This document shows, piece after piece, positions 1-33,503 of a stretch of 33,503 bases of DNA. The translations under genes and the position numbers were made by a program. Source of the DNA: Candidatus Thorarchaeota archaeon (GTDB taxonomy: Archaea; Asgardarchaeota; Thorarchaeia; Thorarchaeales; Thorarchaeaceae); NCBI GenBank assembly GCA_019057475.1, contig DXJO01000002.1:1-33503 (forward strand), read 5' to 3'. The notes under the pieces were generated by a model. It had not been told where the DNA came from. It searched no databases and was given only the letters and a program-made list of their open reading frames with translations. How positions within the stretch are numbered: the first letter of the stretch is position 1; each line of letters begins with the position of its first letter.

Positions 1-133
1 CGCCTGTGGAGAGGACGTGAGACTTGTCGCAGATTCAGTAGGATCTGCAGAGCAGACCTCAATGAATCAGGAACCGAACATCAGTCAAGGACATTGATGT
101 CCAAGATAGTATAAGTTTCGGGCAACGGTTCAC
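1..133 (+). mobile_element. 3' part/right end of an IS200/IS605-family (TnpB omega-RNA-like) element, truncated by the window start
   Basis: GCCTGTGGAGAGG...TGAATCAGGAA resembles the conserved tnpB 3'-end/omega-RNA motif. It has an 8-bp hairpin at 29-48, a subterminal hairpin at ~76-102, and GAACCG(71-76)/CGGTTC(126-131) complementarity. It ends in TTCAC(129-133), a typical IS605-type right-end motif. 22 of the first 25 nt are identical to 33431-33455. Confidence 0.6.
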
Positions 134-248
134 ACTGATGCTCTGACAGAGTGGCGCAAACTGAAGCCGGAAATCCCAGAAACTGGGCTCTACGAGATTC
201 CCATATGCGACGAAATCGAGCTGGAAAAGGACCTCCACTGAAATGCTG

Positions 249-545
249 TTACCTCCAAGGCCCGCCTCTCATTGCCCAGACAGCATCTTTTGAGAATCCC
301 CCGGGCAAGATCAATGCAATCAGACCGGCCACGATTAGAAGAACACCAAGGAGCAAAGCAAGAATTGCATAGCCTACGTAGTTTGACACGATGATTGAAG
401 AACCCGTATAGGCAGCAACTAGCACCACGCTGAGACCAAGAACAATAACACCGACAACAATAGCGACTCCCGAAATGAAAAGAATGCGACCTATGCGCTT
501 CAGCCTTGGCTGAGCTGGCGAACCTGTATCTGTTTCTTTGTTCAT
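249..545 (-). CDS. small two-TM membrane protein, unknown function
   Basis: From ORF 249..608, with the start moved to the ATG at 545 (MNKETD..., GA-rich SD-like stretch upstream). Two long hydrophobic segments. Confidence 0.7.
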   Translation of the reverse strand: MNKETDTGSPAQPRLKRIGRILFISGVAIVVGVIVLGLSVVLVAAYTGSSIIVSNYVGYAILALLLGVLLIVAGLIALILPGGFSKDAVWAMRGGPWR

Positions 546-667
546 TGCTTCCCCTCGAGTACTATCTTGACCCCTACCGAGATAAAGATTGAGTTCTAGT
601 GAGGGCAAGCGACAGTATCTTTAATACAGGTCAGGAGCAAATACCGCAAACACTCGGAGGAATAAAC

Positions 668-814
668 ATGCCCGAAAAGGAAAACGATGAAATTGTTGAT
701 TCTCAGAAGCTTTCGAACCGTGATAAGAAGGAACTCAAAGAAGGCCTGTGCGTAAATTGCGCGATTTTCGCGTTCATATTCATGTTTGCAGCAATGATTG
801 CGCTCGTTCTCTAG
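668..814 (+). CDS. 48-aa tail-anchored microprotein with CxxC before the TM helix
   Basis: GGAGG at 656-660 precedes the ATG at 668. Sequence MPEKENDE...GLCVNCAIFAFIFMFAAMIALVL has a charged N-terminus and a C-terminal hydrophobic helix. Confidence 0.6.
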   Translation: MPEKENDEIVDSQKLSNRDKKELKEGLCVNCAIFAFIFMFAAMIALVL

Positions 815-833
815 AAAAAGGAATTGCACTAGT

Positions 834-1205
834 ATGACGTTTCTAATCGACCCACCGCTGCTAATCATATTCGGCTATATATCGTTCGTCATAGGAAACG
901 CTCTGAAACACAAGACGCAGCTTCCGATATCGAAAGCTTTGGTTATATTCAGTTTCTGTACCATAATATTCACGAGCAGTTCACTTTACCTCAACATGGG
1001 GTATGTGGATTTCTTCTGGCTGCCGTTTGTGCCTGCTGTGGCATCGGGCAAAGACCTCATGATAAACTCGGGTATCTTTTCGTTCGAATCCACAGAAACA
1101 GCAGGACTCACTGACGCGCTTGCATTCCTACAGATAGCGATTTATCCGATTTGGATCTATCTTGGAGTGAAACTCTACCGTTACAGGCATAATGAGGGCC
1201 TTTGA
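834..1205 (+). CDS. small multi-pass membrane protein, unknown function
   Basis: From ORF 798..1205, with the likely ATG at 834 (MTFLIDPPLL...). About 3 hydrophobic helices; follows the microprotein closely. Confidence 0.7.
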   Translation: MTFLIDPPLLIIFGYISFVIGNALKHKTQLPISKALVIFSFCTIIFTSSSLYLNMGYVDFFWLPFVPAVASGKDLMINSGIFSFESTETAGLTDALAFLQIAIYPIWIYLGVKLYRYRHNEGL

Positions 1206-1256
1206 TAGCAGCTCGGAAAAAGAGGGGTGCGGGACCCAAAGGGCCCCAGGCTGATT

Positions 1257-2657
1257 CTAATCTTCATCCTCCTCATCGTCACCAAGTCGCTTTCCTGGCT
1301 TGAAGCGAGCCTTCTTCCTGTCAACAGAAAGCCGCCCGGGTTGCTCTCCAGATAGGTCATGTCCAGGCTTATCCTTCGAAATACCTTCAGCCCGCTCACT
1401 CGGCCATGACTCACCAGGAGCTGGAGCCCGCTCGGCTATCTCCTCATCTACTTCTCCGGCCTCGAAGGTCTCGCCCTCCTCCTTAGCTCTTTCGATTATG
1501 CGATCAACCCGTTGCACGCGCAAGTAGTACAGACTTGTGAAAATCGCAACCAATGGGAATGCTATGAGCTTCGCTATGTCTCTGAATATGAATGCAGCCG
1601 AGGGATTCGCTATAAGATCTGTTTCAAACCAACTAGCCAGAATCGCGCCGGGCGCAGCGGTGTGCACAGATATGATACTGTCAACAAAGAAGAACCCGCT
1701 GGCCAAAAAGAACGTGAGCAATGGTCCAAGATCACGTAAGTGAGACCGTGATTCCTCTACTGCATCGGTCACAGTTCGTCCAATGCCACTCATGGCATAT
1801 GCCAAGAAGAAGAGAGACATACCAATGTCCACTGGAGTCAATCCAAAAGCGTCAACCCTCCGAATCACGTTGAATAGGAAGTACCCCGAGTACAAGGCAA
1901 TGAAAACCGTCAATAACGCAACATTCAGGGCAGAGCCTTTCCTGGCGTATTTGAGATAGGAGAGGAAGGATATCACCCCAAAGAGACCCAACAACCCAAA
2001 TGCGAGAAGGAGATATGGCCAGTGAAGAGTGATGTTTGCTAGGGATTGTGGATAAGCCGCCTCAACAGAATCCCCTATTCCGAAGTAGTTGCCCGGCAAG
2101 AGAACTAAGGCAAAGATCGCTTCAGCTGCTATTATGATAAGTCCAATTACGAGTATGATGAAGCTACCAATGCTTATTCCCCAACCGCCCTTCTTTGGCT
2201 CTGCAATAGTAGCAATCCTCAAACTGGTTCTAGACGAGAGGTACGCTTGGAATGCAATCCAGCCAACCCAACAGAACATGGCAAAGAAGATCATGAGGCT
2301 GTTACCGAAGAACCTAGCCATGAACACTGAGATTGCAAAAGATATCGCAAACCATGAGAAGCCTATCATCTCGTTCCATTTGCCACGACCCCTGCGCTTT
2401 ATCCACAGCTTGTCCAGGCCCAACCCAGTGAGTATCGTGCCAATCATGAAGTAGATGGTGCCAGTGGCGCCTATGTAGGCAAAGAAATTCACCAAGAGTA
2501 CCTCGGTGGGTGTACCTACAAATTGCGTCATCAACCATGACACGAATAGACCCAGGAATGTAGTGGCAACGAAAATAGTCACATATGCAACAAATCGCTT
2601 GGTCTTGAAGAAGACCCCTAGTCCAGAAAACATATCGCTTAGAATCGGGATTCCCAA
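1257..2657 (-). CDS. polytopic membrane protein (~11 TM) with charged C-terminal tail, unknown function
   Basis: 466-aa ORF with a TTG start after an AGG-rich SD. Many hydrophobic segments and a ~85-aa hydrophilic tail ending DDEEDED. Confidence 0.85.
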   Translation of the reverse strand: MGIPILSDMFSGLGVFFKTKRFVAYVTIFVATTFLGLFVSWLMTQFVGTPTEVLLVNFFAYIGATGTIYFMIGTILTGLGLDKLWIKRRGRGKWNEMIGFSWFAISFAISVFMARFFGNSLMIFFAMFCWVGWIAFQAYLSSRTSLRIATIAEPKKGGWGISIGSFIILVIGLIIIAAEAIFALVLLPGNYFGIGDSVEAAYPQSLANITLHWPYLLLAFGLLGLFGVISFLSYLKYARKGSALNVALLTVFIALYSGYFLFNVIRRVDAFGLTPVDIGMSLFFLAYAMSGIGRTVTDAVEESRSHLRDLGPLLTFFLASGFFFVDSIISVHTAAPGAILASWFETDLIANPSAAFIFRDIAKLIAFPLVAIFTSLYYLRVQRVDRIIERAKEEGETFEAGEVDEEIAERAPAPGESWPSERAEGISKDKPGHDLSGEQPGRLSVDRKKARFKPGKRLGDDEEDED

Positions 2658-2778
2658 AGCAGAAACCTCCCTTACGCTGGTTTCTCTAGGTCAGCCTATG
2701 GTTTTAAGCTTTGCATTGACAAAGAGAGGATATTGAAAAATATCTTACCGCTGACGATACTTGCGCACCTCGCTGACC

Positions 2779-2784
2779 TTAATA
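2779..2784 (+). promoter_or_regulatory. putative TATA box for the candidate ncRNA at 2809-2896
   Basis: TTAATA lies 25-30 nt upstream of the first paired base of the predicted RNA. There is no + strand ORF downstream to explain it. Confidence 0.4.
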
Positions 2785-2808
2785 GACTTCCCGCGAATGT
2801 TAGATACA

Positions 2809-2896
2809 GTGGTCATGTAGCTGGCGGGGTCTAGTTCTGCAAGATGCCCTCGTTACAAACTCCCCCTCCTACCATAACCCTGCTAGCTCTGGCCAC
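2809..2896 (+). ncRNA. candidate structured small RNA (5'/3' terminal stem with C-rich loop)
   Basis: GTGGTCA(2809-15) pairs with TGGCCAC(2890-96), and AGCTGGCGGGGT(2819-30) pairs with ACCCTGCTAGCT(2877-88). That is 19 bp with three G-U pairs that work only on the + strand. Confidence 0.5.
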
Positions 2897-2901
2897 ACCT
2901 T

Positions 2902-3759
2902 CTACACTTCTTCAAACTCTTCGGTCTTGAGGGTCAGCTTCCGAGGATTTGCTAGTAGGCTAATTTCATGCCTGTGTTGCAGCGGAATGTCCTTTCCTTT
3001 CTGCCACTTCTTGAGCCCTTTCTCCAACCGCTTGAATATCTCACCGCGGTAAGCTATCACAACAGAAAAGCATTGGAGAATCCTGCAGAACCATTCGTTC
3101 TCAGCCAGGACAGAGTCCTTCACGTTTACAACAAACTCCCCGCCAACGTCACCCCACTTGCTATCAATCTCTGCTACGGTCTTGCCACTGGCTAGACGCA
3201 CGACCTTGAAATCATCGCCCATGGTTGCGCGCTTGCCTTCGATTCTGAAGACCTCGAACGTTTTGCCTGGCCCAAGGATGTAGAACGCGTAGTTCTCAGT
3301 GGCCATTGCACCGCGTCGAACTTGCCTGATGTAGGTGACAACCTCAGTTTCTCTTGAAACCACAGCGAATGCTAGCATTGGCTTATCAGAAACATAGCTA
3401 TTCGTGTATTCATCTGCCACCATCTCTTCTATTGTTGCAACCCACGAACCGCGGGATGTGAAAAGCTTCAAAACAAGACGACGCAACAGCTCATCTTCCT
3501 GGTCGTGCCATACTGATTTCCGTAGGATAATGAATCCAGTCCGCTCCATCTTGGATAGCTTCTTTTCGCCACGTTTCGTCTTCGCTTCCTCTATCTTCCC
3601 GATTATGTCAGCGTCTCTGGTGAACTGGCGGCTCTTGGCTCTCCAGACTTCATACTGGCGCAGTCCAACCTCTTCACCATGAAATCCTGTACTGTAGAGA
3701 TCCTGTGACAGAATTCGAAACACAGGACCGACCTTTCGATCATCTTCATTCTTTGGCAT
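2902..3759 (-). CDS. hypothetical soluble protein, possibly LURP1/Tubby-C/scramblase-like beta-barrel
   Basis: 285-aa ATG ORF. Repeated beta-hairpin segments such as DFKVVRLASGKTVAEIDSKWGDVGGEFVVNV are followed by a C-terminal helix. The fold call is tentative. Confidence 0.75.
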   Translation of the reverse strand: MPKNEDDRKVGPVFRILSQDLYSTGFHGEEVGLRQYEVWRAKSRQFTRDADIIGKIEEAKTKRGEKKLSKMERTGFIILRKSVWHDQEDELLRRLVLKLFTSRGSWVATIEEMVADEYTNSYVSDKPMLAFAVVSRETEVVTYIRQVRRGAMATENYAFYILGPGKTFEVFRIEGKRATMGDDFKVVRLASGKTVAEIDSKWGDVGGEFVVNVKDSVLAENEWFCRILQCFSVVIAYRGEIFKRLEKGLKKWQKGKDIPLQHRHEISLLANPRKLTLKTEEFEEV

Positions 3760-3896
3760 AAGGCGCTCCCTCTGTGCATTGCACTATTCTTCTCCCATGA
3801 TAATGGCTTCGCAGTATTTCATCATTGCGTATTGGACAACATAAGGGTCTACACAAGCTTCATATCTCGGATTCTTTGAGCCAAGCCGCGTAGACA

Positions 3897-5498
3897 ATGA
3901 TTGAGAATCTTCTAGTCATGATTGGTGGCCTTGCTCTCTTCATGTATGCCATCACGCTGCTGCGGGAAACCCTCGGCAAGATATCTGGAAAACGGGTGGC
4001 GAAAATTCTTGAGAAGACAACTGACAGTCCAGTAAAGGGAATGGGCGTAGGAACCGCCGCAACGCTGATGACCCAAAGTTCAAGCATCACTGTGCTGACA
4101 TTGATTGGCTTTGTCAACGCGGGGATGATGACGTTTAGGCAGTCAGTCCATGTCATGCTAGGATCGGAGATAGGCACAACGATAACCGCTCAACTTGTAT
4201 CGTTTAAAATAGGCATAGATTACGCCTGGCTTCTAATCGCAGTTGGATTCTTCATGACTATGTTCCTGAAGAATGAAAATGCCAAGATGGCGGGGCGAGT
4301 AATATTCAGCTTAGGTCTTTTGTTTCTCTCAATGGATTTCATGAAAGATGGCGCCTCAGAACTGGGACAGAGCCAAGTCTTTGTTGACTTGATAATCGCA
4401 TTCGGCGTAATCCCAATTTTCGGCATCCTAATTGGTGCAACGATAGCTGGAATCACCCAAAGCAGCTCAGCCACGACGAGCTTGGTTATCGCGATGAGCA
4501 TGGCAGGTGTCATTGGTCTCCCTGCAGCCATAGCTCTTATCATGGGAGCCAATATCGGCACTTGTTTTCTAGAGAACATGGCAGCTATTGGTGCTACAAC
4601 TCCAGCCAAAAGAACGGCCATAGCGCAGACGATTATTAACGTCGTTGGAGTTGCTGTATTCTTCCCGTTCTTCGGACAATTCGCTGACATAGTCGCGCTC
4701 ACCTCGAATGACCTTCCTCGGCAGATTGCGAACGCTCATACCATCTTCAATGTCACAGTGAGCTTCATGCTCATCCCCTTCGTGGGACTCATTGTCAAGT
4801 TGTGTGAGAAACTCATTCCTGACAAAGAAGGAGAGATTATTGGAGCACATTTCTTCGATGACGAAATGCTTCACATGCCACAGGTTGCCCTGCTTGAGGC
4901 TCAAAGGGAGATGATTGCAACTGGCGACCTGACTGTGAAGATGATAGACTTGAGCCGGAAAGCTTTGCTCAACCATGATTTGGAGGCGGCACAGAAGGTC
5001 GTCAGGTACGAGGATAAGGTTGATGACAGCTGTAGGGCTACAGAGAAGTTCATCGACAAAATAAGAGAAGAAGAGCTGAACAAAGCGGATACTCTCTGGC
5101 GCATGAAACTGCTAGCGATTCTTGTAGACATAGAACGCGTTGGAGACCTCACATCCAACATAGCGGAGTTTGCAATCGACCGATTGACTGAGGAGATTAC
5201 CTTCTCACCCGCTGCCGTCTTGGATATGGAGGATATGTTTAGACTTGTTGAAGAAACATACTCCACATCGATCGAAGCGCTGAGAACAAGAAACAAGGAT
5301 GTTGCTGAGAGGGCGGTCGAGCTAGAAGACAAGGTGGATATACTTGAGAGAGAGCTACGGGAGGGCCACGAGAAGCGGACCGCTGCAGGGGTATGCATGC
5401 CTCAAGCTGACAGTGTCTTCGTGGAGACCTTGAGGAACCTGGAGAGGGTTAGTGATCACGCAGATAACATCGCGGCAGATGTGCTGATGAAGTACTGA
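3897..5498 (+). CDS. Na+/Pi cotransporter family protein with C-terminal PhoU domains
   Basis: Two QSSS repeats (TQSSSITV, TQSSSATT), GSEIGTT and GANIGT motifs, and two PhoU-like repeats (DIERVGD, NLERVSDHA). Confidence 0.95.
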   Translation: MIENLLVMIGGLALFMYAITLLRETLGKISGKRVAKILEKTTDSPVKGMGVGTAATLMTQSSSITVLTLIGFVNAGMMTFRQSVHVMLGSEIGTTITAQLVSFKIGIDYAWLLIAVGFFMTMFLKNENAKMAGRVIFSLGLLFLSMDFMKDGASELGQSQVFVDLIIAFGVIPIFGILIGATIAGITQSSSATTSLVIAMSMAGVIGLPAAIALIMGANIGTCFLENMAAIGATTPAKRTAIAQTIINVVGVAVFFPFFGQFADIVALTSNDLPRQIANAHTIFNVTVSFMLIPFVGLIVKLCEKLIPDKEGEIIGAHFFDDEMLHMPQVALLEAQREMIATGDLTVKMIDLSRKALLNHDLEAAQKVVRYEDKVDDSCRATEKFIDKIREEELNKADTLWRMKLLAILVDIERVGDLTSNIAEFAIDRLTEEITFSPAAVLDMEDMFRLVEETYSTSIEALRTRNKDVAERAVELEDKVDILERELREGHEKRTAAGVCMPQADSVFVETLRNLERVSDHADNIAADVLMKY

Positions 5499-5534
5499 AT
5501 GGTGTGCAAGCGAAGAGCGATTAGCTGTCGATCA

Positions 5535-7001
5535 TCAAGACTTCTTGTCGAGCTTCCGTTTGATGTCTTCATGGTCATGCCCCAGGATGCCCGGACGCGT
5601 CATGCGCTCGGGAGTGAGCACGTGATCTAGTTCTTCCTCAGAAAGCAGTCCTTCCTCCAGTACGAGCTCACGTATCGGTTTCTTGGTCTCGAGTGCATTC
5701 TTGGCAATCCTGCTTGAGGCTTTATAGCCAATGATTGGTACAAGAGCCGTAACCAGGCCCACGCTCTTGTACACCTTGTTCAAACCATCCATGTTTGGTT
5801 CTATTCCCTTTATGCACTTCTCCGCAAGAATCGGTATTGAATTCCTCAGTAGCTTCAAAGCTTGGAAGAAGTTGTATGTAATCAGAGGTCCAAAAGCATT
5901 CAGTTCAAGCATTCCGCCCTGAGCGGCGAGGGATATGGTTGCATCATGCCCCATCACTTGATAGGCGCACTGCATAGTCATCTCCACAATGACTGGATTA
6001 ACCTTGCCAGGCATGATCGAGGAGCCAGGCTGGACTGCAGGCAATGTAATCTCGTGGAAGCCCCCAATAGGGCCTGATGATAAAAGCAGAAGGTCTCCAC
6101 ACATCTTGCTCAGATTAGTGGCAAGGACTCTGAGGAGACCCGAGGCGTGGACGAATTCATCGTTATTTTGAGTGTCGTCAATAAGGTTCTCAGATGTCTT
6201 GAGATTCTGCAGACCAGTCACTTCACGCAAGTGCGTCTCCGCGAGCTTGATGTATTCCGGGTCTGCGTTGAGACCGGTTCCAATTGCTGTTGCTCCAATG
6301 TTGTGAGTTTCGAGGGTATCAATAGCCCAGCCAATCCTATGCAAATCCCGTTTGAAGGGGCCAGCCCAAGCTCCGAACTCTTGCCCTAGCGTAATGGGTA
6401 CTGCATCCTGCATTTCTGTTCGACCAAGTTTGAGGAGGTCCTTGAAGTCCTCGGCTTTCTCTTCGAGAACATTCACGAGCATTTCAACGTTGGTCGATAG
6501 GGCGCTCAAGCCAAAGATCGTGGCAATCTTCGTTGCGGTTGGATACACATCATTCGTTGACTGACTCATGTTTACATGATCGTTCGCATTAATCGGAGCT
6601 ATGGCATTCCGCGACTCGCCAAGAATCTCATTGGCTCTTGATGCGATGACTTCGTTAACGTTCATATTCGTTGAAGTGCCAGCCCCGCCTTGAAACGCAT
6701 CTACAATGAACTCGTCATGAAGGTCGCCCCCGATTATCTCATCGCAAGCTTGGATTATCGCGTTTCCATACTCCTTGGTAAGGTCGTTAAGCTCCATGTT
6801 GGCAAGGGTGCATGACTTTTTCACCATAGCAAGAGCGTTGATTAAAGTCGTGTAATGATGCAGACTTACTCCTGAAACGTGAAAGTTCTCAGACGCCCGT
6901 AGAGTCTGAACACCCCAGTAGGCATCTGCAGGGACTTTTCTAGGGCCTAGAAGATCACTTTCTTCTCTGTACTTCATTGGCTGCTCTGTCATTAAGGTCA
7001 C
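5535..7001 (-). CDS. aspA: aspartate ammonia-lyase (fumarase/aspartase superfamily)
   Basis: GSSIMPGKVNP signature, QGGAGTSTNMNVNEV, SQSTNDVYPT, GRTEMQDAVP and YWGVQTLRA. Confidence 0.9.
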   Translation of the reverse strand: MTLMTEQPMKYREESDLLGPRKVPADAYWGVQTLRASENFHVSGVSLHHYTTLINALAMVKKSCTLANMELNDLTKEYGNAIIQACDEIIGGDLHDEFIVDAFQGGAGTSTNMNVNEVIASRANEILGESRNAIAPINANDHVNMSQSTNDVYPTATKIATIFGLSALSTNVEMLVNVLEEKAEDFKDLLKLGRTEMQDAVPITLGQEFGAWAGPFKRDLHRIGWAIDTLETHNIGATAIGTGLNADPEYIKLAETHLREVTGLQNLKTSENLIDDTQNNDEFVHASGLLRVLATNLSKMCGDLLLLSSGPIGGFHEITLPAVQPGSSIMPGKVNPVIVEMTMQCAYQVMGHDATISLAAQGGMLELNAFGPLITYNFFQALKLLRNSIPILAEKCIKGIEPNMDGLNKVYKSVGLVTALVPIIGYKASSRIAKNALETKKPIRELVLEEGLLSEEELDHVLTPERMTRPGILGHDHEDIKRKLDKKS

Positions 7002-7104
7002 CTTCTGTCAACAAGAACGTCGATAGCACTGTCCAGATTCACCGGCCCAGATTATGAAGATTGTGAAATGACTGGGATTTCATGAATGACGTTAATGGAG
7101 CAAG

Positions 7105-8691
7105 CTAGAAGCCAGCAGCCTGACCGTCCTTTCTGAAATCAGAGCCAGCAATCCAAGCATCTCCCAGACGGAATATAGCCTGACCGCCGCCGAAGCCCGA
7201 CATGGTTTCATGAACTAGCTTATGTCCACGCTTGCGCATCTCATTCTGAATCCCAGGAGGGATGCCATTCTCAAGAGCTACCGTATTCATCTCTTGATTA
7301 TGATTGAAACGTGGATGGTCCAGTGCCTCCTGAGGACCCATTTGATGGTCAATGACGTTGCTCACAAATTGCGCATGGGCTTGTGCTTGGTGCGCTCCAC
7401 CCATAATCCCGAATACACCAAAGAAATTGTTGTCCCTGTACATCGCTCCAGGAATGATTGTATGAAACGGTAGCTTTCCTGGTGCATAGCAATTTGGGTG
7501 CTTCGGGTCAAGTGAGAAAAGATGCCCTCGATTCTGGAGCTTTATTCCATAACCTGGAACGACGAGCCCGCTCCCGAACCCCATGTACAGACTGTTGATG
7601 AACGACACAGCCATTCCTTCACCATCAGCTGTCGCAAGGTAGATTGTGTCCGGACCAATTGCGATTCCAGGGTTTGGAGCCTCCATTGCCTGTTCTGGAT
7701 TGATGCTCTCAGCCCGTTTCTTCGCATACCTTTTCGAAAGAAGATTATCCAAGGGAACATCATAGAAATCGGGGTCTGCGTTGTGCTGATACAGGTCAGC
7801 ATAAGCGAGCTTCTTGGCCTCTATCATGGTGTGGTAGCGCTCTGCATCCAGAGGGGAGTATTTCCCAAAGTCGAACGATTCCATGATATTCAGCATTGAG
7901 AGAGCGGCAAATCCTTGTCCATTTGGCGGATGTTCGTAGACCTCGACACCTCGATATGATGTGGAAATTGCGGTAGTTTCAATAGTCTTGTGCCTAGCGA
8001 GATCATCTGGAGTCAGGAACCCACCATGGTCTTGTACCGTTTTTACGATTGCCTCACACATAGCTCCCCCGTAGAATGCAGATATTCCTTCTGCAGCCAC
8101 GGTCTCAAAGACCTTCGCTAAGTCCTTGTTGAACATTATTTCACCTGCTTCAGGAGACCTGCCACCAATACTGAATGTTTTGCGTGCCGCTTCATTTCCC
8201 AGAACTTGGACTACGAAACTCCACACTTCAGAGATAATTGGTGAAACGGGAAATCCTTTGCGAGCGTATCTGATTGCAGGGGACAGAACATCGCCTAGCT
8301 CCAATGCACCATGCTTCTCGATAAGGTATCCCCAAAGATGCATGGCTCCAGGAACTGTAACCGGTGGCCCACCTCGAACAGGCATTTGCGCCCAGTCTTT
8401 CTCAAGCAGTTCATCCAAAGTTGTCATTGTCCCCGCTCGGCCCGAGCCATTCACAGAGAGCGGTTTCTTCTTCCCAGGTAGATGAATCAATACGAAGGCG
8501 TCTCCGCCGCATCCAGTACTGAAAGGTTCTACGACGTCAAGCACAGCGGCAGTCGCAATCGCTGCGTCAACAGCATTTCCTCCATTTACTAGAATTTCAA
8601 GCCCGGCCTGAGTTGCCAGAGGCTGCGAGGAAGCCACGACACCATTCACAGCCACAATCTCAGAACGACCAGTTGCACGACGCCAGAACAC
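7105..8691 (-). CDS. ggt: gamma-glutamyltransferase (cytoplasmic, YwrD-like)
   Basis: GGNAVDAAIA, GCGGDAF, VTVPG, nucleophile Thr in DTIYL, PFHTIIP, MGG and C-terminal SDFRKDG. No signal peptide. Confidence 0.93.
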   Translation of the reverse strand: MFWRRATGRSEIVAVNGVVASSQPLATQAGLEILVNGGNAVDAAIATAAVLDVVEPFSTGCGGDAFVLIHLPGKKKPLSVNGSGRAGTMTTLDELLEKDWAQMPVRGGPPVTVPGAMHLWGYLIEKHGALELGDVLSPAIRYARKGFPVSPIISEVWSFVVQVLGNEAARKTFSIGGRSPEAGEIMFNKDLAKVFETVAAEGISAFYGGAMCEAIVKTVQDHGGFLTPDDLARHKTIETTAISTSYRGVEVYEHPPNGQGFAALSMLNIMESFDFGKYSPLDAERYHTMIEAKKLAYADLYQHNADPDFYDVPLDNLLSKRYAKKRAESINPEQAMEAPNPGIAIGPDTIYLATADGEGMAVSFINSLYMGFGSGLVVPGYGIKLQNRGHLFSLDPKHPNCYAPGKLPFHTIIPGAMYRDNNFFGVFGIMGGAHQAQAHAQFVSNVIDHQMGPQEALDHPRFNHNQEMNTVALENGIPPGIQNEMRKRGHKLVHETMSGFGGGQAIFRLGDAWIAGSDFRKDGQAAGF

Positions 8692-8851
8692 CTACATCAC
8701 CTAAGCTTTTGATTTCCAACCTCTGCTCGATTGTCTGGGAGCATGTCCATACCGATGTCAGTTCCACTGATAAAAGTGGTTCATCAAAGCCGGAATCCTT
8801 AACATTCACCAGATAGTTCATTTCCAGATATCTAATGGAGGCGAAATTAGA

Positions 8852-9595
8852 ATGTCAATTGCTTCATTGAAAACGCCACTTGGTGTCTTGCGTGTCGTGA
8901 TTGTACTGGCAATTTTCATATCCACTTTATTTCTGATAACCATGATAAATCAGGGTACGCCCAATTGGAATTTACTAGCTACATCAGCGTTGATTGTCAT
9001 TCTAGCTTTCGTGAATTTCATGGATAAGAGAGCTACAGAGAAGTGGTCCCGTTTCGCACTACTCATGTTCGTTGCAATGTTCATTTGTTTTGTAGGAGAC
9101 CTCGTCATGGCATCAGTATTCTACATCACCACAGACCCATTGATCAACGGTGTTCTCATGTTTTCGCTGGGGCACGTGGTTTATCTTCTGGCTCTCAAAG
9201 ATCGTTCGCCCTTACTTCTAAGGAATGAATCGCCCAGACTAATCATGCGAAATGTGATCATCTGGATTGTCAGCATTGTGATCGTTATTATCCTGTTCGT
9301 CCTGACTCTGTATAACCCAGCTGAAATGGTCATTAGTATGGGTTTGTTTGGCTATGGGATTCTCCTGACAACAGTTCTAGCATTCAGTCTGTCAAAGTGG
9401 TTTGATAACTGTCCTAAACTCTTCGTCATCTGTCTTTTTATTGGGTTTCTGTTATTCTTTATTTCGGACTACATAATCGGGTATCGAACATTGACTGATC
9501 CAACTTTTCTCAGTGGTACAGAAGCAGTTGGTGTGACCTATATCGGTGGTCAACTTCTAATTCACATTTCATCTGTATTTGGTAGTGAGGCTTGA
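8852..9595 (+). CDS. YhhN/lysoplasmalogenase family membrane protein
   Basis: GD...LM, G..MFSLGHVVY, FFISD..I and TY..GQ motifs of the YhhN family; about 8 TM segments. Confidence 0.75.
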   Translation: MSIASLKTPLGVLRVVIVLAIFISTLFLITMINQGTPNWNLLATSALIVILAFVNFMDKRATEKWSRFALLMFVAMFICFVGDLVMASVFYITTDPLINGVLMFSLGHVVYLLALKDRSPLLLRNESPRLIMRNVIIWIVSIVIVIILFVLTLYNPAEMVISMGLFGYGILLTTVLAFSLSKWFDNCPKLFVICLFIGFLLFFISDYIIGYRTLTDPTFLSGTEAVGVTYIGGQLLIHISSVFGSEA

Positions 9596-9726
9596 GTTAA
9601 ACACAGTGTAGAAGGAGCACCTCCTCGCAGCAGGGCATAGTGAAGTTTGCCTTTGGCAGAATGCTTAAATTAAATATAGTGAATTACTCACTATTCCGAT
9701 TAACTAGTCAATGGAGATACAATGCA

Positions 9727-10581
9727 GTGGTCGAAATTCGAGGAATCAGAACGGTATTCAAAAGTAAGCCAACCACGGAAGGTGCAGGCGTTCGGCTGAA
9801 ACGTGTCTTCGGATACAATGAAGTTGAACTCATGGACCCATTCTTGTTGCTTGATCATTTCGGCTCAGACAACCCAGATGACTACCTGAAGGGATTCCCA
9901 TGGCATCCACATCGGGGAATTGAAACAATCACTTACATGATTGAGGGACAAGTGAAGCACGAGGATAGTCTAGGTAACAGTGGCACCATTGAGTCAGGAG
10001 ATGTGCAATGGATGACAGCTGGGAGCGGCATCATCCACCAAGAGATGCCAAATCGTACAGACGGCATGATGATGGGTTTTCAGTTGTGGGCGAATCTTCC
10101 CAGTTCAAACAAGATGATGCATCCTCGATATCAGGGTATCAAGGAATCAGAGATACCTGAAGTTGTCACAGAGAGCGGTGCTAGAGTGAGAATCATCTGT
10201 GGGAAACTTGATGGGACCTGCGGACCAGTCCGTGAGATTGTCACAAACCCAGAATACTTGGATGTAATTGTACCTCCTGGAACTGGATTCACACACTCTG
10301 TGAAACGTGGACATACCGTCTTTGCATACGTTTTCGAAGGCGAGGGATATTTCGGCCAAGATAAGGAGAAACTCATTGAATCAGACCATCTTGTATTGTT
10401 TGAAGATGGTGAGCAGGTAGTTGCCACAGCAGGAGAAGAACAACTCCGGTTCTTGTTGGTTTCAGGAATGCCTATTGGAGAACCAATTGCTTGGCACGGA
10501 CCCATTGTTATGAATAACAGAGAGGAACTTGATGAAGCATTCCGAGAGTACCGAAGTGGCACCTTTATCAAACACAAGTAG
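9727..10581 (+). CDS. pirin family protein
   Basis: DPFLLLDH, FPWHPHRGIETITY, QWMTAGSGIIHQE and GPIVMN. Start moved from 9640 to the GTG at 9727, after GGAG at 9713. Confidence 0.95.
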   Translation: MVEIRGIRTVFKSKPTTEGAGVRLKRVFGYNEVELMDPFLLLDHFGSDNPDDYLKGFPWHPHRGIETITYMIEGQVKHEDSLGNSGTIESGDVQWMTAGSGIIHQEMPNRTDGMMMGFQLWANLPSSNKMMHPRYQGIKESEIPEVVTESGARVRIICGKLDGTCGPVREIVTNPEYLDVIVPPGTGFTHSVKRGHTVFAYVFEGEGYFGQDKEKLIESDHLVLFEDGEQVVATAGEEQLRFLLVSGMPIGEPIAWHGPIVMNNREELDEAFREYRSGTFIKHK

Positions 10582-10662
10582 AACGTTGCGGAACAAAGCC
10601 AACTGCGTTTAATCCTTGAGCCCTTCTCCACCCATCGCATGACGTCAGAACACCTAGATCAT

Positions 10663-12069
10663 TTAAGCCCTGCGCGTCTGTAACGGATATCCTGCCCGTT
10701 TCCAACCCCTCAGACCATCCAACGGGATACCAACATTTTGGAAGCCGGCCTTGGCAAGAATACTTGCGCCAGTTGTGGCACGCACGCCAAACGGGCACAT
10801 TGTTGCGATGTGGGTTTGTGGGTCAACCATCTCGATATCTTCAGCAATGCTGGTCAATGGAGCCAGAAGAGACCCTTCAATGAGCTCCTTCTCGGTTTCA
10901 TGTGGCTGTCGAACATCAAGAATCTTGAGCAAATCCCTATCGACTTGCGTTCTGAGTTCCTGGGCTGAATATGTCTTGAACGACTTGACAGACCTGCCAG
11001 CCTCAAGCCAGCTCTTGATTCCTTCAGTCAGGTACCCGACAATTGAATCTAGTCCTACCCGAAGGAGCATGCCCCGTGCGTCACGCAAGTCAGCCTTGGC
11101 ACCTAGCGCAAAGAAGAAGTCCTTATCATCCTCAAGCACCCAGCCTGCAAATAGGCCCATGTGACTCAGCGGAAGGCTGATAGAATGAGGAATGTGGCCC
11201 TTCACAAACTCGGATGCAGAGCGCGTATCTAGAATGACATTCTTGTCATCTTGCATCGCTTGCTCAAAATCGTCAACGTTCATCTCTAATGGGGAAGGAA
11301 AGTCGGCTACAATAGGTGGGCCGATAGTGTTCAAATGCTCGCATCGCTTGAAGTAGGGCGCCCTTGTGAGTCGCTGGTTAATCTTTCGCTCCACGAACTC
11401 ATCTTCGCCAATGCTGAGCCAAGGATTGTATGCTCGTTCATACCCGATTGTGGTTAGGTCCCTCTCGCCAATTGCCGCTCCACAGACAGACCCCGCTCCG
11501 TGTCCAGGGTAGACCATAACGCCATCCTTGAGAGGAAGCACTTTGTCATGCAAGCTGTGATACAATTTTCTCGACATCTGTTCGTGCTTCTTTATGTCTA
11601 CTAGGTCAGTCCTCCCGACTTCGCCTACAAACAGTGTATCACCTGTGAAAACCGCAACTGGATCAAAACCCACACTCTCATCGGAAAGAAGGTAGCACAT
11701 GCTATCATCAGTATGTCCTGAAGTATTCAGACAAGTAACTCTGATTTTCCCCACAGTGAAGACATCGCCGTCACCAATCTGCAAATCGCCGTACTTGAAG
11801 CGCGTGGCATCACTATGTCCAATCTGTGAAGAGGGTACTCGGTGTTTCACATCACAAGAGCCAATCACGTAGTCCTCATTCCGGTGGGTTTCAAACACGT
11901 ACCGTATCTCAGCCTTATCCTGCTTCGCGATGTTGAAGTAGATATCAGCATCCCTTCGAGGGTCAATAATCATCGCTTCTCCTTCTGAGCTTACAAAATA
12001 CGATAGAACTGCGAGACCTTCAGAGCGAACTGTCGTGATTCTCAACGGGACCGCCTTGGGTGTTGCCAA
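10663..12069 (-). CDS. MBL-fold hydrolase (persulfide dioxygenase-like) fused to two rhodanese domains
   Basis: ETHRNEDY (variant of HxHxDH), GHT, FTGDTLF...GRTDL and YPGHGAGSVCG. Rhodanese motifs LDTR...GHIP and LDVR...CPFGVR...GW. Confidence 0.9.
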   Translation of the reverse strand: MATPKAVPLRITTVRSEGLAVLSYFVSSEGEAMIIDPRRDADIYFNIAKQDKAEIRYVFETHRNEDYVIGSCDVKHRVPSSQIGHSDATRFKYGDLQIGDGDVFTVGKIRVTCLNTSGHTDDSMCYLLSDESVGFDPVAVFTGDTLFVGEVGRTDLVDIKKHEQMSRKLYHSLHDKVLPLKDGVMVYPGHGAGSVCGAAIGERDLTTIGYERAYNPWLSIGEDEFVERKINQRLTRAPYFKRCEHLNTIGPPIVADFPSPLEMNVDDFEQAMQDDKNVILDTRSASEFVKGHIPHSISLPLSHMGLFAGWVLEDDKDFFFALGAKADLRDARGMLLRVGLDSIVGYLTEGIKSWLEAGRSVKSFKTYSAQELRTQVDRDLLKILDVRQPHETEKELIEGSLLAPLTSIAEDIEMVDPQTHIATMCPFGVRATTGASILAKAGFQNVGIPLDGLRGWKRAGYPLQTRRA

Positions 12070-12151
12070 GGCACGCAGCTCGCATTTAAGGTATCAGATA
12101 GAATCAACACTGTCAGAAAGCGGTGGTACCACTAAGTCGCTTCCATGCAGA

Positions 12152-13297
12152 TTATCGAACCCATTCCTGCAAAAGCCGAACGGCCCGATTCAATCTCAAT
12201 GAGTGGGCATGAGCAAGAATTTGCCTTTGGTCGTCAATCGCCTTCATTTGCAGTGAGAGTTCACCGGATTGAGCCATGGACACAAGTTTCAGGATTGCAT
12301 CGCGGTCTTCTTTTGGAGTATATGTCAGGATTTCCGCTAATTCTGAAACTCCGCATAATGCATCGTAAACGACTCGAACGAGAGACAGTACCTTAAGTAG
12401 TAACGTTTCGTTTCCATAGAGAGAGGGGTTAGTAATTAGCTCTACAAGCGAACACCTGGCCTCCTTTGAGCTCACCGCACGAAAAAGCTCGATGCTTCCG
12501 TCCAGCAGTTGTACCATGCCGGACTCTAAGTGATTAGCAAGGTTCTGTATCAGGCTCAGAGCGTGCTTTGCATTCTCATCGAGGGTTGATTCCACTTCTG
12601 CTCGTCTGACAGGCAATTGTGCACTCTTCTCATCGATGCTCATGTTCGTGCCTGCATGATATACAGTATGCCTGTCACCATCCACAGGTTCCACACAACC
12701 TGACAGAATAGAGAGAAGGTCGCAACCACAGCAGTTGCATATTGTCGCACCAACAAGAGCACGTTCAAGCTTGCCAAAGACACTCATTACTTGGTCGCGG
12801 TCCTTCACTCGTCTCATGTTGATACGGCCGTCCTGAAGAACGGTGATGTTCATCTCATCAACATCAGCTCGACCATATCCGAGGTCACGGCTACACTTGA
12901 CAAGATCAAACTGCGATTGCAGGCAGTTCATCAGGTCGCAAAGCGTTCGAGGGTCAAACACGGCAAATCGCATACTCTCACCGGGCTCAACGCCATTATG
13001 CAGGCTGAGCTCGGCCATCACTCTATCATTTGTGTCCTTGCAGGGTTGTGTGAACAAGACGCCGCCTTCAGGCAACTCCGGTGCAATTCCCATGCGAGGA
13101 GTGGAATCCCCTTTCAACATCGCCTCAAGCTCCGCTCTCAGGTTACCGTAATCGCGGAGCCCAAGAATCGGACAATCATCTAACTCAAGCTGTCCAACAA
13201 CCAAGGCTCTTGCAAAACCTGTGCAAGCGGCCCTGCCGCAAAGCCCACAGTTGATTTTCGGGGTGCGCATCCACGTCTTAACCCAGGTGTTACTCAT
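12152..13297 (-). CDS. Fe-S cluster-binding protein of unknown function
   Basis: N-terminal NCGLCG...C...CP motif of the RnfB/AcsC-type FeS domain, with further Cys motifs (QPC, KCS, CNCCGC). Confidence 0.8.
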   Translation of the reverse strand: MSNTWVKTWMRTPKINCGLCGRAACTGFARALVVGQLELDDCPILGLRDYGNLRAELEAMLKGDSTPRMGIAPELPEGGVLFTQPCKDTNDRVMAELSLHNGVEPGESMRFAVFDPRTLCDLMNCLQSQFDLVKCSRDLGYGRADVDEMNITVLQDGRINMRRVKDRDQVMSVFGKLERALVGATICNCCGCDLLSILSGCVEPVDGDRHTVYHAGTNMSIDEKSAQLPVRRAEVESTLDENAKHALSLIQNLANHLESGMVQLLDGSIELFRAVSSKEARCSLVELITNPSLYGNETLLLKVLSLVRVVYDALCGVSELAEILTYTPKEDRDAILKLVSMAQSGELSLQMKAIDDQRQILAHAHSLRLNRAVRLLQEWVR

Positions 13298-13422
13298 TCA
13301 GATTTGCCTCGGCTTTCTTGGGTTGCACTCTGCCGCTGTTTAACGTTGTGATATAAGCGGGTAGAGCGGGCTTCGTCAGTTTTATTAGACTAACACAGTT
13401 CGCATCTAGAGAGTGTTGAGTC

Positions 13423-14013
13423 ATGGAGCGAATACGTCAACGTCTGAAATGGGGTCAAAGGACTGAGCTCGCAAAAACGATATTCCTGTTTGTCATTGTG
13501 ATAGGCGGCACTCTTACGGGTTACGGCGTATTCATGTTAGGGATGGGGACTGCCACTCCATTAGTAGTTGTCACTAGCGAGTCGATGGTTCCAACCTTGG
13601 AAGTTAACGACCTCCTAGTCCTGCAGGGGCGGGCTCCTGAGGATATCGCTGTAAACGACATCATTGTCTTCCGGGCGAGCTGGTACACTGAAGCCCCAAT
13701 TGTGCATAGGGTCGTATCCATTGAAGAAGTGAATGGCACTTACAGGTACTACACGCGCGGCGATAATAATCCATCACTGGATTTCGGTTATCGTACTTAC
13801 GAGGACATCGTCGGCGTGCTTGTCTGGAGGATTCCTCAAGTCGGAGGAATCAGTATCTTCCTGAGAACTTGGCCAGGGATGCTCTTCATGGCAGCTGTGT
13901 TCATTGCAATCCTCATTGTTCCTGAGTTCGTGTGCAAGGACAAGGAAGAGGAGGAAACTCAAGAACTCATAGAATCGCCATCAGCTGTCAAGGAACCCGC
14001 TACAGACGCGTAG
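13423..14013 (+). CDS. sec11: signal peptidase I, archaeal/ER (Sec11) type
   Basis: VVTSESMVPT (catalytic Ser), PIVHRV (His) and TRGDNN; N- and C-terminal TM helices. Confidence 0.93.
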   Translation: MERIRQRLKWGQRTELAKTIFLFVIVIGGTLTGYGVFMLGMGTATPLVVVTSESMVPTLEVNDLLVLQGRAPEDIAVNDIIVFRASWYTEAPIVHRVVSIEEVNGTYRYYTRGDNNPSLDFGYRTYEDIVGVLVWRIPQVGGISIFLRTWPGMLFMAAVFIAILIVPEFVCKDKEEEETQELIESPSAVKEPATDA

Positions 14014-14084
14014 CTTCATTGGGATTGATTTATCAATCCAGAGTGGAAGGCGTGACCTATCCAACAAGAAGGAGATAATGTGGT

Positions 14085-14828
14085 ATGTCTTCAAGGGCTC
14101 AGAAGTACAAGAACAAGAATATGATTCCAGTCGTCATAGTGTGGATAGTACTAGCGATTATGGCAGCTCTGCTTTGGCAATACGACCCCAACAACGCCAT
14201 TCTGGCTATGTCGGTGCTAGTTGTCTTGATCATTGTGGTCCTACTGGGTTGGGGCGAGAGTATTAGTGAGATTGTCGAGGACATAATGGAAACAGTTGGT
14301 CCGCAAGTGGATGAGGAGCCTGACAAAACGAAGCCTAAGGCAAAGCCCAAGAAGAAGAAAGCATCGAAACCAGCTAGAAAGCCCGACAAGCACGAGGAGA
14401 AACATGTACCCGAAGCTGTGCAGCCGAAAGTCGAGCTGAGCCAACTGCCAATCGAAACCATAGAAGGCATTGGAGAGACCTATGGGTCCATGCTTCGAGA
14501 TGAGGGCATTGATTCTGTTCAGGACTTGCTCGGAGCGCAACCGGAGAGAGTTGCAGAGATTTGTGGTGTGGGCTCCGAAGTCGCAGGCAAATGGGTTGCC
14601 ATGGGACGCTTTGCATGGATTGATGGTATCTCAGAGGAGGATGCCGAGGCTATTGTGTTCGCCACGGGTATCACAACCCTAGATGATCTTGCGGCGGCAG
14701 ACCCAGAAGCCCTGCTCAGGAAGGTGAAGTCAGCCCTAGCATCTGAGGAGTTCAGAGTGCCAGCAGGCTACAAATTCGACATTAAGAAAGTTCGTGGATG
14801 GGTTGCCGCGGCGAAAGACCTGATTTGA
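14085..14828 (+). CDS. membrane-anchored helix-hairpin-helix repeat protein (DUF4332-like)
   Basis: Two N-terminal TM helices, a Lys/Pro-rich linker, and HhH repeats IEGIGETYGSMLRDEGIDSVQDL and IDGISEEDAEAIVFATGITTLDDL. Confidence 0.8.
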   Translation: MSSRAQKYKNKNMIPVVIVWIVLAIMAALLWQYDPNNAILAMSVLVVLIIVVLLGWGESISEIVEDIMETVGPQVDEEPDKTKPKAKPKKKKASKPARKPDKHEEKHVPEAVQPKVELSQLPIETIEGIGETYGSMLRDEGIDSVQDLLGAQPERVAEICGVGSEVAGKWVAMGRFAWIDGISEEDAEAIVFATGITTLDDLAAADPEALLRKVKSALASEEFRVPAGYKFDIKKVRGWVAAAKDLI

Positions 14829-14937
14829 CACTGAGCGGCCTGGATGTACTGGTTGAAGAGATGGTTCATAGGGTTCAAGGATTGATTATAGAGGTCCGTC
14901 AATCAAATGGCAACTGGAACATTTGCGCAGTGATCGA

Positions 14938-15069
14938 ATGAGTTTGACATTGTATAGTAGCATAGCCCTCTTGCTAGCAGCTTTGGTTTTCTTCTCAATA
15001 GTCTGCGGCAAGAAAGAGGAAGAGCCAGAGCCCGAACCGGAGCCTGAACCAGAGCCGGACTCAGACTAA
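14938..15069 (+). CDS. unannotated 43-aa single-TM microprotein with (EP)6 tail
   Basis: Hand translation gives MSLTLYSSIALLLAALVFFSIVCGKKEEEPEPEPEPEPEPDSD*. A GTGA SD-like element lies upstream, and the EP repeat uses varied synonymous codons. Confidence 0.7.
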   Translation: MSLTLYSSIALLLAALVFFSIVCGKKEEEPEPEPEPEPEPDSD

Positions 15070-15082
15070 TAGCTCGTGAAAC

Positions 15083-15325
15083 CTATCCGCCGCCCACTGG
15101 CGGAAACATAACAACTCTGTCCCCATTCCTCAGAGCGGACAGCAAATCAGATGTCTGATTGTCATTTACAAATACAATCCGAGCTTGTTCCTGAGTGAAG
15201 CCGAGTTGCTCTATAAGGTCGGAGATTGTCGCCCCATTGAACTCAACTTCAAAGAATTCGCCAAGTTCATTATCAGGGGGGGCGAGTTTGCGGAGAGTTG
15301 CGTAGAGCTTTACAAAGACCTTCAT
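15083..15325 (-). CDS. MoaD/ThiS-family ubiquitin-like sulfur carrier (SAMP-like)
   Basis: Beta-grasp pattern MKVFVKLYATLR...VFVND...LRNGDRVVMFPPVGGG with a free C-terminal GG. The ATG at 15325 is preferred over the GTG at 15334. Confidence 0.9.
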   Translation of the reverse strand: MKVFVKLYATLRKLAPPDNELGEFFEVEFNGATISDLIEQLGFTQEQARIVFVNDNQTSDLLSALRNGDRVVMFPPVGGG

Positions 15326-15334
15326 GCTCCCCAC

Positions 15335-15643
15335 CTAGTAGTAATCGACGTCAACATCCTTTCGGGTGTAACCGTGGCCCTTGAGGTGCTGACCTCCGCA
15401 CAGCAGAACCATGTTGAAAGGAAACATGCCCAGTCTGTCACCGTCAGATAGTCTGTCGCCGTGCTTGACTAGAGTCCCGTTCAAGAAACAGTCGCCCAAG
15501 TCACATAATTTCAGTCCGAGCCGCTGCACAAGTTGAGCGAATGTTTCATTCTCAATGAATTCATACTTCAGGACTGTATCCTCGTTTGGTTTGGCCCCAG
15601 GAATAAGGGATCGCAGTTTCCCATAGAGGTGTATCTCGAGCAT
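15335..15643 (-). CDS. MoaD/ThiS-like ubiquitin-like protein with internal GG and C-terminal extension
   Basis: MLEIHLYGKLR...FLNG...LSDGDRLGMFP aligns by eye with the downstream paralogue, then continues FNMVLLCGG plus 18 aa. Confidence 0.8.
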   Translation of the reverse strand: MLEIHLYGKLRSLIPGAKPNEDTVLKYEFIENETFAQLVQRLGLKLCDLGDCFLNGTLVKHGDRLSDGDRLGMFPFNMVLLCGGQHLKGHGYTRKDVDVDYY

Positions 15644-15709
15644 TACTACCAGTTCTCAATCTTTTCACAGATAAGCTGTTTCATCAGAGCGCACTCTCAA
15701 GCAAACGGT

Positions 15710-15742
15710 AAAAAGAAGAAGCGAGGGAGCCGAAGCTCCCTC
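15710..15742 (-). terminator. hairpin + U-tract terminator downstream of aor
   Basis: The minus strand reads GAGGGAGC-TTCG-GCTCCCTC (perfect 8-bp stem, cUUCGg tetraloop) followed by GCTTCTTCTTTTT, about 20 nt after the aor stop. Confidence 0.75.
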
Positions 15743-15761
15743 AGAGTTGCTCTATGTTCTA

Positions 15762-17555
15762 TCACATATCCTTGTAGACCGCATCGAGTTCCTCGTCCGA
15801 AACTTCGAATACCACGTTATGTGGCGGAAATGGTTCCGTGTAGAAGAACTCCGGAAGACGATCATCCTTCGCCGTGAAACCAGCACCCTTGTTGAAGGCA
15901 CGTTCATTCTTGAGAATGGCCATTCCGTACTCGCCAACATCAATGTCTTTTCCAAGGAAGCCATTGACTGTGTCGAGCATCCCTCCAAATCCGCTATCGT
16001 CGTCAAGAACGCAAAATGCGATGAACAGACAATAACCTGTAGAATCGATGTATGCTGTTGTCGCCTGGAAGGTGCGCGATAGCTCAGCCTTGTCTATGGC
16101 TTTTGGATCGGTGACAGTTCCTTTAATTCCAACAATCTCAGCCGCTATCGTGTATCCAGCCGTGTGATCGGCACCCATTGTGGTCGTTGCATACGTGACT
16201 CCAATTCCGCGGATAGGCCGCGGATCGTAAGCAGGCAGAGCCTGACCCTTCACTACTGGAATCCTGCTAACTCCTAGAGTTTCTCCTGCAGTCAATGCAC
16301 CAGAACACACCAAAGCACCCTTTGCTGATTCAGGATGATAACCTTTCATCAGAAGCTCAATTGCGGCGGGCCCATCTCCGAAGTCAATCAGACCAGATTC
16401 CATGAACATGGCGATTGCATTGCCAGCCTCAATGGTGTCAAGACCCAAGTCATTACAGATTCGGTTCATCTCAGCCACATCGTGCAAGACACCAATGCCT
16501 AGATTGGTGCCGAACGCCCATGCGGTTTCGTACTCCAGTGGAGACACTTGTGCCTTCCCGGTTTTTTCATAGGGCACAACATTGGAACATGCTATGACGC
16601 ACCCAGGATGGCATGCATGTCCGTACTTGCCTTCAGCCTTGTCCCCGAACCTCTTACGGGTTTTATCAATGAGATCATGAACTGCCTCACCAGATATCTT
16701 GGCAGCATCCTCGAATCGTCCAGTTCTGAAGCCTCGCGTTGGCAAGGCACCAGCCTCGTTCAGTATATTCTGAAGGACATTCGTGCCATAGTTCTTCAGT
16801 GCGCCATAGGGTTCACCCTTCTCATTGTTCAGTCGCCCCGTGAGAGCATGGTTGTCGAGTGCCTTCTTGAAGGCTTTCCGCCCTTTCTCAAAACGATCCT
16901 TGTCCTTTGCTTCAGGACGTGAGCCGTCTGATGCGTCTGAGATGATGGCTATAATACGCTTTGAGCCAAGGACTGCGCCGAGACCACCACGACCTGCGTA
17001 GCGGCCAGGGTCGGTGTTCTCAACATTGTTTCCAAAGACCCCAGCACCCTTGTGAAGACGCTGGCCTGCAATCCCACACCCTATGATGCCCGGCTTGCTC
17101 GGATAGTCTTTCCAAATCTTGCCTATGAGTTCGTAGAGGCCTATTCCGGCGTAGTCACTTGTCTTCTTGACCTCGCACTTGTCCTTGCCAATGTAGATGC
17201 TATACCAGTCCTTTGTTTCAACTGGCGGTGCACCCTCGATGATGACACCTTGCAGGCCAAGGTAACCAAGCCTTGTAGCGGTGAGTCCGCCAGCATTTGC
17301 TTCTTTAATGCCTCCAGTCAAAGGAGACTTCCCACCCACACTCAAGCGGCCTGAGGATGGTGCCATCGTTCCAGCAAGAAGTCCTGGCGATATGATGAAC
17401 TTATTCTTCTCACGAAGTGGATGACACGTTGGATCTACCTCGTTATGTATTACTGCTGAAGTGAACGCACGACCAGCAAGGGTCTCGTACTTCTTCGGCA
17501 GGGTTTCCCACTTGTGACCTAAATCACTCATATTGATGCGTAATATCTTACTCAT
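15762..17555 (-). CDS. aor: aldehyde:ferredoxin oxidoreductase family tungstoenzyme
   Basis: ILRINMS, KSPLTGGIKEANAGG, AGRGGLGAVLGSK, CHPGCVIAC, EYET, LGLDTI, PAYDPR, GADH and DDRLP. Confidence 0.93.
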   Translation of the reverse strand: MSKILRINMSDLGHKWETLPKKYETLAGRAFTSAVIHNEVDPTCHPLREKNKFIISPGLLAGTMAPSSGRLSVGGKSPLTGGIKEANAGGLTATRLGYLGLQGVIIEGAPPVETKDWYSIYIGKDKCEVKKTSDYAGIGLYELIGKIWKDYPSKPGIIGCGIAGQRLHKGAGVFGNNVENTDPGRYAGRGGLGAVLGSKRIIAIISDASDGSRPEAKDKDRFEKGRKAFKKALDNHALTGRLNNEKGEPYGALKNYGTNVLQNILNEAGALPTRGFRTGRFEDAAKISGEAVHDLIDKTRKRFGDKAEGKYGHACHPGCVIACSNVVPYEKTGKAQVSPLEYETAWAFGTNLGIGVLHDVAEMNRICNDLGLDTIEAGNAIAMFMESGLIDFGDGPAAIELLMKGYHPESAKGALVCSGALTAGETLGVSRIPVVKGQALPAYDPRPIRGIGVTYATTTMGADHTAGYTIAAEIVGIKGTVTDPKAIDKAELSRTFQATTAYIDSTGYCLFIAFCVLDDDSGFGGMLDTVNGFLGKDIDVGEYGMAILKNERAFNKGAGFTAKDDRLPEFFYTEPFPPHNVVFEVSDEELDAVYKDM

Positions 17556-17607
17556 TCCGAATCGTTACCCCCGGATATTTTCTGAATAAACAAAACCTCC
17601 TAATAAC

Positions 17608-17653
17608 CGATATGCTTCGAAAAGCACATCGATATGAATCATTATGCATATCG
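17608..17653. promoter_or_regulatory. two overlapping 24-bp palindromes CGATATG-N10-CA(C/T)ATCG, ModE-box-like operator
   Basis: CGATATG cttcgaaaag CACATCG (17608-31) and CGATATG aatcattatg CATATCG (17630-53), in the divergent aor/kbl promoter region. Confidence 0.6.
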
Positions 17654-17784
17654 CTTTGGTTGGCCTGAAATCCCACCGAAATGGTCCGAATTCTGCGTAA
17701 ACAAAGGTTTCATATAGCTGAAAAATCCGGCCCCGCGTAGATTGACCCGAGGATGGGTTGCTAGATTACGAAATCAAGGTGACA

Positions 17785-18975
17785 ATGATGCGAGACCCAA
17801 TAGGCTGGATGAGAACCGAATACAACAAGCTAGTCGAGCAGAACTTCGACTGGAAGATCAGGGAACTTCAGGGCCCAAGCACTCCCAAGGCAAAGGTGGA
17901 CGGTCAAGAGGTCATCATGCTTTGCAGCAATAACTACCTCAATTTGAGCAACCATCCCAAGATGAAGGAAGCCGCGCTGAAGGCAATTGAAACTCATGGT
18001 GTCGGTTCTGGCTCCGTGAGAGCGATTGCGGGTACGATGGACCTTCACTTGGAACTCGAGCGCAGGCTCGCCAATTTCAAGGGTGCTGAAGCCTCACTGA
18101 CATACAGCGCAGGGTTTGCCACCAATGAAGGACTGATACCACAGCTTGTTGGCAAGAATGATGCAATCATCTCGGATGAGTTGAATCACGGCAGCATAAT
18201 TGATGGTGTCAGACTCACGAAGGCAAAGCGCTTCGTCTACAAGCACTGCGATACTGACGACTTGGCGCGCGTTCTGAATGAAGCAGAAAAGGAGAAACCG
18301 GACAAGATTCTGGTAATCACAGATGGTGTTTTCAGCATGGACGGCGACATAGCTCCGCTGGACAAGGTTGTCGAAGTCAGCAAGGAACATGGCGCAATGA
18401 TCTACGTCGACGATGCACACGGCGAAGCAGTCTTGGGCAAAGGCGGAAGAGGTATTGTATCACACTTCAACCTCACTCATCATGACGTGCACTTCGAGAT
18501 GGGTACTTTCTCCAAGGCATTCGGCGTCATGGGAGGTCATGTTGCAGGGAGCCGGGATATGGTGAACTACGCCCTGAACAAGAGCAGGTCATGGCTCCTC
18601 AGTGCGTCACATCCGCCTGCAACAGCGGCGGCATGCATCGCAGCAATCGATGTACTAGAAACCGAGGAAGAGCACGTAGAGACTCTATGGAAGAACAGAG
18701 AGTACTTTGTTAAGGGGCTCCAACAAATGGGCTTTGACACAGGCTTCAGCCAGACACCGATCGTTCCAGCCATGACTGGCGAGAGCTCAAAAGCCGCAGC
18801 TCTAAGCGATGGCCTCTACAAGGAAGGCATTCTTGCACTCCCAATTGTGTTCCCGATGGTCGCGCGCGATAAAGCTCGAATAAGGAACATGATGAACTCC
18901 GGTCTCAGCATGGAACAGCTTGACATCTCACTCGCAGCCTACGAGAAGATCGGCAAGAAACTGAGCATCATCTAG
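17785..18975 (+). CDS. PLP-dependent alpha-oxoamine synthase (glycine C-acetyltransferase / 8-amino-7-oxononanoate synthase family)
   Basis: SNNYL, SDELNHGSIIDG, DGVFSMDGD, VDDAHG and GTFSKAFG (PLP Lys). Start at ATG 17785 or 17788, after AGGTGA. Confidence 0.92.
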   Translation: MMRDPIGWMRTEYNKLVEQNFDWKIRELQGPSTPKAKVDGQEVIMLCSNNYLNLSNHPKMKEAALKAIETHGVGSGSVRAIAGTMDLHLELERRLANFKGAEASLTYSAGFATNEGLIPQLVGKNDAIISDELNHGSIIDGVRLTKAKRFVYKHCDTDDLARVLNEAEKEKPDKILVITDGVFSMDGDIAPLDKVVEVSKEHGAMIYVDDAHGEAVLGKGGRGIVSHFNLTHHDVHFEMGTFSKAFGVMGGHVAGSRDMVNYALNKSRSWLLSASHPPATAAACIAAIDVLETEEEHVETLWKNREYFVKGLQQMGFDTGFSQTPIVPAMTGESSKAAALSDGLYKEGILALPIVFPMVARDKARIRNMMNSGLSMEQLDISLAAYEKIGKKLSII

Positions 18976-19002
18976 AAGCATATTCCAATCCATTCAAAGA
19001 AT

Positions 19003-19058
19003 CAAGCCGGGAGATCCTGCCATAAGGTGGGAAACTCCCGGGCTTGCTTTTCATTTTT
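19003..19058 (+). terminator. long hairpin + U-rich tract downstream of the oxoamine synthase gene
   Basis: CAAGCCGGGAG pairs with CTCCCGGGCTTG (one bulge), with an inner stem TCCTGCC/GGTGGGA, followed by CTTTTCATTTTT. Confidence 0.6.
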
Positions 19059-19147
19059 CCATCTTCATTCCAAGTAGACACAACTCAAGACTGCTTAGCA
19101 AACCTCAAATGGACGGCCAAGTCACGAAGTGATGGAGTCTGAGTATA

Positions 19148-19675
19148 ATGACCAACTATCTGCACGACATTCCATCGGGGCCAGACCCACCCCGCGAAAT
19201 CTACGTGATAGTCGAAATGACGCGGGCAAGCAAGAACAAGTACGAGTATGATTCAGACCACAACCTCTTCAAGCTTGACCGGGTTTTGTACACGTACGCT
19301 CCATTCGATTATGGCTTCATACCACAGACGCTAGACCATGACCTAGACCCACTCGATGTTGTCTTACTGATCAATGAGCCAACCTTCACATCATGCGTGG
19401 TTCACGCGCGACCTATTGGTGTAATGAAGATGAACGATGCAGGAAAAACGGATGATAAGATTATAGCAGTTCCAATCAACGAACCCTATTACAGAGAAGT
19501 CAAAAGCATCAGAAACCTCTCAAGAAGCCTCATTGATGAGGTAAAGCACTTCTATGCAACCTACAAAATTCAGGAGAAAGGAATTGTAGAGGTCAAGGAG
19601 TTCAGAGAGCTGGAAGATGCGTACCAAACGATAGACAGATGCATCAAGGACTACAAAAAAGGAAGCATCTCTTGA
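19148..19675 (+). CDS. ppa: family I soluble inorganic pyrophosphatase
   Basis: KYEYD, LDRVL, DYGFIPQT, DLDPLDV, D..KTDDKIIAVP and F..YK. Confidence 0.95.
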   Translation: MTNYLHDIPSGPDPPREIYVIVEMTRASKNKYEYDSDHNLFKLDRVLYTYAPFDYGFIPQTLDHDLDPLDVVLLINEPTFTSCVVHARPIGVMKMNDAGKTDDKIIAVPINEPYYREVKSIRNLSRSLIDEVKHFYATYKIQEKGIVEVKEFRELEDAYQTIDRCIKDYKKGSIS

Positions 19676-19826
19676 GTCCAATTGCACTCGAATACTACAA
19701 GAGTCCGAATTGGCTACATGCTGAATAAGATAACCTGTGGTACGGTCTTCTCCGACCTCGATGGCATCTTACTGACAGTATGCCATGCACGGATGGAAAG
19801 AGAGGAAACCCCGAATTTGCTTTCTG

Positions 19827-20114
19827 CTATTTCAGCTTCTCATAGGCAGCGGCTGCTTCTTTCAACTCTGTAATCGGAGTGAATCGAAACTCCACCTCAG
19901 GAGTGTAGTAGGCAACCATGCCCGATATTTGATCAGCGCTATCAGCTTCGTACAACTGGAAGCCTGCAGTGCCGTCAAACATTACGTATGCCTTCGATAG
20001 CGACTTCGGGAAGAGCTCCGGTTTCTTTTTCCGAACCTCTCCGAGCTTCTTCCACTTGGCCTGGACCTTATCCAGGTCCTTTGGATCGTATTCCCAGATT
20101 GCTATGTACTTCAT
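19827..20114 (-). CDS. small DUF3303-like protein
   Basis: MKYIAIWE...G..GFQLYEADS...FRFTPI pattern; ATG start with a GA-rich upstream region. Confidence 0.75.
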   Translation of the reverse strand: MKYIAIWEYDPKDLDKVQAKWKKLGEVRKKKPELFPKSLSKAYVMFDGTAGFQLYEADSADQISGMVAYYTPEVEFRFTPITELKEAAAAYEKLK

Positions 20115-20250
20115 CTCTCTGCCTCATTCGATTTGTCATTAAGTATGCCATGTTGCATAAGAGTTCTCCGCCCATTTTGCTAAACGAGTGAATCACTACT
20201 TCCCCTGCGTGAGCAAAGGGTTATGTTGCCAGGGGTTAGTAGAATAGTAC

Positions 20251-20487
20251 ATGTCAGAAGTCCAGGAGAATGTCACGCTCAGAAGCGTACTGGTTGACGC
20301 GGCGAAGTCCGGTGTGCAGCTCAGGTTCTACGGCGCCAACATGACAATTCTTGCTGAAGGAATTGTCGCGTTTGTTGGCAACGGTGTGGTTGCACTCAAA
20401 CACCGTAAGAAGGAAGAGCCCGACGAGTTTGTCGTGACAGCGTGCATTGTCAAGATTCAGTTCCTCGGCGACTACCGTCACTACTGA
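20251..20487 (+). CDS. small hypothetical protein, possibly Sm-like fold
   Basis: 78-aa ATG ORF with an N-terminal helix followed by about five beta strands (EGIVAFVGNGVVAL; FVVTACIVKI). Confidence 0.65.
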   Translation: MSEVQENVTLRSVLVDAAKSGVQLRFYGANMTILAEGIVAFVGNGVVALKHRKKEEPDEFVVTACIVKIQFLGDYRHY

Positions 20488-20549
20488 AACCAGCGAGCGT
20501 CCCCACTGTGATTGGAGGCCGGTCCTCGAGTACTAAAGGACATGAGCCT

Positions 20550-21713
20550 TTAGTTAAGCGGGTAGATTCCAAATATCAGCAGTACGTAGAGCATCATGAC
20601 GAAGACAGCAATCATTGCGATGGACTCTAAAGCGTTCACCTTGGAGTCGTCCGCGATAAAGCGATGCATGATAAACATGGTCGGGAACGCAAAGAACAAC
20701 AGCACAACCGAGAACAGATCAATTGGAATCACATCAACGTGGCCGAGAATCAGACCACCAATTATGCCTGCAGCTAGGCACGTGTAAGCAAAGACTACAA
20801 AGAAGACTTGCACTATGCCGCCGAACGCGTTAGACAGCGCTATTTCTATCTCGTCCTTCATGTGACTGGAGGCCACTATGATGTACTCAGGAGTACCTGC
20901 GAATATAACTAGGAGAAGAGCCGCATAAAGGAAGTTCAGGTTTAGTGTATGCTCTGCGAAATGCGCGAAATTCGCAAGTGCCTCACCACCAACCAGCGCG
21001 CCAAATGAAGCTAGAACCAGGAATATGGCTAGTGTTCTTTTGGGCATAGGTTCGTGATGTACCTTGCCGGCCATTATGTGGTCATCTGATGTTGGGTCGG
21101 CTTTTCCATAGTATTTCGTGATGCGATATAGATAAGCGATGAACACAGCAAGGAGAACCGATCCAAACATTATGAGTTCGCCATAATTAAGAAATCGAGG
21201 CAGCGCAGGATTCTCCAAGGAGAACACGAAGACTATCAACATCGAGAGACCAACTGAGAGGCTAATGACTGATCCCATGGAGAGTAAGTCACTACCAACC
21301 CACATAATCGCGTCAGGCAATTTGAAGTTCCCGTGCTTGTCTTTTGGAAGCATGAGTGTGTAAATCGCAAATACAATGGAGTTCATAAAGATGGTAGCAA
21401 GAGCTAGCACCCAGGCAAGCTCGTACTGCTCGGCAAGAATGAGGAATGTTATCACTGAGAGCTCAGGTATCGTGCTCGCGATGCTGGCATAGATACCAGC
21501 CACATAATCTGTTAGATGATATCTGTGCGCGATACCTTCCACCGAGAGAACGAATGCCTCACACGATCCTGCAATAAGTAAGACACCGCCCAATAGCTCT
21601 ACCCAAGGTGTGATACCTTCAAGCCCCTGGACGCCAAGTACGTCCATTGCCATGAATGAGAGAACTAGTGCCATTCCAATCAGATAGGCTATCTGCCAGA
21701 GCTTAAGCTTCAT
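20550..21713 (-). CDS. Ca2+/cation antiporter (CaCA, Na_Ca_ex) family protein
   Basis: Two alpha-repeats (ASTIPEL, AGTPEY...SNAFGG) and about 11 TM segments. Confidence 0.85.
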   Translation of the reverse strand: MKLKLWQIAYLIGMALVLSFMAMDVLGVQGLEGITPWVELLGGVLLIAGSCEAFVLSVEGIAHRYHLTDYVAGIYASIASTIPELSVITFLILAEQYELAWVLALATIFMNSIVFAIYTLMLPKDKHGNFKLPDAIMWVGSDLLSMGSVISLSVGLSMLIVFVFSLENPALPRFLNYGELIMFGSVLLAVFIAYLYRITKYYGKADPTSDDHIMAGKVHHEPMPKRTLAIFLVLASFGALVGGEALANFAHFAEHTLNLNFLYAALLLVIFAGTPEYIIVASSHMKDEIEIALSNAFGGIVQVFFVVFAYTCLAAGIIGGLILGHVDVIPIDLFSVVLLFFAFPTMFIMHRFIADDSKVNALESIAMIAVFVMMLYVLLIFGIYPLN

Positions 21714-21873
21714 GTTTCATCCTCCAGAGGCACGAGGGGAAGGAACGGCCAAATAAATCTCGCTCTCATCAATCCTATAAAAGAAAGATTGTTGTGAATG
21801 TGTGCAAACCGAAACTAACTAAAAGCCAACTCTGCGTAAACGGGATGCTTTCTGAATAGGGTAGGAATCAAGC

Positions 21874-22527
21874 ATGACCAAGAAGCTTCGGTGTAATGCC
21901 ATCATCTTCGACTTCGACGGCACACTAGCAGACAGCATGCCATTCTTAGCGAATATAGGTATTCAGATTATGAAGAAGTACTATGATGTTGATTACGACG
22001 AGGCATCAGATCGATACAAATCCACAACGGGCTTGCCCTATGAGCATCAAATTAACCTCAACTTCCCGGGCTATGAACATAACGAACAAGCAATCGAAGA
22101 GTTCGAAAAGCTGAAGATTGAGAGAATCTTCGAGCAACAACTGTTTCCGGATGTTGTGGAAACCCTCACTCAATTGAATCAAATGGACATCAGTATCTTC
22201 GTTTCATCCTCTACTTACCAGCCAATCATTGCTGAGTATTTCGCCAAGAGGGAACTCTCAACGTGTTTTGTGGAAGTTGTTGGGTACAGGCCTGGCTTTG
22301 AGAAGGGCAAGCACCACTTCGAACACATCAGGGCAGAACACGGCATCCGGCTTGGCGACACCCTGTTTGTGGGAGACTCGCTAAAAGACTACGAGCGGTC
22401 CAAGGATTATTGCAAATTCGTTGGTCTTGAAGGCATGTTCAAAGAGAAGGACTTCCGGCGCGTGGGACATAAGGGACCAGTCATTCAGCAAGTGTCAGAA
22501 TTGTTGGCCATGATCGAACCCCTGTAA
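21874..22527 (+). CDS. HAD-superfamily hydrolase (subfamily IA)
   Basis: FDFDGTL, VSS, K and FVGDS..D motifs. Confidence 0.92.
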   Translation: MTKKLRCNAIIFDFDGTLADSMPFLANIGIQIMKKYYDVDYDEASDRYKSTTGLPYEHQINLNFPGYEHNEQAIEEFEKLKIERIFEQQLFPDVVETLTQLNQMDISIFVSSSTYQPIIAEYFAKRELSTCFVEVVGYRPGFEKGKHHFEHIRAEHGIRLGDTLFVGDSLKDYERSKDYCKFVGLEGMFKEKDFRRVGHKGPVIQQVSELLAMIEPL

Positions 22528-22543
22528 TTTCGTTTCAGCGCTG

Positions 22544-23503
22544 TTAGCTGGTTGTGCCAGCGATGGATGGGCGGCCAAGCGCCTGATACATTCGTTCAAT
22601 TGTTTCTCGGATGTGATCAACCATATGCACGGGGACCGTCACAAGATTTCTCTCTGGCAAGTCCTCCAGGACCTCAGCAATCTTCTCCAGCGAGTTCTTC
22701 TTCATCTGAAGGCAAATCGCACCATCATATGCCGGGAGGATATTCTTGTCAGGATGTTTGTCCTGCAGTTGTTCAACCAACCCAACTTCTGTTGCTATAA
22801 TGAAGGTCTTGGCGGGTGACTCCTCAACGGCCTTCACCATCCTGCCAGTAGAAACCACAAAGTCAGCCACATCTTGGACCTCAGGGTGACATTCAGGGTG
22901 TGCAAGAACAACCGCATCAGGATACTCCTCCTTCAACAAAGCAATCTGGGCGACATCGAACATTCTGTGAACATAACAATGACCTTGGGGTTCAATGTCC
23001 ACAATCTCTATACGTGTCTGTCTTCTCACGTACTCAGCTAGATTCTTGTCTGGACCGAATAGAACCTTGTCGACTCCCAAGCTTTCCACGATCTCTACTG
23101 CAGTACTCGATGTGCATACGATGTCGCAAGATGACTTCGTTTCCGCAGTTGTGTTGACGTAAACAACCACGGGAGTGCCAGGATGTTCCTGCTTCTTCGC
23201 CTGCACCTTACTAGGAGAAACAAAGGAAGCGAGCGGGCACAAAGCTTCAGGTGCAGGAATATACACTGGAATATCTGGGGAGAGAACAGCAGCCATTTCA
23301 GCCATAAATTTGACTCCACAGAAGACCACAAGATCGTATCCTTTCGCTTCAGCAGATTTTACTGCCAGCTGCAAGGAGTCCCCAACGAAGTCGGCGACCT
23401 TCTGAATCTCAAGAAGCTGGTAGTTATGAGCTATAATCAAAGCATTTCGTTCTTTCTTCAGCTCTAGAATCCGTTTCTGCAGATCGACTAGTTCGCCTTC
23501 CAA
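22544..23503 (-). CDS. nadA: quinolinate synthase
   Basis: AHNYQ, GDSL, CGVKFMAE, three cluster Cys (CPLA, CYVH, CLQMK), YVNT and HPEC. Likely TTG start at 23503, after AGGTGGTG. Confidence 0.95.
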   Translation of the reverse strand: MEGELVDLQKRILELKKERNALIIAHNYQLLEIQKVADFVGDSLQLAVKSAEAKGYDLVVFCGVKFMAEMAAVLSPDIPVYIPAPEALCPLASFVSPSKVQAKKQEHPGTPVVVYVNTTAETKSSCDIVCTSSTAVEIVESLGVDKVLFGPDKNLAEYVRRQTRIEIVDIEPQGHCYVHRMFDVAQIALLKEEYPDAVVLAHPECHPEVQDVADFVVSTGRMVKAVEESPAKTFIIATEVGLVEQLQDKHPDKNILPAYDGAICLQMKKNSLEKIAEVLEDLPERNLVTVPVHMVDHIRETIERMYQALGRPSIAGTTS

Positions 23504-23674
23504 GAATGAACACCACCTTTGCGAAGTCATTTGCCGGATTTTAACCCAATCTCAACCGGCAAAATGGAGCCATTGCTTCTGAATGTCAGGTTGATTTAAG
23601 TGCAACAACCTTCTCGCACTGAGAATTAAGAGATATAATAGTGCACTGCTCAGGCAGAACTGCGCGTAGCTAAA

Positions 23675-25825
23675 GTGATATTCATGGGTATCGACAAACA
23701 GAAGATTCCGAAGACGGATGTTCCAATCATAAGGAGCCAGTTCAAACAGGCAGCTGCGGACGCGGAAACTGCTCTTAAGGGCAAGTCGATACGCAAAGGA
23801 GAAGGCCCATTCGGTGAGCCGAGAGAGTTATTGGCATTCGCCATTCTCGAAGCGTCGGGTGAGCTAAGCCAGACCACTTCAACTGCTCAGTCTATCGCAG
23901 ACAGAATGATGGAAGTGTTCAGGGATGCTTCGCCCGAAATCTCAGTCGCAGATTATTTGGAAAGCGCCACTCTGTGTTTATACGGCTTCATCCTGGAAAC
24001 TTACAATGAAGAAGATTTCAGATACTTCTACAGATACTCCCTATCTAAGATTCGAAACCATGCCTCTATCGAGAGCTGGTTGAGAAAAGCCATTGTGTTC
24101 TATGGCCTCTGCAAGAATTTGAGGGGCCGCGCCCTTCTCGATGAATTCAGGCATTGGATACGGTACCTAGGCGCGTCGGCATGCAATCACAATCTGCTGG
24201 TTGAAGTATGTGCTGCTTTCGGAGAAGACATTCGGAGCGTGGTTGCTGAACCAGATTTTCGATTTGTCGATTCTCTACAAAGGCATCCTCAGTACTTGGA
24301 GGAGGCAATGGAGGGAAGATCATACCTGGATGTGCGAAATGCAACGAAGAACTGGCTTCAAGACGTGATGTCAGAAAAGTTGCTACGATTATACCAGAAG
24401 CGGATGTACAAGCTTGCTCAGGACAATATCAAGCAGGACGCAGACGTTGCAGAAGCCTACGATGCTGTAAGGTCCACGTTCAAGAAGGCGGGATTCAGAA
24501 GCGATAGAAAGGGTGTGTTTCCAGTCCAACTGCAGAAACTAAGCACCCCACCTCCAGCGGAAGCGGTGGACCCGGTTGTCTTTGAGATGATACCACAGAA
24601 GCTCCGTGTGAACCTTCTGCCATCAGTCGCATACTCGACTAAGACCAAGACTGTGGAGATAATCTTCCTCGGAGGGCCTCGTATTGGTCGAAGTGGCATT
24701 TTGCTGAAGACAGATACTGGAGGTGTTTTGCTGGACTACGGATTATCTGTAGCAAACCAGCGCATACCTGAATGGGTGCCGGAACTGGAGATGATTGACA
24801 CTGTCTTGATCAGTCATGCCCATCTGGACCATGTCGGAGGGCTGCCAGTTCTCTATGACAATTACGATGGCAAGTGGTGTTCCACCGATGTGACCGGGGC
24901 GATTGCTATGTCGCTTCTTGAAGATGCACTCAAGGTGGGTACCCCGCTACCTCCAAGAAGAAGGGACCGATGGGATAGCATCTCCAAGTTCCGACAAAGA
25001 AACATAGACAAGATAACTAAGAATCACGTACGCCTAGAAGTTGGAAAAAGCAGCGAAGTAGGACCCGGAATTGTTGCCACGCCCATAGATGCAAGCCACA
25101 TACCTGGAAGTGTGAGTTTCCTCATTGATATCGAGGGTGTCAAGATCCTGTATACTGGTGACTTCAACACAGATCAGTCGATCCTCTTTCCCGGAGCGAA
25201 TCTTCCGACTGATAATGACGTCACTATCTTCGACGGTACGTATTGGGGCAGGCAGGATTTCAACAGAGCAGAAGTGACAGCACATGTTGCCGAGATAATC
25301 GATAGCCATGGCCCTGTTATTATTCCAAGCTTCGCAGTGGGGCGTTCCCAAGAAATGCTCATGATCTTGGAATCAATAGGAGTGACTAAGCGCAAGAATG
25401 TAATTGTGGCAGGGCTCGCTGAGAAAATAACTAAGCTTGTGGGCGTCAAGGGTAATTGGCAAGGAATGAAGAAAAACAAAGTAGCGCTGGAGAAAGATGA
25501 CATCCTCGTAGCAGGCGGCGGAATGATGAGCGGAGGACTGGCCAGATATCATTTCAAGGAACATAGCAAGAATCCTGAAGCTGCGATTATCCTCTGCGGC
25601 TACCTAGCACCTAGAACTCCTGGGTGGAACCTTCTAAATGGTTTCGAACCGCACAAGTGCGACGTTGAGTATGCACGTATAAGTGCGCACTCTTCTGCAT
25701 CTCATCTGCAGCAGTGGGTTAAATCCTGTGGCGGCAAGAAGATTATGGTGCACACGCCGTCGAAGAAAGTTCCGAGAGGCATTATGATGCCCGATTACAA
25801 GCAAAAGATAATACTCTCAACGTAG
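23675..25825 (+). CDS. beta-CASP metallo-beta-lactamase nuclease with large uncharacterised N-terminal domain
   Basis: The C-terminal half has LLDYG, SHAHLDH, HIPGS, YTGD, DGTY, PSFAVGRSQE, SAHS and VH. The N-terminal ~320 aa look helical and are unassigned. The start may be the ATG at 23684. Confidence 0.88.
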   Translation: MIFMGIDKQKIPKTDVPIIRSQFKQAAADAETALKGKSIRKGEGPFGEPRELLAFAILEASGELSQTTSTAQSIADRMMEVFRDASPEISVADYLESATLCLYGFILETYNEEDFRYFYRYSLSKIRNHASIESWLRKAIVFYGLCKNLRGRALLDEFRHWIRYLGASACNHNLLVEVCAAFGEDIRSVVAEPDFRFVDSLQRHPQYLEEAMEGRSYLDVRNATKNWLQDVMSEKLLRLYQKRMYKLAQDNIKQDADVAEAYDAVRSTFKKAGFRSDRKGVFPVQLQKLSTPPPAEAVDPVVFEMIPQKLRVNLLPSVAYSTKTKTVEIIFLGGPRIGRSGILLKTDTGGVLLDYGLSVANQRIPEWVPELEMIDTVLISHAHLDHVGGLPVLYDNYDGKWCSTDVTGAIAMSLLEDALKVGTPLPPRRRDRWDSISKFRQRNIDKITKNHVRLEVGKSSEVGPGIVATPIDASHIPGSVSFLIDIEGVKILYTGDFNTDQSILFPGANLPTDNDVTIFDGTYWGRQDFNRAEVTAHVAEIIDSHGPVIIPSFAVGRSQEMLMILESIGVTKRKNVIVAGLAEKITKLVGVKGNWQGMKKNKVALEKDDILVAGGGMMSGGLARYHFKEHSKNPEAAIILCGYLAPRTPGWNLLNGFEPHKCDVEYARISAHSSASHLQQWVKSCGGKKIMVHTPSKKVPRGIMMPDYKQKIILST

Positions 25826-25847
25826 ATATGGAAACCATTTCAGGCGC

Positions 25848-27773
25848 TCACGCAACGACCTCAAGGACTGCATCCAACACTAGTTTCTGTGCGACAAACT
25901 TCATTGCAGGAAGACTAACCCTCAACGATCGGACAATATCCTCAAGAGGTTTAGTACCATCACAAAGATCTACGAACTTAACGACGACCTCGCCATATGC
26001 CTTCCGAGTTTCCGCGCCTACATCTCCTATCTTCCTCAAATGGCTATCGTCCTCAATCGCAACCTTAAAATCAATCCAGCCATACTGCTCAAGAATCTGA
26101 AGACATCCGAGAACTTGATCTCGCGGGAGGTCTAGACTGCGGACCAGTCCACCTACAGTATCGCTTCCTTCTATGGCCGACTTGACAGCTACGACAGCGG
26201 CCCCAACATCGCGATTCTCGAAAGGCAGTGCTTTACCGGTTTCTCGCGACTTGACGATGTAGTCCAGACTGACAGGTTTCAATGGAACCTTTGAAAGAAC
26301 GGTGAATACAGAAGGTTCGAAGATAATCGTATTTCCATCCCAATTTGTCCATACATCTGAGTACATCATTTCAACGTCAGCCAGCAATGAAGCCATAGTC
26401 TTCCTGTACTCATCCTCGTGACTGCTATTGGTGATTACTAGTGCCAGCACGAAATGATTTGATTTCTCGACCATGACTATATTGTCCTCGTGTTCAATGT
26501 TCTCAAGGGCATCAGTCTTGCTGTCGGCGCCCCCAGAGTCTCCGTCGATTCCGCTGAAAGAATCCAGCGCAGAGATTAAGGAAGTAACCGCATTAACATC
26601 AATGAGCTCGGTAGAGTAGTCCAGATGATAGGAGGACTCAAACATGCCCTCCCTTTGCACAATAAGGAGCAAGTGAAGAATGCGAGCGGGGTCAGAAACC
26701 ACGGAAACCGCCTCTGCATCGACCTCTGTGTCTATTGATGATGTGGTTTCAGTTTCGACCACTGTTGTTGTGACTGTGGTAGAGGTGGCTGCGCCCTCTT
26801 GAACCGCCTCATAGGGAACCGTTTCATAGCCACCCTCCGTGGCATCAATCCTAGTCTGAGCGGCTTCAACTTCTTCAGTCCGCCGCCGCACAGTGATCAT
26901 CTCGCTCACCGGCAAGTCAGGTAACTGAACGCCCACCGTTTTTGCGGACACTTCAAGCATAAGGCGAATGAATTCCTCGCGCCGGGCCTTGTCAGTGGCG
27001 ACCATTTGGAAAGTCGGTGCGCCAAGTAGTCGTTTGATCTTATCACTCTGCATTGATTCAGGAAGGTCCTGTTTATTCGCGATGATAAATAACGGAACCG
27101 CAGGTGCCTCTTTCTTGATATTTCGAAGAAGCGTCTTGGTCTGCATCACGTTCCTGAAACTAGAGTCTGTGATGAGGAAGATGACATCGGTGCCCTGGAA
27201 ATAAAACGCCCATAGGTCCTGAAAAACGGCCTGACCTGCGAAATCCCACACAGTCACGAGAAAAGTTCCGAACTGTATGGTTTCAGACGAGTCCACAGCG
27301 ACGTTGATTGTGGGTGTATAGCCCCCTGGTGCGGGTTCCCGCCCAAATAGAAGTCTCAGCAGCGTGCTCTTGCCGACACCACCGGAACCCACGAATGAAA
27401 TCTTGAAGCGTGTGAAGATGAGCTCGCCAAGAATATCCTGCAAATTGTCCTTGACATACCCGATGCTCTGACCGCGAAGGGCCGTTTCCATTCGCGATGC
27501 ACCCTCTCGTGCCTTTTCCTTGATTCTTCGTTCCTCATCTTTGCCGTCCGTGACAAGCATGAGAATGAGGTCCTCACCGACCATGTGGTGGAAGACCTTG
27601 TGGTCACCAGCAAAGATAGGTGTGTCTTCTGAAAGACCCTCAGTAACCAGCAGGTCATTGAATCCGTGAATGAACTCAACGATTTCGCTCTCACCGAAGT
27701 CTATTTTCCAGAAACGTGTTGAGGTCACAATGGCGCCTGTGTCTTTTTCAATCAAAAGGACATTGTGAATCAT
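25848..27773 (-). CDS. multidomain small GTPase: longin - Arf-like GTPase - linker - longin - two winged helices
   Basis: G1 GSGGVGKS, G2 PT, G3 WDFAGQ, G4 NKQD. N-terminal MIHNVLLIEKDTG...LILMLVTD is longin-like, with a second longin-like block from ILHLLLIVQREG. C-terminal (E/D)G...wHTH repeats. Confidence 0.9.
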   Translation of the reverse strand: MIHNVLLIEKDTGAIVTSTRFWKIDFGESEIVEFIHGFNDLLVTEGLSEDTPIFAGDHKVFHHMVGEDLILMLVTDGKDEERRIKEKAREGASRMETALRGQSIGYVKDNLQDILGELIFTRFKISFVGSGGVGKSTLLRLLFGREPAPGGYTPTINVAVDSSETIQFGTFLVTVWDFAGQAVFQDLWAFYFQGTDVIFLITDSSFRNVMQTKTLLRNIKKEAPAVPLFIIANKQDLPESMQSDKIKRLLGAPTFQMVATDKARREEFIRLMLEVSAKTVGVQLPDLPVSEMITVRRRTEEVEAAQTRIDATEGGYETVPYEAVQEGAATSTTVTTTVVETETTSSIDTEVDAEAVSVVSDPARILHLLLIVQREGMFESSYHLDYSTELIDVNAVTSLISALDSFSGIDGDSGGADSKTDALENIEHEDNIVMVEKSNHFVLALVITNSSHEDEYRKTMASLLADVEMMYSDVWTNWDGNTIIFEPSVFTVLSKVPLKPVSLDYIVKSRETGKALPFENRDVGAAVVAVKSAIEGSDTVGGLVRSLDLPRDQVLGCLQILEQYGWIDFKVAIEDDSHLRKIGDVGAETRKAYGEVVVKFVDLCDGTKPLEDIVRSLRVSLPAMKFVAQKLVLDAVLEVVA

Positions 27774-27873
27774 TTATCATCGGCCTCATTCATTCAGCAC
27801 GGGTCTACAGCATTTGTTGGTCTTTAGATGCTTCGCTTACAAGGGTCCTAGGAATACCAACAGCAAATGAAGA

Positions 27874-29589
27874 TTACGGGGGGGTAATGTTCGCGAATTT
27901 CAGCTCGATATAACCCCTGCGGTACAGCTCAGAAAATACCGTAATCAGAATCGCTTCATCGATGCCTACCTGTGATGCGATACTCTCAATGCTGCGAGTA
28001 CCATCAGCGAATCCAAGAATCAGCTCGGAGTGTGAGTACAGGCTTAGCACTTGGGCATCTGGTTTCTGGATGACTTCTGGAATATCACTTGCGATAATCA
28101 GCAACTTCGTGTCAATTGCGCCCATTCTCTTTAGGTAGTGCAGCGCGCCAAGAACCATTCCCGGGCCTTTTCCGATCACTAGTTGCGAAAGCGGTGTTTG
28201 TCCATCGATACTCTTCCAGACTGTCTGCAAGAATTTGCTCATAAAGTCAGACCGAAACCAAAGCCAATCAGGCTCCTCTATCCGAGTTGGACAAGTTCTG
28301 TCAGACCAATTCTCAGGGGGAAGAGTTGCAAGAAGCTTAATCATGAAAGGACCATAGGAATACAGGTCTCTTGAGTCCTCAGTTTCCTCAGGCATTTCAT
28401 CGAAGTAGATGTCTGGCAGGATTGAGAAGCGTGACCGCACCAATTCCGGATCTTCTCTGTCGCCGGTTACCAGCGTGAAAATAAGGCTCTCGCGCTCCAG
28501 TATTGCGTATTTCAGCTCCCCAGCCTGAAGCAAGGATGTTTCAGTACGGCCGCTGTCATCCAAATCGAATTGAGAGATTGCTGCAACGACATTGGGAGCT
28601 CGCCTTAGATACTCAGAATCCGATTCGTAGAAATAGGAAAAGTGTGGGGTTCCTGTCATCTTGTCTATAACAAAGAATGCTTGATGCCCAATGTCAGAAT
28701 CTTCTTCCACGGAAGCAGGAGGGCCTTCTTCTGTGCCCAGATGATCAACCACCCATGTTTCTCGAGCCAGTTCAGGATGCATATCCGTGAATCCAGCCAT
28801 AGCCAAGGCAGAGAGCAACAGGTCTGTAGGGTTACTAGAAACTGAATCGCAAAGATCGATGTCTAGAAGGAGTTCTAATCTGCGGGCGAACTCAAGCTCT
28901 TCATCGGATCCTGGAACAACTAGGATTGTTGCCTCGGAGTTAGCCTTAATCCTATCGATGACCTTACCCAGATCGAGGGCTGAAGGCAATGGTCGAGCAA
29001 TCACGAATACGAAGATATCCACCTGTTTCAGATAGTCGGGCCACTTCGCCTTGGGAACTTCTGCCGTTGTATGCCGCATCGCGACGACATCATACGGCCC
29101 AATTGAAACCGGTTTTGCGTAGCGAGATGATTTGTCACCCAGGCGTGTTATGAGCATTGCCACCGCTGAGCCCGACTTGTCTTCAGGAGTAGGCGAAGAA
29201 GCTGAGAAGAAGCAGATAGATAGACGCTTCTTCAGACTACCGGCAACTATGTCATTGAACGATTGTCTAGCAGCTCTTATCGATATTTCCGATGCTAGAA
29301 TTTTGAATGCTTCATCCAGCTCTTGCATGGCAGCGATGTCGTCCGCTGAGATTTCAGATGAACTGGTGAATCCTGCAATCAAAGTCACCTTATCAACTTG
29401 AACGAGGCAAACATTCCAGGCATCCACTTCAAGCAGTATATACTTGTCAAGGGTTTCTACCTTAGCCAACTCGAAGAATTTCTGAATAACAGACTGAAGA
29501 ATTTCCTCACCCGGGGCCTTCTTGGAAAAGGAGATGGAAGCTAGCACCTTTGTGCCACGAAGGTCATACAACGCCGCAGCTTCAATCAT
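27874..29589 (-). CDS. paralogue of the adjacent GTPase fusion: longin - degenerate GTPase-like domain - longin - two winged helices
   Basis: Same block order as 25848..27773 (AALYDLRG longin; VDIFVFVI and TILVV core strands; FFVIDKMTG longin; IDGQTPL and ADGTRSIESIA wHTH), but with no GxxxxGK[ST], DxxG or NKxD. Confidence 0.8.
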   Translation of the reverse strand: MIEAAALYDLRGTKVLASISFSKKAPGEEILQSVIQKFFELAKVETLDKYILLEVDAWNVCLVQVDKVTLIAGFTSSSEISADDIAAMQELDEAFKILASEISIRAARQSFNDIVAGSLKKRLSICFFSASSPTPEDKSGSAVAMLITRLGDKSSRYAKPVSIGPYDVVAMRHTTAEVPKAKWPDYLKQVDIFVFVIARPLPSALDLGKVIDRIKANSEATILVVPGSDEELEFARRLELLLDIDLCDSVSSNPTDLLLSALAMAGFTDMHPELARETWVVDHLGTEEGPPASVEEDSDIGHQAFFVIDKMTGTPHFSYFYESDSEYLRRAPNVVAAISQFDLDDSGRTETSLLQAGELKYAILERESLIFTLVTGDREDPELVRSRFSILPDIYFDEMPEETEDSRDLYSYGPFMIKLLATLPPENWSDRTCPTRIEEPDWLWFRSDFMSKFLQTVWKSIDGQTPLSQLVIGKGPGMVLGALHYLKRMGAIDTKLLIIASDIPEVIQKPDAQVLSLYSHSELILGFADGTRSIESIASQVGIDEAILITVFSELYRRGYIELKFANITPP

Positions 29590-29669
29590 TCAATTCCTAC
29601 TCCGCTCTCAACAGTCTAGTAGAACTGCATTACCGAGTTATTAACTCATCAGGGATATCTATCCACGAA

Positions 29670-30911
29670 TCAGTTTAGCCTGCCACGCCTTCTGAGGAAC
29701 TCATCCATCTTCAGCAGGCCCCTTAAGAGCCGCTGGTAATCTGAATTAAGCCAGTAGTTCTCGTAAGTACACTCCTCAGACCCTCCGCCTGAAGGAATCA
29801 TCGGCAGGTCTGAGATGGCTTCTGACACATTAATTGGGGGCGGATAAGCGGCTGATGTCATCCTTGCGTCCTCTCGCTGACGACCTCTTGTGACGGAGGA
29901 AAATGAAGGAAGTGGCGATTCCAATTTCCTGCCAGTTCTGTTAGCGAGGACAACCAAGCGCCTACGTCTCTGAGGAACACCGTATTGTTCTGCATTCAAC
30001 TGAAAACAATGACAACTGTATCCAAATGATTCCAGAAACTCGATTGTCTTGCGTAGTACCTTGCCATTCTGCATGTGCCGCATTCCAGGAACATTCTCAA
30101 TTACGGCATAATCTGGCATGAACTCACTAACAATCTCCAGCATGGGAACAATCAAGCTGTTTCTCATGTCAGCGGGGTCTCGCTTTCCCGCCGTTGAGAA
30201 GCCTTGACACGGAGGGCCCCCTGTCACTATTCGAAGTGTTCGCCCTCCAAGCACACCCTCAATCGACTGCTTTAAAGATTCATACTGAACTTCGTCAGCG
30301 ATGTCAGCTTGAACAACAGAAGCATCTGAATGATTGTGTTTCAGAGTCTTGCACATGCTGGTGTTGATATCTGATGCCAGGACTACGCGGTGTCCAGCCT
30401 GCGAAAGGCCTTCTGATATGCCTCCGGCCCCGGCAAATAGATCAACAGCTAGACCTGCCTTAATCGTTTCTCCAATTGCTCTTGCCATTAACGGCGGCAC
30501 AGCGTTGCCAATCTGTTTCCGCATTGAGGCCGCACTGCCGAAGAATCTGTACTCGTCTGGAAACGATTGAAGTCGTGCCGCTTCTCGATGGCTTATCAAG
30601 CGGTCTTGATCAGGGTGAATGAATGTGCCATTTCCTGGGCGATTATAGTAGGTGTTGACTGTGTAGCTTGGATGGTCGCCTCTAAGACGCCCATAGTATG
30701 TAGTCCGTCCTCCAGATGCCCTGATTTGAGTAAGGCGCGAAGACTTTCGTACGGTTTCAAGGGGTATGTCCTTCCAGTTCCCTCCAGGAGGGACTGAGCG
30801 AACCATCTCCATGTCAAGGTCACTTAGAGAAGAACAGACATGGTTGTACAGGAGTCCAGATCCCTTCAAGCCTGATGCAAGCTCAACAGTCGATAACAAC
30901 ATCCAACTCAA
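29670..30911 (-). CDS. circularly permuted DNA (cytosine-5)-methyltransferase, Alw26I/Eco31I/Esp3I type
   Basis: TRD plus motifs IX (REAARLQSFP) and X (QIGNAVPP) come before I (DLFAGAGG), IV (GGPPCQGFS), VI (ENV) and VIII (QRRRR). Start codon uncertain. Confidence 0.92.
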   Translation of the reverse strand: MSWMLLSTVELASGLKGSGLLYNHVCSSLSDLDMEMVRSVPPGGNWKDIPLETVRKSSRLTQIRASGGRTTYYGRLRGDHPSYTVNTYYNRPGNGTFIHPDQDRLISHREAARLQSFPDEYRFFGSAASMRKQIGNAVPPLMARAIGETIKAGLAVDLFAGAGGISEGLSQAGHRVVLASDINTSMCKTLKHNHSDASVVQADIADEVQYESLKQSIEGVLGGRTLRIVTGGPPCQGFSTAGKRDPADMRNSLIVPMLEIVSEFMPDYAVIENVPGMRHMQNGKVLRKTIEFLESFGYSCHCFQLNAEQYGVPQRRRRLVVLANRTGRKLESPLPSFSSVTRGRQREDARMTSAAYPPPINVSEAISDLPMIPSGGGSEECTYENYWLNSDYQRLLRGLLKMDEFLRRRGRLN

Positions 30912-30974
30912 CTAACTGCGCTAATCAATTCATCTTTGAAAACCTTGATAATACAAGCTTGGGGCGATGTATAA

Positions 30975-33209
30975 CTAGGCTATCTCGCTCATTGCAGTCA
31001 TTGTTTCACGAACTTCATCTTGGTTCGCACCCCTTGAGGTCATGACAAACCTCGCTTCATTCAGTCCCAAGCCGTACAAGAGAAACACACGCGCTTCAAC
31101 GCTGGAACTTGGAGAGCTTCCTTTCGATAACATATCCTGTACATCATTGACTATCTCGCCAACGAGATCAGTAATGCGTTGATTCTGAGAATGAGGATCT
31201 GTGATAGGCAGAGATGCCAACTCACGGTTGGAAACATGGTTGTTCGCGTTGCTCAGATCGAACCTCCAGTTAAGGAGATCCGAGTTAAGGATGCCAAGCA
31301 TGTAGGAGAGTAGCCACTCATCTTTCGAGGGGCCCACTGCAACATAATTGCATGAGTTTGCGAGTACGGTCTTAGGTGGGACCATGGCGAATTTGAGACG
31401 CCAGCGTTGTGCACGGTTTGAAACCTGTTGGCAGGCTATCCGCGAATCGAAGATGTGAGGACTTCTCGCAGAGGAACCCAGTGATTTGACAAAGGACGAC
31501 AGTCCAACGCTCTCAGACTCACGTTTGATTGGTCGCAGTGTGTATCGTGAGATGTCAGCTCCTCTGACAAGGCGACTACCCTTCTTGCCTAGTTTGATGT
31601 GTTCCTTGCTCAGCGTGAGGTCAAGCTCACCCCTCCGATTCTGAAGCCAAGGGAGTGAGCCGAGGGTCGGATTCTCGTGAAGCGTTTTCAGTATTCGCCA
31701 TCCTGTTTGATTCACTCTTGGTATCACCATGGATTCACCCATGACCTGTTCGATATCGTCGACTCTGAGTTTCAACCGGGTCTTTGTCTGAGCATCGTGA
31801 ACGTCGCTCAATCCGAAGCTTGCACTCAGACTCTCTGTCGAACTGCACGTTTCAACAGTCATCACACAAACGGATTGAGTAACACCGGGAAACAATCTTG
31901 CACGCTCGGTGTACTCATCTATGCGCAATAAGCAGTGCTTGCTCAATAGATGCCGCCTGAGTAGCCCCGCAGAAATATCTCCAAGGAGTGTGGAGGGAAC
32001 GACGACCCCAAGGCGGCCTCCATGACGGGCCAATCGTAAGGCTTGCTCAATGAATAGACGATAAGTGTTGATCGTGTACCGATTGCCTAGAGCGTACTCT
32101 CCTGAGTTCCTGAAGTACGCTATGTCTTCTCGAAGGTCAACCTTGTAATCCTCAAAGTCCTGCAAGTGAATAGTCCGATCGCCTGACTGAAGGCGCTCTC
32201 TCAAAAACTCGGCCAAATTCGGTTTCAGCCTCTCATAAGGCGGATTCATCACAATGAAATCAAAGCCCCTGGCGCCCCGAGCGAGTATGTCGGGAAACTC
32301 TGATTGCCATTCAAAGGGACACCTAGAGGCGGAATCTTCAAAGAAGCTCGTGTGGTTTGCAGACCCATCCCACCCATTCATCATCACCAATGAGTTGCCT
32401 TGCTTCAATGTTCGCCCCAAGGTGGAGGAGGTCGCAGATGCAGGGTCTTGACCTAGAAGGAGTGCAATGGAAATGCCTGCAATCTCAAGCGCGGCTTTAT
32501 CAATATCTACTCCGAATAGATTCTCGCGCAGTACTCCCGGCAGATTAATAGAAGTCAGACCAACCTTCTTGGCAGCCGCCTCAATTGTTGATCTTCTCCT
32601 TCTGAACGCTTCAATTGCTGATAAGAGAAATGCTCCAGGCCCACATGCGGGGTCGAGTACTTTCAATGAGAGGAATTGCTCAAACTCCTCCAAATCGCCT
32701 TTCTGAATACCTGCAAGTCTTCGATCCAACTCGGCTCCAATAGTCATCTCGCAAATGTAATCCGACACGGTAAGAGGTGTGTAGATTGCACCTAAAGCTC
32801 TCCGAGATGGATGCCCTCTGCGGCCTGCGGGCAGCGAGAAACAGCCGTAGGAGTGTATCTGAGCAAGAAGCTCAGCTAAGTTTCGAGGAGTGGCGGACTT
32901 GACTTTGGCGGCGTAAGCATCGCCGTTCCAAATCTCAAGAGCTGACCGGGCCGTTTCAATTGCATCTCTCGGCGATACTCCATATTTCTCAGCTTCATGC
33001 GAAAGATGAGAGAGTAATGGGACAGGCTTTCTGATGATCTCGTCAGCTTGAGAATCAGTGCACTGTGCAACAGTCCAAGTCAAGGCGGCGATTCTGGCGG
33101 CCTCTGCGGGGGTTCGCATGTCCACTAAGGGTTTGGATGCAATGCCAATTATCTTGGAGTGCAGTGATTTGACAATGCTCCAGGCCAAACCACCGTTTCC
33201 TCTCAACAA
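30975..33209 (-). CDS. N6-adenine DNA methyltransferase (gamma class), Alw26I/Eco31I/Esp3I-like
   Basis: GAIYTP, VLDPACGPGAFL, GVDID, NPPYERLKP, LFPGVTQ, RGELDLT, QQVSN, LANSCNY and NNHVSNREL. Start codon uncertain. Confidence 0.9.
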   Translation of the reverse strand: MLRGNGGLAWSIVKSLHSKIIGIASKPLVDMRTPAEAARIAALTWTVAQCTDSQADEIIRKPVPLLSHLSHEAEKYGVSPRDAIETARSALEIWNGDAYAAKVKSATPRNLAELLAQIHSYGCFSLPAGRRGHPSRRALGAIYTPLTVSDYICEMTIGAELDRRLAGIQKGDLEEFEQFLSLKVLDPACGPGAFLLSAIEAFRRRRSTIEAAAKKVGLTSINLPGVLRENLFGVDIDKAALEIAGISIALLLGQDPASATSSTLGRTLKQGNSLVMMNGWDGSANHTSFFEDSASRCPFEWQSEFPDILARGARGFDFIVMNPPYERLKPNLAEFLRERLQSGDRTIHLQDFEDYKVDLREDIAYFRNSGEYALGNRYTINTYRLFIEQALRLARHGGRLGVVVPSTLLGDISAGLLRRHLLSKHCLLRIDEYTERARLFPGVTQSVCVMTVETCSSTESLSASFGLSDVHDAQTKTRLKLRVDDIEQVMGESMVIPRVNQTGWRILKTLHENPTLGSLPWLQNRRGELDLTLSKEHIKLGKKGSRLVRGADISRYTLRPIKRESESVGLSSFVKSLGSSARSPHIFDSRIACQQVSNRAQRWRLKFAMVPPKTVLANSCNYVAVGPSKDEWLLSYMLGILNSDLLNWRFDLSNANNHVSNRELASLPITDPHSQNQRITDLVGEIVNDVQDMLSKGSSPSSSVEARVFLLYGLGLNEARFVMTSRGANQDEVRETMTAMSEIA

Positions 33210-33339
33210 TGTAATCCCTATCAGGGCAATTCATGTCAAGATGAAAAGGGTATGTAACAGCTGCAGAAAACCTGTATAAAATTGGACATCTCTTAGATGA
33301 ATAGCGAATCGAAGACCCTTTTTTGTAGGTGTTAATATA

Positions 33340-33503
33340 CTCCAGAGAGGGACCTGTACATGTAGTGTCAGTCCAAGACGAGAACCAAGTCCAAGGATGA
33401 CTCTACCGTCAGTTGGCCGGGGACGTAAAATGCCCGTGGAGAGGACGTAAGACTTTCAGTTAATTCTTCAGAATTAACAAAAAGCAACCTCGATGAAGCA
33501 GGA
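33340..33503 (+). mobile_element. 5' part of a non-coding IS200/IS605-type element (putative left end + omega-RNA-like scaffold, no tnpB upstream), truncated by the window end
   Basis: Hairpin GGAC...GTCC(33350-74) followed by AAGA. TACCGTCAG...TGCCCGTGGAGAGG...TGAAGCAGGA resembles tnpB 3'-end/omega-RNA. Colinear with window positions 1-72. Left boundary approximate. Confidence 0.6.

Follow-up and report, generated by a model that had tools for sequence, protein, structure and literature searches.

Both ends of the window, i.e. the whole stretch of 33,503 nt of Thorarchaeota DNA that was analysed, are very probably pieces of an IS607-type element with tnpB as its only gene and of its gene-less derivatives, the scaffold of an omega RNA (reRNA) being located at the right end of the element. 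The homologous unit is a 157-nt RNA scaffold within a mobile element of ~278 or 1336 nt, and not the 72 nt that had been compared in the preliminary description, both window-end copies being cut by the contig ends. The host genome (G000, Thorarchaeota) comprised 3.34 Mb in 56 contigs and was 96% complete, and its assembly breaks at these repeats.

To begin with, the preliminary description had reported the colinearity of positions 1-72 and 33431-33503, with identity at 22 of the first 25 bases, and an equally placed hairpin in both, made of an 8-bp stem and a 4-nt loop; these observations were reproduced. Pairs 2, 3 and 4 of this hairpin are compensated between the two copies (C-G to U-A, A-U to U-A and G-C to A-U, respectively), and pair 7 shows a single G-U to A-U change, from U-G in the first copy to U-A in the second. 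Moreover, the outer GAGG/CCTC pairing is present in both copies (at 33441-33444/33488-33491 in the second), as is a downstream TGAA (63-66 and 33494-33497). A covariance model built from other copies (R1; 157 positions, 23 copies) matched positions 1-128 with 147.5 bits (E 5e-38; model positions 30-157) and positions 33402-33503 with 80.2 bits (E 3.6e-20; model positions 1-101), with no further match in the whole window. The likeness of the two ends is therefore far beyond chance.

Table 1. Features at the two ends of the window, named according to the element and RNA assigned in the text
Feature	Positions	Strand	Basis or remark
3′ 128 nt of the subfamily-A omega RNA scaffold, forming the right end of the element	1-128	+	5′ side cut by the contig start
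Outer 4-bp stem GAGG (11-14)/CCTC (57-60) enclosing the hairpin	11-60	+	4/4 pairs compensated across 39 sequences
Hairpin of the preliminary description, 8-bp stem and 4-nt loop, variable in sequence and length	29-48	+	7/8 pairs change on both sides
Hairpin, first copy: GCAGATTC (29-36), loop agta, GGATCTGC (41-48)	29-48	+	8 bp including one U-G
Hairpin, second copy: GTTAATTC (33459-33466), loop ttca, GAATTAAC (33471-33478)	33459-33478	+	8 Watson-Crick bp
Long-range 4-bp stem CCGA (74-77)/TCGG (118-121) around the terminal hairpin	74-121	+	4/4 pairs change on both sides
Terminal hairpin: 5 bp, 2x2 internal loop, 5 bp, loop TTGA	82-109	+	changes at both bases in 10/10 pairs
CAAC, 3′ strand of the pseudoknot; partner, the GUUG loop of stem-loop 1, lies off the contig	123-126	+	covariation
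Terminal GG, last scaffold bases and IS607-type crossover dinucleotide	127-128	+	all copies end in CAACGG; homology of G075; empty site
Predicted guide TTCACACTGATGCTCT	129-144	+	putative role, from TnpB biology (PMC10097598, 10.1101/2023.11.20.567912)
AGGG flank of the left end, predicted TAM; last GG is the crossover dinucleotide	33247-33250	+	flank tally
Left end and internal remnant of a subfamily-B gene-less mini-element, starting TATGTAACAGCTGC...	33251-33401	+	left-end motif scan
5′ 102 nt of the subfamily-B omega RNA scaffold, cut by the contig end	33402-33503	+	cmsearch
Subfamily-B stem-loop 1, loop GTTG (33412-33415)	33402-33424	+	within the scaffold 33402-33503

The first 120 bases of the window matched ~40 places in the host genome. 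Copies of the window-start type (subfamily A) were 92-100% identical to one another, the scaffold at 1-128 showing this identity to ~25 other copies, while those of the window-end type (subfamily B) were ~76% identical to A and were all located at contig ends; a further variant (subfamily C) was found on contig C54. The left part of the window-end copy was 94-100% identical to other subfamily-B copies. Regarding the boundaries, a motif scan identified ~30 genuine right ends in the genome, all of them ending in ...GTTTCGGGCAACGG, and the sequence 3′ of CAACGG differed between all ~30. The alignment of interior copies with their flanks established that the unit runs from TATGCAACAGCTGCC to CAACGG. 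The full element has 1336 nt, and its common form is a gene-less derivative of 277-280 nt, represented by 12 complete copies. Furthermore, an intermediate on C54 retains the first 33 and the last ~50 tnpB codons, which shows that internal deletions gave rise to the short forms. In the same-genus genome G075, homology to the window begins at the right-end boundary, position 128, and the predicted guide was therefore placed from position 129, its length of 16 nt being an assumption taken from ISDra2.

A total of 35 out of 112 contig ends (31%) fell within the family, in support of the earlier guess that the contig breaks at a multicopy family. The remainder of the window-end copy was found on C8 (95-nt overlap, 100% identity) or C26 (83 nt, 100%), and the left part of the window-start copy is probably the one at the end of C3 (95-nt overlap, 100%). 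In addition, the pieces C34:1-41 and C53:1-91 of the host genome have an identical right end and an identical 30-nt flank, and they probably represent one locus assembled twice, so the copy counts given here are slightly inflated.

Three copies (on C18, C31 and C19) extend upstream into a TnpB ORF. The one on C18 encodes 408 aa (P0001), with the domains OrfB_IS605, Cas12f1-like TNB and HTH_OrfB_IS605, and the ORF matched the solved structures of ISDra2 TnpB from end to end (E 1e-68), the two proteins having about 408 aa each. The motifs VDLG, IEDL and DRD and two Cys pairs were spotted by eye in P0001, and, read in this way, they would correspond to the RuvC triad and the zinc finger. In full-length copies, the scaffold overlaps the last ~42 tnpB codons, and the stop codon TGA is placed in the loop of the terminal hairpin. 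TnpB relatives with 90-92% identity were present in Thorarchaeota genomes. A cognate tnpB for subfamilies B and C was not found in the host genome, where both appeared only as gene-less forms. Seven more matches to the TnpB zinc-ribbon/TNB domain were observed in this genome within frames of 572-766 aa, which is much longer than a usual TnpB (C42:187607, C53:9035, C9:22325, C18:47630, C54:173640, C42:35620 and C54:74875).

The structure of the RNA was assessed by covariation. In an alignment of 23 copies made with MAFFT only (A3), 11 cells changed on both sides compared with 2.2 expected, a value that none of 500 shuffles reached, and 93.7% of the pair cells of the 23-copy alignment were paired. 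When 39 diverse sequences were considered, 93% of the cells paired, and 30 of the 38 pairs, amounting to 168 cells, changed on both sides; again, none of 500 shuffles reached the observed values, and slid controls paired at only 34-51%. In particular, seven of the eight pairs in the hairpin first described changed on both sides, and the structure as a whole exceeded all 500 shuffles and all slid controls, which upholds the proposal that the structure is under selection. Since the alignment of 39 sequences had been fitted to the model and was hence biased toward the structure, model-independent evidence was sought in single-sequence folds and in the pseudoknot. Single-sequence folds of the segment recovered an outer stem around an inner hairpin in most sequences, and the minimum-free-energy fold of one copy recovered three of the hairpins (z = -2.6). 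In the pseudoknot, which lies outside the model, the CAAC preceding the terminal GG pairs with the GUUG loop of stem-loop 1. Its pair 14-236 (alignment A4) was found as GC (25), CG (5), GU (3), UG (2) and UA (1), and a second pair changes on both sides in an Acidiphilium copy. The outer stem also occurs with other sequences in bacterial copies, e.g. as GCCGG/CCGGC.

Other pairings were rejected. The one between CCUG-U (model positions 33-36) and ACGG (154-157) proposed by RNAalifold contained no pair changing on both sides and competes with the covarying pseudoknot; an AAAC/GUUU pseudoknot was invariant and hence uninformative; and a TGAA (63-66)/TTCA (129-132) pseudoknot, with TTCAC as the end of the element, was at odds with the boundary at 128. 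As for individual copies, pair 83-108 of the terminal hairpin is broken (A-A) in the window-start copy. In a subfamily-A mini-copy of the host genome (C24:48642-48913; L027:1472-1623), the terminal hairpin has been swapped for a longer one, CCATTAGGA...TCCTAATTGG, which is a structural swap rather than decay. Besides, a copy in G075 (C8:146-302; L080) combines the first stem-loop and pseudoknot region of subfamily B with the central hairpin of subfamily A, a mosaic that suggests recombination between subfamilies.

This is the architecture of published TnpB RNAs, in which stem-loop 1 uses its loop for pairing beside the guide, and stem 3, flexible and dispensable in its distal part, is enclosed by stem 2 of 4 bp (PMC10097598, PMC10711439). 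The match with stems 2-4 of ISDra2 is one of topology only, the sequences not being aligned; on this basis, the outer stem may correspond to stem 2 and the hairpin of the preliminary description to stem 3. The latter correspondence would explain why the hairpin varies freely in sequence and length with its pairing kept.

The covariance model matched in 42 of the 151 sampled genomes of the phylum and at tnpB 3′ ends in Actinomycetota, Peribacteraceae, Proteobacteria and Thermoplasmata MAGs. Furthermore, R1 matched behind three of the four bona fide bacterial IS607 elements that were fetched (E 2e-16 to 1.5e-7). The RNA thus occurs throughout the phylum as well as in bacteria, and the two window copies were assigned to subfamilies that are ~76% identical; both results support the proposed old origin of the family over a recent duplication. 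The preliminary description had implicitly read the two copies as an independent, undescribed structured RNA family merely located near transposon ends. The lack of an Rfam match, both for the window with gathering thresholds and for a full-length copy with E up to 10, would fit this reading; however, all the homologues with enough context lay at a tnpB 3′ end or in a tnpB deletion derivative, and the architecture is that of the published TnpB RNAs, with the loop of stem-loop 1 pairing by the guide, nested stems and a variable flank (PMC10097598, PMC10711439). An independent family is thus extremely unlikely.

The assignment to IS607 was based on the ends, the insertion site and the relatives of the element. 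IS607 elements have GG at both termini, a GG target and no target-site duplication (PMC6188088), and nearly all the copies analysed here presented GG before TATGC and a terminal CAACGG. Among the left flanks of 32 ends, AGGG was the most frequent (19), followed by GGGG (6) and other G-rich 4-mers (7; AAGG 2, GAGG 2, CGGG 1, AGAG 1, AGGA 1). The AGGG flank matches the published TAMs of IS607 TnpBs, TGGG and GGG (10.1101/2023.11.20.567912, PMC10711439). In particular, the TAM of CboTnpB is TGGG, with a scaffold ending in UCGG (10.1101/2023.11.20.567912), and that of ISXfa1 is GGG (PMC10711439). The best NCBIfam match of the protein was IS607_TnpB (342.8 bits, just missing the cut-off of 350), the score for IS200_TnpB being 333.8 bits (cut-off 425). 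Moreover, its closest annotated relatives (46-50% identity, in Rhodothermus, Acidiphilium, Thermus and Thermaerobacter) are encoded directly behind IS607 transposase genes.

Insertion polymorphism was found within the genus. G075 harbours a 278-nt copy on C78, while the corresponding site of the host genome (C42:54739/54740) is empty; the junctions share only GG, with no duplication besides this 2-nt overlap, and the GG ambiguity could also be read as an insertion after GGGG without a shared core. A clean empty site was also sought for the window-start copy on C50 of G075 and none was found, only the right flank being syntenic; the left side of G075 at C50 matches C43, C51 and C17. The flanks of the copy at 180 kb on C42 were not found in five relatives. 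The short forms have both ends, lack an intact gene, are multicopy and are polymorphic in their insertion, as expected of MITE/PATE-like mini-elements.

The preliminary description had spoken of a functional RNA/ssDNA family. The ssDNA alternative is unlikely for a dsDNA element moved by a serine recombinase. In a rival explanation of this kind, the hairpins would be DNA-level signals, namely the subterminal hairpins of an IS200/IS605 element mobilized by Y1 'peel and paste' and read by TnpA on ssDNA. The ends of such elements do have hairpins, the IS200_TnpB and IS607_TnpB models fit the protein equally well, the nearest solved structure (ISDra2) comes from an IS605 element, and the reading of the GG ambiguity as an insertion 3′ of GGGG would suit this explanation. 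However, a search for the Y1 transposase (PF01797) gave no match in the 96%-complete host genome, with the identical search being positive in six control genomes, and the hairpin lies 80-100 nt from the end, i.e. not subterminally. In addition, the GG at both ends and the RGGG flank are IS607-like, with no sign at the left flank of the Y1-family insertion motif (3′ of TTAC/TTGAT-like sequences); the closest annotated relatives have serine transposases of IS607 type as partners and share this RNA; and the covariation of the pseudoknot joins bases 140 nt apart, as in TnpB RNAs. Subterminal DNA signals are thus a very unlikely explanation, and the classification of the element as IS200/IS605 (IS1341-type) was dropped in favour of IS607 on account of the GG ends, the empty site, the NCBIfam match and the plasmid relatives.

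No serine-recombinase tnpA was found beside the copies, the two genes with a resolvase domain in the host genome (C19 and C53) not being adjacent to them. Likewise, only unrelated genes appeared upstream of tnpB when TnpA was looked for in seven related loci from archaeal and MAG relatives. The copies were therefore considered non-autonomous, as most tnpB elements are (PMC10055086).

Regarding the conservation of the mini-copies, the column identity was higher in their scaffold (93.6%) than in their left-end parts (87.5-88.1%), in keeping with selection acting on them. This bears on whether the stretch could be a relic, namely C-terminal tnpB coding sequence that is decaying in dead mini-elements and has no present RNA function, with compensatory changes inherited from an older functional ancestor. 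Such a relic would account for the reading frame, which the stretch shares with tnpB in full-length copies, for the transposase partner not being found, and for the pairs broken in some copies (e.g. 83-108 in the window) or the terminal hairpin replaced on C24. However, the scaffold of gene-less copies is better conserved than the remaining parts of the element, and 93.7% of the pair cells are still paired; besides, intact tnpB genes with the by-eye RuvC-triad and zinc-finger motifs coexist in the genome, the insertions are polymorphic within the genus, and the subfamily-B copies, with 94-100% identity, point to a recent spread. Decay of a coding region is thus most unlikely, and the omega RNA scaffold of an IS607-type element is the reading retained below.

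As for the genes next to the two copies, the segment 131-241 (+), just 3′ of the right end, encodes the last ~36 residues of a GNAT acetyltransferase-like protein according to our own reading of the translation, with no Pfam family matching this 36-aa piece. The counterpart in G075 (L114:1440-1560) has the motif RFYQRRGF and a longer tail that is also preceded by a stop codon, and a 90-nt block of the tail is repeated in the host genome at C51:73064-73153 and C17:13493-13578. The piece has the appearance of a displaced gene tail. Beside the element, four ORFs of 90-466 aa (249-3759, -) had no Pfam match. At the other end of the window (29670-33209, -), two genes were identified, one for a C-5 cytosine DNA methylase and one for an Eco57I/MmeI-like methylase-specificity protein of 744 aa; the subfamily-B mini-element lies 41 nt upstream of this second, restriction-modification gene, measured from its start, in divergent orientation.

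Concerning the mechanism, the scaffold begins within the 3′ end of tnpB and runs to the right end ...CAACGG, and transcription would continue into the flanking DNA, giving each copy its own guide. By analogy with published TnpB work, the RNA would be expressed and bound by TnpB through the scaffold, with the pseudoknot and stems 1-2 presumably read by the protein and the hairpin first described protruding as a stem 3 free in sequence, and it would guide cleavage next to the TAM. After excision of the element, TnpB might cut the joint of AGGG and flank, so that the element would be restored by recombination (10.1101/2023.11.20.567912). The mini-elements, in turn, may supply guides that are loaded in trans by TnpB made elsewhere (PMC10055086). 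Subfamilies B and C differ from A mainly by compensated changes in stems possibly unread by the protein. A further-reaching proposal based on this, which is speculative and unlikely, is that the TnpB of subfamily A loads the guides of all ~30 dispersed mini-elements as a scattered, transposon-borne multi-guide repertoire, some copies of which could have been adopted by the host. If this were the case, adopted copies could act, e.g. in regulation, next to the restriction-modification genes located at the end of the window. Since an origin of Fanzors from IS607 TnpBs is assumed, a thriving Asgard lineage of IS607 type could also bear on how such nucleases reached eukaryotes.

The results explain what breaks this assembly. 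For an Asgard IS607-type TnpB RNA missing from Rfam, they define the boundaries exactly and provide a structure backed by covariation and a predicted TAM, AGGG, which would be useful for annotating these genomes and for choosing compact RNA-guided nucleases to test. The RNA class has already been described, and the present RNA is a lineage-specific member of it rather than a new kind of RNA or mechanism. Its closest counterparts are the omega RNAs of IS607 TnpBs such as those of CboIStron and ISXfa1 (10.1101/2023.11.20.567912, PMC10711439), which likewise overlap the 3′ end of tnpB and run to the right end. As in these elements, the scaffold ends in ...CGG, GG appears at both ends, and the left flank is NGGG (AGGG here vs. 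TGGG/GGG in the published cases). Moreover, the third base from the end, G in the flank and C at the end of the element, reproduces the published self/non-self distinction of IS607 TnpBs. Unlike CboIStron and ISXfa1, the present element is hosted by an Asgard archaeon, has no linked serine tnpA and no group I intron, and is known from its sequence; about 76-92% of this sequence is lineage-specific, and it has no Rfam entry.

The omega RNA of ISDra2, solved by cryo-EM (PMC10097598; PDB 8H1J, 8BF8/8EXA), is similar in its pseudoknot between the loop region of stem 1 and bases 5′ of the guide, in its 4-bp stem 2 around stem 3 and in its last hairpin with a tetraloop, this likeness being one of topology with the sequences left unaligned. 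However, ISDra2 is an IS200/IS605 element with Y1 TnpA, a TTGAT TAM and a scaffold ending at the transposon boundary. On the other hand, the mini-elements resemble the PATE-like gene-less IS derivatives (PMC10055086), which have both ends, no protein gene and many copies and retain the omega RNA, and both are presumed to require TnpB and a transposase in trans (PMC10055086). Whereas the PATE-like elements are IS200/IS605 derivatives in Geobacillus, those described here are archaeal, of IS607 type and generated by an internal deletion that leaves short tnpB remnants. Finally, the RNA recalls the sense-overlapping transcripts of archaeal IS1341-type tnpB (Gomes-Filho et al. 2015, cited in PMC12558985), in which a non-coding RNA also covers the 3′ end of tnpB-only elements; those transcripts were detected by transcriptomics in haloarchaea, while the RNA reported here was deduced from genome sequences.

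Follow-up and report, generated by a model that had tools for sequence, protein, structure and literature searches.

A gene-less IS607-type element with a TnpB omega-RNA scaffold, internal promoter and conserved leader hairpin as a candidate stand-alone guide-RNA gene in Thorarchaeota

The window analysed here is the whole of a 33,503-nucleotide contig (C52) of a Candidatus Thorarchaeota archaeon whose assembled genome (G000) is 3.34 Mb in size and 96% complete. Close to its right-hand end lies a gene for an Eco57I-type adenine methyltransferase (30975–33209, minus strand), and a mobile element on the plus strand is inserted 41 bp upstream of the start codon of this gene at 33209. The methyltransferase is a host neighbour gene outside the element and occurs without it in genomes G001 and G005. 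A C5 cytosine methyltransferase gene is next, at 29670–30911. The insertion occupies the expected promoter region of the adenine methyltransferase and may alter the expression of that gene. The element extends from 33251, where its first letters are TATG, to virtual position 33559, where its last are CAACGG, a length of 309 bp of which 56 nt lie beyond the contig end. These last 56 nt are supplied by contig C8, which matches 33409–33503 (plus strand) exactly over 95 nt. On C8 the element ends in ...GGGCAACGG at virtual position 33559, followed by TTGGGTAGACC..., the flank that would serve as guide; the orthologous filled site in genome G003 has this right flank too. The original prediction had placed the start at 33332 and the length at about 230 nt; similarity between copies begins at about 33248, 80 nt to the left of that start, and both values had to be revised, with C8 continuing past the contig end. 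Its reading of the locus as a gene-less mobile element in an Asgard genome, composed of a left end, a scaffold and a right end, was borne out, as was its argument that the 195-nt gap to the methyltransferase start codon is too short for tnpB or tnpA. No tnpB or tnpA coding remnant was found in 33210–33405 (best E 0.08), and a decayed tnpB upstream of the scaffold was accordingly not seen. A census of left ends and a comparison of left with right ends delimited the IS607-type left end at 33251–33331 (plus strand). It holds a TGGACA motif at 33283–33288, inverted imperfectly with respect to motifs near the right end, and by analogy with known IS607 ends (PMC6188088) it is a putative TnpA-binding region.

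The element belongs to a dispersed family. BLAST with the last 353 nt of the window returned 36 core matches in G000, a number far above chance, and the further copies anticipated by the original prediction are thereby present. Two types were distinguished. The window copy is A-type, and G000 has at least six A-type copies, five of them at contig breaks, with up to 16 in congeners. A-type copies from five Thorarchaeota genera share a constant layout (left end, A+T block, GTAG start, hairpin, scaffold, right end), measure about 280–326 bp and never have tnpB inside. The approximately 20 B-type copies in G000 are internal deletions of a tnpB-only element, mostly 268–280 bp long with a few of 323–346 bp. 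End motifs, AGGG target, TATA box and scaffold are common to both types, but B-type copies retain the first tnpB codons at their start, whereas A-type copies lack any coding remnant there and carry a conserved hairpin instead. A/B recombinants are present in relatives. At the opposite end of the window, positions 1–128 (plus strand) contain a B-type scaffold and right end, so both contig breaks fall in this element family. The window also holds an empty target site at 12659–13253, which in genome G004 is filled by an A-type copy (locus L102).

Insertion sites were compared across genomes. The element is preceded by the host sequence AGGG (33247–33250, plus strand), identified from a census of left junctions, and the GG crossover core (33249–33250, plus strand) was located from the empty orthologue in G001 and the filled site in G003. 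G003 carries the element at the orthologous site; in G001 the site is empty and reads AAAAG-GG-TTGGGT, with a single GG, and in G005 (locus L052) it is also empty, with GA replacing GG. Empty sites were rebuilt from 39 copies in relatives and then searched in G000, and at least nine other insertion sites have a contiguous empty allele in G000, most of them with a single GG and neither gain nor loss of bases. The left junctions read AGGG in 47 of 67 cases and GGGG in 10 of 67, with information limited to positions −5 to −1, and the right flanks show a C/T preference at +1 only (97 flanks). Both junctions of the element carry GG without further target duplication. The element lacks terminal inverted repeats but has short repeated motifs and, subterminally, an imperfect inverted repeat. 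The comparison of filled with empty sites that the original prediction had called for, with its single GG when empty, AGGG motif and absence of duplication, demonstrates at the level of aligned genomes both the mobility of the element and its target motif. GG-core exchange without duplication defines IS607 (PMC6188088), and in CboIStron, which has a GG core, a 4-nt NGGG motif serves as both TnpA target and TnpB TAM (10.1101/2023.11.20.567912). Based upon the GG-core junctions and this precedent of target equalling TAM, AGGG is the predicted TnpB TAM as well as the predicted TnpA target. That the element is an IS607 mini-element carrying an omega-RNA scaffold is almost certain.

In some empty alleles AGGG has changed (GA for GG, ATGG or AGGC), a change that could be due to drift or to evasion of cleavage. 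A general target rule based on an end-like motif in the right flank was dropped, the 97 flanks showing only the +1 preference. In the present insertion, as seen in G003 (L051:2347–2385), part of the flank could pair with the right end of the element itself, such that the guide could fold onto the scaffold; this looks incidental, since it is not seen as a rule across the 97 flanks. A search of G000 for a second target of the guide of the window copy gave one seed match with two mismatches, judged to be chance, and six pattern matches in viral contigs were each a chance occurrence in unrelated sequence.

The omega-RNA scaffold occupies 33404–33503 (plus strand) in the window, and the scaffold motifs lie where they had been placed. 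It is a former tnpB 3′ tail whose frame is closed by TAA: 33408–33503 matches the 3′ tail of a TnpB gene with 59% identity over 32 codons (E 8e-10), TAA within, in line with the predicted tnpB 3′-end similarity. Its elements include GAGG at 33441–33444 with CCTC at 33488–33491 and a variable hairpin at 33453–33484 (plus strand). The window copy lacks one 6-nt ACCGTC unit found in most copies, and its first helix is shorter. Among 28 copies, scaffold pairing was kept in 97.7% of cells, with two-sided changes at 10 of 35 pairs; none of 500 shuffles reached so high and slid controls gave 28–52%, such tests being inflated when the copies are related. Folding of the central variable hairpin is preserved through several unrelated versions that differ in sequence and length. 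A 174-nt stretch of the window folds no better than shuffles (z −0.85), and no Rfam covariance model matched the region at E ≤ 1. The structural support for the RNA is comparative, resting on pairing conserved between copies. Conservation of the right end can be explained in part by TnpA binding alone.

An archaeal TATA box, TTAATATA, was located at 33332–33339 (plus strand), as had been predicted, and a 45-nt hairpin follows at 33362–33406 (plus strand), its first base 30 nt after the first base of the box. The position −30 to −23 is the usual one for an archaeal TATA box. An A+T block (86–98%) is found at constant spacing in 49 copies, and tnpB-only relatives have the same TATA box at similar spacing before their ATG. 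The TTAAT motif had been offered as a TAM, a TATA box or both: it behaves as a TATA box, but it lies about 80 nt inside the element and therefore cannot be the TAM, AGGG being the motif at the junctions. A sigma-70 scan was set aside, the host being an archaeon. The leader hairpin begins at the inferred +1 G and bears a near-invariant cap, GAC-GAGA(A/G)CCAA-GUC, at 33377–33391. An arm-swap permutation gave −12.5 kcal/mol for cognate arms against −9.6 ± 0.8 for swapped arms (p = 1e-4; upstream control −4.6), the related copies not being fully independent, and the long stem appeared in 10 of 12 single folds. MAFFT alignments of divergent leader hairpins did not yield the structure in RNAalifold, probably owing to shifts in arm register. 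Part of the hairpin proposed originally, at 33350–33378, precedes the inferred start, and divergent copies do not conserve it. The leader hairpin was absent from all nine tnpB elements checked, and the A-type hairpin is not tnpB-derived, 33210–33405 being without coding similarity. A model of it found real matches in 21 of 86 genomes of the family, covering five Thorarchaeota genera, and no credible match outside the family among 151 genomes of the phylum. Pairing of the loop CCAA with scaffold GUUGG was considered and dropped, the supposed partner varying without compensation.

Metatranscriptome contigs were aligned to the complete orthologue of the element in G003 (L051). In two runs from two studies (X5 and X9), cover was limited to L051 2163–2366, from +1 to the right end, with word depths of approximately 650–2500 (X5) and 80–285 (X9) and zero cover on the left end and the methyltransferase gene. 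The G of GTAG lies at L051 2163, equivalent to window 33362, and TTAATATA is accordingly at −30 to −23. The RNA contigs are strandless, leave exact ends and the guide invisible and sum copies of related organisms, and some of the RNA records carry 22–26 unaligned letters at the 5′ limit; read with that resolution, they hint at a discrete transcript from the internal promoter. The deeply covered form in X5 and X9 has the 6-nt unit that is missing from the window copy. Low-depth contigs in runs X3 and X14 cover the left end together with genomic flanks and were taken as DNA carry-over or read-through. Cover was also missing from the flank of this locus, an absence to which no weight was given.

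Proteins that could act on the element were sought elsewhere in the genome, and intact TnpB genes are present, as the original prediction had supposed. Contig C18 of G000 has a 1336-bp tnpB-only element encoding a 404-aa TnpB that is intact, with RuvC residues D190/E274/D356 and a zinc finger; further open tnpB copies are on C31 and C7. The closest relatives of this TnpB, at 91–92%, are in Ca. Thorarchaeota MAGs. The last 156 nt of the C18 element are 77% identical to the window element, and insofar as an intact TnpB with so similar a scaffold is encoded elsewhere in G000, use of the element RNA in trans is likely on the basis of sequence. This TnpB clade was found in 15 of 21 genomes with the leader hairpin, compared with 9 of 65 without it (kin are not independent). 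The other six of the 21, in which no close TnpB was detected, are all incomplete MAGs. The search for tnpA covered the same 96% complete genome, in which repeats lie at contig breaks. Two serine recombinases of G000, on C53 and C19, exceed the NCBIfam cut-off for IS607 TnpA. The C53 gene, the best in G000, stands at the head of a sister-family element with a related left end, and its reading frame is broken by two frameshifts; the G005 orthologue is unbroken and likewise inserted at AGGG. The C19 gene is 35% identical to that on C53 and is without an N-terminal HTH match. Genome G027 contains a complete element, with serine tnpA and tnpB, whose scaffold and right end are those of the window element; its tnpA on G027:C338 scores 191 bits (cut-off 110) and overlaps the tnpB, and this TnpB clade is thus tied to IS607.

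The interpretation that we consider probable is that the window element is a non-autonomous IS607-family mini-transposon working as a stand-alone omega-RNA gene. The element inserts at AGGG by exchange over the GG core and leaves host bases otherwise unchanged, a step that the comparison of sites demonstrates. A serine TnpA provided in trans would bind the end motifs and move the element as a double-stranded DNA circle. The internal TATA box, as conservation and the RNA contigs support, would drive a transcript of approximately 200 nt plus flank, consisting of 5′ hairpin, scaffold and a guide taken from the host flank. Such an RNA would need no 5′ processing, because it is not a tnpB mRNA, and the leader hairpin probably protects or positions its 5′ end. 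The 404-aa TnpB of the tnpB-only sister elements may load this RNA and cut the empty allele at AGGG plus flank, and repair from the filled chromosome would then restore or spread the element. Cutting of the empty allele with repair restoring the element was shown for IS605 (PMC10055086), and it was proposed and tested for IS607 IStrons. Through such cutting and repair, it is proposed, each copy would secure its persistence by means of a nuclease that it does not itself encode. A more tentative and on balance doubtful extension is that A-type elements are long-established genes built for guide RNA rather than remnants of a deletion, with an invariant hairpin loop to which TnpB or an RNA-binding protein of the host attaches, giving priority loading or regulated activity.

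An unlikely alternative is a passive IS607 MITE, in which the scaffold survives through its overlap with the right end and the RNA is a by-product of an inherited tnpB promoter. The B-type copies fit this description as simple tnpB deletions that kept promoter and right end, and the whole transcript folds no better than shuffles (z −0.75). It does not account for the A-type leader hairpin, which does not descend from tnpB, has its first base at the inferred +1, shows covariation and is maintained in five genera, nor for the internal variable hairpin, kept in unrelated sequences despite the closed coding frame. It is also unlikely, and somewhat more so, that the RNA, bound to TnpB or through its loop to a host protein, serves chiefly as a decoy or a regulator, titrating TnpB or keeping it inhibited, and not as a cutting guide. 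The high depth in RNA libraries would suit such a role, as would the invariant 9-nt loop, for which the scaffold offers no covarying partner, and one study reports that sequence lying 5′ of the omega-RNA inhibits TnpB cleavage in cis (PMC10278001); against it, every insertion has the exact scaffold–guide junction (...CAACGG/flank) and AGGG, as for a working guide, and inhibition is without direct sign. The IS200/IS605-type PATE with a TTAAT TAM assumed in the original prediction draws on a TnpB that scores alike on IS200 and IS607 models and whose closest solved natural relative is ISDra2-type, but it is refuted by the empty sites, the GG/GG junctions with AGGG upstream and TTAAT internal, and by a clade coupled to serine tnpA with no Y1 (HUH) TnpA found in G000 (no PF01797 match in the 96% complete genome; control positive in 6 of 14 genomes). 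An assembly artefact, with a collapsed repeat at the contig end hiding tnpB, would explain why five of six A-type copies in G000 are at contig breaks and is likewise refuted, by more than 30 complete contig-internal copies of approximately 300–326 bp in other genomes, the G003 site included.

The element type is already known. Stand-alone omega-RNA loci of OMEGA systems, mobilised and working in trans, have been published (PMC10691335), and PATE-like omega-RNA elements are known in Geobacillus stearothermophilus (PMC10055086). These are also protein-less, keep ends and scaffold and need transposase and nuclease in trans; in contrast to them, the window element has IS607 ends and target (GG core, serine recombinase) rather than Y1/hairpin ends, an archaeal TATA promoter, a leader hairpin not derived from the nuclease gene and an Asgard host. 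IS607, IS1535 and ISC1926 (PMC6188088) and CboIStron (10.1101/2023.11.20.567912) have, as here, GG at junctions and target without true duplication, and the IS607 family and CboIStron share with it the imperfect subterminal inverted repeat with its short repeated motifs, a G-rich 4-nt target and a scaffold ending in CGG. Unlike them, the window element has no tnpA, tnpB or intron, uses AGGG rather than TGGG, and its RNA has its own start, whereas theirs is cut from tnpB mRNA. The lineage-specific addition is the conserved leader hairpin. The literature search found no description of a Thorarchaeota IS607 form with a covarying leader hairpin of non-coding origin and matching RNA cover, and none of such elements in Asgard archaea.

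The role of stand-alone omega-RNAs has been called unknown (PMC10691335). The basic element type is unsurprising. The leader hairpin points to the evolution of independent features in some stand-alone omega-RNAs, a matter relevant to the purpose of these RNAs. If the A-type is indeed a purpose-built guide gene with a protein-binding loop, elements without protein genes would draw on the TnpB supply of the related elements that encode it; this would add a parasite-of-a-parasite layer to RNA-guided targeting in Asgard archaea, and the RNAs would be a natural model for TnpB guides that are stable and driven by a promoter. Eukaryotes have their closest relatives in the Asgard archaea, and IS607 TnpB is reportedly the source of eukaryotic Fanzor2. 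One genome supplies a complete testable set: a nuclease, the predicted TAM AGGG, a natural guide whose scaffold is delimited at both its 5′ and 3′ ends, and its empty target.

Other IS607-type elements were noted in the same genome. An 8.6-kb cargo element at C53:671–9290 (L024, L014) has the frameshifted tnpA, an opposite-strand ORF of 1822 aa, a gene for a TnpB-like protein of 745 aa and a right end. No Pfam match was found in the C-terminal 449 aa of the 1822-aa ORF that were scanned, and the same 13 bp (GGTTCCGTAACTG) are present at both junctions, which is unusual for IS607. Eight TnpB/Cas12f-like zinc-finger matches were found in G000 (C42:187607, C53:9035, C39:69437, C9:22325, C18:47630, C54:173640, C42:35620 and C54:74875), seven of them in open frames of 570–770 aa, much larger than typical TnpB, and several are without recognisable ends. 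A second gene-less IS607-type family, approximately 190 bp in length, occurs at C42:221591–221781 and 11 more sites in G000, and its members combine a related left end and a TATA box with a short scaffold that ends in ATGAACGG; in G001 one copy of it lies about 90 bp away in the left flank of an A-type copy (L108). Its right end is also found after large TnpB-like genes, and members of this second family are probably stand-alone guides for a larger TnpB clade.
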